64,000 nucleotides of DNA from an uncultured Methanomassiliicoccus sp. (GTDB lineage: Archaea; Thermoplasmatota; Thermoplasmata; Methanomassiliicoccales; UBA472). The DNA is taken from positions 119,515 to 183,514 of the forward strand of contig CAZPFU010000001.1 in the NCBI GenBank assembly GCA_964585915.1. Direction: 5' to 3'. The notes under the pieces are model-generated. The model saw nothing but the letters and a program-made list of their open reading frames with translations. It was not told where the DNA came from and made no database searches. Both the position numbers and the translations under genes were made by a program. This document shows, piece by piece, positions 1 to 64,000 of this stretch. Position 1 is the first letter of the stretch, and every line of letters starts with the position of its first letter.

Positions 1-1
1 C

Positions 2-1624
2 GTCCTGGCGTCCACGGTCATGGACGTCAACTACATGGTATCGACCCTGCTCTTCGCCCTCCTGATGGGCGTAGGTACGGACTACTCCATATTCATCGTG
101 ACCCGCTACCGGGAGGAGCGGATGAGGGGGGCGGACCGTGAGAAGGCCGTGCATACGGCGCTGACGTGGGCCGGCGAGTCCGTGGCCACCAGCGCATCCA
201 CGGTCATCATCGCGTTCCTGGCCATGGCCACCGCTGACTTCTCGTTCGTGCAGTCCCTTGGCGTCATCATCGCCCTCGCCATAATAATCGCCCTCATGGT
301 GGCGCTCACCCTGATCCCGTCCATCCTCATGCTGGTAGGGAACAGGATATTCTGGCCCACCACCGGGAAGCGCTGGGAGAACTACCGCGATAAGTTCATG
401 GCCAGGAAGGCCGCCGGCAATCACGGCTACTTCCACCAGGCGGCCAGCTTCTCGGTCAAGCACGCCAAGGTCGTTCTGATAGTGGCGGTGCTGGTGACCG
501 TGCCCTCGACCTACATGTTCGTCACCGCCGAGACCAGCTTCGACTTCATCGGGGCCATGGGGGATTCGGAGAGCATAGACGGCATCAAAGCCATGACCGA
601 TGACTTCGGCGCCGGCAGCATCCAGCCGACGCAGATAGTCATCACCGGGGACGTGGTGGTGTACGATGGGAGCACTTTCAACTACGCCTATCTGGACGCG
701 ATAGAGAACATCACCGCGGTCGTGGCGTCGGAATCCGAGGTCCAGAAGGTGACCGGGATCACCCGCCCCTACGGGGAGCTTGTCGACTACCGTAACCTGG
801 ACGCACTGAACGACGAGGAACGGAGCCAGGTCATGTCGGCCATGCTTTCCAACCTGGGAGCGGACAACCGCAGCGTACTGCTGACCGTTATCCTGGCGGA
901 CCAGCCGCAGAGCGCGGGTTCGGTGGAGTTCGTCAGCGCGTTGAGGGGAGACCTGGCAGATGTAAAGGCCGCTGAGCCTCAGCTCGCCGGTTCTGATATC
1001 TACGTCGGAGGCGTAACCGCCGCCCTCTACGACACCGCGGAGTTCACCGACTCCGAGTTCAGGAACGTCGAGATCCTGGTGGTCATAGGCATCTTCATCG
1101 TGCTCATGATCGTCCTCGGCTCGGTGCTGCTGCCGGCGTTCGCGGTCATAACCATCGCCATGAGCATCAGCTGGGCCTTCGCCCTCACCTACCTGGTCTT
1201 CGGCACCATACTCAGCCTGCCGGTGCTGTGGCTGATCCCGCTCATCCTGTTCGTCATGCTGATGGGCATCGGGATCGACTACAACATCTTCATCCTGACC
1301 CGCATACGCGAGGAGATCCACAAGGGCAAGGAGACCAAGGAGGCGGTGGTCGACGCGGTGGACTGGACCGGCGGCATCATAACCGCCCTGGCCCTGATAA
1401 TGGCCGGGGCGTTCGGCGCCATGATGCTCTCCAGCAACGCCATGCTGCAGGAGTTCGGGTTCGCCCTGACCGTAGCCATCCTCCTGGACGCCATGGTCGT
1501 GCGCACCTACATCGTGCCCGCCGGTCTCGCCGTCATGGGCAAGAAGGCCTGGTGGGCCCCCGGCCGCCTGCAGCGGGAGGGGCGCGAGGAGAAGATGCGC
1601 AAGAGGTCCGAGAAGAAGCAATAA
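2..1624 (+). CDS. MMPL-family (RND superfamily) membrane transporter; N-terminus lies outside the window
   Basis: Frame is open back to position 2. Two MMPL-type signatures (GTDYSIFIVTRYREE and GIGIDYNIFILTRIREE) each sit in a multi-TM block, separated by a large soluble loop. TAA stop at 1622-1624. Confidence 0.85.
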   Translation, partial: VLASTVMDVNYMVSTLLFALLMGVGTDYSIFIVTRYREERMRGADREKAVHTALTWAGESVATSASTVIIAFLAMATADFSFVQSLGVIIALAIIIALMVALTLIPSILMLVGNRIFWPTTGKRWENYRDKFMARKAAGNHGYFHQAASFSVKHAKVVLIVAVLVTVPSTYMFVTAETSFDFIGAMGDSESIDGIKAMTDDFGAGSIQPTQIVITGDVVVYDGSTFNYAYLDAIENITAVVASESEVQKVTGITRPYGELVDYRNLDALNDEERSQVMSAMLSNLGADNRSVLLTVILADQPQSAGSVEFVSALRGDLADVKAAEPQLAGSDIYVGGVTAALYDTAEFTDSEFRNVEILVVIGIFIVLMIVLGSVLLPAFAVITIAMSISWAFALTYLVFGTILSLPVLWLIPLILFVMLMGIGIDYNIFILTRIREEIHKGKETKEAVVDAVDWTGGIITALALIMAGAFGAMMLSSNAMLQEFGFALTVAILLDAMVVRTYIVPAGLAVMGKKAWWAPGRLQREGREEKMRKRSEKKQ

Positions 1625-1633
1625 ACGCCAACC

Positions 1634-1668
1634 AGGGCGGCCGGTCCGGCCGCCCTGCTTCCTTTTTT
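1634..1668 (+). terminator. Stem-loop plus oligo-T just downstream of the MMPL gene
   Basis: Perfect 11-bp inverted repeat AGGGCGGCCGG / CCGGCCGCCCT (1634-1656), followed by GCTTCCTTTTTT with a T6 run at 1663-1668. It begins 10 nt after the stop codon. Confidence 0.55.
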
Positions 1669-1745
1669 AGTATGCCAATCCTTGTCAATCATACCTTAAA
1701 TCCTATGCAGGCGTTCCTGGAACGTTCGTCAACAAAGGTGTTCCC

Positions 1746-2708
1746 TTGAACAAGAAGATCATGGTCCTGGGCGCCACCGGCCAGATAGGCTCGGAGCTCA
1801 TCCTGGAGCTGAGGAAGAGGTTCGGCGGGAAGAACGTCATCGGCGTCGGTCACAGCCGGACGCCCTCCCAGGAGTTCCTGGGGTCGGGACCTTACGAGAC
1901 CGGCAACGTCCTGGACGTCAAGCGCGTGGCGGAGCTCTGCGATAAGCATGACGTGGGGACGATCTATCACCTGGCGGCCGTCCTTTCCGGAGTGGGCGAA
2001 AAGGACCCCCAGTTCGCCTGGGACCTCAACATGAACGGCCTGATCAACGTCCTGGAGGTGGCGAGGGAACGCAACATCAAGGTGTTCTGGCCCTCTTCGA
2101 TCGCTGTCTTCGGCAACAACTGTCCTCACATCAATACCCCGCAGGACACCGTTCTGCAGCCGACCACTATGTACGGGGTGACCAAGGTGGCCGGCGAACT
2201 GCTGTGCGATTATTACCACCGCAAGTACGGCGTGGACGTAAGGAGCGTCCGTTACGCGGGCATAATCAGCGCGGAGACCCTGCCTGGCGGAGGCACCACC
2301 GATTACGCGGTGGCCATATTCTACGGAGCGGTGCGCGCCAACCGTTACACCTGCTTTGTGAACGAGCGAACGGTGCTTCCGATGATGTACATGCCCGACT
2401 GCATCAACGCCGCCATCGGGATCATGGATGCGCCATCGGAAAGATTGACCACCAGGCTGGGATACAACCTCAACGGTCTGAGCTTCTCCGCGGCCGAGCT
2501 CGCCGATATCGTCAAAGAACGCAGCCCGGGATTCGCCATAAGCTACCAACCGGACTTCCGTCAGGCGATAGCGGACTCCTGGCCGGACTCCATGGACGAT
2601 TCCCGCGCCGCGCGGGACTGGGGTTGGAAGGCCGAGTGGGGCTTGGAACGCCTGGCCGACGACATGTTCGCCAAGCTGAGGAAGAGGAAGGAAGCCGGAA
2701 GCCTCTGA
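1746..2708 (+). CDS. tdh: L-threonine 3-dehydrogenase, extended-SDR (UDP-glucose 4-epimerase-like) type
   Basis: N-terminal Rossmann motif VLGATGQIGSEL and YGVTK (YxxxK) catalytic motif. Overall layout resembles short-chain TDH of Thermoplasma/Flavobacterium type. A kbl partner lies at 7076-8269. TTG start per the ORF track. Confidence 0.7.
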   Translation: MNKKIMVLGATGQIGSELILELRKRFGGKNVIGVGHSRTPSQEFLGSGPYETGNVLDVKRVAELCDKHDVGTIYHLAAVLSGVGEKDPQFAWDLNMNGLINVLEVARERNIKVFWPSSIAVFGNNCPHINTPQDTVLQPTTMYGVTKVAGELLCDYYHRKYGVDVRSVRYAGIISAETLPGGGTTDYAVAIFYGAVRANRYTCFVNERTVLPMMYMPDCINAAIGIMDAPSERLTTRLGYNLNGLSFSAAELADIVKERSPGFAISYQPDFRQAIADSWPDSMDDSRAARDWGWKAEWGLERLADDMFAKLRKRKEAGSL

Positions 2709-2710
2709 GC

Positions 2711-3484
2711 TCACTTCAGCCCGTGATCGTGGGGGACCGCCTTCCGGTCGTCCATATGCCTCAGGGCATGGGCGTCGCCCAAGGACGGTACCACCAGCGG
2801 GACGCCGTCGTGGTTTATGACCTTGGCCTCCATGCCGTACACCTCCCGGATGAGCCCGGCGTTGATTATCGAGGGGGGTCCGCGCGCGAAGATGCGTCCT
2901 CCCTTCATGAAAAGGACCTCGTCGGAACAGTATGCGGCCAGGTTGATGTCGTGCATGGTCATTATGGTGCATATCCGGCGCTGGCGGACATTGTCCACCA
3001 GCAGCCTCATGACCATGTGCTGGTTGGCCACGTCCAAGCTGCTGGTCGGTTCGTCCAGCACCAGCACCTTGGCCTCCTGGACCATGGCCCGGGCGATCTG
3101 CACCTTCTGGAACTCCCCTCCGCTTATCTCATCGACGTTGCGCATGGCCAGGTCGCCCAGGCCCACCGCCTTTATGACGTCCCTGGTGACGGCCATGTCC
3201 TTCTTGCTGAGCGTCCAGCTCATGTGCGGCCGGCGGCCGATGAGCACCGAGTCGAACACCGTGGTGCGGGTGGCCGAGGAGCGCTGCGGCACATAGCTTA
3301 TCAGTCTGGCCACCTCCATGCGGCTCAGCCCCTTGACCAGCTTGTCGTCCACGGACACCTTGCCCGAGTCGGGCCGGAGGATGCCGCACATGCACTTGAG
3401 CAGGGTGGTCTTCCCCACCCCGTTCGGACCGAGGATGGAGACTATATGATCGTCCTTTCCCTCGAAGGAGACGCCGTCCAGCAC
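2711..3484 (-). CDS. ABC importer ATP-binding subunit (FepC/BtuD-like). The conserved N-terminus continues upstream of the first canonical start codon.
   Basis: Walker A GPNGVGKTT, signature ISGGEFQ, Walker B VLVLDEPTS, H-loop MTMHD. The in-frame upstream codons SIRVEDLSFAYNGRK (3485-3529) look like the usual A-loop strand (see finding). Confidence 0.85.
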   Translation of the reverse strand: MLDGVSFEGKDDHIVSILGPNGVGKTTLLKCMCGILRPDSGKVSVDDKLVKGLSRMEVARLISYVPQRSSATRTTVFDSVLIGRRPHMSWTLSKKDMAVTRDVIKAVGLGDLAMRNVDEISGGEFQKVQIARAMVQEAKVLVLDEPTSSLDVANQHMVMRLLVDNVRQRRICTIMTMHDINLAAYCSDEVLFMKGGRIFARGPPSIINAGLIREVYGMEAKVINHDGVPLVVPSLGDAHALRHMDDRKAVPHDHGLK

Positions 3485-3515
3485 CTTCCGGCCGTTGTAG
3501 GCGAAGGAGAGGTCC

Positions 3516-4715
3516 TCAACCCTGATCGACGTTGCGATACCCCCTGATGAGTATGTAGATGAAAAGCGGCCCTCCGATGAAGGAGGTGATTATCCCCACC
3601 GGCACGATGAAGCTCGGGTAGCCTGAACCGAATAGCCAGTTGAGCAGGTCGCCCATGTTGCGGCCCACGGTGTCCGAGACCAGCAGCACCAATGCCCCCA
3701 GCAGAGCGGAGCCGGGGACCAGGAAGCGGTGGTCCCCGCCTATGACCCGGCGGACGATGTGCGGGGCCAGCAGCCCCACGAACCCGATTATGCCCACGAA
3801 GGAGACCGCCACGGCGGTGAGCAGGGAGGCCAGCACCATACTGGTTATGCGTATCCAGTCCGTGTTCACCCCCAGTCCCTTGGCCACCTCGTCCCCGGTG
3901 TCCAGGGCGTTGTAGTCCCAGCGCTTCCAGATGAAGAAGGCCATGATCAACAGCACGGTGAAGGCCATTATGGTGTTCTGCTCCCAGTTTATCTTGCCCA
4001 GGTCCCCGAACTGCCAGTAGACGATGTTGGCCAGGGCGCTGTCGTTGGAGAAGTACTGCAGGGCGGCCAGCCCGGCGCCGAAGATGGAGCTGATGGCCAC
4101 GCCCGTTAGGACCATGGCCTCGGGGGACACCTTGGTGACCTTGACCAGTATGATGATTATCAGGGTGGCCACCATGGCCGCGGCGAAGGCGCTGCCGGTG
4201 ACCAGGTATGGATCGTCGATGTAGGTGGTGGTGACCGACTGTCCCAGCACCGTGCCCCCGCCCAGCAGGATGATGCCCACCGCGGCCCCGAAGGCGGCGG
4301 CGTTGGAGATGCCCAGGGTGAACGGGGAACCGAGCGGATTGCGCAGCACGCACTGCATTATCGTTCCCGAGGCGCCCAGGGCGGCCCCCACCAGGACCGC
4401 GGCTACTATGCGCGGGAGGCGCAGGTTCCAGATTATGCGGTCCGCGGTGCTGTCCTGGTTGTTGAAGATCGAGGCCATCGCCTCCCAGAACGTTATATGG
4501 TAAGGACCGACCGTGGAGGCGTAGACGGCGATGAGCAGGATCGCCGCGGCCAGACCGACCAGGAACAGCAGCTTCAGGCTGATGTGCCTGAGGTACCTGG
4601 AGAGTTCGTCCCCCTCGTTCACCGTGGCGTCCTTGTCCGTTCGATCCACTCCTGTCTTCTCCGCATCCATGGGCATTGCGCAGCGCTTTCCTAAGGTGGC
4701 AAGGTAGAATAACAT
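3516..4715 (-). CDS. FecCD/BtuC-family ABC importer permease
   Basis: About 9-10 TM segments with typical FecCD sequence blocks (RIVAAVLVGAALGASG, NPLGSPFTLGIS, GIIGFVGLLAPHIVR). Alternative ATG starts at 4676 and 4670. Confidence 0.85.
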   Translation of the reverse strand: MLFYLATLGKRCAMPMDAEKTGVDRTDKDATVNEGDELSRYLRHISLKLLFLVGLAAAILLIAVYASTVGPYHITFWEAMASIFNNQDSTADRIIWNLRLPRIVAAVLVGAALGASGTIMQCVLRNPLGSPFTLGISNAAAFGAAVGIILLGGGTVLGQSVTTTYIDDPYLVTGSAFAAAMVATLIIIILVKVTKVSPEAMVLTGVAISSIFGAGLAALQYFSNDSALANIVYWQFGDLGKINWEQNTIMAFTVLLIMAFFIWKRWDYNALDTGDEVAKGLGVNTDWIRITSMVLASLLTAVAVSFVGIIGFVGLLAPHIVRRVIGGDHRFLVPGSALLGALVLLVSDTVGRNMGDLLNWLFGSGYPSFIVPVGIITSFIGGPLFIYILIRGYRNVDQG

Positions 4716-4822
4716 TTCCTAGAGATTCTTATGCAGCGACGTTCCTTTTTCTGATGGCCTGGTGGGGAAAGGGACCGGAGGCGGCACGTTCCGCCCCCGG
4801 TCGTTCAGGAGGATAGATCGTT

Positions 4823-6049
4823 TCAGCCTGATACCACGCTGGCCTGCCCGGTGATATGAGTGCTGCGGTTCTCCAGGAACCAGGCGTCCATATCCGCATA
4901 GCAGTCGTGACCGACGAAGGCCCCGAAGATCTCCGCGGCCTTGTCCTCCATGTCCACATCGTCGAACGCCTCCGGGTACAGCACCGAGCCTATGTAGTAT
5001 GCACCGAGCAGCACGTTGTCGAAGTTCACCCCGTACCAGATGAACGGCACGGTCATGAAGACGTTACCCTCCTGGAAGGCGGTCATGGCGTTCAGGACGG
5101 AACTGGAACGGGCCGAGGACCCGTTGTTCCAGTCCGCCAGGAAGGTCTTGTACCCGGTGGGGTCCAGGAAGACGTAGTCAGGCTGCTTCTCGATGATGTT
5201 CTCCATGTTGATCTGGTACACCACGCTGGAGCCGCCGGTGATGGTGTTGTTCACCCCCAGCAGGGCGAACGGGTCGTACCAGGAGGAGGAGTAGTCGAAT
5301 CCCTTGGCGCCGGCGTACGACAGGCAGCCGATGTAGGCGCTGACGTCCTTGTCCGATGCGCTCACCGCGGACATGCGGGAACGGAGGTCGGAGATGGTCT
5401 CGTTCATGAAGGAGAGCAGCTCGGAGGCCCTCGCGGTCTTGTTCAGAACGTTGCCCATGAGCATGGTCTGGTTGACGAACACCCCGCTGAGGCCGTCCGA
5501 GGCCTGGTCGAGCATGGTGTCCAGTTCCAGGATGACCACCACCTTCATGCCCAAGGCCTCGACGTTGGATATGTAGTTCTGCTGCTCGGCCGTGAGCGTC
5601 CGGGAGGGTACGCTGTATATGATGACCTGAGGGGTGTGCTCCAGCATCAGCAGTTGCTCCGGGTACTCTATGAGCCCGTCGGCCCCGCTGCCGATGGAGC
5701 GATTGAACTTTGATGCGTTATCGTACTCGAAGGCGTACATGTAGGACTTGGCGTTGTAGGCCGGTCCCTCCCTGGCCTCCACCGCCACGACCTTGTCGGA
5801 GCAGTTCAGGTAGGAGACGAAACGCAGAGCTCCCACCCCGGACGCCACCAGGTGGTCGATCTCCATCTCCACCACCGCGGTGACGTTCCTGCCGGCCATG
5901 TCATAGTAAAGGGCCGGACCGTCATCCTGTTCTTCCTCTTCCCCACCCATCATCACGAACACTGCGGCGCCGATGACTATAACGACCACGGCCACCGCCA
6001 GGACCTTAATGAGAACGCTCTTGTTCATCGTACTTGCATCCTCAACCAA
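4823..6049 (-). CDS. Membrane-anchored ABC substrate-binding protein, periplasmic-binding-protein (siderophore/cobalamin) class
   Basis: N-terminal TM anchor (VLIKVLAVAVVVIVIGAAVFV) followed by an acidic linker. It sits upstream of the permease and ATPase on the same strand. Likely start MNKS at 6028. Confidence 0.65.
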   Translation of the reverse strand: MVEDASTMNKSVLIKVLAVAVVVIVIGAAVFVMMGGEEEEQDDGPALYYDMAGRNVTAVVEMEIDHLVASGVGALRFVSYLNCSDKVVAVEAREGPAYNAKSYMYAFEYDNASKFNRSIGSGADGLIEYPEQLLMLEHTPQVIIYSVPSRTLTAEQQNYISNVEALGMKVVVILELDTMLDQASDGLSGVFVNQTMLMGNVLNKTARASELLSFMNETISDLRSRMSAVSASDKDVSAYIGCLSYAGAKGFDYSSSWYDPFALLGVNNTITGGSSVVYQINMENIIEKQPDYVFLDPTGYKTFLADWNNGSSARSSSVLNAMTAFQEGNVFMTVPFIWYGVNFDNVLLGAYYIGSVLYPEAFDDVDMEDKAAEIFGAFVGHDCYADMDAWFLENRSTHITGQASVVSG

Positions 6050-6168
6050 ATATTAAGTGTTATCTTTTTAAAAAAAGTGTTACTACTATGTTCTTCATTT
6101 TACACGTATCGAAAGGGCGTCCTCACGGACCGGGCGCGGGCTCGGACCATCCCTTTTTATGGACACGC

Positions 6169-7005
6169 ATGGATGGGGAGCGGATGACCGATTGGGAGGA
6201 GGAATGGCGGGCCGCACATGAGCGTTCGCCGGTGAGGACCACCCCGCAGAACGAGCGCTTATGGCGAGAGTTCTGGAGCCAGGACTCCGAGTATTACCTT
6301 CGGGAATCGAAGGCCGAGACCGTCTTCTTCGAGAAGGTGGTGGAGCGCATGGCCGAGGTGGGTTGGCTGCGCCCGGGCGACGCGGTCCTGGACGTGGGAT
6401 GCGGACCGGGGACCCTGGCCCTGCCCATCTCCCGCCGGGTTCGGGAGGTCCATGCCCTGGACGAGGCGGAAGGTATGCTGGAAACCTTGCGGGAGGAATG
6501 CGTCCGCCAGGGGATCTCCAACCTCAGCACCGTGCTCAGCCCGTGGAAGGACCACTCCGCTCCCGGAGCTTACGACCTGGTGATGGCCTCGCTGAGCCCG
6601 GCCATAAGGAGCGGGGCGGACCTGCTGGCCATGGAGAGGGCCTCCCGGGACCGCTGCTGCCTGATCGTCCCCTGCCCCAGCGACACCATGGCCACCCGGA
6701 ACGAGCTGTGGGAGATGGTGGTGGGTGAGTTTCGCCCTAGCGATGCCTACAGTTCCAAGTATCCCTTGAACGTGCTCAGGGGCAGAGGGCGCGAGCCCGT
6801 ATCCCATAGGGTGACCGGGGAGGTGGAGTACCGGCGCCCCACGCGTGATGTGATCGACCACTACCTCCGCTACTTCCGCATATTCACCGAGATGACCCGG
6901 GAGAAGGAGGAGAAGGTCAGACGGCACTTCATCTCCCGCTCGGTGGACGGGTTCGACATCAGCCGGAGCGGCAAATGCCTGGAACTGATCTGCTGGAAGG
7001 TGTGA
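6169..7005 (+). CDS. Class I SAM-dependent methyltransferase
   Basis: SAM-binding motif VLDVGCGPGTLAL followed by an acidic loop (VHALDEAEGM). The ORF-track start at 6034 lies in the AT-rich promoter region. ATG at 6169 or 6184 is more plausible. Confidence 0.7.
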   Translation: MDGERMTDWEEEWRAAHERSPVRTTPQNERLWREFWSQDSEYYLRESKAETVFFEKVVERMAEVGWLRPGDAVLDVGCGPGTLALPISRRVREVHALDEAEGMLETLREECVRQGISNLSTVLSPWKDHSAPGAYDLVMASLSPAIRSGADLLAMERASRDRCCLIVPCPSDTMATRNELWEMVVGEFRPSDAYSSKYPLNVLRGRGREPVSHRVTGEVEYRRPTRDVIDHYLRYFRIFTEMTREKEEKVRRHFISRSVDGFDISRSGKCLELICWKV

Positions 7006-7075
7006 TCGGTCCGTTGAAGCGCCATCGGAAAGGTTATTCGAGGCCAGGGTCATTCCGTGCATCGGAGCAAATGCC

Positions 7076-8269
7076 ATGAGAGACCCCACCTCGTTCCTCA
7101 GGAAGGAGTACCAGGACCTTGTAGATCAGTCATTGGATTGGCGCATAGCGAAACTGCAGGGTGCGAGCACGCCCTGGTGCAACGTCGACGGGAAGAGGGT
7201 GCTCATGTTCTGCTCGAACAATTACCTCAGCCTGAGCAACCACCCGCACATGAAGGAGCTGGCCAAGAGGGCGGTGGACACGCACGGCGTCGGTTCCGGC
7301 TCGGTCCGGCCTATAGCCGGAACGATGGACCTGCACCTGGAGCTGGAGGAGCGCTTGGCCAAGTTCAAGCGGAGGCCTGCCTCGCTGGTTTATCAAACAG
7401 GCTTCGCCGCCAATTCCGGGCTGATCCCTCAGCTGGCCGGGAAGGGAGATCTGATCATCTCCGACGAACTGAACCACGGCAGTATAATCGACGGCGTACG
7501 CCTCACGTCCGCGGACAGGGCTATATACAGGCACTGCGACACGGACGATCTGGCCCTGAAGCTGGAGGAGGCGGAGCGCAAGGAACCCGCATATCGCCGC
7601 ATACTGATCATCACGGACGGGGTGTTCTCCATGGACGGGGACATGGCGCCCCTGGACAGGATCGCGAAATTGGCCAAGGACCATGGAGCGATGCTGTACG
7701 TGGACGACGCGCACGGGGAAGGGGTGCTGGGCGAGGGCGGTCGCGGCATAGTCTCGCACTTCGGCCTGGACCATAACGACGTGCAGGTGGAGATGGGCAC
7801 CTTCTCCAAAGCGTTCGGCGTAGTCGGCGGACACGTGTCCGGCTCTCAGGACCTCAAGAACTTCGCATTGAACAAGTCCCGCACCTGGCTGCTCAGCGGC
7901 TCGCACCCTCCGGCGGTGGCCGCCGCCTGCATAGGGGCGATCGACGTTCTGGAGAACGAGCCGCAGCACGTGCGGAACCTTTGGAAGAGGACGGACAGCT
8001 TCCGCAAGGCCATGCAGGACCTGGGCTTCGATACTGGACGTTCGGTGACGCCGATCATCCCGATCATGGTGGGCGAGAGCGCTAAAGCGAAACGGCTGAG
8101 CGAGAGGCTGTATCAGGAAGGCATATTCGCCCTGCCGATCGTCTTCCCGATGGTGGCCAAGGACAAGGCTCGTATTCGCACGATAATGAACGCCGCTCTG
8201 AGCGAAGAGGACCTGGCCTTCGCCATTGGCAAGTTCGAGAAGATCGGGAAGGAACTGGAGATCATCTGA
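7076..8269 (+). CDS. kbl: Glycine C-acetyltransferase (2-amino-3-ketobutyrate CoA ligase), PLP-dependent alpha-oxoamine synthase family
   Basis: NNYLSL, SDELNHGSIIDG, DDAHGEG and the PLP-lysine motif GTFSKAFG. Size 397 aa. A tdh gene lies nearby. Confidence 0.85.
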   Translation: MRDPTSFLRKEYQDLVDQSLDWRIAKLQGASTPWCNVDGKRVLMFCSNNYLSLSNHPHMKELAKRAVDTHGVGSGSVRPIAGTMDLHLELEERLAKFKRRPASLVYQTGFAANSGLIPQLAGKGDLIISDELNHGSIIDGVRLTSADRAIYRHCDTDDLALKLEEAERKEPAYRRILIITDGVFSMDGDMAPLDRIAKLAKDHGAMLYVDDAHGEGVLGEGGRGIVSHFGLDHNDVQVEMGTFSKAFGVVGGHVSGSQDLKNFALNKSRTWLLSGSHPPAVAAACIGAIDVLENEPQHVRNLWKRTDSFRKAMQDLGFDTGRSVTPIIPIMVGESAKAKRLSERLYQEGIFALPIVFPMVAKDKARIRTIMNAALSEEDLAFAIGKFEKIGKELEII

Positions 8270-8427
8270 TCTCGCGGTCAGGCATGGGCGAGCCCCGCCC
8301 CTTCGTTCTCCAGACACCGAACATCTGGTCAGAGGTTCCCGTTCCTTGTTCCTGCCGGTGCGCAAGGCATCGGATCTCGTCCATCAGGGCCGCTCTTTAC
8401 AGCCGATGGAAAGCGTCAGGGAAAGGG

Positions 8428-8571
8428 TTAATTTTATAGTAGTACATATTATTAATTAATCATTTTTTAGGCATATACAATAGTAATTTGAAAATACCTA
8501 GATGTTTGACTAATAAATTCATATAAAAACAACAAGCGTCTATGCAGTCCCCCTCAAACGGCTTTAGGTGA
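8428..8571 (+). promoter_or_regulatory. Extremely AT-rich promoter block upstream of the FAD-oxidase/glutamate-synthase-like cluster
   Basis: About 110 nt of near-pure A/T in a GC-rich genome. Contains the 10-bp palindrome ATTAATTAAT (8451-8460), TATA-like TTCATATAAAAAC (8518-8530) and SD-like AGGTGA (8566-8571), 8 nt before the ATG at 8579. Confidence 0.4.
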
Positions 8572-8578
8572 GATCACG

Positions 8579-10537
8579 ATGGAAGCGAATGATGGCGGTG
8601 AGCCCGCATTATTACCTATGTTCGATGCCAAGACCGAGCCCCATACAGGCTTGGCCTTGGAACTTGAGTCGATGCGCATCCCGGACCTGCGGGTCGTGGC
8701 CGGAAAGGGAGAGCTGGAGCTCTATTGCCGGGACCAGGCCGACGTCCCCCAGATGCTCAAGGACGTGCTTATCCGCTACGTCCCGGACCTGGTGGTCCAG
8801 CCATGCACGCCGGAGGCTACGGTGGAGGCATTGGGTTTCGCCAAGGCCCGCGGCCTTCCGGTCATTCCGCGCGGATCCGGGTCCTCGCCCTTCGGGGGCT
8901 CCATCCCGGTGAACGGAGGGATGGTCCTGGACGCCGGGAACCTGGACCGGGTGCTTTCCGTGGACAAGGAGAAGAAGTTGGTGAAGGTCCAGGGCGGGTG
9001 CCGGTGGGCTGACGTGGACCATGCCCTCTCGGCGCATGGCCTCAGGCTGTTGAGCTGTCCGTCCAGCCGGTTCTCCACGGTCGCCGGTTGGATCTCCGGA
9101 GGGGGGTTGGGCGTCGGTTCCCTGGGCGGCGGGCATCTGAGCGAGATCGTGACCTCGGTCAGATTGGCCACTCCGGCTGGATTGATCACCCTCCGCTCGC
9201 CTCAAGAGGAGCTCAAGGCCGTCTTCGGCAGCGAGGGGCAGCTGGGCATCATCGTGGAGGCCACGCTCAAGGTGAAGGAGAAGGGTACGGGAGCAAGGCC
9301 GCACCTTCTGCTGTTCAAGGACCTCGATGCGGCTGTGGAGACGGCGGAGAGGCTGCGCCGCCTCTCGCCTCTGCCGGAGGACCTCATCTACTTCTCGCCT
9401 GGAAAGCTCAGGTACGCGAACAAGCTCCTTCACGGAGACCACTTCGGGGATGGCCACGCTTTGCTGGTAACCTCTGCCGATGAAGGCTCGGAGAAGGCCG
9501 TATCGGACCTGATGGCCTCCCTGGGGGTCAACGAGGAGAAGGAATATCAGGCCCGCCTGCTCTGGCATGAGCGCTACTTCCCGATGAAGCTGCGCCGCCT
9601 GGGCCCCGGGATGCTGGGAGCGGAGGTGCTGGCCCCCATGGGCAGGTTGAAGGACATCCTGCACCGGGCCGAGGAGCTCTGTCAGGAGTTCGACCTGGAC
9701 CCGCTGCTCGAGGTGCACTTCGTGCGCGGGAACGAATCCCTGCTCCTCTGCTACTATCTTACCGACCAGGTGAACCAGTCCGCCTACACCTTGGACGCCG
9801 CGAAGTCCATGGTCGTCACATCATCCCTCATCGGGCTGGGGGCCAGGCCTTATTCGTTGGGGGTCTGGAACAACTCCTTCGCCGACAGCTGGCCGGCCGA
9901 GGAGATGGAACGCCTGAGGAAGGCGAAGGAGCGTTACGATCCATCGAACATCATGAACCCCGGGAAGTACTTCGCCCTCAAAGGCCGCCTGTTCGGCGGG
10001 GCCGGGATGATCTTCAGCCCGGCCGGGTCCGGGGCGGCCTTCGGGCTGATGGCCAAGCTGCACTCCCCCCTGGGCGCGGCGTTCCGTTCCCTGTCATCGT
10101 TATCCAAGAAGGCCATGGGGCCGAGGGAACGCGACCCCCTCGTGCAGATGGCCAACCAGTGCGCCATGTGCGGGGCCTGCGTGAGCGTGTGCCCGGCCTA
10201 TGCCTTGACCAGGGACGAGCGGGTCACCGCCCGCGGCAAGCTGTTGACCGCCAAGACCTTGGCCGAGGGAGGGGAGATCACCCGCGAGCATGCCCATCGG
10301 ACCTTCCTGTGCATGAGATGCAAAGCCTGCGAACAGGTCTGCCAGTCGAAGCTTGAACTGATCCCTGCCTACGAGGACCTGGAGGCGCGTCTGGAGAAGG
10401 CCTACGGCAAGGACGCCGCGGAGATCGAGCGTTTCGTCCGTGTGGCGGAGGTCAGCCCTCGATACGAGGAGATGGTGGCCCGCGGACTGGTGCTTGGCGC
10501 CCCCAAGAACGCCATGGGAGGCGAGCGCCGTGTATGA
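8579..10537 (+). CDS. FAD-linked oxidase (GlcD-like, PCMH-type FAD domain) fused to a C-terminal 2x[4Fe-4S] domain of GlcF/HdrD N-terminal type
   Basis: FAD-binding block VVQPCTPEATVEALGFAKARGLPVIPRGSGSSPFGGS. C-terminal CAMCGACVSVCP...TARGK...CMRCKACEQVC. No CCG domains follow. Confidence 0.8.
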   Translation: MEANDGGEPALLPMFDAKTEPHTGLALELESMRIPDLRVVAGKGELELYCRDQADVPQMLKDVLIRYVPDLVVQPCTPEATVEALGFAKARGLPVIPRGSGSSPFGGSIPVNGGMVLDAGNLDRVLSVDKEKKLVKVQGGCRWADVDHALSAHGLRLLSCPSSRFSTVAGWISGGGLGVGSLGGGHLSEIVTSVRLATPAGLITLRSPQEELKAVFGSEGQLGIIVEATLKVKEKGTGARPHLLLFKDLDAAVETAERLRRLSPLPEDLIYFSPGKLRYANKLLHGDHFGDGHALLVTSADEGSEKAVSDLMASLGVNEEKEYQARLLWHERYFPMKLRRLGPGMLGAEVLAPMGRLKDILHRAEELCQEFDLDPLLEVHFVRGNESLLLCYYLTDQVNQSAYTLDAAKSMVVTSSLIGLGARPYSLGVWNNSFADSWPAEEMERLRKAKERYDPSNIMNPGKYFALKGRLFGGAGMIFSPAGSGAAFGLMAKLHSPLGAAFRSLSSLSKKAMGPRERDPLVQMANQCAMCGACVSVCPAYALTRDERVTARGKLLTAKTLAEGGEITREHAHRTFLCMRCKACEQVCQSKLELIPAYEDLEARLEKAYGKDAAEIERFVRVAEVSPRYEEMVARGLVLGAPKNAMGGERRV

Positions 10538-11888
10538 GAGGTACCATATCCACACCGAAGTGACGCCAGGCAGGCACACGCCGGTCCCCAAGTTCCTGGT
10601 CCGCAGGGCGGACAACTGCATCAACTGCGGAAAATGCGAGAAGGCCTGCGTGTACAACGCCCACAAGCGCAGCGCGGAGGACCCGAGGAAGATGGCGGAG
10701 CCGGACAGCACCCTGTGCAAGAACTGCTTCCGTTGCGTGGTGGAGTGCCCGCAGAGGGCGTTATCGATCAAGGTAAACGATGAGTTCAAGGGGCTCGGCC
10801 ACGGGGTTTGGACGCCGGTGCGGGTGACCACCATGTGGAACGAGGCGGAGAACGCCAAGATCCCGGTGCTGGGGGCGGGATACCGCGGGAACTTCTCCGG
10901 ACCGGGCTTCGATGCCATGTGGACGGACATGTCCGAGATCGTGCGCCCGACCAGGGACGGCATCCATGGCCGTGAGTTCATTTCCACCGCGGTCGACCTG
11001 GGACGAAAGCCGGCCCAGCTGGCCTTCGATCGGGACGGAGGGCTCACAACGGTGCTGAGCCCGATCGTAGATCTGCCGGTGCCGTTCCTGCTGGACGTTT
11101 CACGCCTGAAGGTCACGGCGGAGCAGTTGAAGGGGTTGGCCGGCGCGGCCTCCGAGCTGGGAACGCTGCTGGTCCTTCCCATAGAAAGGGTGAACGAGCT
11201 AAATGGCGCCGCACCCCTTCTGGTCCCGGTCCTGTCCGACCCTGGCGACATCAAGCGCCTGCCCGTGGAGGTCAGGATGGCCGAGGTCGGCTCGGCCGGG
11301 GGATGGAGGATGACATTGAAGGAAATTCGCTCCGAGAGGCCGGACCTCGTCGTGGCCATCAGGTTCGATCCCTCCTCCGTGCCGGATGCCGAGATAGAGG
11401 ACATGGCCAAGGAGGCCGACGTATTGCATGTGCTGTTCGGCGAGAGCGGCATGGACACCGCCGGGAGGTATGCCCGGGACGCCATGCGCCAGCTGCATCG
11501 CCGCCTGGTGTCCGCCGGCCTACGGGACCGTGTGACCATCGTCTCCTCCGGCGGGCTTGCCGCGGCGGAGATGGTCCCGAAGAGCATAATCTGCGGGGCG
11601 GACGCGGTCACGTTGGAGACGGCCTTGATGGTGGGTCTCGGTTGCCACGCCTGCCTGGATTGCGGGGAAGGATGCCCGTCGGACATCCGGAACGCTCCGG
11701 CCGATTTCGTCAGGCAGAGGGTGACCAACCTGTGCAGCGCCTGGAGGGACCAGATGTTGGAGATGCTGGGCGCCATGGGCATCCGCGAGGTGCGTAGACT
11801 AAGGGGCGAGACCGGACGGGCGATATTCGAGGAGGACGCCCTGAGGGACGCCTTCGGCGGCATCGAGGGAGGTGCTGGTCATGACTGA
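10530..11888 (+). CDS. Ferredoxin-domain plus glutamate-synthase FMN-barrel-like protein; divergent paralogue of the next gene
   Basis: N-terminal CINCGKCEKAC...CKNCFRCVVECP. C-terminal block VTIVSSGGLAAAEMVPKSIICGADAVTLETALMVGLGC aligns with VTLIASGGMRTAMDVAKAIALGADGVVIGTAELVALGC of 11872-13371. It lacks the KYAQGAKPGLGGHL block. The GTG start at 10530 overlaps the upstream stop (GTGTATGA). Confidence 0.65.
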   Translation: MYERYHIHTEVTPGRHTPVPKFLVRRADNCINCGKCEKACVYNAHKRSAEDPRKMAEPDSTLCKNCFRCVVECPQRALSIKVNDEFKGLGHGVWTPVRVTTMWNEAENAKIPVLGAGYRGNFSGPGFDAMWTDMSEIVRPTRDGIHGREFISTAVDLGRKPAQLAFDRDGGLTTVLSPIVDLPVPFLLDVSRLKVTAEQLKGLAGAASELGTLLVLPIERVNELNGAAPLLVPVLSDPGDIKRLPVEVRMAEVGSAGGWRMTLKEIRSERPDLVVAIRFDPSSVPDAEIEDMAKEADVLHVLFGESGMDTAGRYARDAMRQLHRRLVSAGLRDRVTIVSSGGLAAAEMVPKSIICGADAVTLETALMVGLGCHACLDCGEGCPSDIRNAPADFVRQRVTNLCSAWRDQMLEMLGAMGIREVRRLRGETGRAIFEEDALRDAFGGIEGGAGHD

Positions 11889-13371
11889 TGGCTACGAATG
11901 TGTGCCGGAGGCGTCGTGGATACCTTCGGATAGGCTCAAGTTCGTCAATCGTTTCATCGTGGAGAGGAAGGACGCCTGCATCTCCTGCGGGCTGTGCGAG
12001 TCGCTCTGCCCCTACGGCGTGCACAAGCGCGTGGAAGGGCACGCCAAGGTGCTGCCGCCATACCATCAGAGGTGCATCGGCCCGTCCTGCCAGAAGAACG
12101 ACTTCTACTGCGTGTCGCATTGCCCGACCGGATCGTTGAGCGTTCGCCCGAGCGAGACGTTCAGCGCCCTGGGGGACGTCCGCTGGACCACGGACATGAT
12201 CCTGGCCACCTGGAAGATGGCGGAGACCGGTGACCCCCTTCCGTTGGACCACGTGGGGAACGCCGGTAATTCCGGGGGCGGCTTCGACCGCCTTCATTTC
12301 AAACTGGGGAACGTCCCTGAGAAGGTCGATTACAGCGAGTTCAGCACGGCCATCGACCTCAACCGGCGGGAGGGGGAGCGCAGGCGCATAGCCATTCCCG
12401 TCTACGGAGGGGGCATGTCCTACGGCTCCGTATCGCTGCACACCATGGTCGCCCGGGCCAAGGCGGCCCAGGCCTGGGGAACCTATACCTGCACGGGCGA
12501 GGGAGGATATCCGGCCGAGCTCCTCCCCTACCAGAAGAACGTGGTCACCCAGATCGCCACCGGTCTTTTCGGCGTCAAGGAGGAGACCATAATGCGAACT
12601 CCGATGGTGGAGTTCAAGTACGCCCAGGGGGCCAAGCCCGGACTGGGCGGCCATTTACTGGGCGATAAGAACACCCCGTTGGTGGCCAAGATGAGGGAGG
12701 CGGTCCCCGGGACCTCGCTCTTCTCCCCCTTCCCCTTCCACAGCGTATATTCCGTGGAGGACCACAAGAAGCACCTGGATTGGATCGCCTCCATCAATCC
12801 CAAGGCCCTCCTTTCGGTGAAGGTCTCGACGCCCAACGACGTGGAGATGGTGGCCATCGGGTCCTATTACGCCGGAGCGCACATCGTGCACCTGGACGGC
12901 GGGTACGGCGGCACCGGGGCGGCCCCGGAGATCGCCAAGAAGAACATCGCCATGCCCATCGAGTACGCCATACCCAAGGTGCACCGCTTCCTCACCAACG
13001 AGGGAGTGAGGGAGAGCGTCACCCTGATCGCCAGCGGCGGGATGCGCACGGCCATGGACGTGGCCAAGGCCATCGCCCTGGGCGCGGACGGCGTGGTCAT
13101 CGGGACCGCGGAGCTGGTGGCCCTGGGCTGCGTGCGCTGCGGCAACTGCGAGTCCGGAAGGGGATGCCCCAGAGGCATCGCCACCACCGACCCGGTGCTC
13201 TACCTGCAGATGGACACCGACTGGGGCGCGCAGCGCCTGATCAACCTGTTCTCGGCCTGGCGGAAACAGTGGTGCCATCTACTGGCAGCGTTCGGAATGA
13301 AGGACATAACGGAGCTGCGCGGTCGCACAGACCTGTTGAAGTACGACGGACAGAGGGAGGCGGGAGCATGA
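11872..13371 (+). CDS. Archaeal-type glutamate synthase FMN/Fe-S subunit (GltB central domain with N-terminal ferredoxin domain)
   Basis: CISCGLCESLCP ferredoxin motif. GGMSYGSVS, KYAQGAKPGLGGHLLGDK, SPFPFHSVYSVED and GGTGAAP motifs are typical of the glutamate synthase FMN domain. Start is GTG 11872 or ATG 11881, overlapping the upstream stop at 11886-11888. Confidence 0.85.
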   Translation: MLVMTDGYECVPEASWIPSDRLKFVNRFIVERKDACISCGLCESLCPYGVHKRVEGHAKVLPPYHQRCIGPSCQKNDFYCVSHCPTGSLSVRPSETFSALGDVRWTTDMILATWKMAETGDPLPLDHVGNAGNSGGGFDRLHFKLGNVPEKVDYSEFSTAIDLNRREGERRRIAIPVYGGGMSYGSVSLHTMVARAKAAQAWGTYTCTGEGGYPAELLPYQKNVVTQIATGLFGVKEETIMRTPMVEFKYAQGAKPGLGGHLLGDKNTPLVAKMREAVPGTSLFSPFPFHSVYSVEDHKKHLDWIASINPKALLSVKVSTPNDVEMVAIGSYYAGAHIVHLDGGYGGTGAAPEIAKKNIAMPIEYAIPKVHRFLTNEGVRESVTLIASGGMRTAMDVAKAIALGADGVVIGTAELVALGCVRCGNCESGRGCPRGIATTDPVLYLQMDTDWGAQRLINLFSAWRKQWCHLLAAFGMKDITELRGRTDLLKYDGQREAGA

Positions 13372-15956
13372 AAGGGAACGTCGACGCGATCATCGGATCC
13401 AGGGAATGGATGAAGGGGTGCCGCCCCAAGCTCAACCGGCTGCAGATGGAAGCGGAAGGCGGATGTGGAGTGGTCGGTCTGGCCGCTTCGATCGGACTTC
13501 CCGGAAAGCATATATTGGAACCGCTGGTGCAGATGCACAACCGCGGTAACGGGAAGGGCGGGGGGATCGCCGCCGTAGGGCTAGACCATGAGCAGCTGGG
13601 CGTCCCCGAGGACGTGCTCAGGGACCATTACCTGGTCCAGGTGGCCTACGTGGACCCGTCCTACAGGCAGGAGCTGGAGAAGGTCATCGACGAACGGTAT
13701 GCGGTGCATACCCGATACCAGGTCGCGGAGAGCGAGGACCCGTTCGTTCTGAGCGCGCTGCCTGTGCGCCCGCCGCAGGTGTGGCGCTACTTCTGCCGCG
13801 CCAGGCCGGAAAGGTTAGCGGCGTTCGTGCAGGAGCGCGGCCTGGGAAGCATGGACGCCAGGAAGGCCGAGGACGAGTACGTCTACCAGACCAGCTTCGC
13901 CATCAACCACCGCTTCTACGTCAAGGAGGGTATGAAGGCCTTCGTCATGTCCCATGGCCGGGACATGATCATCATGAAGGTGGTCGGCTACGCCGAGGAC
14001 GTCATACGGTTCTATCGGCTGGAGGAGTTCACCGCCCACATCTGGATCGGACATCAGAGGTATCCCACCAAGGGCAGGGTGTGGCACCCGGGCGGGGCGC
14101 ATCCCTTCATGGGCCTGGACGAGGGATTGGTCCACAACGGCGACTTCGCCAACTATCATTCGGTGAGCGAATATTTGGCGCAGAAGAACGTCGTGCCCTT
14201 GTTCCTCACGGACACCGAGGTATCGGTGCTCCTGTTCGATCTGCTCAATCGGACGTATGGCTATCCGCTCGAATACATAATCGAGGCGTTGGCACCCACC
14301 ACCGAAAGGGACTTCCACGCCCTGCCGGAGGACAAGAAGCCCCTCTACCAGGCCATCCAACGGGCCCACATACACGGCTCCCCGGACGGTCCTTGGTTCT
14401 TCATTATCGCCCGCAACCAGTTCTATGAGGGCAAGTTCCAGCTGATCGGCATCACCGACACGGCCATGCTGCGACCCCAGGTCTTCGCCCTGGTGGAAGG
14501 AGAGGTGCAGATCGGGCTCATCGGCTCGGAGAAGCAGGCCATCGATTCCGCATTGCGCTCGATAGCCATGGACCACCCCTCGGTCCCAAGGCAGGCCGAT
14601 GCGTACTGGAACGCCCGCGGGGGCAGCCATACCGACGGAGGGGCCTTCATCTTCGATCTGGTAAAGGACGGCGACGGGAGGAGATTGAACGTGGCCAACA
14701 AGTTCGGCGCGCCGGTGCGCGTCGACCTGTCGTACGACAGGCAGGAGGACCTTCTGCTGTCCCGACCGTTGATCCCCGGCGGTACGGACCAATTGCTGGA
14801 TGTCGAATCTTCCGGAATGTTCGACCGCTTCCTGAAGGCCCTGCCGGGCATGGACGCCGCCGCCTTCCGGAGGCTGATGCAGGCCGCGGTGGTCAAGGCC
14901 GGTGGCGGGGAGAAAGAGATGCGCGCCGTTCTCTCGCTGCTGACCGATATGATCGACCGCAGGTACCCCAGCGGAAGGCTGAGACGCAGCCGAATCACCG
15001 ACAAGGCCCTGGAAGCGATCAATTTGGTGCTGAGAGCAGTGCCGAAGGCGCCCCAGGTGAGCGGAGGGTTCACTCTGGTGGACCATTCCAATCGCACCGA
15101 TATCCCGTCCTGCGCCGACGGTGGTACGTTGGTCGCGGACTGTCGCGGCTTCCCCATGGAGGGCGAGGAAGGGACCTCCTTCGTCATCCGTGACGCGTTC
15201 GCCAAGGGATGGCGTCATGTGATGGTGATCGACTCCCACGGGCAGCGCTTCTTCGGATGCGGGCTCGGTCAGGACTCCCAAGGGATGCGCATAGAGGTCT
15301 ATGGCACCCCGGGCGACTATCTCGCATCGGGGCTGGCCGGGGCCATCGTCGAGGTGCACGGCAACGCCCAGGACCAGCTCGGACAGATATTCGCCTCCGG
15401 GAAGCTGATAGTGCATGGTGACGTCGGGCAGACCTTCATGTACGGGGCCAAGGGCGGGGAGGCCTATGTCATGGGCAACGCCGCCGGCCGGCCGCTGATC
15501 AACGCGGTCGGTAAGCCCAGAGTGGTCATAAACGGCACATGCCTGGACTACCTGGCGGAATCGTTCATGGCCGGGGACCCCCTGAACGGCGGCGGCTTCG
15601 TGGTGCTGAACGGCATGACCTTCGACCCGTCCGGGAACCCGGTGGACCTGCCAACTCCCTATCCGGGAAGCAACCTGTTCTCCCTGGCCTCGGGCGGCGC
15701 CATATATGTGCGGGACCCGGAGCGGAAGGTCACCATCGACCAGCTGAACGGAGGTCGCTTCGGCCGGATGACGGAGGATGATTGGAGGACCATACTGCCC
15801 TACCTGCAGGAGAACGAAAGGCTGTTCGGGGTGCCGTTGCAGGGCTTTCTGCTAAGGACCGGCGGGAAGGTAGCTCGTCCCACGCAGGTTTACCGCAAGA
15901 TCGAACCATCAACTGCCAGGGGGGCGCCCGAGGGGTCTCTGGACGACGAGATCTGA
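13368..15956 (+). CDS. Class II (Ntn) glutamine amidotransferase domain fused to a GXGXG (GltB C-terminal / FwdC-like) domain
   Basis: Putative propeptide then catalytic Cys in EAEGGCGVVGL; HQRYPTKG; HNGDFANY. C-terminal beta-helix repeats GQRFFGCGLG...VYGTPGDYLASGLAG...VHGNAQDQLGQ...VHGDVGQTFMYGAKGG...VMGNAAGRP. The ATG at 13368 overlaps the upstream stop (ATGA). The ORF-track 5' extension to 12780 is rejected. Confidence 0.8.
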   Translation: MKGNVDAIIGSREWMKGCRPKLNRLQMEAEGGCGVVGLAASIGLPGKHILEPLVQMHNRGNGKGGGIAAVGLDHEQLGVPEDVLRDHYLVQVAYVDPSYRQELEKVIDERYAVHTRYQVAESEDPFVLSALPVRPPQVWRYFCRARPERLAAFVQERGLGSMDARKAEDEYVYQTSFAINHRFYVKEGMKAFVMSHGRDMIIMKVVGYAEDVIRFYRLEEFTAHIWIGHQRYPTKGRVWHPGGAHPFMGLDEGLVHNGDFANYHSVSEYLAQKNVVPLFLTDTEVSVLLFDLLNRTYGYPLEYIIEALAPTTERDFHALPEDKKPLYQAIQRAHIHGSPDGPWFFIIARNQFYEGKFQLIGITDTAMLRPQVFALVEGEVQIGLIGSEKQAIDSALRSIAMDHPSVPRQADAYWNARGGSHTDGGAFIFDLVKDGDGRRLNVANKFGAPVRVDLSYDRQEDLLLSRPLIPGGTDQLLDVESSGMFDRFLKALPGMDAAAFRRLMQAAVVKAGGGEKEMRAVLSLLTDMIDRRYPSGRLRRSRITDKALEAINLVLRAVPKAPQVSGGFTLVDHSNRTDIPSCADGGTLVADCRGFPMEGEEGTSFVIRDAFAKGWRHVMVIDSHGQRFFGCGLGQDSQGMRIEVYGTPGDYLASGLAGAIVEVHGNAQDQLGQIFASGKLIVHGDVGQTFMYGAKGGEAYVMGNAAGRPLINAVGKPRVVINGTCLDYLAESFMAGDPLNGGGFVVLNGMTFDPSGNPVDLPTPYPGSNLFSLASGGAIYVRDPERKVTIDQLNGGRFGRMTEDDWRTILPYLQENERLFGVPLQGFLLRTGGKVARPTQVYRKIEPSTARGAPEGSLDDEI

Positions 15957-15983
15957 GGGAAATCCTCTTGAACCTCCGCGGTC

Positions 15984-16709
15984 ATGATGGACGGGATGAG
16001 CGGAGCGGAGGCGGGGGATGGCTGGATGGACCGGCTGATGTTCGAACACCTCAGCCCCACCCAGGCCGCGGTGGAGTTCTTCTACGGGCTGCTGATGGCC
16101 ATGACCCTCAGCAACACCCTGCGCCTGGCCTTGCTGGGTAGCTCCGCGGTCGACGTGGTGTTCGTCGTCTCGGTGGCGATGATCGGCTGCAACACCGCCT
16201 GGGGCATCGCCGACGGGGCGGTCAGCGTGCTCACCTCGCACTTCCAGAACCTGTACTACTACCGCAAGGTCAAGCAGATCAAGGACGGCAAGGACCACGA
16301 GGCGGCGAGGGAGCTGGCCTCGGAAGTGCTCTCGGAGGCGCTCACCGAGATCCACGAGGACATCCTGGACGAGGAGACGCGGAAGCGCATGGCCGACGTG
16401 GCGATTCAGTCGATAAAGCGCAAGGACATCGCCAAGCCCGTGGTCGGCCACTCGCAATGGATGGCCGCGGTGTGGTGCGTCATCCTGAACATCGCGGCCG
16501 CGTTGCCGTTCATCGTCATATACCAGATGGCGCTGTTCCTGGACCTTAACCTGGTCACCCTCATCGCCAACATCGCCGGGGCGGTGCTCCTCTTCTCCCT
16601 CGGGCGTTTCCTGGACCGCCGTTTGGGCGATGGCAGCGGACGCACCGGATTGGTCATGGTCGGGCTGGGCATGCTGATGCTGGCGATCATCGTCGCCCTG
16701 GGCGGGTGA
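15984..16709 (+). CDS. Integral membrane protein of unknown function (about 5 TM, with a charged helical insert between TM2 and TM3)
   Basis: Hydrophobic segments FFYGLLMAMTLSNTLRLALL, VVFVVSVAMIGCNTAWGIADGAV, AAVWCVILNIAAALPFIVIY, LVTLIANIAGAVLLFSLG, LVMVGLGMLMLAIIVALGG. GC3-rich codon usage. Confidence 0.6.
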   Translation: MMDGMSGAEAGDGWMDRLMFEHLSPTQAAVEFFYGLLMAMTLSNTLRLALLGSSAVDVVFVVSVAMIGCNTAWGIADGAVSVLTSHFQNLYYYRKVKQIKDGKDHEAARELASEVLSEALTEIHEDILDEETRKRMADVAIQSIKRKDIAKPVVGHSQWMAAVWCVILNIAAALPFIVIYQMALFLDLNLVTLIANIAGAVLLFSLGRFLDRRLGDGSGRTGLVMVGLGMLMLAIIVALGG

Positions 16710-16758
16710 TGGCAAGTTATTTGTGCGCGCACGCCAAAGTGATAACGAGGTGCGCAAG

Positions 16759-17301
16759 ATGTTCGCCTACAACCTCCTGGTGACCTTTCACGGCAACCAG
16801 AGAGGCCACTCCGAGCTGGAAGTGCGGGAGCGGATGAAGGAACTGGGAGCATACGTGGAGCGGCTGGAGACCTGCGAGGTGGAGGGGGTGTTCCTGGTGC
16901 AGGCGGGAGGGGACGCCAAGGTCCTGGTCTCACAGCTCAAGCGCCTGTGCCACGAGGACCCGGTGGGGTTCCAGTACACCCACCACTGGGTCCCCATCGA
17001 GAGGTGGCTCCCTTCGAACAAGGAGGAGATCAGGAAGAACGCGGTGGAGCTGGGCAATGGCATCGGAACTGACGAAACTTGGATGATGCACCTGCACAAG
17101 CGCCATATGACGGAGCACTACGACGACCTGATCGCCTACCTTACCGAGCCGCTTAACCGCGGCAGGGTGGACCTGACCGATCCAGACCGCATACTGGCCG
17201 TGGAGATCCTGGGAAAGAACACCGGCATGTCCTTGCTGAACAGGCACGAGCTGCTGGATGTGAACAAGGTCAGGGTGGAGTCCGGACACGGCAAGGTGTG
17301 A
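16759..17301 (+). CDS. THUMP-domain (putative RNA-binding) protein
   Basis: N-terminus FAYNLLVTFHG and C-terminal GRVDLTDPDRILAVEILGKNTGMSLL match the stand-alone archaeal THUMP pattern. ATG at 16759 is preferred over the ORF-track start at 16723. Confidence 0.65.
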   Translation: MFAYNLLVTFHGNQRGHSELEVRERMKELGAYVERLETCEVEGVFLVQAGGDAKVLVSQLKRLCHEDPVGFQYTHHWVPIERWLPSNKEEIRKNAVELGNGIGTDETWMMHLHKRHMTEHYDDLIAYLTEPLNRGRVDLTDPDRILAVEILGKNTGMSLLNRHELLDVNKVRVESGHGKV

Positions 17302-17492
17302 GCGGGACTTGTCCTGAGCTCTTGAACAGCGGAGGCTTTGTCTCTCTCGCGGCAATAGAGCATTTGAGCTTGCTTTAACCGTTCCTTGAGACGTTTGCGC
17401 ACATTGATTATTATTCATTAGACAAAATCTCTGTGATAGCGTGCCATAAAAATAATTTTCATGCATTATAAAATTAAATCGACGGACCGCAA

Positions 17493-17512
17493 TCTATAAT
17501 AAATAAAAAAAA
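17493..17512 (+). promoter_or_regulatory. TATA-like element of a probably leaderless transcript
   Basis: TCTATAATAAATAAAAAAAA lies 15-34 nt upstream of the ATG at 17527, inside a roughly 120-nt AT-rich tract (about 17400-17520). Confidence 0.45.
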
Positions 17513-17526
17513 TTCTCCCGCTTCTC

Positions 17527-17745
17527 ATGGTATCCCCACAAGTAGAGAAGTTGTTCACCGCTCTGGTCAAGGCCGGAGCGACCGCCGAGGACAAGGCCGT
17601 TAGCGCCGAGAAGGCCACCTCCCTGTCCAAGCTGCCCAAGGCCCAGTGCATGAACGCCATCCAGGAACTGAAGAAGCTTGGCGCGCTCAAGGACAAGAAG
17701 AACAACAATTCTGTCTATTACTATCTGGTGAAAACTTCGCTGTGA
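17527..17745 (+). CDS. Small lysine-rich protein (72 aa), possibly winged-helix DNA-binding
   Basis: Coding-like codon usage and a strong upstream TATA. The pattern LPKAQCMNAIQELKKLGALKDKKNNNSVYYYLV resembles helix3-wing of a wHTH. No family recognised. Confidence 0.5.
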   Translation: MVSPQVEKLFTALVKAGATAEDKAVSAEKATSLSKLPKAQCMNAIQELKKLGALKDKKNNNSVYYYLVKTSL

Positions 17746-17878
17746 GCATACCCGGGGATGCCTGGCATCCCTCGGGATGCCCCCGATGACTCCTTTCCAT
17801 CGACATATCGTTCTAGACCGTTCTCAGCTAAGGTTGTCGAAAGGTTCATCAAATCCACCCGCCATGCCATGCTTCGTC

Positions 17879-19168
17879 ATGGATGCTGTAGAGAACGCCG
17901 CAAGGAACGCCAAGGACGCTTCATATCGCCTGCAGAGCCTGACCCAGGCGGTCAGGAACGAGGCGCTTCAGGAGATCGCCGCCGCCCTGCAGGAACACGC
18001 TGACGACATAGTCAAGGCCAACCAGGCCGACGTGAAGGAGGCGGAGAAGGCCGGCCTGTCCAAGGTGCTCATCAAACGCCTGGGCTACGATCGTTCCAAG
18101 ATAAAGGAGTCCGTGGATTCGCTGCGTTCCCTGATCAAGCAGGAGGACCCCATCGGCAAGCTGGTGTCCAGAACGGAGCTGGATTCCGGGCTGGTCCTGG
18201 AGAGAGTGACCTGCCCGATAGGCGTCATCGGGGTGATATTCGAAGCGCGGCCGGAGGCCCTGGTGCAGATATCGTCCCTTTGCCTGAAGTCCGGCAACGC
18301 CGTCATTCTCAAGGGAGGCTCGGAAGCCCACCGCACCAACGAGATCTTGACCAAGGTCATCGTGAAGGCCGTGACCGACCTGGACGAAAGGTTCACCTCC
18401 GCCGTTCAATTGCTGTCGACCAGGGAGGAGATCAACCGGCTGTTGGCCATGGACCAGTTCGTGGACCTCATCATCCCCCGCGGCTCGAACCAGCTGGTCC
18501 GTTTCATCAAGGAGCACACCAAGATCCCGGTGCTGGGGCATGCGGACGGCATCTGCCACACCTACGTAGACGAGTCGGCGGACCTGGACATGGCCATGCG
18601 CGTGTGCTACGACGCCAAGGTCCAGTATCCCGCGGTGTGCAACGCCATGGAGACCTTGCTGGTCCACGAGAACGTGGCGCTGACCTTCATACCGGCCATG
18701 GCCGAGAGGTTCAATCAGGCCGGCGTCGAACTTCGCGGCGATGAGGGCTCATGCTCGCTGGCGGAGATGAAGAGGGCCACCGACGAGGACTGGGGCACCG
18801 AGTACAATGACCTGGTGCTCTCGGTGAGGATCGTCTCCTCCCTGGAGGAGGCGGTGCATCATATCAACCGGTACGGATCGCATCACAGCGACGCCATAAT
18901 CGCTTCTGACGAACGGGCGGCGCAACGCTTCATGGATGAGGTCGATTCGTCCTCGGTGATGTGGAACTGCTCCACCCGCTTCGCGGACGGTTTCCGCTAC
19001 GGGCTCGGAGCGGAGGTGGGGATAAGCACCAACAAGACCCACGCCCGCGGGCCGGTGGGACTGGAAGGCCTGACAATCTACAAATATCGCCTGAAGGGCT
19101 CAGGCCACATCGTATCCGAGTATGTGGGCGAGAGCGCCAAGCAGTTCACCCACAGGAAGTTGCTATGA
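17879..19168 (+). CDS. proA: Glutamate-5-semialdehyde dehydrogenase (gamma-glutamyl phosphate reductase)
   Basis: ALDH-fold ProA blocks: VIGVIFEARPEA, LKGGSEA, IIPRGSN, CNAMETLLVH (catalytic Cys), YGSHHSDAI. Start MDAVENAARNAK at 17879; the ORF-track 5' extension is rejected. Confidence 0.9.
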   Translation: MDAVENAARNAKDASYRLQSLTQAVRNEALQEIAAALQEHADDIVKANQADVKEAEKAGLSKVLIKRLGYDRSKIKESVDSLRSLIKQEDPIGKLVSRTELDSGLVLERVTCPIGVIGVIFEARPEALVQISSLCLKSGNAVILKGGSEAHRTNEILTKVIVKAVTDLDERFTSAVQLLSTREEINRLLAMDQFVDLIIPRGSNQLVRFIKEHTKIPVLGHADGICHTYVDESADLDMAMRVCYDAKVQYPAVCNAMETLLVHENVALTFIPAMAERFNQAGVELRGDEGSCSLAEMKRATDEDWGTEYNDLVLSVRIVSSLEEAVHHINRYGSHHSDAIIASDERAAQRFMDEVDSSSVMWNCSTRFADGFRYGLGAEVGISTNKTHARGPVGLEGLTIYKYRLKGSGHIVSEYVGESAKQFTHRKLL

Positions 19169-20265
19169 GGGACATCAGCGTCACCCGGGCGGTCATAAAG
19201 ATCGGCACCAACACCATATGCGACGAGAACGGGCAGGTGGACTCCGATTATCTGGATGGGATAGCCCGTCAGGTGCTCGAGCTCGAGCGAATGGGCATCC
19301 AGTCCATAATCGTCACCTCCGGCGCGATCGGTTCGGGCAGCAGCGAGCTCAAGTTGGACGAGGTGCAGAAGGACATCCCGCACAAGCAGGCCTGCGCCGC
19401 GGTCGGCCAGGCCGCCCTCATGCTCACCTATAGGGAGGTCTTCGCCCGCCACAACAAGTCCGTAGGGCAGCTGCTGCTGACCTATGACGCCTTCTCGGAC
19501 CGCGAGGTGTATCTGAACCTACGGAAGACGGTGGACGCCCTGTTCGAGCTTGGCGTGATACCCATCGTCAATGAGAACGACGTCATCTCCACCGACGAGA
19601 TCGGTGCGACCTTCGGCGACAACGACAAGTTATCGGCCCTGGTCGCCAGCAAGGTGGACGCCGACCTGCTGATACTGCTCACGGACGTTGACGGCCTGTA
19701 CGACCGCAACCCGGAGACGGACCCAGACGCCCGCTTCATAGATACGGTCGACGAGATAACCAAGGACATAGAGATGATGGCCGGCGGCGGCACCAGCGGC
19801 CGTTCCAAGGGCGGGATGAAGAGCAAGATAAACGCCGCCCGCATCGCCATGGGCGCGGGGTGTAACACGGTCATCGCCAATGGACGGGCGGATGATGTCA
19901 TCGTCCGCGTCGTCAGGGGCGAGGTCGTCGGGACCTTCTTCTCCGCCAAGGCGCTGTACACCAACCGGGAGCGTTGGATCCTTTACGCAAGTCCGAGAGG
20001 CAAGATACTGGTCGACGCGGGGGCGGAGGAGGCCCTGCGTGACGGAGGCAGTCTGCTCCCGTGCGGCATAACCTCCGTGGAAGGCCGCTTCAAGGAAGGC
20101 GACGTCGTTCGACTGGGCGGCTTCGCCAAGGGAGTGGTCAACTTCCCGTCGGGCGAGATAATGCAGCTCAAGGCGGAGTGCGAGAAGGAGAAGAGGAAGG
20201 GGAACGGCAAGGTCCACAACGGTTCGGTCGTCATGGACCACTGCAACATCGTGTTCCACGAGTGA
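19165..20265 (+). CDS. proB: Glutamate 5-kinase with C-terminal PUA domain
   Basis: VIKIGTNTI, IVTSGAIGSG, GDNDKLSALVA, GTSGRSKGGMKSKI. PUA-like C-terminus. The ATG at 19165 overlaps the proA stop (ATGA). Confidence 0.9.
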   Translation: MRDISVTRAVIKIGTNTICDENGQVDSDYLDGIARQVLELERMGIQSIIVTSGAIGSGSSELKLDEVQKDIPHKQACAAVGQAALMLTYREVFARHNKSVGQLLLTYDAFSDREVYLNLRKTVDALFELGVIPIVNENDVISTDEIGATFGDNDKLSALVASKVDADLLILLTDVDGLYDRNPETDPDARFIDTVDEITKDIEMMAGGGTSGRSKGGMKSKINAARIAMGAGCNTVIANGRADDVIVRVVRGEVVGTFFSAKALYTNRERWILYASPRGKILVDAGAEEALRDGGSLLPCGITSVEGRFKEGDVVRLGGFAKGVVNFPSGEIMQLKAECEKEKRKGNGKVHNGSVVMDHCNIVFHE

Positions 20266-20323
20266 GAACGTACTAATCGCCGAGGAGTTAGCTTTACCCC
20301 CTATCAATCCCTTTCATCGCACC

Positions 20324-21508
20324 ATGGAAGTGGGGAAGCTTCTGTCCAAATGGTGGTTCGTCGCCCTTTCGTCTCTGGCGATCGGCATGCCATCGGCATA
20401 CCTCACCTTCGATCTCGTCTTCGGGGGCATCGTGAACTTGGAAGGAGTGACGACATCCTCCAGCCTGTTGATGACGGCCCTTCTATACTTCTCCCTGAGC
20501 GGCTACTATGTCTTGTTCATCTGTTTGTTGTTGACCTTAGCACCCCGACATGCGACCGTCGGTAATGGATTCCTGAGCCCGGAGGCCCTCTTAAGCAATG
20601 GACACGAGGTCGTTGTTAGGAAGGGTTCGTACGATATCAGGGTGGCCAAGTACTCCGTGATAAGGGTCTATGAGGAGGACGGGGGGTTCCGTTGCCTGCC
20701 TACCTCGACCGGCCTTTGGGCCATCGCGCTCCTGTCCTTGGGCCCTCAGTTCGTAATGTTCGCATTTCCCTTTCTACTTAACATTCACGAAAAATGCTGG
20801 AGATCGGTGAAAGCCCTTACATTTGAGGAGAAGAGGCCCCCAGTGGAAGCTGAGAAGGGCATCGACGACCTTATCGATGATAGCCTGCGGAGGACCTATG
20901 TGTTGGCCAGGGAGGCCGTGGACATCAGAAAGGCGTCCTTCCAGGACCACGCCCTCATCCTGGTGGCCCTTTCCCTGCTGGCCTGGGCGGTCCTTGTGAT
21001 GCTCGGCGCCCCCGTCATCGTGGACCATGGTTCGCCTTGGTGGCTTTCCTTGGGGACCGCGGCCATCGCCGTCGTGGCCGTCTCCTGCTTTCATATCCTC
21101 CGAAGACGGAGCAGCAGGCTTGTGTCCAGAGAGGAGAAATGGGCTGAAAGGATTTATTCCGCCATCGGAGGAAAGGAAGGGGGAACCTCGCCGATCGCGG
21201 TCCTGCTGGACGCCTGCCTGGAAGTGCCGAGGTGGCTGTCCCTGCATAGGAAGGGGATCTGGAACAGGCAACCGGGCAAGACCTTACTGACGTTCGTTCT
21301 GCTAGTGGCCGGATCGAACGGACTAATGCAATATGGTTCCATAAGTTGGCGTTTCTTTCTGCTGTCGGTCGTTCTCCTGGTCCTAGGCATATCGCTGTTC
21401 TCTTGGATGGTCATCACTGCCAGGATTGAAACGAGGGACCTTAGGCGAGAGTGGGAGGACCGATTGAAGGAAATGGGCTCGCTGCTCGAACCCGAGGGGA
21501 GGCGTTGA
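20324..21508 (+). CDS. Polytopic membrane protein of unknown function (394 aa)
   Basis: At least 8 hydrophobic segments with two soluble loops. Locally lower GC than neighbours. No recognised motif. Confidence 0.6.
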   Translation: MEVGKLLSKWWFVALSSLAIGMPSAYLTFDLVFGGIVNLEGVTTSSSLLMTALLYFSLSGYYVLFICLLLTLAPRHATVGNGFLSPEALLSNGHEVVVRKGSYDIRVAKYSVIRVYEEDGGFRCLPTSTGLWAIALLSLGPQFVMFAFPFLLNIHEKCWRSVKALTFEEKRPPVEAEKGIDDLIDDSLRRTYVLAREAVDIRKASFQDHALILVALSLLAWAVLVMLGAPVIVDHGSPWWLSLGTAAIAVVAVSCFHILRRRSSRLVSREEKWAERIYSAIGGKEGGTSPIAVLLDACLEVPRWLSLHRKGIWNRQPGKTLLTFVLLVAGSNGLMQYGSISWRFFLLSVVLLVLGISLFSWMVITARIETRDLRREWEDRLKEMGSLLEPEGRR

Positions 21509-21513
21509 GCCCG

Positions 21514-21783
21514 ATGGACCGCCCGGACCTCTATGTGGTGGCCAGGATCCTCGAGCGTCTCTGGAAGGAGACGGAACCTATGCTCAGGACCCGCCTACAG
21601 GTGGCGGTCGGTACCAACTTCGACGTTCTTACCAAATATCTCGATTGGATGCGGGAGAGGGGGCTGGTGGTCTTCGTGGAGAACGACGGGCATCAGAAGG
21701 TCCTGCTCACGGAGGAGGGCAAGACCTCGTATCGAAAACTGGTTGGCTGGATCAACGAAACGGTACACGGTAAGTTCGGATGA
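21514..21783 (+). CDS. Small winged-helix transcriptional regulator (89 aa)
   Basis: The pattern LQVAVGTNFDVLTKYLDWMRERGLVVFVENDGHQKVLLTEEGKTSYRKL is typical of archaeal single-domain wHTH proteins. It starts 6 nt after the preceding membrane protein gene. Confidence 0.6.
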   Translation: MDRPDLYVVARILERLWKETEPMLRTRLQVAVGTNFDVLTKYLDWMRERGLVVFVENDGHQKVLLTEEGKTSYRKLVGWINETVHGKFG

Positions 21784-21789
21784 CCTGCC

Positions 21790-22854
21790 TCAAGCGGACC
21801 GGAAGGTCAGCTCGAAGCGCGCCCCTCCCCGGGGGTCGTTGCCGGCGGTTATGTCGCCCCCATACCGCTGCATGGTCCTCAGCACCAGGTAGAGGCCGAG
21901 GCCGGTGCCGCGCGACTCGCCGAAGGCCACCCCTTCCATTAAAACCCTGGACAGATACTCCTCCTTTATGCCGGTGCCGTCATCCCGGACCAACAGCATG
22001 GTCCGCTTACCTGACGGCGTGATGATGAACTCCATCCTCTCCGCCTTTCCGTGGCGCTTGGCGTTCCTGGCCAGGTTCTCTATGATCGCCGCCAACGCGG
22101 GATCGGCCAGCACCTTTCCCTCGCCGACCACCGAGTAGGGCATGTCCAAACCCTTCATCACCTTGTCGATGACCTCGCGAAGTTCGGCAGAGGCCATCTC
22201 GGTCCGGGAGAGCAGGAAGTGGTCGAGCTCCCTCATCTGGGCGATTATGTTCTGCATCCGTTGCAAAGACGCTTGCGCACGGAGCAGGTCCTTCTCCCGG
22301 TTGTTCAATTTGTAAAGGTCCAGGGAGGAGCTGATCACCAACAGCTCGTTAGCTATGTCATGCCGCAGGATCTTGTTGGCCACGCCAAGGGATTCTGACA
22401 GCCGCGCCAGCCGGTCCTGGGAGTCCCGCAGCTCCTGCAGCAGGCGGATGTTGGAGAAGGCTATCTCCAAAGCGTCGGGGATGATGAGCAGCATGGGCAG
22501 CTTATCGTCCAGGGAGCGGGGGTTGTCCACTCCGTCAGCGCAGAGCATTCCCACCCGGACCCCCTTTTCCTTTATGGCCAGGGCGATACCCTTCTTGGAC
22601 GGAAGCAGCTTGACGATCTGGTTGGGCAGAAGGTGCACGCCGGCGGTCCAGGGCCCGCAATCGCCCAGGGGACGCCCCCCATCCTCGGGAAGGTAGCATA
22701 TCGACCCCGGCTGGAATACTCCGGCCACCATGTCCATGACCGCCCTCAAGGCGGACTCCCGGTCCTCGCACCCTTGCAATGTATGTAAAAGGTCCAGCAA
22801 CTGGGGGCGGCTGCGGTCGAGGTCTTGATTATCGCTCATGATAAGCTTGCTCAA
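21790..22854 (-). CDS. Soluble sensor histidine kinase (N-terminal GAF-like sensor, HisKA, HATPase_c)
   Basis: H-box ILRHDIANEL; N-box IIENLARNAKRHG; G1 VRDDGTGI; G2 GTGLGLYLV. No TM segment. No response regulator in the window. Confidence 0.8.
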   Translation of the reverse strand: MSKLIMSDNQDLDRSRPQLLDLLHTLQGCEDRESALRAVMDMVAGVFQPGSICYLPEDGGRPLGDCGPWTAGVHLLPNQIVKLLPSKKGIALAIKEKGVRVGMLCADGVDNPRSLDDKLPMLLIIPDALEIAFSNIRLLQELRDSQDRLARLSESLGVANKILRHDIANELLVISSSLDLYKLNNREKDLLRAQASLQRMQNIIAQMRELDHFLLSRTEMASAELREVIDKVMKGLDMPYSVVGEGKVLADPALAAIIENLARNAKRHGKAERMEFIITPSGKRTMLLVRDDGTGIKEEYLSRVLMEGVAFGESRGTGLGLYLVLRTMQRYGGDITAGNDPRGGARFELTFRSA

Positions 22855-22938
22855 CTATTCCCTCGGGCTATAAAATCGTTACACGTTCATTCAGCCTTTT
22901 GATATTCAGAGAAGGACGATGAACTGGTCCGATGGGGA

Positions 22939-23205
22939 TCATCGCATCAGGTCGTTGAGGAGGTCGTGCACCAGCCAGACGTCCATGGGACCTACCAGGC
23001 CTTCCTGCTTCTTGGGGCCTTCCGTGCCCAGCGGAAGCCTCTGGCTGACCCCGTTTATCGGCGGGTCGGCGCGTATGAGGGAGCGGGTGACGCTCCCCAG
23101 CTGGTACTCCTCGAAGAAGTAGTCCAGCATCTCAGGGTCGGGGATTATGGCCTGGCCGACACGGGGATGGCGGGGCCTCAATAATCTGACCAGCAGAGAA
23201 GGCAT
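22939..23205 (-). CDS. Hypothetical protein (88 aa)
   Basis: GC3-rich codon usage on the minus strand. It fills the gap between two minus-strand genes. No recognisable motif. Confidence 0.35.
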   Translation of the reverse strand: MPSLLVRLLRPRHPRVGQAIIPDPEMLDYFFEEYQLGSVTRSLIRADPPINGVSQRLPLGTEGPKKQEGLVGPMDVWLVHDLLNDLMR

Positions 23206-23273
23206 GTCAAGAGGGACACAACCGAGCGTATTTTAACGTATCGTCCCCGGTGCGACAGACAGGCCCGTGGAGG

Positions 23274-24371
23274 TCACAGGTACGCGTGGCCGCGGACGAT
23301 CTCGCGCATGGCAACGCTCTCCTTATGGATAGTGGGAAGCGACCCCTTGTCCAGGCGGCGCGCCGTCGGCATCCTTCCCGAAAAGGTCCGGGCGAACTCC
23401 CGCAACAGGTACTCGTGCACCGCCCCGTTGCCGCGAAGCCCCTCCAAGGACCAGTCCTCCAAGGCCTCCATCACCCCGTCCCGCCCGCCGCGGTAGAACA
23501 GCTCGGCCAATATGGAGGTCACGATCGCGTTTTCCGAGACCACCCCGACCTCCGCCTCCCTCAGGGCGGAAAGATCCCCATTGAACGCCACGGAGAGACC
23601 TCCGCTCCTCTTGACCACCTGCAGCACCCTGGCGTCCGTCTCCCCGTCGCCCACGTACATGCAGTCCTCCAGGGGGACGCTCATCCGCTTGCATATCTCG
23701 ACGACCGATGTCGCCTTCTCGTCCCCGCCCACCGGGTTGACCTGGCTGACCAGCTGATAAGAGGACAGATCGGTCATCTCGGTCCAGAATATCTCGTCCA
23801 GCCTCCGCAGCACCAGCCTATCGTCCGTGCTCAGGTCCCTGATGCTGCTGGCCCCCTCCGGGACCTCCAGAAGTGGCAGCCGTACGATCTCCTGGGCCAG
23901 GTTGCGCAGCGTCTCCGTCTCCCAATCCTCGATGTCCAGCATGTCCATGCTCAGGCGAGTGCAGAAGGTGTTCTCGAACGGGAAGCCTATAATATCGCAG
24001 GCCGCACCGACATAGTGCTCGTAGCTGGTGCTGACGATGAAGCTGGACATCAGCTCCTGCGCGAAGCGCATGGCCTTGTCCGCCCCGGGAACGATACGCA
24101 TGTTGTCCCTGGAGAAGCGGAGCAGCGAGGAATCCGTGGCGCCGTAGGCTTTGAGGAACGGCAGGATGAGACGCAGCGTGTCCCCGGGCTTGACGCCTTC
24201 CTTGCGGGATATGTTGGCGAGCACCCCTTCATACCTTCGGATGGCCTGGAAGAGACGGCCACCGTTCTCCGCTACGGCCGCGGTGAGCTCGCGGGCGTTG
24301 TCATTGGCCGTGACCGGCCCCTGCAGGTCGGAGACCAATATCTTCCCTTCGAAGGGGAACGCCTCGTCCAT
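23274..24371 (-). CDS. HAD-superfamily-like protein with an atypical motif I (possibly EhaR-like)
   Basis: Motif IV-like VGDGETD and N-terminal ILVSDLQGPVT, where Gln replaces the second Asp of DxD. Assignment rests on recollection of family patterns only. Confidence 0.45.
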   Translation of the reverse strand: MDEAFPFEGKILVSDLQGPVTANDNARELTAAVAENGGRLFQAIRRYEGVLANISRKEGVKPGDTLRLILPFLKAYGATDSSLLRFSRDNMRIVPGADKAMRFAQELMSSFIVSTSYEHYVGAACDIIGFPFENTFCTRLSMDMLDIEDWETETLRNLAQEIVRLPLLEVPEGASSIRDLSTDDRLVLRRLDEIFWTEMTDLSSYQLVSQVNPVGGDEKATSVVEICKRMSVPLEDCMYVGDGETDARVLQVVKRSGGLSVAFNGDLSALREAEVGVVSENAIVTSILAELFYRGGRDGVMEALEDWSLEGLRGNGAVHEYLLREFARTFSGRMPTARRLDKGSLPTIHKESVAMREIVRGHAYL

Positions 24372-24452
24372 TATGTCGAACTCCGTTCAGCTCACCTCCA
24401 TTAGCGGCGTTGGCATAACGGAAGGTCCCCTTATCTAGGTAACGATTCCCGC

Positions 24453-24857
24453 TCAGATATCGAAAACCACCCGGACCAGGGGCCTCACCGGATCGACGGC
24501 CATCATATGGTATGTTATGGCCTTGATCTCCTTCTTCGGTTCGTGCCGTTCCGCGTCGTATCTCTCGCCCCAGGCCCGGCAGTGCACCTCGCCTCCGGAA
24601 AAGGTGACGGAGAACTTGGAGAAGACCAGGCCGGTCACGTCGAAGACGAAGAGCAGCTCCGAAAGGAAGTTGTAGAGCATCGACTCGTGGTCGTGACCCT
24701 CCACCACGATCTGCCTCTCCTCCCTTGCCCGCACCTTTGTGGCGTCCACCATCTGGTCGGTGAGGGCGTAGGCGGCGTTGGCGAAGCATTCCTCCAGGGA
24801 GTCTCCGAAGGCCTCCACCATCACGTCCGCGGTGTGGTCCAGGGTGCGGTACCTCAT
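24453..24857 (-). CDS. Archease (tRNA ligase RtcB / methyltransferase accessory chaperone)
   Basis: N-terminal YRTLDHTADVMVEAFG signature, about 134 aa, and a C-terminal strand pattern typical of archease. Confidence 0.85.
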   Translation of the reverse strand: MRYRTLDHTADVMVEAFGDSLEECFANAAYALTDQMVDATKVRAREERQIVVEGHDHESMLYNFLSELLFVFDVTGLVFSKFSVTFSGGEVHCRAWGERYDAERHEPKKEIKAITYHMMAVDPVRPLVRVVFDI

Positions 24858-24966
24858 GGCTGCGTGATGGTGGGCGTTGTTTAAAATAGCACGCCTGCCA
24901 CCTTATGTCGACCATATGCTGGGGCTGGGGGACAAGGTTATATCAGGGTTTGGCGATTAAGCGCCG

Positions 24967-25785
24967 ATGCGACTCCTCATCATCGGTAGCGGGGCCATCG
25001 GGACCACTCTGGCCGAGGCCATCCAGGAAATGGAAGAGTTCGATATATTCTACATAACCGACAAGAACGAGGACCGGGCGAGGAGGATCGCCTCCCAGTG
25101 CAAGAAGGCCAAGTTCATTTCCCCCACCGACGAGAGCATCAAGGCCCACCTCAAGAACGTGGACCTGGTGGTGGAGGCCGCCTCGCAGGAGGCCGTCCAG
25201 CATTATGTTCCGATCGTTCTGGGCATGGGCGTGGACGTCCTGGTGATGAGCGTGGGCGCCTTCGCTGACGACGACACCAGGGAGAGATGCTTCAACGTGG
25301 CCAAGCGCAAGGGCGGCCGCCTTTACGTTCCGTCCGGGGCCATCTGCGGCACGGACGGTCTGCATTCCGCCTCGTCGGATGTCATCGACAGTGTCGAGCT
25401 GACCTCTACCAAGGGTCCAAAGAGCTTCCAGGACAACGAGTATCTGCTGTCCAAGGGAGTGGACGTCAACACCCTGAAGAAGAAGACCGTGCTGTTCGAG
25501 GGCCCGGCCAGGGAGGCCGTTCAACATTTCCCGAAGAACGTCAACGTGTCGGCGACCATCTCCCTTATCGGAATAGGCCTGGACAAGACCAAGGTAAAGC
25601 TGGTCTGCGACCCCATGTGCGACTGCAACACCCATCGCCTGGAGGTCAAGGGGGAGTTCGGCCACATCGTCTGCGAGACGGACAACCTGCCGTTCCCGTC
25701 CAACCCGGCCACCAGCTATCTCGCGGCCTTATCGGCCATAGCGGCGATAAGGCGCATCGCCGGCAACGTTTGGATAGGCATCTAG
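24967..25785 (+). CDS. nadX: L-aspartate dehydrogenase
   Basis: Rossmann MRLLIIGSGAIG, central VPSGAICG, C-terminal NTHRLEVKGEFG...NPATSYLAALSAIAAIRRI. TAG stop at 25783-25785. Confidence 0.7.
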   Translation: MRLLIIGSGAIGTTLAEAIQEMEEFDIFYITDKNEDRARRIASQCKKAKFISPTDESIKAHLKNVDLVVEAASQEAVQHYVPIVLGMGVDVLVMSVGAFADDDTRERCFNVAKRKGGRLYVPSGAICGTDGLHSASSDVIDSVELTSTKGPKSFQDNEYLLSKGVDVNTLKKKTVLFEGPAREAVQHFPKNVNVSATISLIGIGLDKTKVKLVCDPMCDCNTHRLEVKGEFGHIVCETDNLPFPSNPATSYLAALSAIAAIRRIAGNVWIGI

Positions 25786-25831
25786 GGATTTCCTAAATAC
25801 CGCCAATTCCCTTCCGGGCCTCGTGATAGGG

Positions 25832-26923
25832 ATGAAGGAGCGAGTCAAGTGGATATTCTCCAACTGCCCGGACGACCTGGATGCCATCGTGATCATGAAC
25901 GGCGAGGAGCCGCTCCTGGACGTCGCGTTCCCGTACGTCACCGGTACCCGGGCCGGACTTTTCGAGGGGTGCTTGGGCGTCATCACGCCGGACGGGCGCT
26001 CCACCATAATCACTTCCGCTTTGGAAGAGACGTCCGCCCGCGGGGGCAAGGCCGAGGTGCTCACCTACCGGACGGCGCAGGACCGCAAGGACATCGCCAC
26101 CGACCTGATGAAGGGGTTCCGCAAGGTCGGGGTGAACGGACAGGGCATCGTGCATTCCAACTATCTTGAGGTCCAGAGGCTGGCGGCCGCCGCCGAGCTG
26201 GTAGACATCAGCAGGGGGCTGGAAGCGTCCCGTCTGATCAAGGACGCCGACGAGGTCCGGAGAATGCGCAAGGCCTGCGCCATAGCCTCCCGCGTCGCGG
26301 ACGAGATCCCCTCCATGCTCCGCAAGGGAATGAAGGAGTACGAGGCGGCCGCCGAGCTCGACTACCGCATGACCAGAATGGGTGCTTCCGGGGCGGCCTT
26401 CGGCACCAACGCTTCGTTCGGGGCGAGCTCCGCCGAGCCGCATCACGGGGCGGAGGACATTTCCCTTAACATCGGCGATACCGCCCTCTTCGACTTCGGA
26501 TGCAAGGTGGAGGGTTATTGCTCGGACATCACCCGCACCTTCTTCTTCGGTGAGCCGAAGGACTGGCAGAGGAGGATGTACCAGGTGGTATCGGAGGCGC
26601 AGCAGGCAGCGCTTCGGGTGATTAAGGCGGGAGTGAACGGAATGGCCGTGGACGCCGCGGCGCGGGCGGTCATCGACACCAGCGAGTTCAAGGGGCTCAT
26701 GGTCCACTCCACCGGGCACGGTCTGGGACTATCCGTTCACGACGGCGGCCGGATGGCCCCGAACCACGATTTCCCCCTGAAGGCCGGCATGGTGCTGACG
26801 GTCGAACCGGGGGTATACATCCGAGGGCAGGGCGGGGTGCGCATAGAGGACGACGTGCTGATCACCGAGGATGGTTACGAGATGCTCACCGACGCGGAAA
26901 AGAAGATGATGGTGATACAATGA
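25832..26923 (+). CDS. M24-family Xaa-Pro peptidase / aminopeptidase P-like
   Basis: Pita-bread metal ligand blocks DFGCKVEGYCSDITRT, HSTGHGLG, LTVEPGVY, GGVRIEDD. An alternative GTG start lies at 25823. Confidence 0.85.
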   Translation: MKERVKWIFSNCPDDLDAIVIMNGEEPLLDVAFPYVTGTRAGLFEGCLGVITPDGRSTIITSALEETSARGGKAEVLTYRTAQDRKDIATDLMKGFRKVGVNGQGIVHSNYLEVQRLAAAAELVDISRGLEASRLIKDADEVRRMRKACAIASRVADEIPSMLRKGMKEYEAAAELDYRMTRMGASGAAFGTNASFGASSAEPHHGAEDISLNIGDTALFDFGCKVEGYCSDITRTFFFGEPKDWQRRMYQVVSEAQQAALRVIKAGVNGMAVDAAARAVIDTSEFKGLMVHSTGHGLGLSVHDGGRMAPNHDFPLKAGMVLTVEPGVYIRGQGGVRIEDDVLITEDGYEMLTDAEKKMMVIQ

Positions 26924-28296
26924 TGGACGAGCTGGAACTGGCCGTGGAAAGGATGAGGGCCGAGGGGGCGGACTTCTGCGACGCCCGCTATCAGACGATC
27001 ACCACCAACGGCATCGCGGTGGTGGACGCCGCCGTGCGGAGAATATCGGAGGACCGCATCAGAGGCGTATGCCTGAGGGCCAGGAAGAAGGGCTCCTGGG
27101 GCTACGCCACCACGGTCGACGCGTCCAAGGACACGGTCCTGGAGGCGGCGGTGAAGGCGGCCAGGAACGCCCTGGCCGGTAACGCCCTGGGTAAGCCGAT
27201 CCCGGACACCGGAGAGGCCAAGGCCGAGCTGAAGGCGCAGGTCAAGTTCCATCCTAGCAAGGTGCCCATGGAGGAGAAGGTGCAGGCCGTCCTGGACATG
27301 GACCGGGCGCAGAAGGTCGACCCGCGCATCGTCAACACCAACTCCATTCTGCGCGAGGAGGTCCGCCAGAACACCCTGGTCAACAGCCACGGGCGGCAGT
27401 TGAGCTGGGAGGAGGTTCGGACGACGATAATGGTGCAGGCCGTGGCCTCCGAGGCCGGGCGCACCGAGTTCTTCTACGACATCAGGGGCGGCGGCCTGGG
27501 CTACGAGGTCGTCAAGGACACTGACCTGGAAGCCTTCGGCAGAGAGGTGGGCAAGGAATCGCTGAAGATGCTGACCGCCGAGAAGGCCCCGTCAGGACTG
27601 CTGACGTGCATCACCGACCCGGCCATCTCCGGGCTTCTGGCCCATGAGGTCATGGGGCACGCCTCGGAAGCTGACGAGATCGTCAAGAGGCGGTCGTTCC
27701 TCACCGACATGGTGGGGAAGAAGGTCGGGTCCCCGCTGATAACCATGGTCGATGATGGGACGGTCCCCCTGGCCAGGGGGAGCATCCCCTTCGACGACGA
27801 GGGTACGCCTTCATCCAGGACGGTCATCATCAAGGACGGGGTGTACCAGGGCTACATGCAGTCCCTGGAGACCGCGGCGGAGATGGGTGTGGCGCCAACG
27901 GGCAACGGCAGGGCGCAGAGCTACGACCGCCGGGTCTGGGTGCGCATGACCAACACCTTCTTCGAGAAGGGCGACCAGAACCTGGACGAGATGATAGCCG
28001 ACGTGAAGTTCGGTGTCCTTACCGACCGCATGATCAGCGGCATGGAGGACCCGGTGGGCGGCGGTTTCGAGGCGAAAGCGCTGCGCGGATACCTGATCGA
28101 GAACGGCAAGGTCACCAAGCTGCTGCGCTCTTTCACGCTGACCGGCAACGCCCTGGAGATCCTGAGGACCGGCGACGCCGTGGGTAACAAGGTGGAGCTG
28201 GACGGCGGGTCTTGCGGAAAAGGCATAGAGGATTGGGTGCCGGTCTCATCCGGCGGACCGCATTGCCGCTTCAAGATCGTGCTGGGAGGTGACTGA
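26920..28296 (+). CDS. tldD: TldD-family metalloprotease
   Basis: HEVMGHASEAD (HExxxH) motif and a GxC C-terminal region. The ATG at 26920 overlaps the upstream stop (ATGA). Confidence 0.85.
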   Translation: MMDELELAVERMRAEGADFCDARYQTITTNGIAVVDAAVRRISEDRIRGVCLRARKKGSWGYATTVDASKDTVLEAAVKAARNALAGNALGKPIPDTGEAKAELKAQVKFHPSKVPMEEKVQAVLDMDRAQKVDPRIVNTNSILREEVRQNTLVNSHGRQLSWEEVRTTIMVQAVASEAGRTEFFYDIRGGGLGYEVVKDTDLEAFGREVGKESLKMLTAEKAPSGLLTCITDPAISGLLAHEVMGHASEADEIVKRRSFLTDMVGKKVGSPLITMVDDGTVPLARGSIPFDDEGTPSSRTVIIKDGVYQGYMQSLETAAEMGVAPTGNGRAQSYDRRVWVRMTNTFFEKGDQNLDEMIADVKFGVLTDRMISGMEDPVGGGFEAKALRGYLIENGKVTKLLRSFTLTGNALEILRTGDAVGNKVELDGGSCGKGIEDWVPVSSGGPHCRFKIVLGGD

Positions 28297-29652
28297 ATGG
28301 ACCTCGAACGCATCTCCAAGAAATCGGTGCACAAGGTCCTGGAGGAAGGGGCGAAGGAAGCCGAGTCCTATTTGGTTCGCGTACGATCGCTCACGGCGTA
28401 CATTGACGATGACCGGGTAAAGAACCTGGAGGAGAAGCTGGACCAGGGCATCTCCATACGCGTGCTGCTGAACGGCAAGATGGGACAATCTTCGTCCACC
28501 TTGCATACGACCCGGGACCTGGAGGAGTGCGGGGCGAAGGCGGTGGCGCTCGCCAAGCTCTCCCGGCCGGACCCCTACTTCAAGCGCTTCCCCGGATTCT
28601 CCCAGCCCTTGGGCCATGTGGACGTCCGCCAGGAGGAGGTGGCCGCGGCCACCACCGGATGCCTGAAAGAGAAGGTGGAGGAGATCGTGAAGGCCGCCGG
28701 GGACGATGTAAAGATACCCCGCGGACTGCTCCGGGTCGCTTTGGTGGAAAGGGCCCTGGCCAACAGCAACGGCGCCACCTTCCGGGAACTTGGTACCATG
28801 GCCTACGCGCACTTCACCTCCATGACCAAGGGGCCGGAGCCGGGCGAGGGCTGCGAGTGCTATTACTCCTCGGGCCTGTCCGGGCTTGACACCCAGGCTA
28901 TGGGCGACAGCTTGCGTCAGAAGGCCAGGAACGCCCAAGGGGCCGAGCACTTCAAGGGCAAGATGACCGGTTCGGTGATACTTCCGCCGGACGAGCTGGC
29001 CGAGATGCTGCTCGCCTCCGTCGGCTACTCGCTGGACGGGGAGAACGCCCTGCGCCGCAGATCACCGTGGGCGGACCTGGTGAACAAGGAGGTGGGGAAC
29101 GAGCTGGTCAACCTCAGGGACCAGCCCTGGGACCCCCGCTCCGCACTGTCATGCCGTTACGACGACGAGGGGACGCCCACCAAGGAGAAACCGTTGGTGG
29201 AACGGGGTGCGCTGAAGACGTTGCTCTACGACAGCTACCACGCCCAGATGGGTAAAGCGGCCGCCACTGGCAACTACCTGCGCCGGGACCCCTCGGACGC
29301 TCTCAACCTCTATCGCCGGGGCGGGGCGACCATGCCTGTGAACCTGGCCTGGAAGCCCGGTGCCAAGAGCGTCGACGACATGATCTCGGAGATCAAGGAA
29401 GGAGTGGTCATCGAGAAGCTGGCCGCGCCGGACGTGAACAGCGTCACCGGCGGCTTCGCCCTGGAGGTGCGCTGCGCCAAGCTGGTGCGCGACGGGGCGG
29501 TGGTCGGGCATGTGGACCAGTGCTTGCTGGTAGGTAACTTCTACCAGGCGCTGAAGCGCGTTGGCGCCGTGGGCAATGACGTCGCGGTGCACCGCAACTG
29601 CATCATCCCCTCGGTGAGGTTCGACGGTCTGGAGATCGTAGGCAGCGAATGA
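28297..29652 (+). CDS. pmbA: PmbA/TldE-family protease partner
   Basis: Paralogous to the preceding TldD but without HExxxH. It starts on the codon immediately after the tldD TGA. Confidence 0.8.
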   Translation: MDLERISKKSVHKVLEEGAKEAESYLVRVRSLTAYIDDDRVKNLEEKLDQGISIRVLLNGKMGQSSSTLHTTRDLEECGAKAVALAKLSRPDPYFKRFPGFSQPLGHVDVRQEEVAAATTGCLKEKVEEIVKAAGDDVKIPRGLLRVALVERALANSNGATFRELGTMAYAHFTSMTKGPEPGEGCECYYSSGLSGLDTQAMGDSLRQKARNAQGAEHFKGKMTGSVILPPDELAEMLLASVGYSLDGENALRRRSPWADLVNKEVGNELVNLRDQPWDPRSALSCRYDDEGTPTKEKPLVERGALKTLLYDSYHAQMGKAAATGNYLRRDPSDALNLYRRGGATMPVNLAWKPGAKSVDDMISEIKEGVVIEKLAAPDVNSVTGGFALEVRCAKLVRDGAVVGHVDQCLLVGNFYQALKRVGAVGNDVAVHRNCIIPSVRFDGLEIVGSE

Positions 29653-30024
29653 TCAGTCCAGCGGTTCCAGGGTCACCCGGGTGCGGTCCGCCAGATCGGA
29701 CATGGTGCTGACGTCCCCCAGCACCCGGCCTATGGGCGTCACCTTGGAATACGCTTCGGGCTTGGAAGTGGTGGACGAGGGGGTCTTTCCGAAGAATATG
29801 CAGAAGGCGTTACCCTCCGGCCAGAAGGCCACCTCGCCCACCTCCATCATCTTCCTGCCGTTCTCCAGCTCGCATTCCACGGGAACCGCGAAGTAAAGCT
29901 CCCCTCCCCAGACGTTGATCTCCCTCTCCAACGGCAGCGCCCCGAAGAGCTTGTAGGCGGCCAGGGTGTCGTTCAGCTCGATCTCCCACCGCTCGTAACG
30001 AGTACGTAACAGAATACGGTCCAT
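29653..30024 (-). CDS. Cyclophilin-like superfamily protein (TM1367-like)
   Basis: INVWGGELYFAVPV...VGEVAFWPEGNAFCIFFGKTP...PIGRV closely parallels my recollection of the Thermotoga TM1367 sequence pattern. ATG at 30024; the ORF-track 5' extension to 30321 overlaps ilvC and is rejected. Confidence 0.75.
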   Translation of the reverse strand: MDRILLRTRYERWEIELNDTLAAYKLFGALPLEREINVWGGELYFAVPVECELENGRKMMEVGEVAFWPEGNAFCIFFGKTPSSTTSKPEAYSKVTPIGRVLGDVSTMSDLADRTRVTLEPLD

Positions 30025-30071
30025 GCCCTTTCCCCGGTGAGGGAAAGGGTGGAAAGGTGAAAATGTTTTCC

Positions 30072-31061
30072 TTACTTCTTGCTCTCGAAGAGGGCGCGTA
30101 TCTCGGTGCCCACCTTCTCGACCTGGCTCTCGCCCTCGGCCTTCTCCAGGGCCTTCATGCGGGGCATTCCCTTTTTCGCATCGTCCAGCCACTCCTTGGC
30201 GAACTCGCCGGAGCATATGCGGTCCAGCATCTTCTCCATGGCCGCCTTGCTCTCCTCGTTGATGACCAGGTCCCTGGTCGTGAGGCCACCGAACTCGGCG
30301 GTGTTGGAAACGCTCCTCCACATGTTCATCATGCCGCCGGAGTAGATCAGGTCAACGATGAGCTTCACCTCGTGCAAACACTCGAAATACGCGATCTCCG
30401 GCTGGTATCCCCTCTTGACCAAGGTCTGGAACCCAGCGTTGATGAGGGCGGTGACGCCGCCGCAGAGAACGGCCTGCTCCCCGAACAGGTCGGAGGTGGC
30501 CTCCTCGCGGAAGTTGGTCTCAAGAACACCAGCCTTGGTGGAGCCCAGTCCCTTGGCCAAGGCCAAGGCGATGGACTTGGCCTTTCCGGTGTAGTCCTGC
30601 TCCACGGCGATGAGGGCCGGAACGCCGAAGCCTTCCAGATAGACCTTCCGCTCCATCGGGCCAGGCGCCTTGGGGGCCATCATGATGACGTCGACCGTCT
30701 TCGGGGGCTTGATGGTCCCGAAGGTAATGGCGAAGCCGTGGGCGAACTCGAGCGCCGCTCCCTCCTTCAGGTTCGGCTCTATCTCCGCCTTGTACACGTC
30801 TCCCTGCACCTCGTCCGGGATCAGCACCATGATCACGTCGGCGCCCTTGACGGCGCCGGCCACGGTGTCCACCTTCAGACCGTTCTTCTTAGCCTCGACC
30901 CAGGACTTGCCGTCCTTGCGGACCCCGACCGTCACGTCCAGTCCGCTGTCGTGCATGCAGAGGGCCTGCGCCTTTCCCTGGCTTCCGAAACCGATGACCG
31001 CGACCTTCTTGCTCTTCAGGACGTTGAGGTCGGCGTCTGACTCGTGATATATCCTTGCCAT
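30072..31061 (-). CDS. ilvC: Ketol-acid reductoisomerase
   Basis: VAVIGFGSQGKAQA Rossmann motif and class I KARI length. Start MARIYHESD at 31061. Confidence 0.95.
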   Translation of the reverse strand: MARIYHESDADLNVLKSKKVAVIGFGSQGKAQALCMHDSGLDVTVGVRKDGKSWVEAKKNGLKVDTVAGAVKGADVIMVLIPDEVQGDVYKAEIEPNLKEGAALEFAHGFAITFGTIKPPKTVDVIMMAPKAPGPMERKVYLEGFGVPALIAVEQDYTGKAKSIALALAKGLGSTKAGVLETNFREEATSDLFGEQAVLCGGVTALINAGFQTLVKRGYQPEIAYFECLHEVKLIVDLIYSGGMMNMWRSVSNTAEFGGLTTRDLVINEESKAAMEKMLDRICSGEFAKEWLDDAKKGMPRMKALEKAEGESQVEKVGTEIRALFESKK

Positions 31062-31127
31062 GAGATCACCATTGAACGCTTTCACGCATTTTTTCCTGAT
31101 TATTTACAATGTTCGAATCTATCGGGA

Positions 31128-32807
31128 CTATTGGTTCCAGCGGCAGCGGTTGCGTATCGTGCCGTCGATGCTGCTGACGCCCCCGGGCACCATGGGGAGC
31201 ATGTCCTCCTCCGGGTCCGTGCGGATGTCCAGCACGAACGGCACGTCCGACGCGAACGCTTTCTTGAACCCTTCGGCCAGCTCGCTGGAGCGGGTCACGG
31301 TCATGCCGCCGGCGCCGAACGCTTCCGCCAGCTTCACGAAATCGGGATTGTTGCGCAGCTCGGTGCCGCAGTAGCGCCGGTTCCACATCAGCTTCTGCCA
31401 CTGCTTGACCATACCTAGCCAGCCGTTGTTGAGCAGGCACACCACCACCGGCAGGTCCTCGCTCATGGCCGTGGCCAGCTCCTGGAACACCATCTGGAAG
31501 CTGCCGTCGCCGGCTATGTCGACCACCTGCTTGTCGCGATGGGCGTACTTGACGCCGATGGAGGCCGGGAAACCGAAGCCCATGGTGCCCATGCCTCCGG
31601 ATGTCACGAACTGACTGGGATGCTTTAACTTCATGAAGTGCGCCGCCCACATCTGGTTCTGCCCGACCTCGGTGACCACGTAAGCGTCGGAGGCCAGGGC
31701 CTTCCTCAGCTCCCAAATGGCCTTCTGCGGCTTGACCGGGTCCTCGTCGATGTCGATGTTGCAGGCGCAGCCCTCTAAAAGCTCCTTCACCCTGCGGCTC
31801 CAGGCCGTCTCGCCCTTGTTGATCCGGCCCATGGCCTTTATGACCATCTGCAGCCCCTTCTTGGCGTCGCCCACCAGGCGCACCTTGGTGCGGGGGTTCT
31901 TGCCGGACTCCATGGGATCGATGTCCAGATGGATGACCTTGGTCTCCTTGGGCACTTCGCTGTCGTAGCCGATGGTGCGGTCGGAGAAACGGGCGCCGAT
32001 GGCGAAGATCACGTCCGCCTCCAGGAGCGCCTTGCGGGAGCATTCCCGCCCGTGCATCCCCAGCATTCCGAAGGACATGGGGTGGTCCTCGGGAATAATG
32101 GCCTTGGCCATTATGGTGGTGACCACCGGGGCGACCAGCATCTCGGCCAGCTTCTGCACCTCGCTGGAGGCGTTGGACCATCTGGCCCCTCCGCCCACCA
32201 GCAGAACGGGACGCTCGGCGTCCCTCAGCATCTTCACCGCGTCCAATACGTTCGAGAAGTCCTCGTACGGCGAAGGCACCGGGAAGTTCTCCTGCAGCTT
32301 GGCCGGGTCGATCTCCCCGCGCAGCACGTCCACCGGAAGGTCGATGTGCACCGGACCCTTCCGGCCGCTGTTGGCGATGCCCATGCCCCGCTTTATCGCC
32401 TCTGGCAGATCAGCGGGCTTCAACACCCGGTAGTTGTGCTTGGTGATGGGCATCATCAGGCTGAAGATGTCCGCCTCCTGGAAGGCGTTGTTGCCGATGG
32501 CCGCGGTGGCCACCTGGCCGGTGAGAACCATCATCGGGGACGAGTCGGCGTACGCCGTGGCCACGCCGGTGACCAGGTTGGTCGCTCCGGGCCCGGAGGT
32601 GGCGATGCACACGCCGGTCTTGTTGGTGGTCCTGGAGTATCCATCGGCCATGTGCGCCGCGCACTGCTCGTGGCGGACCAGGACGTGGTGGATGCTGGAA
32701 TCGATAAGCTCATCGTACAACGGGATGGTGACCCCGCCCGGATAACCGAACATGACGTCGACCCCCTGTCCTTCAAGCAGTTCCAATACGGCCTTGGCAC
32801 CTTTCAT
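31128..32807 (-). CDS. ilvB: Acetolactate synthase large (catalytic) subunit, ThDP-dependent
   Basis: GYPGG, SGPGATN, and ThDP motif GDGSFQM...NNGWLGMV. 559 aa. TAG stop at 31128-31130. Confidence 0.9.
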   Translation of the reverse strand: MKGAKAVLELLEGQGVDVMFGYPGGVTIPLYDELIDSSIHHVLVRHEQCAAHMADGYSRTTNKTGVCIATSGPGATNLVTGVATAYADSSPMMVLTGQVATAAIGNNAFQEADIFSLMMPITKHNYRVLKPADLPEAIKRGMGIANSGRKGPVHIDLPVDVLRGEIDPAKLQENFPVPSPYEDFSNVLDAVKMLRDAERPVLLVGGGARWSNASSEVQKLAEMLVAPVVTTIMAKAIIPEDHPMSFGMLGMHGRECSRKALLEADVIFAIGARFSDRTIGYDSEVPKETKVIHLDIDPMESGKNPRTKVRLVGDAKKGLQMVIKAMGRINKGETAWSRRVKELLEGCACNIDIDEDPVKPQKAIWELRKALASDAYVVTEVGQNQMWAAHFMKLKHPSQFVTSGGMGTMGFGFPASIGVKYAHRDKQVVDIAGDGSFQMVFQELATAMSEDLPVVVCLLNNGWLGMVKQWQKLMWNRRYCGTELRNNPDFVKLAEAFGAGGMTVTRSSELAEGFKKAFASDVPFVLDIRTDPEEDMLPMVPGGVSSIDGTIRNRCRWNQ

Positions 32808-33013
32808 ACGCTAATCCCTCATTTTCCTATCAAGGAGGACGGTCGCTAGACCTCCTCTTTCACAAAATAACAACCGCAGTGAGCGATGGTAAAAGCAATG
32901 ATGTCCTCTCACCCGTGTTGTTATATGACACGGATGGACTTCATGCCGACCATGATATTTAAGAATATCTCAATTCATCCTGCCTTCCGAGGAGCACTGG
33001 AGGACGTCCTGGA

Positions 33014-33553
33014 ATGGTGATGAAGGAAAAGCCGGGGAACGGGCTGGACATCGTGGAGCTGCGGGACCACGACCCCTTCTGGAAGGTGCTCTTCCAACGC
33101 GAGAGGGATTCCCTGGCCGAGACCCTGGGGCCTTTGGCCAGGTCCATTGAGCATGTGGGCAGCACGGCGGTCCCGGGGATACGAGCTAAACCGGTCATCG
33201 ATATCCTGGTCACGGTCGATGATCTACGACCGGGGAATGTCGAGATGGGCTTGGCGAGGCTGGATTACGTTCACGTAGATATCGGCGATCCAGAGAGGCT
33301 GTTCTTCCGGAAGGGCATGCCCCGGACGTACCACGTCCATGTTGTCCGCCACGGAGGGGAGGAGCACTGGAAGCACCTTCTTTTCAGGGATAGGCTGATC
33401 GCCCATCCGGAAGAGGCCCAGGAGTACGAGAGGCTGAAAGTATCCCTGGCCATGCGGTTCAGGCAGGACCGGGAGGCCTACTCGAAGGGGAAGGATGATT
33501 TCATCTCCATGATACTGGAACGGGCGGAAGTGGAGCGAGGCCGCCTGGTCTGA
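33014..33553 (+). CDS. GrpB-family protein (UPF0157)
   Basis: IEHVGSTAVPGIRAKPVIDILV and the HVHV...HP pattern are typical of GrpB. Confidence 0.8.
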   Translation: MVMKEKPGNGLDIVELRDHDPFWKVLFQRERDSLAETLGPLARSIEHVGSTAVPGIRAKPVIDILVTVDDLRPGNVEMGLARLDYVHVDIGDPERLFFRKGMPRTYHVHVVRHGGEEHWKHLLFRDRLIAHPEEAQEYERLKVSLAMRFRQDREAYSKGKDDFISMILERAEVERGRLV

Positions 33554-33641
33554 ACGCAGGGAAGGTACGCCAAAATCATATATTGCCAGTAAGCGTTCCC
33601 TCCCAGGTCAGGAGAGTGGCTCAACGAGCGCCGAGGAATTG

Positions 33642-34886
33642 ATGGAGAACGGGTCCCGCAGCAAGCTTCTGGAGGATCCGTACGTAAAGAGGGTCTGGGA
33701 CCTGATCATGGGCGAGTCGCTCTTCAAGAGGAGCCCGGAGGAGCTGGCATCCCTCAGGGAATCGCTGCGCCGGGAATGCCTGCAGTATTTCACCCGGCAC
33801 AGCCCGTACTACTTGGACCTGTTCGAAAGGCTGGAGATCGACCCGGCCAAGGCCACCCTGCACGATGTCGCGAAATTGGCCATACCCTCGGACATGCTGC
33901 GCGGGGACGGGCAGAAGCGCTTCCTGATCCAGGACCTGGAGGAGGGCGGGGAGACCTTCTCTTCCAGCGGCACTACCGGCAAGGACCCCGTTCGCGTTTA
34001 CCGTTCACCTGTCGACCTGGCCATCATGCTCAAGGCCAACACCGACCTGTTCGAGCATGTTTACGGAGACGTGCTCAAGCAGGGAGATGGCGTCGCACTA
34101 TTCATGGCCGCTCCCGAGCTGCGCTACAAGCTTAGCTTCGTGGCCTTTGTAGACCTCACCTTGGACAAGAAGGGCATCGAGCTGCTGTACGGCATGGACC
34201 TGGAGGACAAGGCCCAGGCCGGAACCCCATGGCAGAAGCTGACCACCAACAAGGAGAACCTCTTGAAGTTCCTGAAGTCCAAGAAGGAGCCCAAGCTGTT
34301 CTTCACCGCCCCGGCCGGGGTGCACATCCTGGGCCAGAAGTTCGAGGGCATGGGCTTCGGTAAGAAATTGGCTTACAAGCTGGCCTCGGGAGCGCCGCCG
34401 ATAAAGCTGGGGAAGGGGGGCATCATCGTCACCGGCGGAGGCAGCAAGGGCTTTGCCGACCTTCCCCCGTATCCGCAGCTGGTCTCCAACGCCCAGAAGC
34501 ATTTCGTCAGCAAGAACGCCGAGGGGAAGCAGATCGAGACCCCGTTCATGGACGTGCTGGGAATGACGGAAACGCTCACCGCGCTCATCGACAGGTACGG
34601 GGTCATGGACAAGGTGCCCCACCCGCTGGCGGAAGCCTTCCTATTGGACCCCCTGACCTTCGAGCCGATCGAGGAGGAGGGGAAGGAGGGAATATTGGGG
34701 ATATTCAATCCCTTCACCACCTCCTGGCTGGAGGTCTTCTATCCCGGCGATATAATGACCTGGCATTCCTCGAAGGGATTCTACGGCAAGGAGTTCGTGT
34801 ACAAGCGCAGGCTGAGCGTCAAGGAAGGCTGGGACCTGCAGAGGGCCTGCGGCGGCACCCTGGAAGAGATGATGACCAAGCAGTAG
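33642..34886 (+). CDS. LuxE-like acyl-protein synthetase (adenylate-forming)
   Basis: SSGTTGKDP adenylation motif, TGGGSKG block, and a Cys 12 residues from the C-terminus (RACGGTLEEMMTKQ). TAG stop. ATG at 33642 is preceded by TTG at 33639. Confidence 0.6.
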   Translation: MENGSRSKLLEDPYVKRVWDLIMGESLFKRSPEELASLRESLRRECLQYFTRHSPYYLDLFERLEIDPAKATLHDVAKLAIPSDMLRGDGQKRFLIQDLEEGGETFSSSGTTGKDPVRVYRSPVDLAIMLKANTDLFEHVYGDVLKQGDGVALFMAAPELRYKLSFVAFVDLTLDKKGIELLYGMDLEDKAQAGTPWQKLTTNKENLLKFLKSKKEPKLFFTAPAGVHILGQKFEGMGFGKKLAYKLASGAPPIKLGKGGIIVTGGGSKGFADLPPYPQLVSNAQKHFVSKNAEGKQIETPFMDVLGMTETLTALIDRYGVMDKVPHPLAEAFLLDPLTFEPIEEEGKEGILGIFNPFTTSWLEVFYPGDIMTWHSSKGFYGKEFVYKRRLSVKEGWDLQRACGGTLEEMMTKQ

Positions 34887-34924
34887 GCGCATGTTTATTT
34901 TCCGGGAAAGGCATCCAGGAGGCC

Positions 34925-36391
34925 ATGTGCCCCGCCCTGGCCCCCCAGCTGTTCGATCGTACACTTGAGACGGCGCCCTCCGTCAACAATCCCGAGGTGC
35001 TCGAGCTCTCGCCTTCCGCCCTACGTGAGCTGGTCTCCTCCGCAGGGAAGGTGCAGGCCGAGCTTTCGTCCATACCCATCGACGAGAGGCTGCAGGTCAT
35101 CGAGCACATCGCCCGCCGATGGAAGCAGAAGCTGGACAACGGTGACCTTGAGGACCTGAAGAGGGAGATGTCCTCCTCCACCGGCTACTCCCCGGCGCTG
35201 ATGGAGACCGAGATGTCCTTCGTCCCGGCGGTGCTGGGGGCGGCGAACGTCCGCAAGAACCTGGACGCCTCGGTGCAGGGCGGTGCCGACGCGCTCTACA
35301 AGTTCGTGGAGGTGGACGAGACGGAGATGTTCCGCCACGTGCCGGTCGGTCCGGTACTGATTATCAGCTCGGGGAACTCCATCGTGCCCACCCTCATACC
35401 CACGGTGATGTCCCTGGTGACCGGGAACCTCACCATCCTCAAGCCGTCCATCGCCAACTACCGAGGGGTGTGCGAGGTGTTCAAACTGCTGGCCGAGGTC
35501 CCCGATTCCCGGGCCGTCCGGGCCATGCGCTCCGCCCTGGTGGTCTCCTACTTCGGCCATGAGTCGCCCTCCCTGAAGATCGCCCTGGAGGAGCTGCCCC
35601 TGGGAATGGTGAACTTCTGGGGCGCCGAACCGGCCAGGACCATCGTGGCCAACATGGTCGGGAAGAACCGCAACCACCCGCGCTTCTTCGTCAACGGGCC
35701 GTTCACCGGGATGGCGCTGATCGAGGAGGGCGTGGAACCTCTCCAGGCGGCGGACGACCTGGCCTTGGACGTGGTGCTCTACGACCAGCAGCTGTGCTCC
35801 TCGCCCACCGCCGCCGTGTTCATCGGGAGTTATGACAAGGCCAAGGAGTTCCTGAAGGCTGCCGGTGAGCGCCTGGACGAGGCGGGCAACGAGTTCCCGC
35901 TCCCTCCGGACCAGGACCGCCTGTTCGTCCTGCAGGGCGCCCGCCGCTTCATCCAGATGGATGGAGGAACGGTGCTCTCCTCCAAGAACCCCGAGAACCC
36001 CTGGACCCTGGTGCTTTCCAAGGGCCGCAGTTCGCTGGGCGGTCTGGCGGCCCAGTTCCCGGCCTTCAACCTGTTCGCCCGGAGACGCTTCCTGGAGATC
36101 GTGGTGGTCCCGGAAGCGGAAAGCGCGGTGAATTTACTGCGATCATTGCCAGAGCACCCGGCCTTCAAGGGCATCGACGGTGTGCAGAGCGTCGGGCTGG
36201 CAGTCACCGAGGGGTCCCGCGATAACGTGGTGACCATGCTGATCGGGTCCGGTGTGCATAGGATCCTTCCGCTGGGGGACATGTTCATGCGCGGGGCCGT
36301 GGAACCGTATGACGGGGTTACGATGTCCTCGCTGTTCACCCGTATCGTTTACTGGCGCAAAGCGAACGCCTCCCTGGAGGGGCAGTTTTGA
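34925..36391 (+). CDS. LuxC-like acyl-CoA/acyl-protein reductase (ALDH fold)
   Basis: 488 aa, with Cys motif YDQQLCSSPTA and GNSIVP/ILKPS blocks. AGGAGG SD 6 nt upstream of the ATG at 34925. Confidence 0.6.
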   Translation: MCPALAPQLFDRTLETAPSVNNPEVLELSPSALRELVSSAGKVQAELSSIPIDERLQVIEHIARRWKQKLDNGDLEDLKREMSSSTGYSPALMETEMSFVPAVLGAANVRKNLDASVQGGADALYKFVEVDETEMFRHVPVGPVLIISSGNSIVPTLIPTVMSLVTGNLTILKPSIANYRGVCEVFKLLAEVPDSRAVRAMRSALVVSYFGHESPSLKIALEELPLGMVNFWGAEPARTIVANMVGKNRNHPRFFVNGPFTGMALIEEGVEPLQAADDLALDVVLYDQQLCSSPTAAVFIGSYDKAKEFLKAAGERLDEAGNEFPLPPDQDRLFVLQGARRFIQMDGGTVLSSKNPENPWTLVLSKGRSSLGGLAAQFPAFNLFARRRFLEIVVVPEAESAVNLLRSLPEHPAFKGIDGVQSVGLAVTEGSRDNVVTMLIGSGVHRILPLGDMFMRGAVEPYDGVTMSSLFTRIVYWRKANASLEGQF

Positions 36392-37365
36392 GAGTTCTGG
36401 TGACCGGAGCCACCGGCTTCCTGGGCGGGCATCTCATCGAGGAGATGGCCAAGGGTCCTCATGTCCCGGTCTGCGCCCACCGGAAGGGAAGCGATACCCG
36501 GAAGATCGACGACCTCGGACTGGAGAAGGTGGTCTTCGACCTCACCGACGGCGATTCCATGCTTTCGGCGTTGAGGAACGTGGACGCCGTGGTCCATCTG
36601 GCCGCGTACTATACCTTCACCGGGAAGAAGGAGATGTACGAAAAGGTCAACGTGAAGGGGACCGGGGACCTGCTAGAGGCGTGTCAGCAGGCGGGGGTTA
36701 GGCGCTTCATATACTGCAGCAGCACCGAGGCCATGGGGCCGATCGCCTCACCGCCGGGGGACGAGGACTCGCCGCTCAACCCGCAGTACGAGTACGGGCG
36801 CTCCAAGGCCATGGCGGAGGAGCTGGTGAGGTCCTCCGGCCTCGACTGGACCATTTTACGACCGTCGGGCATATACGGACCGAGCAACGTGGACGACGTG
36901 GCCTACTATTTCATCACCTCCTTCAAGGGATTCGCCTCGAAGTTCATCATCGGGTCCGGCAAGAACTACATCCAGTTCGTGCACGTGAAGGACGTGGTTC
37001 AGGGATTCGTGAAGGCCCTGGACAGCCCGGCATCCATCAAGGGCACTTACATCATCACCCAGGCCAGGCCTTATACATACGAGGAGGTGTACCGGATCCT
37101 GGCGAACATATTCCAGCAGAAGGAGCCCCGGTGGCGGGTCCCCAAGGGAATGGCCAAATTGATGATGCTGCCCATAGAGGGCTTCAGCCTGCTGATCGGC
37201 CGGGAGAACTTCCTGTACCGGAGGGAGACGGTGGAGAGCGTGACCAGCGATCGCGCGTTCAAGATAGACCGCGCCCGAAGGGACCTGGGCTACGAACCGG
37301 TTTATGATCTGCCGGAGGGCATGGCCGAGACTGTGGCCTGGTACCGGGAGAACGGTTACCTTTGA
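36388..37365 (+). CDS. NAD(P)-dependent extended SDR (epimerase/dehydratase/reductase family)
   Basis: VLVTGATGFLGGHL and catalytic YGRSK. The TTG start overlaps the LuxC-like stop (TTGA). Confidence 0.8.
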   Translation: MRVLVTGATGFLGGHLIEEMAKGPHVPVCAHRKGSDTRKIDDLGLEKVVFDLTDGDSMLSALRNVDAVVHLAAYYTFTGKKEMYEKVNVKGTGDLLEACQQAGVRRFIYCSSTEAMGPIASPPGDEDSPLNPQYEYGRSKAMAEELVRSSGLDWTILRPSGIYGPSNVDDVAYYFITSFKGFASKFIIGSGKNYIQFVHVKDVVQGFVKALDSPASIKGTYIITQARPYTYEEVYRILANIFQQKEPRWRVPKGMAKLMMLPIEGFSLLIGRENFLYRRETVESVTSDRAFKIDRARRDLGYEPVYDLPEGMAETVAWYRENGYL

Positions 37366-37410
37366 GCAACCGTTAAATCCGCTTTCCGTTTTTACCATCC
37401 CGGTGAATGG

Positions 37411-38364
37411 ATGGAGAAGACCCTGTACCGCACCCTGCTGAACTTGCTGAGGATCAGCTACACCCTGCCGTTCGTGATGGCCTCGGTAACCGGAGCGGTG
37501 TTCGCCCTGACGGTTTGCAACGAATGGCTGATGGCCGTCCTGATACCGCTGGACGTCTTCTTCTTCGCCCTGTTCGCCAACCTGAGCAACGATTATTACG
37601 ATCACAAGAGCGGAACGGACGCCACCCGCTTCGATTTCATGACATCGGAGCGCAAGGAAGCGATCAAAGAGCTGTATGATGAACGGGTATACTGGGACGG
37701 CAACATCTTTGACAAGGGGGATGTGAGCGAGAGGACCGGCAAGGTCGTTCTGGCCCTGATCCTGGGCCTGGCGGCGTTGACCGCCATCCCGATCATCCTG
37801 TACGGCGGATGGCTGGTGATCGTCCTGGGCGCCATCGGTCTATTCTTAGCGTACTTCTACACCGCTCCCCCGTTGAACCTGGGCGCCAGGGGGTTGGGGG
37901 AGCTGGACGTCGGCGTATCGTTCTTCATGATGTCCTTCTTCACCTATTACGTGATAAGGCCGGAATGGTCCTGGCAGATGTTCCTTATCGGCCTGATAAT
38001 CGGAACCTCGGTGATGCTGATGCGCTTCATCGACCAGATGTCCGGTTACGAAGCTCACGTCAAGGGAGGGGAGAAGGACTGGTGCGTGCGATTGGGACTG
38101 GAGAGGGCGGTGTCGGCGGTCGGAGCGATCCTATTGGTCATCTACGTCATGCATCTGGGCCTGGTCTACTTCCACCCGGTGTTCCTGATACTGCTGCTCA
38201 CCGTGCCCATGGGCAGGAAGATCATGACTGGGCTTCATGACAATAGCGACGACCTGCGCTTCATCCGGCCGGCGCCGCAGATAGTGAAGATGGTGATATC
38301 CAGCGAACTGCTGATCATCATTTCGTTGACAGTCCAAAACGCCCTGCCATGGACAATATGGTAG
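37411..38364 (+). CDS. UbiA-superfamily prenyltransferase, MenA-like
   Basis: About 8-9 TM segments. First Asp-rich motif NDYYDHKSGTD. The second motif region FIDQMSGYEAHVKGGEKDWCVRLG is degenerate. TAG stop is immediately followed by TGA. Confidence 0.75.
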   Translation: MEKTLYRTLLNLLRISYTLPFVMASVTGAVFALTVCNEWLMAVLIPLDVFFFALFANLSNDYYDHKSGTDATRFDFMTSERKEAIKELYDERVYWDGNIFDKGDVSERTGKVVLALILGLAALTAIPIILYGGWLVIVLGAIGLFLAYFYTAPPLNLGARGLGELDVGVSFFMMSFFTYYVIRPEWSWQMFLIGLIIGTSVMLMRFIDQMSGYEAHVKGGEKDWCVRLGLERAVSAVGAILLVIYVMHLGLVYFHPVFLILLLTVPMGRKIMTGLHDNSDDLRFIRPAPQIVKMVISSELLIIISLTVQNALPWTIW

Positions 38365-39349
38365 TGATGCTGCCCCGGGTGATCAGCGAATACTCGCGCA
38401 CGGCGTTGAAGCCGCAGCGCTTACATGACTCGCCCTTCATCGGGCAGCCGTACACCTTGCTGCGGTCCGGAAGAACGAACTCCGAGGCCCAGAAAGGACA
38501 TCTGCAGGAATAGTCCTCGATCAGCAGCTCCTTCAGGGCCTTCCTGGAATTGAGTATCGGATAGCCTTCCTTTTTAAGGGCCATGATCTCCTCGACCACC
38601 TTGCGCTTCTCTTCGATGCTGAGCACTCTGGTCTCCGGCGGCGGGGTGAGGAAGTTTAACATCAGCCCGTTTATGTGCGGGTTGTCCTTGACGATCTGCG
38701 CGGTCTCCCGGATGAGGTGCTTGTTATCGGGCATGACCACCATGTTGGCGAAGACGTTGGGATGATCGACCTTGGAAAGGTTCTCCATCAACTTGTCGAA
38801 GACGCCGTCGCATCTGATCTTGTCATGCACCTCTCGCGGCCCGTCCAATGAAACGGAGATGACGTCGCTCTCCAGATAGACCACGTTCGTCCCGTTGGTG
38901 GTGTACCCGGTCACGAAGAAGCCGACCTCCTTCCCGGCCTTGATGAGGTCCAGGAGAGTTCGCTCCCCATCGCTCCAGTGGGTAGGTTCCCCTCCCTCGA
39001 AGAACAGCACCCTTGAGCCGCGCTCGTACGAGGCCTTCATCTCCTCCACCGCATCTTCGTACGATATCATGTGCGGCTGCGGGATGGACGGCAGGTTCTC
39101 CGCGATCTGACAGTGCTGGCACCTGAGGTTGCACTGGTAGGTGATTATCATTGTCGTGGCCAGTGGTTTCTTGAACCCCAGCAGTTCCTTGAGGAACCAG
39201 ATGCCGTAATAGGCGGTCTGGCCTATGGTCCTCGCGATGCCCATGAAAACCCCATCCCAACCCGGATATTTCAAATGTGGCCGCATAGGGCCCGTGATCG
39301 CCGAGCGAAACAATGACGACCTGATGCTGGCCATCTCTGGCCGCCTCAT
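38318..39349 (-). CDS. Radical SAM enzyme with a C-terminal Cys-rich auxiliary region (possibly HpnH/DUF3463-like)
   Basis: CNLRCQHC (CxxxCxxC) about 75 aa from the ORF start, GGEP, and C-terminal CRCPFW...GCP...CKRCG. Possible later starts at 39286 or 39244. The 3' end overlaps the convergent UbiA gene by 47 nt. Confidence 0.8.
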   Translation of the reverse strand: MRRPEMASIRSSLFRSAITGPMRPHLKYPGWDGVFMGIARTIGQTAYYGIWFLKELLGFKKPLATTMIITYQCNLRCQHCQIAENLPSIPQPHMISYEDAVEEMKASYERGSRVLFFEGGEPTHWSDGERTLLDLIKAGKEVGFFVTGYTTNGTNVVYLESDVISVSLDGPREVHDKIRCDGVFDKLMENLSKVDHPNVFANMVVMPDNKHLIRETAQIVKDNPHINGLMLNFLTPPPETRVLSIEEKRKVVEEIMALKKEGYPILNSRKALKELLIEDYSCRCPFWASEFVLPDRSKVYGCPMKGESCKRCGFNAVREYSLITRGSITTILSMAGRFGLSTK

Positions 39350-39452
39350 TCGATATTCAAGCCAGATGTTATCTCCAGTTGTTTCAAAATTTGATAATCA
39401 TTAAATACTGGCCAACCTGATTAAACTTAAACCAATTCCTAGGAGGGATCTA

Positions 39453-39710
39453 ATGACAAGTTTGAAAGTAGAGATCATGGACAAGATTGTGGCCTTGATG
39501 ACTGCAGCCTTCGGTTTCGTTGCTGCGCTGGCCTGGAACGGGGCCATCTCGCAACTGATGGAGGACTGGCTTGGCACCGGCGGGGACCAGACCATGGGTC
39601 TGATCATATACGCCATCATCGTCACCGCCGTGGCCGTTATCGCCATCGTCCTGATATCCAGGGTGTACGGCAAGATAAAGGCCAAGGAAGAGGCCAAGGA
39701 GAAGAAGTAA
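39453..39710 (+). CDS. Small membrane protein (85 aa, 2 TM, Lys/Glu-rich tail)
   Basis: AGGAGGG SD 6-7 nt upstream. TM segments IVALMTAAFGFVAALAW and LIIYAIIVTAVAVIAIVLI. TAA stop followed by a T-run. Confidence 0.6.
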   Translation: MTSLKVEIMDKIVALMTAAFGFVAALAWNGAISQLMEDWLGTGGDQTMGLIIYAIIVTAVAVIAIVLISRVYGKIKAKEEAKEKK

Positions 39711-39732
39711 TCCTATTACCAAACCCTTTAAT

Positions 39733-39746
39733 CTCTTCCTTTTTTG
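39733..39746 (+). terminator. Oligo-T tract after the small membrane protein gene
   Basis: CTCTTCCTTTTTTG with a T6 run at 39740-39745, about 30 nt after the TAA stop. This is archaeal-type oligo-T termination by inference. Confidence 0.35.
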
Positions 39747-39828
39747 TGATGTTTCCAATATTGTTCTCGTCGCACCAAAACGATGATAACCGCCCTTGGC
39801 TATCCTGAAAACGTACAGGAGGCTTCAC

Positions 39829-40839
39829 ATGAAGGTCAAGGTAGGGATCAACGGCTATGGCACGATAGGCAAGAGAGTGGCTTGGGCTGTGAGCAGGCAG
39901 GACGACATGGAGGTCGTCGGGGTCACTAAAACGCGTCCCTCGTACGAGGCTTCCACTGCATTACGGGAAGGCTGTCCTCTCTACGCGGCGCACGCTGAGG
40001 ACGTGGATAACTTCGAGAAGGCCGGGATAAAGGTCCATGGGACCTTGGACGATCTGCTGAAAAAGGTGGACGTGATCGTGGACTGCACGCCTGGGGGAAC
40101 CGGGGCCAAGAACAAGGAGCTGTACGTCAAGGCCGGGGTCAAGTCCATATTCCAGGGAGGGGAGGACCACGACATGGCCGGGATATCCTTCAACGCCCTG
40201 GCCAACTATCAGGAGGCCTGGGGAGCCTCCTCCGTCAGGGTCGTCTCCTGCAACACCACCGGACTGGTCCGCACGCTCTTCCCGCTGCAACAGGCCTTCG
40301 GCATCCAGAAGGTCTTCGCCTCGCTCATCCGCCGCGGGGCCGACCCGGCCGATAAGAAGGGTGCGGCGCTCAACGCCATCGAGCCTTCGCTTAAACTGCC
40401 GACCCACCACGGACCGGACGTGAAGACGGTCATGCACGGGCTGGAAATCCAGACCATGGCCGTGGTGACCCCGACCACCCTGATGCACCTGCACTGCATC
40501 GTGGTGGACCTGAAGAAGGAGGTCACCGAAAAAGAGGTACTGGAGGTCTGGTCCAGATCGCCGCGCCTGCAGCTGGTATCCGGGAAGGACGGCATAAAGA
40601 ACACCGGCCAGATCATGGAACTGGCCAAGGACCTGCACCGGGTGCGCGGGGACCTGATGGACATCGCGGTGTGGAAGGACGGGATCAAGACCGTCGGCTC
40701 CACCCTGTACTACTATCAGGCCGTGCACCAGGAGAGCGACGTGGTACCGGAGAACGTGGACTGCATCAGGGCCATGATGAAGCTGGAGAAGGACAACCTG
40801 GCCTCCATCGCCAAGACCAACAAGTCCATCGGTCTCTGA
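39829..40839 (+). CDS. gap: Archaeal type II glyceraldehyde-3-phosphate dehydrogenase
   Basis: MKVKVGINGYGTIGKRVA and catalytic SCNTTGL. 336 aa. AGGAGG SD upstream of the ATG at 39829. Confidence 0.9.
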   Translation: MKVKVGINGYGTIGKRVAWAVSRQDDMEVVGVTKTRPSYEASTALREGCPLYAAHAEDVDNFEKAGIKVHGTLDDLLKKVDVIVDCTPGGTGAKNKELYVKAGVKSIFQGGEDHDMAGISFNALANYQEAWGASSVRVVSCNTTGLVRTLFPLQQAFGIQKVFASLIRRGADPADKKGAALNAIEPSLKLPTHHGPDVKTVMHGLEIQTMAVVTPTTLMHLHCIVVDLKKEVTEKEVLEVWSRSPRLQLVSGKDGIKNTGQIMELAKDLHRVRGDLMDIAVWKDGIKTVGSTLYYYQAVHQESDVVPENVDCIRAMMKLEKDNLASIAKTNKSIGL

Positions 40840-40861
40840 ACGCCAGGGGGCGCAGGCCTCC

Positions 40862-41614
40862 TCATAACCCTTTCATAGCCTTTCTTTTCAGGATGTAGTT
40901 GGCGGCGAGCAGGAAGGCCGCGGTGAACACCAGCAGCACCAATAGGTCAGCCGCTAAAGACAGCACCCCCTGGTCCATCAAGGCATGATTGAACCCATCC
41001 ACCAGATAGGTCAGCGGGGAGGCCAAGGTCACGATGCGGAACGCGCCCTCCATATCGGCCAGGGGCACGAATATGCCGCTGATGAAGATGAGCGGGAAGC
41101 GGATCAGGGACGAAAGCATCATTATGTTGCTGGGAACCGGTCCGGCCGGCGAGGATATCAGGACGCCCAGGGCCGAGAAGCACAGGTTGCCCAAGGCGAA
41201 AAGCAGGGGCAACGCCAGCAGTCCGAGGAGACCTATCTCGAACGGGGCTATGAACAGTCCGGCCCCGAAAACGATCACGCTGATCATCATGCCGAACCCC
41301 GCCCCGGCCAGGGTGTCCCCCATCACCAGCACGGGTATGCTCACCGGCAGGGTGAGCAGCCTCTCGAACGTTCCAGCCTGCTTCTCCCAGGGCGTGATGA
41401 GGGGACCTACCGACGAGGCGGTGAAGAACAATGCCATGGCCAGGAAGCCCGGGTAATAGGTTCCCAGGTCGAGCTGCCGGCCCATGAAGAAGGCGAAGAA
41501 GAGGAAGGTGGGCAGTATGAGGCCGAAGATGAAGACCGGGGCCTTCTTGTAGTAGACCTTGATGTCCTTGAGGGCCACGGAGGTGACCCCGCGGACCATT
41601 ATCTCGAGGTTCAT
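40862..41614 (-). CDS. ABC-2 type exporter permease
   Basis: Six hydrophobic segments. Start MNLEIMVRG at 41614 overlaps the ATPase stop (ATGA). The ORF-track extension to 41932 is rejected. Confidence 0.8.
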   Translation of the reverse strand: MNLEIMVRGVTSVALKDIKVYYKKAPVFIFGLILPTFLFFAFFMGRQLDLGTYYPGFLAMALFFTASSVGPLITPWEKQAGTFERLLTLPVSIPVLVMGDTLAGAGFGMMISVIVFGAGLFIAPFEIGLLGLLALPLLFALGNLCFSALGVLISSPAGPVPSNIMMLSSLIRFPLIFISGIFVPLADMEGAFRIVTLASPLTYLVDGFNHALMDQGVLSLAADLLVLLVFTAAFLLAANYILKRKAMKGL

Positions 41615-42540
41615 CGGCTGGCCTCCGTCAGCTTGACGAACACGTCCTCCAGGGAGGGCGCGAGCGTGTTCAGCGCCATGATGGTCAGGCCCTTCTCGTC
41701 CCTGACCGCCATGACCTTGCGTATGGCCTCGTCCGGATCGGAGGTGTAGAAGCGCATCCGGTTGCCCTTCTCCTCCACCTTGGAGATGCATTGGTCGAAG
41801 AAGAGGGAACATTCCACCGGCCGATCGAAGGTCACCTCCACCGAGCGGGCCCCCTCGAACGTGGAACGAAGATGATCGGGAGTGTCCAAGGCCACTATCT
41901 TGCCCTTGTTGACTATGCACACCCGGTCGCACAGCTGATTGGCCTCCTCGATGTTGTGAGTGGTGAGCACCACCGTGCTGCCCGCCCGGTTCATTTGCCT
42001 CACCTTCTCCACGATCATGCGCCGGCTGTGGACATCCAGACCCTCGGTGGGTTCGTCCAGGAAGATCACCCGCGGCTCATGGATGATGGCGCAGCCGATG
42101 CTGACCCTCTGCTTCATGCCCTTGGAGAACCTCTTGATGCGTTCGTCCGCCCTATCCCCCAGCCCCAGCTCCTCCAGCAGCGCCGAGGCCTTCTCGGCCC
42201 GGGCCCGGCGGGAAAGACCGTAGAAGCGCCCGAACATCTCCAGGTTCTCCCGGGCGCTGAGGTCCAGATAGACGTTGCCGATCTCCGGTATGACGCCCAG
42301 GGAGGACTTGGCCCGCAGCGGGTCGCCGTCCATGTCAACGCCCATGATGCTGACCCTGCCCACTTCTGGCCTCAGCACCCCGGTAAGCATCCTGATGGTG
42401 GTGGTCTTTCCAGCCCCGTTGGGGCCCAGCAGTCCGAAGAACTGACGTTCGGGAACCTCGAAGCTCACATTATCGACGGCCACGAACTCCCCGAACCTCT
42501 TGGTCAGACCATCAGCGACTATCGCGGGAATGCTGCTCAC
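41611..42540 (-). CDS. ABC-2 type exporter ATP-binding subunit
   Basis: Walker A GPNGAGKTT, signature FSKGMKQR, Walker B VIFLDEPTEGLD, and a C-terminal extension typical of the DrrA/CcmA-like family. Confidence 0.9.
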   Translation of the reverse strand: MSSIPAIVADGLTKRFGEFVAVDNVSFEVPERQFFGLLGPNGAGKTTTIRMLTGVLRPEVGRVSIMGVDMDGDPLRAKSSLGVIPEIGNVYLDLSARENLEMFGRFYGLSRRARAEKASALLEELGLGDRADERIKRFSKGMKQRVSIGCAIIHEPRVIFLDEPTEGLDVHSRRMIVEKVRQMNRAGSTVVLTTHNIEEANQLCDRVCIVNKGKIVALDTPDHLRSTFEGARSVEVTFDRPVECSLFFDQCISKVEEKGNRMRFYTSDPDEAIRKVMAVRDEKGLTIMALNTLAPSLEDVFVKLTEASR

Positions 42541-42714
42541 CTTTTCTGAGAAGTAGGCTTCTTTCCGATATAAACGATGTTATCTTCCCTTCAGCATCAA
42601 TAGACATCTGAAGTCCGTTCCTGGCGAATCCTAGGAAACCATTTTTTATCCAATCGCCATCCGTGTGCTGTAGAGTCACCACTGCCGCGGATCTGACCGC
42701 CAGGGGAATTTGCC

Positions 42715-43947
42715 ATGAAGGACCACTTCACCATCGACGACCTGGACATCAAGGGGAAGACCGTCATCTACCGCGTGGACATCAACTGCCCGTTGAAGAA
42801 GGACACCCTGGACCTGGCCAATGACAACCGCATCCGGGAGATATTGCCGACCTTGCGGGAGCTCCTGAACCGCCAGGCCAAGGTGGTCATCGTGGCCCAC
42901 CAGAGCCGTCCGGGCGAGTGGGATTACATCTCATTGGAGAGGCACGCCAAACGCACCTCCGAGCTGCTCGGCGTGGAAGTGACGTACATAGACGACATCT
43001 ATGGAGAGAAGGCCAAGAAGGCCATCCGGCGCATGATGCCCGGCGAGGCGGTAATGCTCCGGAACACCAGGGACGAGAAGGGGGAGATGGACAAGGCCAG
43101 CATGGAGCAGCACGCCCAGTCCGCCATGGTCAGGGAGCTGGCCGCCCTGGCCGACCTGTACGTTTCGGACGCCTTCGCCGCCGCCCACCGGTCCCAGTGC
43201 TCCCTGGTCGGTTTCCAGGCCGTGCTTCCGTCCGCGGCCGGAAGGCTGATGGAGAAGGAGCTGGAGGCGCTCGGTCACGTGATCGATTCCCCGTCGCACC
43301 CCTGCGTTTTCGTTCTTGGCGGCTCCAAGTTCACCGACGCCATCAAGGTCGTCGAACGTGTCCTGAGGGAGAAGATCGCGGACAAGGTGCTGCTGGTGGG
43401 ATTGGCCGGCAATGCTTTCCTTAAGGCCAAGGGCGTATCGCTCGGGGAAAAGAGCGAGAAGATCCTCATGGAGGAGTTCACCGAGGAGAACCTGAAGGCG
43501 GCCAAGGTATTGCTGGACACCTATGGCGACCGCATCGAGACCCCGGTGGACGTGGCCCTGGATGACGGTGGTATGAGGAAGGACGTGCCGTTGAGCGCGC
43601 TGCCTTCCGACCTTCCCATCTTCGACATCGGCAAAGAGACCGTGGCCAGGTTCTCAGAGATCGTCTCGAACGCCTGCACGGTCTTCATCTCCGGTCCGGC
43701 CGGGGTCATCGAGAGGGAGGAGTTCTCACTAGGCACCAAGGCGCTCATGGAGGCCACGGTGTCCTCGGATGCCTTCTCGGTCATCGGCGGAGGGCATACC
43801 GTGAGCGCCGCACAGAGGTACCAGTGCTGTGATCGTTTTTCGTACGTCAGCACAGGCGGCGGAGCGTTGGAGAACTACATCATGGGCAAGCCGCTGCCGG
43901 TCGTCGAAGCGCTCAAGGCCGCCTACCGGCGCGAGACCGCCAAGTGA
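42715..43947 (+). CDS. pgk: Phosphoglycerate kinase
   Basis: RVDINCPL, HQSRPG, AHRSQCS, and GGGHT...STGGGA. 410 aa. Confidence 0.9.
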   Translation: MKDHFTIDDLDIKGKTVIYRVDINCPLKKDTLDLANDNRIREILPTLRELLNRQAKVVIVAHQSRPGEWDYISLERHAKRTSELLGVEVTYIDDIYGEKAKKAIRRMMPGEAVMLRNTRDEKGEMDKASMEQHAQSAMVRELAALADLYVSDAFAAAHRSQCSLVGFQAVLPSAAGRLMEKELEALGHVIDSPSHPCVFVLGGSKFTDAIKVVERVLREKIADKVLLVGLAGNAFLKAKGVSLGEKSEKILMEEFTEENLKAAKVLLDTYGDRIETPVDVALDDGGMRKDVPLSALPSDLPIFDIGKETVARFSEIVSNACTVFISGPAGVIEREEFSLGTKALMEATVSSDAFSVIGGGHTVSAAQRYQCCDRFSYVSTGGGALENYIMGKPLPVVEALKAAYRRETAK

Positions 43948-44558
43948 GATCGGCGGGCGGAGATGGCCACGAACAGACCTTGACCGTGACCTTCGAGAAA
44001 AGCCTCAGGCTCGGAGATGCCGGTACCGGAGCATAGCGTCTGGATCACCCGCGAGGGTTCCCAACCCGTTGCCCGGAGCATTTCCAGGACCTGGGAGGCG
44101 GTAAGGGGCCGCGCCTGGGATAGGAACTTACCCGAGCCGTTCCAGTATTCCCTTCCAGGCGGGCTGTCCCGGTCGAGGATGCCCAAAGTTAGACGCCCAT
44201 CTCCCACCACCACCCGCCGCGCCTCCTGTAACGCGGTCACTGGATCATCGAAGAAACATAGGGCGGTCACCATCAGAACATGATCGAAACAGCCGTTGCG
44301 GAAGGGCAGGCCTTCCGCCCGCCCTTGGACCCGCTCCACCCCTTCTTCGCGGCAGTGTCTCAGCATAGGTCGGGAGGCGTCCAGGGCCACCATGATCCCG
44401 AGCGGGGAGGCGAACCTTCCGGTCCCCGCCCCTACCTCCAACCCCCGGCCGCCCGGGACCAGCTCCCGTAAGGCCGCCAGTTCTGATAGGTAGGCTGCCC
44501 GGTGCTCCTCGTACCATCGCTCGTATCGAGCGACGCTCTTATCGTAAGGGGAGTTCAC
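43923..44558 (-). CDS. Class I SAM-dependent methyltransferase (Methyltransf_11-like)
   Basis: LEVGAGTGRFASPLG motif I and FDHVLMVTALCF motif. The TAG stop lies inside the 3' end of the convergent pgk gene (25-nt overlap). Confidence 0.75.
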   Translation of the reverse strand: MNSPYDKSVARYERWYEEHRAAYLSELAALRELVPGGRGLEVGAGTGRFASPLGIMVALDASRPMLRHCREEGVERVQGRAEGLPFRNGCFDHVLMVTALCFFDDPVTALQEARRVVVGDGRLTLGILDRDSPPGREYWNGSGKFLSQARPLTASQVLEMLRATGWEPSRVIQTLCSGTGISEPEAFLEGHGQGLFVAISARRSHLAVSRR

Positions 44559-44588
44559 CAGGCGGGCCGCCCCCTTATAGCCGCAGGC

Positions 44589-45746
44589 CTAAAGGACCTT
44601 GGACATCCGTTCCAAGGCCTCCTCTATGCGTCCCACGGACTGGGTGGTGGCCAGCCGCACGTAACCTTCGCCGTTCTTGCCGAAGCCCACGCCCGGAGTG
44701 ACGACGATGCCGGCGTTCAGCATGGTCTCGGCGAACTTCAGCGACGGACCGTCCACCTTCAGCCACAGGTAGAAGGTCCCCTTCGGCGGGTTCACCTTGA
44801 AACCGAGCTTTCGCAGACCGTTCACCAGAACGTTCCTCCGTTCCTGGTAAACGGCTATGTTGTCCTGGACCATCGCCGGCCTCTGTCCGCCCTTGTACTC
44901 GCCCAGGGACATGGTCACCGCCTTCTGCAGGAACTTGGGGGCGCCGGAGTCGATCTGGGACTTGACCTTCTTCAGCCCGGATATGAGGTTCGCGTCGCCG
45001 ACCGCGTAGCCGATGCGGTAGCCGGTCATGTTGAACGTCTTGGACAGCGAGCCGAACTCGATGATGCCGTCGCCCTGCGCCACCTGAAGCGCTGACGGAG
45101 CGACGTAATCGTCGAAGGTCATCTCCGAATAGGCGTTGTCGTAGCAGAGAATGGTGTCGGTCTCGACGCACCATCTTGATGCCCCAAGCAAGAACTCCTC
45201 TTCGCACACCGCGCCGGTGGGGTTGTTGGGATAGTTCAGGTAGATCATGCGGGCGTCCGTCGGCAGAGACTCCATGTCCGGCAGGAATCCCTTCTCCGGC
45301 AGCAGCGGGAAGCGCAATGGAACGGCATCCGTCAGCAGCGCCGCGCCCTGAGCGTAGACGGGATAGGCCGGGTCAGGCGCCAGCACCTTCTCGCCTGGGT
45401 TCACGAAGGCCCGGCAGATGTTGGCCAGTCCCTCCTTGGAACCGATGAGGATGGCCACCTCTCCGTTGGGGTCAACGTCCACATTGAAGCGCTCCTTGTA
45501 CCAGCGGGCGATCGCCCGGCGTGTGTCGGCCTCGCCGGCGCTCGACGGGTAGCGGTGGTTCTCCGGGTCCTGCAGCTCGTGCTTGATGTACTCCACTATC
45601 GGCCGGGGAGTGGGAAGGTCCGGGTCGCCGATACCGAAATCGATGATGTCCATTCCCTCTTTCCTCTTCTTCTCCACCTTCTCCTCTATCTCCGCGAAAA
45701 GATAGGGAGGCAGCATCTTCAGCCTGTTAGCGTAATCGAACCCCAT
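44589..45746 (-). CDS. dapL: LL-diaminopimelate aminotransferase (DapL, methanogen-type)
   Basis: LPPYLFAEIEEK, GIGDPDLPTP, HRYPSSAGE, LIGSKEG, SLSKTFNMTGYRIGY (PLP Lys). It is the last gene of the dap/lys operon. Confidence 0.8.
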   Translation of the reverse strand: MGFDYANRLKMLPPYLFAEIEEKVEKKRKEGMDIIDFGIGDPDLPTPRPIVEYIKHELQDPENHRYPSSAGEADTRRAIARWYKERFNVDVDPNGEVAILIGSKEGLANICRAFVNPGEKVLAPDPAYPVYAQGAALLTDAVPLRFPLLPEKGFLPDMESLPTDARMIYLNYPNNPTGAVCEEEFLLGASRWCVETDTILCYDNAYSEMTFDDYVAPSALQVAQGDGIIEFGSLSKTFNMTGYRIGYAVGDANLISGLKKVKSQIDSGAPKFLQKAVTMSLGEYKGGQRPAMVQDNIAVYQERRNVLVNGLRKLGFKVNPPKGTFYLWLKVDGPSLKFAETMLNAGIVVTPGVGFGKNGEGYVRLATTQSVGRIEEALERMSKVL

Positions 45747-45750
45747 ATGC

Positions 45751-46575
45751 TCACATCCGCCCTTCGAACACTAGCGCCGCCGGACCGCGCATGGTCACCA
45801 TGGAGAGGTCCTGGGATACCTTGATCCACAGGCTCCCACCGGGAAGGCGCACCTGCACCTCTTCTCCGAACGGGACCTTGCCCAGCAGTCCGGCCGCCAC
45901 CGCCGTCGCGCAGGCGCCGGTCCCGCAGGCCATGGTCCATCCGGCCCCTCTCTCATATACCCTCACTTCCAATATCCCATTTACCGATTTAACGAATTCT
46001 ACGTTGGTCCGGCGGGGGAAGAGGGGATGGGCATGGACCGCTGGCCCCAAACGCTCGACCTCCTGGTCACTGAGCTCATCGAATATCATCAGGTGGGGGT
46101 TGCCCATGGAGACCGCGGTGCCGTGCAGCACCTTGCCTTCCACCTCGATCGGTTGATCGATGAACCTTCCCTGGCCTATGACCGGGACCTCCTTGCGTTC
46201 CAGACGGGGGGCGCCCATCTCCACGGTGGCCGCCACCGCCTTGCCCTCGTCGATGTCCAACCTGATGTTCATGATCCCGGCCAGGGTCTCGATGGTCATC
46301 CTGTCCTCTTTTTTATGACCAAAGTCGTATACGTGCTTGGCCAGGCACCTGATGCCGTTGCCGCACATCTCCGCCTCCGAGCCGTCGGAGTTCATGACCC
46401 GCATGGTGAAGTCGGCCTTGGTGCTGTTCTCCAGATAGAGTATCCCGTCGGCGCCGACACCGAAGCGGCGGTGGCAGACGGAACGAACGTGATCGGGGTC
46501 CTTGGACACGCTTCCGTCGAAGTTCTCCACCAGCACGAAATCGTTGCCCAGCCCGTGGTATTTCCAGAACCTCAT
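45751..46575 (-). CDS. dapF: Diaminopimelate epimerase
   Basis: YHGLGNDFVLV plus the two catalytic Cys motifs MCGNGIRC and ACGTGACA. The ATG at 46575 overlaps the lysA stop (ATGA). Confidence 0.9.
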   Translation of the reverse strand: MRFWKYHGLGNDFVLVENFDGSVSKDPDHVRSVCHRRFGVGADGILYLENSTKADFTMRVMNSDGSEAEMCGNGIRCLAKHVYDFGHKKEDRMTIETLAGIMNIRLDIDEGKAVAATVEMGAPRLERKEVPVIGQGRFIDQPIEVEGKVLHGTAVSMGNPHLMIFDELSDQEVERLGPAVHAHPLFPRRTNVEFVKSVNGILEVRVYERGAGWTMACGTGACATAVAAGLLGKVPFGEEVQVRLPGGSLWIKVSQDLSMVTMRGPAALVFEGRM

Positions 46576-47828
46576 CGGCTCAGCCTCGACGGTATCTTCT
46601 GGTGCCGGAACAGGTCCTTGATATCCTCCCTCTCCCGGATCAGGAAGGATTTTCGGTCGGCCACAAGCACCTCCGCGCAGCGCGGCCTGGTGTTGTAGTT
46701 GGAGGACATAGAGAAGCCGTAAGCCCCGACGTCGTAGACGCACAGCAGATCGCCTACGTCAACCTTCGGCAGGTAGCGCTCCTTGGCCAGGTAATCCCCG
46801 GTCTCGCACAGCGGTCCGGCCACGTCGTACTTGATCTGGGCCTGATGCCCGAATTTATTCGCCACTGCCACGTGGTGATACGAATCGTAGAACGCCGGGC
46901 GGATCAGGGTGTTGAAACCGGCGTCCACCAGCAGATACTCCTTGACCGGCGTGGACTTCACGTCGTTCACCCTGGTCAGCAGAACGGTGGTGTCGGCCAC
47001 GATATACCTTCCCGGCTCTATCACCAACTGCTTCACGCCGCTGCCCTGCAGCTTACCAGCCACCTCGGCGGCGATGGCGCCGAGGTCCGCCCTGAGCTCC
47101 TCCGGCCGATAGGGTATGCTTATCCCGCCGCCGATGTCCAGGAACTCCAGGTCCAAGCCCAGCTCGGCCCGCACCCTCTCGAATATGCCGACCAGCACCT
47201 CGGTCACTCGGCCGAAAACAGTGGGATCGCTGCCCCCGGAGCCGGTATGGGCGTGCAGTCCTCTCGGGGAGAAGCCCAACCTTACCGCCTCCGCGAAGGC
47301 CTGGACGATCTCCTCCTTGGGTATGCCGAACTTTGCCCCCTTGGTCCCGGTGACCACCTTCTGGGAGTGCCCGGAGCCCACGTCCGGGTTCACCCGCAGA
47401 GAGATGGGATGAACGTTGCTGATGGCCGCCAGGCGCCTCAGCTGGCCCACGGAGTCCACGTTGATGGGGACCTTCCTCTCCACCAGCATGCGCATCTCCT
47501 CGTCCGGGACGCTCACGCCGGTGTACAGGATGCGGTCGGGCGAGAACCCGGCCCTCAGGCAGGACTCGACCTCGCCGATGGAGACCGCGTCGATGCAGGA
47601 GCCTTCCTGCTCCAATACGCGCAGCAACGCCAGATTGGTGTTGGCCTTACAGGCGTAATTGATCCGGGTCGGGAAAACGGCGTTGAACGCCTCGTTTATC
47701 GCGCGGTAGTTCTCGCGAAGGGCGTTCTCGTCGGTGACCATGACCGGGGTCCCGAACCGCTGGGCGAGCTTGGCGGCCGAGACGCCGCCGATGAGCATGT
47801 TATCTTTACGCTTCTGGAATTCTCTCAT
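46572..47828 (-). CDS. lysA: Diaminopimelate decarboxylase
   Basis: Fold-III PLP decarboxylase blocks YACKAN, HTGSG, DIGGG, GPLCETGD. Confidence 0.9.
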   Translation of the reverse strand: MREFQKRKDNMLIGGVSAAKLAQRFGTPVMVTDENALRENYRAINEAFNAVFPTRINYACKANTNLALLRVLEQEGSCIDAVSIGEVESCLRAGFSPDRILYTGVSVPDEEMRMLVERKVPINVDSVGQLRRLAAISNVHPISLRVNPDVGSGHSQKVVTGTKGAKFGIPKEEIVQAFAEAVRLGFSPRGLHAHTGSGGSDPTVFGRVTEVLVGIFERVRAELGLDLEFLDIGGGISIPYRPEELRADLGAIAAEVAGKLQGSGVKQLVIEPGRYIVADTTVLLTRVNDVKSTPVKEYLLVDAGFNTLIRPAFYDSYHHVAVANKFGHQAQIKYDVAGPLCETGDYLAKERYLPKVDVGDLLCVYDVGAYGFSMSSNYNTRPRCAEVLVADRKSFLIREREDIKDLFRHQKIPSRLSR

Positions 47829-49184
47829 TCAAGCACCTATGTAGAGTTCATGAAGTCTTCTTACCACGTCCACGGCCTTGGAGCCGCCGACCATGAAATT
47901 GAGCGCGATGTCCGAGGCGCCCTCGGATATGAGTTCCACGTTGGCCCCCACGTCCGCCACCGCCGCGAATATCTTTGCGGACACGCCACAGCTCTCTAGC
48001 ATTCCGTCCCCGACCGCGCAGATCAGGGCGGCGTCCTCCTTTATCTTTATGGCCTCCACCTGGTCCCGGAAGCTCTTGAGCCTCGCGCAGGCTTCCTGCA
48101 CCGATCCGGTGGGCACGACCACCGCCAGGGTGGAGAGGGAGGTGGATACGGCGTAGATGGTCGTCCCGTCCGCGCTGATGGCCTCCAATATCCTGGCCAC
48201 CAGCTCCGGCTGGTAGACCAGTTCGGAGGAGTATATCTTGACAATGCTCAACCCGGTCTTCAAGGCCACGCTCCTCAGCAGGTCCTGGCTGTTACGGTTC
48301 AGCCCATGGATGCGCGTACCTGGTCCGGAAGGGTTGAAGGTGTTCTTGACCAGCACCGCAACGCCTTTGCGCTTGGCCGGCTCGATGGTCCGGGGGTGCA
48401 GCACCTTCGCGCCAAAATACGCCAGCTCGGCCGCCTCGCCGTAGTCCATCTCGGCGATGGTGCGGGCGCCTTTGACCACCCGGGGATCGGCGGACATGAA
48501 ACCGTCCACGTCGGTCCATATCTCCACCACGTCGGCGTCCACCCCGTGGCCGACCACGGCGGCGGAGTAATCGGAACCGCCCCTTCCGAAGGTCAGCGGG
48601 CGCCCCCTTCCGTCAGCGCCGTAATAGCCAGTTATGATGGGCACCTTGCCCTCGTTAAGCAGCGGGGCCAGGGTCCTGCGCAGGTTCGATTCGGTCGCGG
48701 TAAGCACGGCGCTGCCGTTCCCCGGAGGCCCGGCGGCCACGATGCCCACCTCCTCGGAGGTGAGCGCCAGGGAGCCGGTCCCCCGGGCGCGCAGGATGTA
48801 CGATAATGTCAGCGAGGAGAGACGCTCGCCCCAGCTGGCCAGGGCGTCCTGGTACATGATACGGTCCTCGTCCTGGCGGAACAGATGGATGAGATGCCCC
48901 AGCCCGGAGAGCCTATACTCCAACTGCTCCAAGTACTCCGGCATGAGCTCCGGGGAGATGTTACCGTGGGCGGCGTCCAGATGCTTCTGTCTCAGCCAGT
49001 TGAGGTATTCGGGCACCTCCCTCGAGCTGTCGCCCATCATATCCAGCAGCGAATTGGTGACCCCGGACATGGCCGAGACCACCACCGCCCTCTGGCAATC
49101 ATAGGACATGATGATGTCGGCGGTGCGGGACATGGCCTCGCCGGAGCCTACGCTGGTGCCCCCGAACTTCATGACCTTCCTCAT
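47829..49184 (-). CDS. lysC: Aspartate kinase (with C-terminal ACT domains)
   Basis: VMKFGGTSVG, GRGGSDYSA, and an ACT-like C-terminus. The ATG at 49184 overlaps the dapB stop. Its stop abuts the lysA start. Confidence 0.9.
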   Translation of the reverse strand: MRKVMKFGGTSVGSGEAMSRTADIIMSYDCQRAVVVSAMSGVTNSLLDMMGDSSREVPEYLNWLRQKHLDAAHGNISPELMPEYLEQLEYRLSGLGHLIHLFRQDEDRIMYQDALASWGERLSSLTLSYILRARGTGSLALTSEEVGIVAAGPPGNGSAVLTATESNLRRTLAPLLNEGKVPIITGYYGADGRGRPLTFGRGGSDYSAAVVGHGVDADVVEIWTDVDGFMSADPRVVKGARTIAEMDYGEAAELAYFGAKVLHPRTIEPAKRKGVAVLVKNTFNPSGPGTRIHGLNRNSQDLLRSVALKTGLSIVKIYSSELVYQPELVARILEAISADGTTIYAVSTSLSTLAVVVPTGSVQEACARLKSFRDQVEAIKIKEDAALICAVGDGMLESCGVSAKIFAAVADVGANVELISEGASDIALNFMVGGSKAVDVVRRLHELYIGA

Positions 49185-49960
49185 ATCCCGAGCACCTCGT
49201 CCATCCCATGGACCCTGCCGTCCCGCAAGGGAGCGACCCAACGTACGGCGGCTATGCAGCCCTCGGCGAAGGCCATCCGTGAATGCGCCCTGTGCGTCAG
49301 CTCTATCCGCTCCCGGTTCCCGGCGAAGATGACCGTGTGCTCGCCGACGATGTCCCCGGCGCGGACGGCGTGAATGCCGATCTCCCTTCCCCGGGCGCCG
49401 ACCATGCCCTCCCTTCCGTTGACGATGCGGTCCACGCCAGTTTCGGCGGATATAAGTTGGGCGGCCTTCACCGCCGTCCCGGAGGGGGCGTCCTTCTTCT
49501 TGTCGTGATGCATCTCGATGATCTCCACCTCGTACTCAGGAAGCGCCCTGGCCAGGGTCTGGCAGGCCTTCCAGAACACGTTCACCCCGATGGAGAAGTT
49601 CGGCGTCACCAGGGCGGACGAGCCGCTGCGCCCGACCATCTCCCCTATGCGAGCTATGGTCTCCGGCGAGAGTCCGGTGGTCCCGACCACCACGTTGGTC
49701 CCCGCTCGCAAGGCCACCGGCAGGTTCTTTTCCACCGCCGCGGCGTTGGTGACGTCCACCAGCACCGTGCTGCGCCTGCACGCTTCCTCCAGACCGTCCG
49801 GTCCGACCGAGATCACGCCCGGGTACAGTTCGGTGCCGGCCTTGCCGCCTTCCGCGGATACTATGGCGCCTACCAAACGCATGTCCTTCTGCTCCCGGAT
49901 GAGGGAGCACACCATGGAGCCCAGCTTGCCCGTGGCTCCGGCTACCGTTACGTCTATCAT
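49181..49960 (-). CDS. dapB: 4-hydroxy-tetrahydrodipicolinate reductase
   Basis: VAGATGKLG and EMHHDKKKDAPSGTA signatures. Confidence 0.9.
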   Translation of the reverse strand: MIDVTVAGATGKLGSMVCSLIREQKDMRLVGAIVSAEGGKAGTELYPGVISVGPDGLEEACRRSTVLVDVTNAAAVEKNLPVALRAGTNVVVGTTGLSPETIARIGEMVGRSGSSALVTPNFSIGVNVFWKACQTLARALPEYEVEIIEMHHDKKKDAPSGTAVKAAQLISAETGVDRIVNGREGMVGARGREIGIHAVRAGDIVGEHTVIFAGNRERIELTHRAHSRMAFAEGCIAAVRWVAPLRDGRVHGMDEVLGI

Positions 49961-49981
49961 GTCTGGGAGCCTCCTTGACGC

Positions 49982-50854
49982 TCAGAGCAGCTTCATGTCC
50001 GCCAGCGTCTTCCTCAGAACCTCCGCGGTGGCCGGTTCCATGTCGCACAGGGGCAGCCGGAACACGCCGGACGGCCTCTTGAGCATGCGCATGGCCGTCT
50101 TAACCGGGATAGGGTTGGTGTCCAGGAACAGGTCGTTGAACAACGGGAGCATCTGGAAGTGCAGCGAACGCGCTTTCTCCCACTCGCCGTCCAAAGCGGC
50201 ATGGGTCATCTGGACCATCATTTCCGGTACGACGTTCGAGGTCACCGAGATGACGCCCTTGGCGCCCAAGGCCATCATCGGGTACGTCAACAGGTCGTCC
50301 CCGGACAGCACGCTGAAGCTGGGCGGCACGCCGGCCAGGATGGCGTTGATCTGGGTCATGTTGCCGCTTGCTTCCTTTACCGCCACGATGTTGGGGACCT
50401 CGGAGAGGCGCTTTATCGTTCCGGCGGCTATGTTGGAGCCGGTGCGTGATGGTACATTGTACACTACGATCGGAATGTCCACCGCCTTGGCGATGGCCTC
50501 GTAGTGACGGAAGATGCCCTTCTGGTTGGGCTTGTTGTAGTACGGGGAGATGAGCAGCACTCCATCCACGCCGAGGTCCTTGGCCCCTTTCGACAGGTGT
50601 ATGGCCTCATGGGTGGCGTTGCTTCCCGCCCCGGCGATGACCTTGGCCCTCTTGGCCTCCTCCCTCACAATGCCGATGACCTTGATATGCTCCTTATGCG
50701 AAAGGGTGGCGGATTCCCCGGTGGTACCACAGGGTACTATGGCGTCCACGCCGGCCTTCTCCTGCAAGCGCACCAGTTCCCTCAGTCCCTCCTCGTCTAT
50801 CTCCCCGTCCTCGCGGAACGGGGTGATGATCGCGGTGGCGCATCCCTTGAACAT
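49982..50854 (-). CDS. dapA: 4-hydroxy-tetrahydrodipicolinate synthase
   Basis: GTTGESATLS, YNVPSRTG, and VAVKEASG (Schiff-base Lys). The ATG at 50854 lies 1 nt after the lrp stop. The ORF track offers a TTG at 50869. Confidence 0.9.
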   Translation of the reverse strand: MFKGCATAIITPFREDGEIDEEGLRELVRLQEKAGVDAIVPCGTTGESATLSHKEHIKVIGIVREEAKRAKVIAGAGSNATHEAIHLSKGAKDLGVDGVLLISPYYNKPNQKGIFRHYEAIAKAVDIPIVVYNVPSRTGSNIAAGTIKRLSEVPNIVAVKEASGNMTQINAILAGVPPSFSVLSGDDLLTYPMMALGAKGVISVTSNVVPEMMVQMTHAALDGEWEKARSLHFQMLPLFNDLFLDTNPIPVKTAMRMLKRPSGVFRLPLCDMEPATAEVLRKTLADMKLL

Positions 50855-50855
50855 C

Positions 50856-51278
50856 TCAATCAGCTCCAAAATGCTCTTTGAGGATCAGCCGCGTTCTTGT
50901 CGACTCCACGTTGTCGTAGCGGCGGATCCGCTCGATTATCTCGTTCAGCTGCGGGGAGGAGGTGACGTCTATGATGGCCACTATGTCCTCCTCGCCGGTG
51001 ACCTCGTAGACCTCCGACACGCCCTCGAAGCTGGCGATCTGGTCGGCGATCTCGGAGGTGTTGACGTTCACATCGATCTTGACCTCCACCAGTGCCTTCA
51101 CGTTCTTACTGCTGGTCTTGATGGTGAAGGCCTGGATGACGCCTTCCTCGAACAGCTTCTTGACCCTGGACCGAATGGTGCCCTCGGAGACCTCCAGCTC
51201 GTTGGCTATCTCCACGAAGGGCCGCCGGGAGTCCTTCTTCAATATCTCGATTATCTTGTCGTCTAGGTGATCGATCAT
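50856..51278 (-). CDS. Lrp/AsnC-family transcriptional regulator
   Basis: N-terminal HTH (LDDKIIEILKKDSRRPFVEIANELEVSEGTIRSRV) plus a RAM/AsnC_trans_reg C-domain. AGGAGGA SD upstream. Confidence 0.85.
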   Translation of the reverse strand: MIDHLDDKIIEILKKDSRRPFVEIANELEVSEGTIRSRVKKLFEEGVIQAFTIKTSSKNVKALVEVKIDVNVNTSEIADQIASFEGVSEVYEVTGEEDIVAIIDVTSSPQLNEIIERIRRYDNVESTRTRLILKEHFGAD

Positions 51279-51399
51279 CTCTGCATCCTCCTAGTGTTTT
51301 TTTCTAATTTCGTATTCGAATCTCAGTAAATAGTAAAATATTATTAATATATTCCTAGAAAGCGCGTAAATAATGATTAGATACGCGTGAAAAACCTGC

Positions 51400-51840
51400 T
51401 TACCTGACCTTTTGCAGGAAGGTCAACCACCTCTTCTCGTCCGATACCTTGGTCATCAGTTCCCTGGCCTTGACGTTCCTGTCCTCCAGCTTGAGGTCGC
51501 GCAGTTCGTCCACCGCCCTCAGGAGACCGAGCGCCTCATGCATCACCCGGTAGGCCGTCTCCCTTTCCATGGGTTGCAGGCGAAGGTCCTTCTCCAGGGA
51601 CCGGGCCTTGGATTCCAGCGCTCTTGCCAGCTCGTGGGCGCTGAGCACCGTGTCCTCGCTCGGCTGCTGCTCGGTGATGAAGCGGAACACCACGTCCCTC
51701 AGCGGCACCTTCCTCCCGTCCAGCTCCTCGGTGTCCGGAACGTTCTCGCCTACCCAGAACAGCAGCGAATGGATCCGGGAGAGGATCTTCTTCCTTTCCT
51801 GGGGCGTCAGGCAGTCCTTCGCGCATCCGTACTCGGTCAT
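51400..51840 (-). CDS. Hypothetical protein (146 aa, predicted helical)
   Basis: Coding-like codon usage. Its start overlaps the stop of the upstream MGMT/EndoV gene (ATGA). No catalytic motif recognised. Confidence 0.55.
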   Translation of the reverse strand: MTEYGCAKDCLTPQERKKILSRIHSLLFWVGENVPDTEELDGRKVPLRDVVFRFITEQQPSEDTVLSAHELARALESKARSLEKDLRLQPMERETAYRVMHEALGLLRAVDELRDLKLEDRNVKARELMTKVSDEKRWLTFLQKVR

Positions 51841-52781
51841 ATCGCGAACCTCCTCTCCTTAGTCGCCAGGTTGTGGGCCAAGGCCATGGGGTCCGCGGGC
51901 AGGGAGGCCAAGACGCGGCAAACGGAATCCAGGCTGGCCTTGTGCCCGACCGAGGCGAAGTAGGTGCGCCGGTCGCAGGTCCGGACCAGCCTACCGGCCT
52001 CTTCGCCGTCCAGTATCAGCGAGTCGCCCTTCATCGCCCCGGCGAGTATGGTCTTGGCCACCCCCGCTGCCGCCACCTGATGCACCACTCCGAACTGGCA
52101 GGCCACCCCGGCTCGGCGGGGATGAGCCCTGCCGTGCCCGTCGATCAGGTACAAGGTGTCCTCGCCTGGTTCACCCATGACGGACGTGTAAGGCCTCATC
52201 TCCCGGAAGCCGAGATAGCCGGGCACGTAAGGGAAGTTCACCACGCAGCTGGCGGTGCGTTCCCCGACCACCTTGCCATCGCGGTCCACCACCACCATGG
52301 CGGCGAACGCCTGGTCCCCGCGGTAGGATACGTCCAGCGCGGCCAACCGCTCGAACTTTCTGGCGTCCCCTTCCTGCGATACAGAGGAAGCGATCTCCCT
52401 CTGGGCTTCGGCCATCCGCCTGAGCAACGGATCGCCAGAAAAATCGGTGAAGACGGCCGACCCCGGGTCCTTGACCCTGCCGTCCAATATCTCCACGCCC
52501 TCCGAGCGAAGCATCTCCCTCTTCCTTTCCGCGCCCCGGCCCGATCCGGTGTACCATCCGGTGCGCCCGTCGGAATATATGACCCGGTGGCAGGGGACCG
52601 GGAACGGCCTTTCGCGGTCGGCGGACATGATCTGCCCGACCGTTCTTGACGCGGAGACGTCGCCGAGGGCTTTGGCGATGGCCCCGTAGGTGCTGACCTT
52701 TCCCCTGGGGATCTGAGCGGCCAGCTTGAACGCTTCAAGATAGAGGTCGTGGTCCTTCAGATGGAACTCCCGGTCGATCAT
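51837..52781 (-). CDS. Fusion protein: O6-alkylguanine-DNA alkyltransferase (MGMT DNA-binding/active-site domain) + endonuclease V
   Basis: N-terminal half: IPRGKVSTYGAIAKALG...PVPCHRV (PCHR active site). C-terminal half: LAALDVSY, FPYVPGYLGFRE, LIDGHGRAHPRRAGVACQFG, GVAK (EndoV catalytic D/E/D blocks). Confidence 0.85.
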   Translation of the reverse strand: MIDREFHLKDHDLYLEAFKLAAQIPRGKVSTYGAIAKALGDVSASRTVGQIMSADRERPFPVPCHRVIYSDGRTGWYTGSGRGAERKREMLRSEGVEILDGRVKDPGSAVFTDFSGDPLLRRMAEAQREIASSVSQEGDARKFERLAALDVSYRGDQAFAAMVVVDRDGKVVGERTASCVVNFPYVPGYLGFREMRPYTSVMGEPGEDTLYLIDGHGRAHPRRAGVACQFGVVHQVAAAGVAKTILAGAMKGDSLILDGEEAGRLVRTCDRRTYFASVGHKASLDSVCRVLASLPADPMALAHNLATKERRFAI

Positions 52782-53284
52782 TGCCGGTCCGGCTCACCGT
52801 AACGGTCCCAGCTGAACAGCTCCTCGGCCTTCTTGCGGCCCCGGGGGGCGGGCGTCTCGTCGGGATAGCCCAGGACCATGCAGACGGTCACTGTGCGATC
52901 GGCCGGCAGTCCGACGTACTCGGCCATCAGGGCCTGGTCGAAGGCTCCGATCCAACAGGTGCCCAGCCCCTCCTCCGCCGCCGCCAGGGTGATGTGGTCG
53001 AAGGCGATGGTCAGATCCACCTTGGCCCACTTCTGCTGCGGGTCGTCCACGCCTATCAAGAAGGCGGAGCAGTCCCCCACGAACGCCTGGTCCTTGCATA
53101 TCGGGACCAGGTCCTTCAGCCTCTGGCGGTCGGTGATGACCACGATGTGCCAGGGCTGCCGGTTGGCTCCGGAAGGAGCGGTGCGGGCCATCTCCAGAAT
53201 ATGGTCCAGCAGTTCCGGCGGCAGTTCCTTTCGCTTGAACTTCCTGATGCTTCTCCGAGCCTTGATCGCGCCTGTGACGTCCAT
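52778..53284 (-). CDS. Nitroreductase-family flavoprotein
   Basis: IKARRSIRKF, APSGANRQPW, and the GLGTCWIG pattern. Its stop overlaps the next gene start (ATGA). Confidence 0.85.
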   Translation of the reverse strand: MDVTGAIKARRSIRKFKRKELPPELLDHILEMARTAPSGANRQPWHIVVITDRQRLKDLVPICKDQAFVGDCSAFLIGVDDPQQKWAKVDLTIAFDHITLAAAEEGLGTCWIGAFDQALMAEYVGLPADRTVTVCMVLGYPDETPAPRGRKKAEELFSWDRYGEPDRQ

Positions 53285-53339
53285 TCTAGCCCCGCCTCTA
53301 CGTTTATGTTATGGAGCCGGAAAGGCATATTTTTTCTGG

Positions 53340-54884
53340 TCAGCTCTCCTCGGCCTTCCTCAGGTCCCGGAGCCAAACCACGGACTGGGGGAAGGGTATC
53401 TCGATGCCGTTGCTGTCGAACCGGCGGAGCAGCTCTGCCCGATAGTCGGAGGCGGCCTTGAACTGCAGGTCCAGGTCCTTGACCCACAGGAAGGCGGTGA
53501 AGTTGAGCGAGGAATCGGCGAAATCGGTGAAGCGGATCACCGGCAGGTGGTCCGGGTCGTCCATTATCTCCGGGATGGCATGGGCGGCCTCGGTCATCAG
53601 ACGCATCACTATGTCCACGTCGCTTCCGTAAGCCACGCCTACTCCAACGGCGATCTTCAGCCGGCGGTCCGGCAGCACCATGTTGATGATCTTCTTGTTG
53701 GCGATGTCATTGTTCGGAACGACCACCATCTCGTTGGTGAAGGTGTTGTAGAGGTCGGTGGCGCGCATCCCTATGTGCCGCACCTCGCAGATGTCCCCGT
53801 TGTCCAGACGCAGAAGGTCCCCGATCTTGAAGGGACGGTCGAACATCATCTGCATCCCGGCGAAGAAGTTGGCCAGGGTGGCCTGGGCCGCATAACCTAT
53901 GACGATGCCCATGAACCCCAGCCCCGCCAGTATGACCGTGAGATTGTAACCGAACAGCCCGAGTATCACCGCCAGGGCGATGATGGGTATGACGATCATG
54001 CCCAGCTTCTCCAGTATCGGGACCAGCACATCGTCCACCTCGGAGTCGGTCTTGGCGGCCAGCTTGTGCCCGTAGTACACGATCACCCCGGCATAGATCT
54101 TGTAGGACAACCAGGCCATGGCCAATATGAACGCCACGCTGTAAGCGAGCTCGAGGTCGGCGATCAGGGTGCGGTCGAGGTTCATGATCTCCAAGGAGTT
54201 CACAGCCCCGAAGAGCACCATCAGCAGCAGGACCGGCCCGCGGATGATCCTGAGTATTATGTCATCCAGCTCGGTGGCCGTCTTGGAGGTCAGGCGGTGA
54301 AGTATCGGATCGGCCACCAGGATGACGAAGAGGGCGATGAGCGCCCAGATGCCCACGCTTACCACGAAGGCTCCGACGTTCCCGTCCAGGGGCCAGGGAA
54401 GTTCGTTGTTCCATATCCCCAATATCTTGTTGTCCCCGGCGCTCTCTCCGAACACCGGGACGACGTTGAGCTGCACGGTCCCATTGACGAAGAAGGTGTT
54501 GTTCAGCTCGTTCATCTGGGTGATGTCGAAGCGTACCTCGAAAACGATGGTGGACGAGGACATCTCCCGGAGCGTGGTCACGGTCATGATTATCGATTCC
54601 GATTCCCCGGGATTGAGCGTCAGATAGCTCTGGTCGAAGCCCACCGAGAACTCCCTGTTGCCTGGCGGATCGGAGGAGGGGGTGATGACGTAAGGGACGC
54701 TGTCGTTGTTGTAGAGGATCCACTCGAAACTGGCGGGTGTGCCGGCCTCGGTGGTCAGCTCACTGTCCCTGACGATGAAGGCATTGACCGGGTCGGCAGA
54801 TACGGCTGGAGCGAGCGCTGAGCTGAAGACAATCAGACCGAGCAGAAGCAGCCCGGCGAGGTGGAGAGCCGTCCGTGACCTCAT
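53340..54884 (-). CDS. MscS-family mechanosensitive channel with a large N-terminal extracytoplasmic domain
   Basis: Signal peptide, about 170-aa N-glycosylation-sequon-rich domain, TM bundle, then the MscS beta-domain FKIGDLLRLDNGDICEVRHIGMRATDLYNTFTNEMVVVPNNDIANKKIINM. Confidence 0.85.
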   Translation of the reverse strand: MRSRTALHLAGLLLLGLIVFSSALAPAVSADPVNAFIVRDSELTTEAGTPASFEWILYNNDSVPYVITPSSDPPGNREFSVGFDQSYLTLNPGESESIIMTVTTLREMSSSTIVFEVRFDITQMNELNNTFFVNGTVQLNVVPVFGESAGDNKILGIWNNELPWPLDGNVGAFVVSVGIWALIALFVILVADPILHRLTSKTATELDDIILRIIRGPVLLLMVLFGAVNSLEIMNLDRTLIADLELAYSVAFILAMAWLSYKIYAGVIVYYGHKLAAKTDSEVDDVLVPILEKLGMIVIPIIALAVILGLFGYNLTVILAGLGFMGIVIGYAAQATLANFFAGMQMMFDRPFKIGDLLRLDNGDICEVRHIGMRATDLYNTFTNEMVVVPNNDIANKKIINMVLPDRRLKIAVGVGVAYGSDVDIVMRLMTEAAHAIPEIMDDPDHLPVIRFTDFADSSLNFTAFLWVKDLDLQFKAASDYRAELLRRFDSNGIEIPFPQSVVWLRDLRKAEES

Positions 54885-54982
54885 CGTACTTTCCCTGGCG
54901 GGCGTTAAACTTACCGCCTATTTAGGATTTCTCGCCCTCGCCGGTGGCAAACCATTAATCGTAGTTCGTCCCATGACCGGCC

Positions 54983-55864
54983 ATGGAGGAGCTGACCTGG
55001 GCCCGCATCGTTTTAACCGTGGCGATAATGGTCGCCGCTTCCACATCTGATTGGCGCAGCCGGACCGCCTCCGACCTGCACTGGTACGTCATGGGCGTGG
55101 GCGGCTCCATTCTGTACGGGATACAGCTGGTGGAGGATGGCGCGCCTTGGACCTTCCTGGCCTGCCTCGCCCTCATAACCTTGGTGTTCGTGGACCTCCT
55201 GCGGGACCGCCGGGGAATGTTCGAGGACGGTTTGAACCTACCGCCGCTGCTGCTTTACCTCCTGACCATGCTGGCCTTCGGATATCTTAGCCTGGAGCAC
55301 TTTGGAGAAGGAGGTTATTGGACGATGCTGAGCATCCCGCTGCTCATCGTGTTCTTCTTCGTGATGTATCAGCTGGACGTGATCAAGGGCGGGGCGGACG
55401 CCAAGGCGTTGATAGCGCTTTCGTTGCTCTTCCCGGCCTACCCGGAGCTGTCCGGCCTGCCGGTACTGGAGCTGAACGACCCTGCGTCGCTGACCATCTT
55501 GCCGTTCCCGGTGCTGGTGCTTTTCAACGGTGCGATACTCACCCTGCTGGTGCCCATCGGTATGCTATTGGTCAACCTGGTCCGCCGGGACGTAAGATTC
55601 CCGCTGATGCTGTTCGGCACCCGGATGAGCATCAAGGAGGCCGAGAAGAAGCACGTTTGGCCAATGGAACGGGTGGTTGATGGGATGGTCAGAACGGTGC
55701 TGTTCCCCCGTTCGGACGACGAGGCGGACTGGGACGCGCTGCGGGAGGCGGGCGTGGACCGCCCCTGGGTCACGCCGAAGGTCCCCTTCCTGATACCGTT
55801 AACGCTGGCGGTGCCGTTCTCGTTACTGCTGGGGAACCTGTTGCTGTACCTGATGGGCGCCTGA
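54983..55864 (+). CDS. A24-family aspartic peptidase (archaeal preflagellin/prepilin peptidase, FlaK/PibD-like)
   Basis: Polytopic membrane protein. First catalytic Asp in AASTSDWRSR, second in IKGGADAKAL (GxGD-like). Confidence 0.75.
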   Translation: MEELTWARIVLTVAIMVAASTSDWRSRTASDLHWYVMGVGGSILYGIQLVEDGAPWTFLACLALITLVFVDLLRDRRGMFEDGLNLPPLLLYLLTMLAFGYLSLEHFGEGGYWTMLSIPLLIVFFFVMYQLDVIKGGADAKALIALSLLFPAYPELSGLPVLELNDPASLTILPFPVLVLFNGAILTLLVPIGMLLVNLVRRDVRFPLMLFGTRMSIKEAEKKHVWPMERVVDGMVRTVLFPRSDDEADWDALREAGVDRPWVTPKVPFLIPLTLAVPFSLLLGNLLLYLMGA

Positions 55865-55867
55865 TGA

Positions 55868-56890
55868 TCACCATATGATGTCAGTGATGTGCCCGCACTT
55901 CGAGCAAGAGCGGTCCTTGATGCCCATTATCTCCGCGGAAAAACCAGTACGGCGGACCAGCAGCGAACCGCAGTTCGGACAGTAGGTGTTCTCTCCCCGT
56001 TCGGTGGAGATGTTGCCTACGTAAACGTAATCCAGCCCATGCGCCTTTCCCTCCTTCATCGCCATGTCCATGGTGGACCTGGGCGTCGGCGGCACATCGT
56101 CCATCTTGAAGTCGGGATGGAAGCGGGAGAAGTGCACCGGGGTCTGCGTTCCCATGTGGTCACGCACCCACTGGCAGAAATCGGATATCTCCTGCTGGCG
56201 GTCGTTCTTTCCCGGGATGATGAGATAGGTCAGCTCGACATGGATGCCGATCTCCCTGGCCACCTCGCACGCTTTTAGAACAGGAGCGAGGCTGCCCTTG
56301 CACACCTCCCCGTAGAAGTTCTCCGTGAACCCCTTCACGTCGATGTTCATGGCGTCGATGACGCCCTTTAGGGAGCGAAGGGGTGCTTCCTGGATGAACC
56401 CGTTGGTGACCGAGACGGTGAAAAGACCGCGTTCCTTACAAAGGCGGCTGGCGTCCACCATGTACTCGTACCAGATGGTCGGCTCGTTGTAGGTCCAGGC
56501 CACCCCGTTGGACCTCGCCCGAAGGCACATCTCCGGGACCTCCTCCGGTGCCACGTACTGGGACATCCCGTTCTCCAGGCCTATCTGGGCGATGGTGAAG
56601 TTCTGGCAGTGCTGGCAGCGGAGGTTGCAGCTCAATCCGCCGAAGGACAGAACGGGTTCCCCCGGCCGGAAGTGGAACAACGGCTTTTTTTCCAGGGGGT
56701 CCAAATGAACCGAGGACACCAGACCGTAGCTGAGGGCTTTCAAAGAACCGCCAACGTTACGGCGTACCCGGCAGATCCCGACCTTGCCGTCCTTGATGAG
56801 ACAGGAATGCGGGCATAGCTGACAGCGTATGGCGTCCCCCTCCTTCTCCCAGAACAGGGCTTCCTTGAGATCAACGTCGGAAGTGCTCAT
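55868..56890 (-). CDS. AmmeMemoRadiSam-system-type radical SAM enzyme (PflA-like activase fold)
   Basis: N-terminal CQLCPHSCLIKDGKVGICRVRRN, radical SAM CNLRCQHCQN, and C-terminal CPNCG...CSKCG zinc-ribbon-like motifs. Confidence 0.75.
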   Translation of the reverse strand: MSTSDVDLKEALFWEKEGDAIRCQLCPHSCLIKDGKVGICRVRRNVGGSLKALSYGLVSSVHLDPLEKKPLFHFRPGEPVLSFGGLSCNLRCQHCQNFTIAQIGLENGMSQYVAPEEVPEMCLRARSNGVAWTYNEPTIWYEYMVDASRLCKERGLFTVSVTNGFIQEAPLRSLKGVIDAMNIDVKGFTENFYGEVCKGSLAPVLKACEVAREIGIHVELTYLIIPGKNDRQQEISDFCQWVRDHMGTQTPVHFSRFHPDFKMDDVPPTPRSTMDMAMKEGKAHGLDYVYVGNISTERGENTYCPNCGSLLVRRTGFSAEIMGIKDRSCSKCGHITDIIW

Positions 56891-57872
56891 ACCCCTTCGG
56901 CTCCAGTTCCTCGCGCGATCGTCCGCGTTTCAGAACGTTCTTCCTGCCCTCGATGCAGCGCCCGATGACCTTGGCCTGATCGCCCAGAGCGCCCAGGATG
57001 TCGCCCGATCCTTCTGGTCTGACCGTGAACAGCAGCTGATAGTCGCCTCCCCCGTGCAGAGCGATCTCCAGATGGTCCCTCTTGGCCATCTTGGCCAGTC
57101 TTACCACCTCGGGATCGATCGGAACGGCGGACGCGTCCACCTCGAACGATATGCCGCTGGCCTCGCCCAGTTCAAACAGGGACATCGACAGTCCGTCGGA
57201 GGTGTCCATGCAGGACGTTACACGACCGGTGGACGAGATAAGGGTCCCTTCCTTGATGCGGGGCTGAGGTTCGAAGAGCGCCTTGAGCGCCTTATCCGAA
57301 GTGGTCCCAAGTTCCAGAGACAGCAGACCGGCGGAGGCCAATCCTGCCGTGCCGGTCATCATGAGCAGGTCACCAGCAGAAGCGCCCTTCCTGGTCAGTA
57401 GACCGTTCTTTGGAACCGTGCCCAACGAAGTTCCCGTCAGCACCAGTTCGGAGCATTCCTTGGTGTCCCCGCCCAGATAGTCCGTCCCGAAATTATCGCA
57501 GCAATCGGCGGCGCCCTGCACCATCTCCCGGACGTCGTTATCGTCCATATGCGCCGGCAGCCCCATGGCCATCAGGAACCCCAAAGGCTGGGCGCCCATG
57601 GCCGCGATGTCGCTCAAGTTAACGGCCGCGGCCATCCAGCCCTTCTGCCGCCAGGACATGCGCTGGTGGAAGTGCGTGGTCTCCCAGAGCATGTCCGTGC
57701 TGACGACCAGAAAACGGTCGCCGAGCTCGATGGCGGCCGCGTCGTCGCCCGGACCGAGGCGGGCGGAGGCGGTCAGCATGGATGCTATCGATCTGACCAT
57801 GCGCTTCTCGCCGACGTCGCTCAGACGGGCCATGGACCTTAGAGAGCCACCAAGGCGAATAACATTTTCCAT
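56871..57872 (-). CDS. thiL: Thiamine-monophosphate kinase (AIR synthase-related)
   Basis: LSDVGEKRMV, GPGDDAAAI, STDMLWETTHF, GGDT. The more likely start is ATG 57833 (MARLSDVGE). The 3' end overlaps the next gene start by 20 nt. Confidence 0.85.
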   Translation of the reverse strand: MENVIRLGGSLRSMARLSDVGEKRMVRSIASMLTASARLGPGDDAAAIELGDRFLVVSTDMLWETTHFHQRMSWRQKGWMAAAVNLSDIAAMGAQPLGFLMAMGLPAHMDDNDVREMVQGAADCCDNFGTDYLGGDTKECSELVLTGTSLGTVPKNGLLTRKGASAGDLLMMTGTAGLASAGLLSLELGTTSDKALKALFEPQPRIKEGTLISSTGRVTSCMDTSDGLSMSLFELGEASGISFEVDASAVPIDPEVVRLAKMAKRDHLEIALHGGGDYQLLFTVRPEGSGDILGALGDQAKVIGRCIEGRKNVLKRGRSREELEPKGYEHFRR

Positions 57873-57923
57873 CTGACAACTGGTGAGAAAGAAGAATTGG
57901 GTAAGAGGTTTGTAGCGGCGTTC

Positions 57924-60900
57924 TCACTTCTTCCTGAGGAGGATAAAAGCTACGATGCCGACAACTGCCAGGACCGCGATGGCGATGATGACGTACAGCC
58001 AGACCGCACCGCCGTCGCCATCCTCTTCGCCCTCTATTTCGTCTGGAACCATCTCCACCGTGCCCTCGTCGATGGTGACCCCCTGTTCGATCGTGGCGTT
58101 GAAGGTGAACGGTTCGTATCCTTCCACGTTGACCTCGAACAGGTAGGTGCCCAGAGATAAGTTGGAGAACACGAAACGGCCGTTCTCATCGGTCACGGCG
58201 GTGAACTCCCCGCCGGCGGTAACCGTGACCCCGGGGACAGGATCTCCGTTCTCATCCAGTATCAACCCTGTAAGGTTCCCTACCGACCGGGTGGAGAAGG
58301 TCCAGTTCATCTCAATCGAGTTGCCGGCCAGGTCCTTGCCGCTTACAGCTACCGCGTAAACGCGGTTGAACTGCAGCGCGGACGGCGTGAACGTCGCCGA
58401 GTTGCCCTCCCAGGCAATGGTTCCAGTGACACCGGGAACGGATATCATAACGGACGTCTGGTTCATGGCCTCGGAGAACTCGACGAGCACGACCTGATCT
58501 AGCTCCAGTTCATCACCGATCGGTGAAATCTCGGCCGTTGGCGCGACGGTGTCAACGGTGAAATTGGCCGATTTCTCCACGGAGTTACCGGCGGCATCGG
58601 TCACCTTGACGTACGCGATATGATGGCCGTCGGTCAGCGCGATCCACACGAGCTCCTCACCGGTCGCCGTGGTCCATCCTTCTCCGTCTAACATCACCTG
58701 GACCGTTCCAGGATTGGTGTCGGCGATGGTCCAGGTCACGGTCACCGAGGATGCGTTGAACAGCTGCCCTTCAACAGGAGAATCGATAACCAAGGTCGGA
58801 GCCAGGGTGTCTACGGTGAACTCTACCGTCACATCCAGGTAGTTGCCCAGGTGATCGTAAGCACTGACCAGGACAGTATACATACCATCGGCCAGGTCAT
58901 TGAATACGCACGAGGTGTCGGTGGTATTGAAGAACGCCAGGCCTTCGATGCTCGCTGTGTAATACGCGACCCCGGTACCGGCGTCGCTGCCGGACCAGGT
59001 GACCGTGACATCAGAGCTGTTAACGAATACGTCCTGCACCGGTGAGATGATGGTAATAGAGGGCACTTGCGTATCCACCACCACCGTCACCGAGTCCGAG
59101 GAGGACCGGCCGAACTTGTCGTAGATGATCACGGTCAGAACGTGCGAACCATCGCTGAGGCCGGTGAAGGTGTGCGAACCCGCGCTGGACTGCAACGTCA
59201 CCTGGGAACCGCCTTCCCAGCTCACCACATAACGGTCCACCCCGGAACCAGCGTCGCTGCCGGTCCAGGTCAGCGTTATGCTTCCCGTGGTATTGATAAG
59301 CCCATCGGCCGGGGAGACTATATTGATCGTTGGGGAGGCGACTTCGACGGTGAAGGTGATGACCTCGTCCTTGTAGTGGTCCAGTTCGTCATAAGCGCTC
59401 ACCATGACCGTATACGTGCCATCGGCCAAGCCGTTTATTGTGTACGAGCTGTCAGTTGTGTTGACGGAGAACATCCCTTCGATGCTAACCACGTAATAGG
59501 CCACGCCAGTACCGGCATCGTTACCGGTCCAGGAGACAGTGACGCTGCTTCCCACGTAAGCCCCCTCCGTAGGAGATGTGATGACCAGGGACGGTGAGGT
59601 TGTGTCGAGGATCACTGACACCGAGTCGCTCCTCTCGATCCCCGACAGGTCCGTCATGGTCACCGTTATCAGATTCGCCCCTTCCACCAGGGCGATGGTG
59701 GCGGTCCATGCCTCGGTTCCTGCGCAAACACCGGACCCGCCGGTTGCGGCGTTGTACCATGTGACCTGGACCACACCGAAGAAGCTGATAGCCGTTCCAG
59801 ACAGACCAACGTTAGCATCTTCGGTAGCGGCGCCTTCGGCCGGAGAGGTTATAACAATGCTCACCGCCAGAGGCATCATGTCCTTACCGGTGCCGCCATC
59901 GATGAGGTATGCCTCATCAACGATACCATCGCCATCCAGATCCGGAGAGGTCCAGTCGCTCCAGAAGTTACCGTTCGATGAGAGGTTCCAGCAATTCAGC
60001 CCATCATCGAACGCCTGGACGTGCGAACCATCGAAAACAGAGGTCGCTCCGTTGTTGTCTGTGAGGATGTTTCCGTACAGAACGTTTCCTTGGGAAGATC
60101 CCAATCTGATTCCGTAAAGGGTGTTGCCCACACAGGTATTGTTGGAAATTTGGGTACTGGTCGTGTCAAGAGCATAGATGCCGACCGCACTGTTGTAGGA
60201 GCAGGTATTGTTCGAGATCGTGGTGCCGTCGAACGGAGAATATTCCAGGTAGATCCCGTGAACGGTGTTTCCGTTGCAGATGTTATCAGCGATGAGATAA
60301 TGATCCGCCCTCCCGATCTGGATACCGAACAAATCATTGCCGCTACAGTCATTGTGGGTAAGGACCATGTTGCTGGACTCGCCCATTATCACAATGCCCT
60401 GGTAAATGTTGTCGCTGAGATCGTTGCCATCAATTATGATGTAGCTCGAATCGCCAACATAGATCCCGTGGAGGTTTCCATGGCATGAGTTGTTGATGAT
60501 CGAATTAGAATCGGAGTACGAGGAAAGGGATATCCCGCCCTCGTCGTCATTTCCATTGCAGGCGTTTTTTGTTATAACATTGCCATCGGAAGATTCGAGA
60601 GATATGCCTTTGAAGTTGCCTTGAGCCACATTTCCTGCGATGGTATTGTTGTTGGAATCGAGCAGGACTATGCCACCGGAGGCGTTGCTGCACGTATTAT
60701 TGGTTATGGTATTGTTCTTGGAGGAATCCAGGTATATCCCGTAATTGTTACCGAGAGTACAATCGTTATCCGCGATGGTGTTATTGCTCGAGTTGATCAC
60801 GAATATCCCGTTATAGCTCCCATCGCAATTGTTGCCGGAGATGGTGTTATTGGATGAGGAACTGAGATAGATGCCATCAATCCCGTTCGTGGCCGCGTTT

Positions 60901-62366
60901 CCGGTTACGGTGTTGTTGTCGGCCAAGACCATGAAGATGTCATGATTGTTCCCGTCGCAGGTATTGTTGATGAGGGCATTGTTACTCGAACGGTACAGGT
61001 CAATGCCTACGGTGCATCCACTGCAATTATTGTTCTGGATCGTGTTATGGGTGGAGTAGGACAAGTAAATCCCACAGCCCCCATTGTTGTCGCTGCAGTT
61101 GTTATCGGCGATGGAGTTGTAAGTGGATTCGTCCATGAAAACGCCATAATTGTTCTCATGAAGCTCATTGATGTACAGCTCGTTATGGTCGGAATCGGAG
61201 AGATAAATGCCGTCGGTGTTGAGCCTGGCGATGTTGTTATGAACAGCACAACCCTCGGAATCATCTAGCCATATTCCGGAATCCCCGTTGAGGACGAGGT
61301 TGTTGAAAGAGACCTGGGACCCCGATGAGCCCTGGACCAGGATGCCCGACCCGTTGCTCTTGATGACGTCGTTGGAAGAGACGACGTTGTTCGGGGAGTT
61401 CAGGACCCATATCCCGTAGTAATTGTTGCTGTCGCATTCGTTGTGGGCTATGCTGTTGCCGGTCGAGGAGTAGGCAGAAGATGATGACACATAGATGCCG
61501 GCACCATCTAGAACATAGCCGTTCTGGAAGCATGAGTTGTTCGTAATATTATTGCTGAAGCTAGAGGCTTCCGATGAATAGATGGCGATTCCATTGACCG
61601 AGTTGTTGGAACAAAGGTTGTCGCGGATGTCGTTTCCATGGGAATAGTCAACAGATAGACCGTCCCCGTCGTTGTTATCGCAGGTATTGTTGTGGACGCT
61701 GTTTGAATTCGAGCCATAGAGTACGATTCCGGCGTTGTTGTTGTTCACCTCGTTTTCGTAGATCGTGTTGTTGCCAGAATCCTTCAGGGAAATGCCCGCG
61801 CCATTCATGTAAGTGATCAGGTTACCGCTGAGCTCGCTGCGTTCCACATTTTCGAGGTTAAGTCCGTCAGCGCTGTTGGTGAAGTAATTACCGACGACCT
61901 CGATGTCCGATGCCACCCTGATCGCAACGCCATACAATGGATTGTTCCAGCAATCATTGCCGGTCATGCTGACGTTATTGCATGAATACAGCGTTATCGC
62001 ATCGTCGGCGTTGTTCCTTATGGTGTTCCCCTGGATCCAGATGTTGCTCGAGTACCAGACCTCAATGCCGACATGATTGGAGTTCTCCAGGATGCACTCG
62101 GATATCCACAGGTGCTTGTTGACGAAGTTGATGGAGATCGCGTAGCTGTTGCCGGTGGCATCGATCTCCAGGCCGCTGAGGATGTAAGGATCGCCTTCGC
62201 TTCCGTCGCCGGGTAATCCCATGGCATCCAGTTCGGCGTCCGATCCGATGTAGATCGGACCCGAGGGTGCGGCGTCCGCCGAACCGGACATCCCGGCCGA
62301 TAGGAACACCACGGCCATCATCAACGCGAAACCTAGGACTGCGCATCTGCAAAAAACCTTTGTCAT
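57924..62366 (-). CDS. Giant (1480 aa) secreted, C-terminally membrane-anchored surface protein: beta-helix (PbH1/NosD-like) repeats + Ig-like repeats + CarboxypepD_reg-like domain
   Basis: Sec-type signal peptide MTKVFCRCAVLGFALMMAVVFLSAGMSGSADA. About 30 repeats of the pattern NNTIxxNxCxxNxxxGIxLxxS. Five Ig-like modules of about 88 aa each. An acidic linker and the TM anchor AVWLYVIIAIAVLAVVGIVAFILLRKK. Confidence 0.85.
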   Translation of the reverse strand: MTKVFCRCAVLGFALMMAVVFLSAGMSGSADAAPSGPIYIGSDAELDAMGLPGDGSEGDPYILSGLEIDATGNSYAISINFVNKHLWISECILENSNHVGIEVWYSSNIWIQGNTIRNNADDAITLYSCNNVSMTGNDCWNNPLYGVAIRVASDIEVVGNYFTNSADGLNLENVERSELSGNLITYMNGAGISLKDSGNNTIYENEVNNNNAGIVLYGSNSNSVHNNTCDNNDGDGLSVDYSHGNDIRDNLCSNNSVNGIAIYSSEASSFSNNITNNSCFQNGYVLDGAGIYVSSSSAYSSTGNSIAHNECDSNNYYGIWVLNSPNNVVSSNDVIKSNGSGILVQGSSGSQVSFNNLVLNGDSGIWLDDSEGCAVHNNIARLNTDGIYLSDSDHNELYINELHENNYGVFMDESTYNSIADNNCSDNNGGCGIYLSYSTHNTIQNNNCSGCTVGIDLYRSSNNALINNTCDGNNHDIFMVLADNNTVTGNAATNGIDGIYLSSSSNNTISGNNCDGSYNGIFVINSSNNTIADNDCTLGNNYGIYLDSSKNNTITNNTCSNASGGIVLLDSNNNTIAGNVAQGNFKGISLESSDGNVITKNACNGNDDEGGISLSSYSDSNSIINNSCHGNLHGIYVGDSSYIIIDGNDLSDNIYQGIVIMGESSNMVLTHNDCSGNDLFGIQIGRADHYLIADNICNGNTVHGIYLEYSPFDGTTISNNTCSYNSAVGIYALDTTSTQISNNTCVGNTLYGIRLGSSQGNVLYGNILTDNNGATSVFDGSHVQAFDDGLNCWNLSSNGNFWSDWTSPDLDGDGIVDEAYLIDGGTGKDMMPLAVSIVITSPAEGAATEDANVGLSGTAISFFGVVQVTWYNAATGGSGVCAGTEAWTATIALVEGANLITVTMTDLSGIERSDSVSVILDTTSPSLVITSPTEGAYVGSSVTVSWTGNDAGTGVAYYVVSIEGMFSVNTTDSSYTINGLADGTYTVMVSAYDELDHYKDEVITFTVEVASPTINIVSPADGLINTTGSITLTWTGSDAGSGVDRYVVSWEGGSQVTLQSSAGSHTFTGLSDGSHVLTVIIYDKFGRSSSDSVTVVVDTQVPSITIISPVQDVFVNSSDVTVTWSGSDAGTGVAYYTASIEGLAFFNTTDTSCVFNDLADGMYTVLVSAYDHLGNYLDVTVEFTVDTLAPTLVIDSPVEGQLFNASSVTVTWTIADTNPGTVQVMLDGEGWTTATGEELVWIALTDGHHIAYVKVTDAAGNSVEKSANFTVDTVAPTAEISPIGDELELDQVVLVEFSEAMNQTSVMISVPGVTGTIAWEGNSATFTPSALQFNRVYAVAVSGKDLAGNSIEMNWTFSTRSVGNLTGLILDENGDPVPGVTVTAGGEFTAVTDENGRFVFSNLSLGTYLFEVNVEGYEPFTFNATIEQGVTIDEGTVEMVPDEIEGEEDGDGGAVWLYVIIAIAVLAVVGIVAFILLRKK
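58551..59864 (-). repeat. Five tandem Ig-like modules (about 88 aa each)
   Basis: Amino acids about 835-1272. Modules share I-[TS]-SP-x-[DE]G...V-T-[VL]-[ST]-W-[TS]-G-[SN]-D-A-G-[TS]-G-V...DG-x-[YH]-x-V-x-V...D-x-x-G-N/x...[FV]-T-V-[DE]-T. Modules 2 and 4 are the most similar. Confidence 0.7.
59967..62189 (-). repeat. Parallel beta-helix (PbH1-type) coding repeats, about 22-23 aa periodicity
   Basis: Amino acids about 60-800 of the giant protein. Recurrent N-N-[ST]-[IV]-x-x-N-x-C and G-I-x-[LV] rungs, with very many N-x-S/T sequons. Coordinates converted from residue counts. Confidence 0.7.
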
Positions 62367-62437
62367 TTTATTTCCCCCACTCGAATGAAATAGGCCTTTA
62401 TGGCGTGATGGTCATTAATGTTTTCGTCGGAGTTTAT

Positions 62438-62451
62438 CAATTCGTGAATTG
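62438..62451. promoter_or_regulatory. 14-bp palindrome in the divergent intergenic region between the giant surface-protein gene and the larA-like gene
   Basis: CAATTC-GT-GAATTG (arms are perfect reverse complements) within an AT-rich spacer. A candidate operator; function is inferred only. Confidence 0.3.
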
Positions 62452-62562
62452 ACTGGATACGGCTATGACCGCTCTCTCTTAACCGTTCATCCTAAATAAT
62501 TGAACTTCTCACCAGTGCGGTATGGCAATTCTTTAATACTCAGTTCGCCAACGGTGGACCGG

Positions 62563-63801
62563 ATGCTCCTCAAGCTGCCATATGGGGAAGGTACCTTGCT
62601 CAAGGCCAAGGTCCCAGATGAAAATCTGGCTGGTATAGTCGGACCGCACGAGGTCCACTGCGCCCCGGACGAGATCGAAAGAGCGTTGTCCAAGCCCTTC
62701 GGCCGTTCGCTCGAATCGTTCCTGCAGGACGCGAACGACATCGTGTTCCTGGTCAACGACGGAACGAGACCGACCCCGACCTCGAAGGTGCTGGATGCTC
62801 TAGCGGTGCACATGGACCTCAAGAAGGCGCGCTACCTCATCGCCACCGGCGCCCACCGGGGACCGACCGAGAGCGAGCTGAAGTTCATATTCGGAGATCA
62901 TCTTGCCGATCTGCGGGAACGCATCATCGTCCATGACGCCAAACGTTCCAAGTGCGTTCATCTTGGAGTTTCCAAGAACGGCACGGACATGGATGTGAAC
63001 GAAGTAGCGGTCAACGCCGACCGCTTGATGATCATAACCAGCGTGGAGCCGCATTACTTCGCCGGCTACACCGGAGGCAGGAAATCGTTCCTGCCAGGCG
63101 TGGCCTCCTTCCGCACCATCGAGCAGAACCATAAGATGGCCATGCGACCGGAGGCCCAGACCCTGGTCCTGGACGGGAATCCAGTTCACGAGGACATGAT
63201 GGATGCCCTATCGGTCGTCAAGAAGGAGATATTCTCCATCCAGGTGGTCCTGGACCGCCACCAGCGCATCTACAAGGCCGCGGCGGGCGATCTACATAAA
63301 GCGTTCCGCCAAGCGGTGGAGTGGGCGAACGAGGTCTTCTCGATAACCATCAAGCAGCGCTATGACGCGGTGATAACCGTCGCACCATACCCCATGGACG
63401 TGGACCTTTACCAAGCGCAGAAGGCCATCGACAACGCCAAATGGGCCTTGAAGGAAGGCGGGACGCTCATCCTGGTGGCCAAGTGCCGCGAGGGCATGGG
63501 CGAGGAGACCTTCGCCAAGCAGCTCTCGGCGTCCAAGGACAAGCGTAAGGTGCTCAAGAACCTGGAGAAGGAGTACAAGCTTGGGTACCATAAAGCGGCC
63601 AAGGTGGCCGAGGTGATGTGCTCCGCCGACCTGTGGGCGGTGACCGCCCTCGACCCTCGCAGGCTGGAGGAGATGGGGATCGTTCCCTTCGGCACCCTGC
63701 AGGAGGCGGTGGACTCGCTGCTGAGGGAAAAGCCAAAAGCCCAGATCCTGGTTCTCCTGGACGGCAGCGTGACCGTGCCGAAGGTGCGTGAAGATGAGTG
63801 A
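62563..63801 (+). CDS. LarA-family nickel-pincer-cofactor-dependent 2-hydroxyacid racemase/epimerase homologue (DUF2088)
   Basis: MLLKLPYGEG start pattern; NDGTRPTP; IATGAHRG (catalytic His region); EPHYFAGYTGGRKSFLPG (His plus cofactor-tethering Lys region); TIEQNH. The ORF-track TTG at 62500 is probably too far upstream. Confidence 0.75.
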   Translation: MLLKLPYGEGTLLKAKVPDENLAGIVGPHEVHCAPDEIERALSKPFGRSLESFLQDANDIVFLVNDGTRPTPTSKVLDALAVHMDLKKARYLIATGAHRGPTESELKFIFGDHLADLRERIIVHDAKRSKCVHLGVSKNGTDMDVNEVAVNADRLMIITSVEPHYFAGYTGGRKSFLPGVASFRTIEQNHKMAMRPEAQTLVLDGNPVHEDMMDALSVVKKEIFSIQVVLDRHQRIYKAAAGDLHKAFRQAVEWANEVFSITIKQRYDAVITVAPYPMDVDLYQAQKAIDNAKWALKEGGTLILVAKCREGMGEETFAKQLSASKDKRKVLKNLEKEYKLGYHKAAKVAEVMCSADLWAVTALDPRRLEEMGIVPFGTLQEAVDSLLREKPKAQILVLLDGSVTVPKVREDE

Positions 63802-64000
63802 GACGATCGAGGCGACCAACCTCCGCAAGTTGAAGAAGGAGCTGATGACCTGCACCTACTGCGGGTTCTGCAAGAGCGTGTGCCCCACCTTCCAGAGGGT
63901 GGGCTGGGACCCTTCCGTCGCCCGCGGACGCATGGTCCTGGCGTACGGTTTGCTGCAGAAGGAGATACCGGCCGACCCTTCCGTTCTCGAGTACCTATAC
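63794..64000 (+). CDS. HdrD/GlpC/GlcF-family Fe-S oxidoreductase; N-terminal part only (runs off the window)
   Basis: Not in the ORF track because no stop is reached. ATG at 63794 gives MSETIEATNLRKLKKELMTCTYCGFCKSVCPTFQRVGWDPSVARGRMVLAYGLL, i.e. CxxCxxCxxxCP followed by the S/V-A-R-G-R motif of this family. It overlaps the larA-like stop by 8 nt. Confidence 0.65.
   Translation, partial: MSETIEATNLRKLKKELMTCTYCGFCKSVCPTFQRVGWDPSVARGRMVLAYGLLQKEIPADPSVLEYLY

Follow-up and report, generated by a model that had tools for sequence, protein, structure and literature searches.

What does a racemase-like protein do when its gene is tied to the gene of an iron-sulfur protein of the HdrD type? The only activities known for LarA enzymes are redox-neutral racemisation and epimerisation. 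The question was raised by a 64,000-nt stretch of DNA (hereafter, the window) from the genome of a sludge Methanomassiliicoccales MAG, which contains mcrA and is 94.5% complete. At the end of the window, a larA-like gene runs directly into a gene for an HdrD/GlcF-type protein. The initial annotation had described this hard coupling as unusual. The description stands, since the second frame proved to be complete, the active-site residues of the LarA-like protein were retained, larB and larE were located elsewhere in the genome, and the adjacency was conserved in related genomes.

Structure of the locus

The gene order was larA-like, hdrD2, and folP, and the coordinates of the features are summarized in Table 1. 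The region upstream of the larA-like gene is presumed to be the promoter region of the operon, and the A+T-rich CTAAATAA near position 62493 is at most a candidate for a TATA element. TTG at 62500 was considered as the start of the larA-like gene and was rejected because M1 at 62563 aligned with the starts of all 25 orthologues. A 225-nt Logan contig from an oligo-dT RNA library of sludge spanned the larA/hdrD2 junction with zero mismatches. The Logan contigs came from sludge libraries of uncertain RNA/DNA nature, and the bridging contig hints only weakly, at best, at co-transcription.

Table 1. Positions of the genes, motifs, and junction of the larA-like/hdrD2 locus in the window
Feature	Position	Strand	Remarks
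Intergenic region	62367..62562	.	Between the divergent gene for a 1480-aa surface protein and the larA-like gene
LarA-family gene, 412 aa	62563..63801	+	ATG 62563; TGA 63799-63801
ATGAHRG motif	62842..62862	+	Located by alignment to LarA/Mar2 structures; invariant in 26 orthologues
EPHYFAGYTGGRK	63046..63084	+	Second catalytic His164 and cofactor-tethering Lys174
NH motif, Asn189-His190	63127..63132	+	His190 corresponds to His200, the Ni ligand in LarA
larA-like stop/hdrD2 start overlap, 8 nt, ATGAGTGA	63794..63801	+	Translational coupling
hdrD2, 5' part	63794..64000	+	ATG 63794; gene runs 894 nt past the window to G000:C1:184408
First ferredoxin-type motif CxxCxxCxxxCP, CTYCGFCKSVCP	63851..63886	+	Cys20, 23, 26, and 30 invariant

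The LarA-like protein and its active site

The LarA-like protein consisted of Lar_N (PF09861, 2.8e-47) and LarA_C (PF21113, 2.7e-14) domains and aligned over its full length to the LarA and Mar2 structures. The best PDB match, and the closest relative with a characterised function, was the verified malate racemase Mar2, the LarAH6 enzyme of Thermoanaerobacterium thermosaccharolyticum (6D6Z, 1.5e-70), with which it shared both domains, all catalytic and cofactor residues, and the YQxQK and GHK substrate signature that is also found in Mar1. However, the protein differed from Mar2 in its score with the best NCBIfam model, the LarAH6 malate racemase (NF052593), which was 382 bits and thus under the curated equivalog cut-off of 500 bits, in its coupling or fusion to an Fe-S/CCG protein, and in that larC was not found in its genome.

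The motifs ATGAHRG, EPHYFAGYTGGRK, and NH, to which the initial annotation had drawn attention, were found at their positions, and the Lys and His residues in them were invariant on alignment. The catalytic His98 sits in ATGAHRG and is equivalent to His108 of L. plantarum LarA. The set of residues compared comprised the two catalytic His, the cofactor Lys, the Ni-ligand His, and the carboxylate-binding Arg, Tyr, Gln, and Lys. D66, R69, H98, H164, K174, H190, Y283, Q284, and K287 were invariant in 26 orthologues and likewise in the class-level homologues. The active-site signature did not differ between HdrD-coupled and uncoupled LarA homologues.

In a sister lineage, the orthologue was found in the context larA-fumarase alpha-fumarase beta-sucC, while the larA-like/hdrD2 locus itself held no malate-related gene. 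Desguin et al. (2020) placed the Methanomassiliicoccales orthologues in LarA Group 04 and labelled them 'MAR?', which is a prediction; no measured activity is known for any member of the group. The best matches to Mar2, the YQxQK/GHK signature, the fumarase context, and the Group 04 assignment support a malate-type substrate, and the substrate class is likely malate rather than lactate.

The HdrD2 protein

The initial annotation had placed the stop of the larA-like gene inside the next gene, and this was confirmed from the ORF coordinates; the HdrD/GlcF-type opening that it had read there, with CxxCxxCxxxCP and ARGR near the N-terminus, was seen again in the sequence. When the contig was extended, hdrD2 proved to be a full-length frame of 366 aa with no early stop and with an architecture of the HdrC+HdrB type. 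Pfam analysis returned PF13183 and, twice, PF02754 (1.9e-32), corresponding to two 4Fe-4S motifs and two CCG domains. All 18 of the cluster cysteines were invariant, and the HdrB pattern Cx30-35CCx34-36CxxC occurred twice. The profile of the protein matched the solved Hdr complexes, with HdrC covering residues 16-121 and HdrB residues 140-347. Among the NCBIfam models, TfrB matched best, with 225 bits (cut-off, 385) and only over its HdrD-like part, positions 127-484 of the model, and every score with the GlcF/GlpC/LutA-type models was under the cut-off.

The genome also encoded an hdrD1-type paralogue (P0302), which was 35% identical to HdrD2. In G006, the reference-like genome used for mapping hdrD1 and hdrD2, the CCG genes lie at 116, 266, 334, and 530 kb, and the accession gaps are 139, 69, and 198. 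Since this spacing fits the gaps only if the LarA-adjacent gene is hdrD2, we infer that it is the gene so named; Borrel 2014 was the sole occurrence of the name found in the literature. The LarA partner was also considered as the HdrD of the Fpo-HdrD complex (hdrD1, AGN25510/WP_019178460), and this was rejected on the inferred accession mapping and on the presence of a separate, universal paralogue. A TfrAB-like thiol:fumarate reductase was rejected as well, because the SdhB-like N-terminal [2Fe-2S] domain of TfrB is missing from HdrD2 and a TfrA/SdhA-type flavoprotein was not found in the genome, where the PF00890 matches were short, dinucleotide-fold only, and in no case full-length.

Coupling, fusion, and distribution

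The larA-like gene preceded hdrD2 in the same order and on the same strand in 109/109 related loci, and this adjacency is far beyond chance. The 8-nt overlap was repeated in all genus-level loci, while the junction in other lineages was a gap of 1-3 nt, a single in-frame stop, or a fusion. At least eight natural single-ORF fusions of 775-780 aa were found, with a linker length of essentially zero. In four single-contig genomes, the larA-hdrD2 frame was open over 784-792 aa, and in many further loci the two genes were parted by one in-frame stop only. An AlphaFold2 model of a natural 778-aa fusion (21 paired rows; mean pLDDT 83, pTM 0.56) predicts that each domain folds, with a relative domain placement that is not confident.

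A larA-like orthologue was present in 117/121 genomes of the order, and the larA-hdrD2 module belongs to the core of Methanomassiliicoccales, where it is nearly universal. It was also found in two sister families (f10 and f30), in 8/20 class-level genomes; mcrA was looked for in these 20 genomes and found in none. Orthologues of HdrD2 (53-57% identity) were seen only in genomes also holding a close LarA orthologue. Among 50%-identity representatives outside the class, the nearest non-Thermoplasmata relatives of the larA-like gene adjoined GAPDH-PGK, transporters, or an Hps-like gene, not HdrD. The gene folP is the third conserved member of the locus, as it followed hdrD2 on the 3' side in nearly all of the 109 loci, with a variable spacing of up to 1.3 kb, and also in the loci of f10 and f30, where 2-60 nt often separated the two genes. 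Orthologues of larA, hdrD2, and folP occurred in family f9 as well, dispersed and unlinked, and the surroundings of the hdrD2 orthologue there were uninformative.

Cofactor biosynthesis genes and flavoproteins

The pincer cofactor of LarA enzymes is normally the nickel-pincer nucleotide (NPN), the product of LarB, LarE, and LarC. The window held no larB, larC, or larE, as had been annotated. A search of the genome located larB (249 bits) and larE (272 bits), both over their cut-offs, on contig C21, while searches with TIGR00299 and PF01969 failed to find larC in the genome, which is 94.5% complete. Similarly, larC was found in 0/15 genomes of the genus and was not found in 82/121 genomes of the order. 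Genera g23 and g53 had the module but none of the three biosynthesis genes, and thus the identity of the cofactor itself is uncertain; EPHYFAGYTGGRK was retained even there.

No flavoprotein gene adjoined the larA-like/hdrD2 genes, the neighbours of hdrD2 being the larA-like gene upstream and folP downstream. A GlcD partner next to the downstream gene, which the initial annotation had raised, was therefore not borne out. The sole strong GlcD-like match in the genome lies at C1:12879-13607, approximately 170 kb from the module.

A possible flavin-free oxidoreductase

With somewhat less than even confidence, we favor the reading that the LarA-like protein and HdrD2 form an obligate two-subunit, flavin-free 2-hydroxyacid (malate-type) oxidoreductase. 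What was observed is the structure of the genes, the conservation of their residues and of their coupling, the fusions, and the distribution among lineages; the physical complex, the malate-type substrate, the electron flow between cofactor and clusters, and the acceptor are proposed. The two genes would encode subunits of one obligate enzyme, which are halves of one polypeptide in some relatives. The LarA-like subunit would bind a malate-type 2-hydroxyacid, and the C2 hydride would move onto the pyridinium pincer cofactor, as in LarA racemases. The reducing equivalents would then be exchanged with HdrD2 instead of simply being returned to the 2-oxoacid. Electrons would pass to, or come from, a disulfide or other low-potential acceptor by way of the four clusters predicted in HdrD2, two of them [4Fe-4S] clusters of the ferredoxin type and two non-cubane clusters of the CCG type. 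Such a complex would work like GlcDEF, LutABC, the GlcD-HdrD lactate dehydrogenases, or TfrAB, with a pincer enzyme in the place of the flavoprotein.

The 8-nt overlap, the order-wide conservation of the pair (109/109), and the natural fusions support the redox reading, as do the presence of the module in f10 and f30, the finding of HdrD2 orthologues only alongside a close LarA orthologue, the invariant LarA active site, and the invariant cluster ligands of HdrD2. The flavin-free part is supported by the lack of an adjacent flavoprotein gene and by the failure to find TfrA/SdhA in the genome. Moreover, NphT, an NPN-dependent hydride transferase with an aldo-keto reductase fold, is a precedent for net intermolecular hydride transfer rather than racemisation by NPN chemistry in another scaffold (PMC13524815), although it has a different fold, no Fe-S partner, and no sequence relation to the LarA-like protein.

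Several points stand against the redox reading. Both catalytic His are kept, which argues against a one-way dehydrogenase because a two-face racemase needs both. We know of no LarA-family member that releases an oxidised intermediate or exchanges electrons with Fe-S clusters. Between a hydride carrier and one-electron centres, a flavin is normally required, and the locus encodes none. The active-site signature is the same in coupled and uncoupled homologues, and a GlcD-like flavoprotein, though unlinked, is encoded in most genomes of the order. The occurrence of the module in non-methanogens argues against CoM-S-S-CoB as a universal acceptor, and it may be not, or not only, the acceptor. In addition, larC was not found here or in 82/121 genomes of the order, g23 and g53 have none of the three cofactor genes, and folP as a constant neighbour is left unexplained by the model.

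The claim in its fullest form is possible but doubtful. It states that the LarA fold has become a true redox enzyme, which would take a hydride from a malate-type 2-hydroxyacid and have its pincer cofactor re-oxidised via the ferredoxin and non-cubane CCG clusters of the coupled or fused HdrD2. This flavin-free 2-hydroxyacid:disulfide (or other acceptor) oxidoreductase would be core to Methanomassiliicoccales and their non-methanogenic kin, working without LarC and, in two genera, without any known cofactor-synthesis gene.

Alternative explanations

The LarA-like protein may instead be an ordinary malate (or other 2-hydroxyacid) racemase that only interconverts the D and L forms. HdrD2 would then transfer electrons as the Fe-S/CCG subunit of a D-2-hydroxyacid dehydrogenase of the GlcD type, the flavoprotein of which is encoded at an unlinked site, and coupling and fusion would serve substrate channelling and stoichiometry. 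This explanation, which we regard as possible without expecting it, is nearly as likely as the redox-enzyme reading. Since the active-site signature is identical in coupled and uncoupled homologues, with both catalytic His and the full racemase signature, the LarA part may perform ordinary racemisation whether coupled or not. A GlcD-like flavoprotein is encoded in 118/121 genomes of the order, including this one, unlinked to the module, and it could be the real dehydrogenase. The known CCG proteins GlcF, GlpC, and TfrB all partner flavoproteins, and pairs of GlcD and HdrD-like (HdrD3) genes in families f2, f3, and f5 indicate that HdrD paralogues do pair with GlcD. However, those same families retain a separate LarA-HdrD2, GlcD never adjoined the module in the loci examined, and the fusions link LarA with the Fe-S subunit, not with a flavoprotein. 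Physical attachment to a downstream dehydrogenase is also no known requirement of a racemase.

It is improbable, though worth weighing, that HdrD2 serves LarA as a subunit for reductive maintenance or for regulation. Its thiol/disulfide-active CCG clusters would protect the sulfur-containing, oxidation-labile pincer cofactor of LarA, or a thiol of the protein, by keeping it reduced, or they would gate the racemase by the redox state of the cell. The wholly conserved racemase active site agrees with such a role, HdrB-type clusters are disulfide-reducing catalysts in the structures matched by the HdrD2 profile, and the module occurs in lineages where the biosynthesis of the cofactor is unusual or lacking. 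NPN-loaded LarA enzymes are also reported to be labile (PMC11796402). Nevertheless, an activase of this kind is without known precedent in the LarA field, most LarA homologues, even close ones with an identical active site, do without HdrD2, and it would be unusual to find a repair factor in a 1:1 fusion.

The conserved position of folP behind hdrD2, in the order as well as in the non-methanogenic f10 and f30 loci, would suit an action of LarA-HdrD2 in folate/pterin metabolism with FolP, for example where archaea have no canonical enzymes, as a pincer-hydride/Fe-S reductase or as an isomerase acting on an intermediate of the pterin pathway or the side chain. We consider this slightly more improbable again than the maintenance role. 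LarA shows the substrate signature of malate racemases, the same as in those bacterial Group 04 proteins without a link to folP, a 2-hydroxyacid occurs in no known folate step, the hdrD2-folP spacing varies, and the three orthologues are dispersed in family f9.

Finally, it is very improbable that larA and hdrD2 are functionally unrelated genes held together by operon inertia, because their persistence as unlinked orthologues in family f9 is set against order-wide conservation with translational coupling, repeated linker-free in-frame fusion, and retention of the module in methanogenic and non-methanogenic lineages.

Comparison with known systems and implications

HdrD2 resembles the HdrD of HdrDE and hdrD1 (WP_019178460) in its HdrC+HdrB architecture, two ferredoxin clusters, and two CCG motifs. 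Unlike them, it has a LarA-type partner rather than cytochrome b or Fpo, its orthologues occur in non-methanogens, and its identity to the hdrD1-type paralogue of this genome is low, as given above. No HdrE has been reported in Methanomassiliicoccales (PMC4153887). The combination of a 2-hydroxyacid/dicarboxylate subunit with a subunit carrying two [4Fe-4S] clusters and two CCG motifs is shared with GlcDEF, the GlcD-HdrD-type D-lactate dehydrogenases, LutABC, GlpABC, and TfrAB. In contrast to these systems, the catalytic partner here is neither a flavoprotein nor a LUD-domain protein, and GlcD is unlinked; TfrAB differs further in the N-terminal domain of TfrB and in TfrA. No publication linking lactate racemase with HdrD or Methanomassiliicoccus was found, and the sole published trace of the LarA-HdrD pairing found was a COG co-occurrence row in a supplement.

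Methanomassiliicoccales are methanogens of the gut, rumen, and digesters. Models of their energy metabolism mention one HdrD only, namely, hdrD1 with Fpo as its proposed partner, and the LarA partner is a second HdrD. If true, the LarA-HdrD partnership would be the first link of nickel-pincer hydride chemistry to iron-sulfur/disulfide electron transfer. The occurrence of the module in non-methanogenic relatives bears on the targets of HdrD-like proteins outside methanogenesis. Moreover, LarC was not found in much of the order, nor LarB and LarE in two genera, beside an intact LarA active site, which raises the question of whether the nickel-pincer cofactor is made in these lineages at all and, if so, by what route. 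If the redox reading is true, the LarC-less lineages and the two genera without any known cofactor-synthesis gene would have to use a pincer cofactor that is altered or does not depend on LarC.

Structure and identity of the larA-like gene and hdrD2

The initial annotation described a LarA-family gene that runs into an HdrD/GlpC-like Fe-S gene, here named hdrD2. The coordinates of the larA-like open reading frame were borne out by the ORF list and the raw sequence, its LarA motifs were located, and the larA-like stop does sit within the hdrD2 start (ATGAGTGA, 8-nt overlap). A longer TTG start at 62500 was unsupported, since Met1 at 62563 was invariant across 26 aligned orthologues. The locations of all features are summarized in the table.

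Locations of the features discussed (window, G000:C1:119515-183514; G, genome, with G000 the genome under study; C, contig; L, extracted locus; f, family)
Feature	Location	Strand	Description
larA-like ORF	window, ATG 62563 to TGA 63799-63801	+	412 aa
LarA motifs	window, 62842-62862, 63046-63084, 63127-63132
hdrD2	window, ATG 63794, past window end	+	complete 366-aa protein once contig extended
folP	L002:3416-4576 = G000:C1:184415-185575		dihydropteroate synthase, just past window end
Surface protein gene	window, 57924-62366	-	1480 aa; upstream of larA-like gene, divergent
Strong GlcD-like gene	G000:C1:12879-13607		170 kb from larA-hdrD2
Weak FAD-oxidase_C match	window, 9305-9967 (G000:C1:128819-129481)	+	1.2e-12; 675-aa open frame
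hdrD1-type paralogue	G000:C6:39518-40699		within region C6:33581-40699
larB-larE insert region	G000:C21:19595-24289 (L010:5572-10302)
Third HdrD paralogue, examples	G024:C1:775386-777182; G010:C1:148237-150015; G001:C2:71691-73499		follows GlcD-like gene
f23 operon	L156:3884-7924 (G150)		LarA homologue (46% identical), class I fumarase alpha, fumarase beta, succinyl-CoA synthetase beta
NosD/Beta_helix protein	L147:1136-3811		adjoins unlinked LarA in an f9 genome

The larA-like protein, encoded by the single Lar_N gene of G000, matched the Pfam domains Lar_N (2.8e-47) and LarA_C (2.7e-14). Its top NCBIfam model was LarAH6 malate racemase (382 bits, under the cut-off of 500), and the lactate racemase model scored lower (288 bits). 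The closest solved structure was the malate racemase Mar2 (6d6z, 1.5e-70), followed by LarA of T. thermosaccharolyticum and of L. plantarum. His98 and His164 align with the two catalytic histidines of LarA, Lys174 with the cofactor lysine and His190 with the nickel-ligand histidine; these residues, together with D66, R69, Y283, Q284 and K287, were invariant in 26 LarA orthologues. Desguin et al. 2020 (PMC7583248, supplement) placed the Methanomassiliicoccales orthologues H729_01150, MMALV_14900 and TALC_01392 in "Group 04", predicted "MAR?", and the residue signature of these orthologues has YQxQK and GHK in common with verified malate racemases.

Extension of the contig yielded full-length hdrD2, whose product carries two ferredoxin-type motifs and two CCG domains (PF02754, 1.9e-32). 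All eight ferredoxin cysteines were invariant in the orthologue alignment, as were both CCG five-cysteine patterns (C147, C178, C179, C216, C219; C264, C300, C301, C336, C339). Against solved heterodisulfide reductases, the family profile matched HdrC over residues 16-121 and HdrB chains over 140-347. HdrD2 is of classical HdrD architecture; every NCBIfam equivalog score was under cut-off, the best being the HdrD-like part of TfrB.

The folP gene starts 7 nt 3' of hdrD2. Its product has an N-terminal extension of ~115 aa without a Pfam match, and only the DHPS domain aligned in Methanomethylophilaceae-type loci. The surface protein on the other side has a signal-like N-terminus and a membrane anchor at its C-terminus, and it contains long repeats of beta-helix type, rich in Asn/Ser/Gly, as well as Ig-like repeats.

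HdrD paralogues in the genome

The G000 genome (1.79 Mb, 57 contigs, 59% G+C, 94.5% complete) contains mcrA. The public loci nearest to the studied one were from Methanomassiliicoccales MAGs, many of digester origin, and the stretch was also contained in sludge sequencing runs. Four CCG proteins were encoded, namely, HdrD2, a second HdrD-like protein on contig C6 (P0302, 35% identical to HdrD2) and two of HdrB type. Orthologues of P0302 were present essentially throughout the order.

Both hdrD1 and hdrD2 have been listed for Methanomassiliicoccales (Borrel et al. 2014), and hdrD1 (WP_019178460) is the HdrD of the Fpo-like:HdrD model presented in a review. In a single-contig genome of 1.9 Mb that fits Ca. 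M. intestinalis (G006), the positions of the CCG genes are 116, 266 (LarA-adjacent), 334 and 530 kb, and the accession gaps of hdrD1, hdrD2, hdrB1 and hdrB2 are 139, 69 and 198. This spacing can be matched to the gaps only by taking the LarA-adjacent gene as hdrD2; we therefore infer this identity, which is consistent with the locus-tag numbers H729_01150 and MMALV_14900. Beside the hdrD1-type gene of G000 is a divergent gene cluster encoding large membrane subunits of 660, 301, 219 and 485 aa, which look like parts of Mbh/Hyf/Mrp-type complexes. Open frames of hdrD1 in several Methanomethylophilaceae genomes spanned 560-650 aa, which suggests an N-terminal extension or fusion.

Conservation of the larA-hdrD2 coupling

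Of the 121 sampled genomes of the order, 117 had a LarA orthologue (49-92% identity); because the genome samples were MAG-rich, "not found" in them does not equal "absent". The adjacency proposed from one genome was retained in its relatives, with hdrD2 located 3' of larA on the same strand in 109/109 loci examined, and folP followed in nearly all of these. The 8-nt overlap was constant across the window's genus; outside it, the junction was a 1-3 nt gap or one in-frame stop. Moreover, a true, practically linker-less fusion of 775-780 aa was present in at least eight loci, and open frames of 784-792 aa were present in four single-contig genomes. One 778-aa cluster member was annotated as "lactate racemase". 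The predicted structure of the fusion did not place the domains relative to each other with confidence, and expression evidence was weak.

At class level, the trio larA-hdrD2-folP was present in 8/8 sampled genomes of the non-methanogenic families f10 and f30 (LarA 45-48%, HdrD2 53-57% identity). All genera of the order were mcrA positive, and mcrA was found in 0/20 tested genomes from outside it. Thus, CoM-S-S-CoB is unlikely to be the universal acceptor of the module, which also occurs in genomes where mcrA was not found.

Families with LarA homologues but without an HdrD2 orthologue had LarA in other contexts, and coupled and uncoupled homologues shared an identical active-site signature. 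In family f23, the LarA gene overlaps the fumarase alpha start, and this TCA-type operon supports a malate-type substrate for the LarA clade. The nearest out-of-class representatives had LarA beside GAPDH-PGK, transporters or an Hps-like gene; in L135 and L136, LarA homologues 48-50% identical were the third gene of GAPDH-PGK-LarA operons, which may indicate a substrate of glycerate type in this branch. COG0126 was listed near Group 04 genes (Desguin 2020, Table S1, PMC7583248).

Genes for the pincer cofactor

A genome search for larB, larE and larC, as proposed in the initial annotation, placed both larB and larE on contig C21, over cut-offs, and larC was not found in G000 with two models. 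Within the order, LarB and LarE were each matched in 115 of the 121 genomes and LarC in 39, mostly Methanomethylophilaceae-type, with none in the 15 genomes of the window's genus; some other families had LarC only as short LarC1-like forms (~250 aa). In genus g23 (G042, G110, G120), which includes Ca. Methanarcanum hacksteinii, larB, larE and larC were not found, yet the trio was kept with all catalytic residues. The same was observed in the non-methanogenic genus g53 (G248, G148, G254). Genomes with LarBCE but without LarA have been reported in the LarA literature, where no mention of the converse case was found.

In the rest of the order, larB and larE are divergent neighbours; in the window's genus they lie ~3.3-4 kb apart. 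The intervening insert has genes for a pair of NifX/Nitro_FeMo-Co-like proteins, a pair of MinD/CbiA-type P-loop ATPases that carry ferredoxin inserts, and one DUF134 protein. As nickel-insertion chaperones occur among MinD-type ATPases, the insert could be imagined as a LarC substitute, which is pure speculation.

Possible functions of the LarA-HdrD2 pair

In the genomic literature on Methanomassiliicoccales, only one HdrD is discussed and LarA is never mentioned. Table S1 of Desguin 2020 (PMC7583248) has a row with COG0247 "Fe-S oxidoreductase" near 7/18 Group 04 genes, and with dihydropteroate synthase near 3 of them; this row, uninterpreted there, was the only published trace found of the module.

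The translational coupling, its conservation throughout the order and across families, and the repeated fusions without a linker together make it very likely that the LarA-like protein and HdrD2 form a stable two-subunit enzyme. The favoured reading of its activity, put forward tentatively, is a pincer-cofactor-dependent, flavin-free oxidoreductase for a malate-type 2-hydroxyacid. Nearly as likely, and itself doubtful, is a racemase docked to a GlcD/HdrD2 dehydrogenase. A GlcD-like gene was present in 118/121 genomes of the order; no flavoprotein gene adjoined the pair in the window or the extended contig, so that the GlcD partner sought beside hdrD2 did not appear, and no TfrA/SdhA-type flavoprotein was found in G000. 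Families f2, f3 and f5 also carry a classical GlcD-HdrD pair, in which the GlcD-like gene directly precedes a third HdrD paralogue (37-40% identical to hdrD1); this pair is additional to LarA-HdrD2.

A redox-maintenance role of HdrD2 is improbable. A folate-linked role of LarA-HdrD2, for which folP is the relevant neighbour, is slightly less probable still; in family f9, close orthologues of LarA and HdrD2 were unlinked and neither lay beside folP. The favoured LarA-HdrD2 oxidoreductase would work in the manner of GlcDEF, LutABC, GlcD-HdrD or TfrAB.
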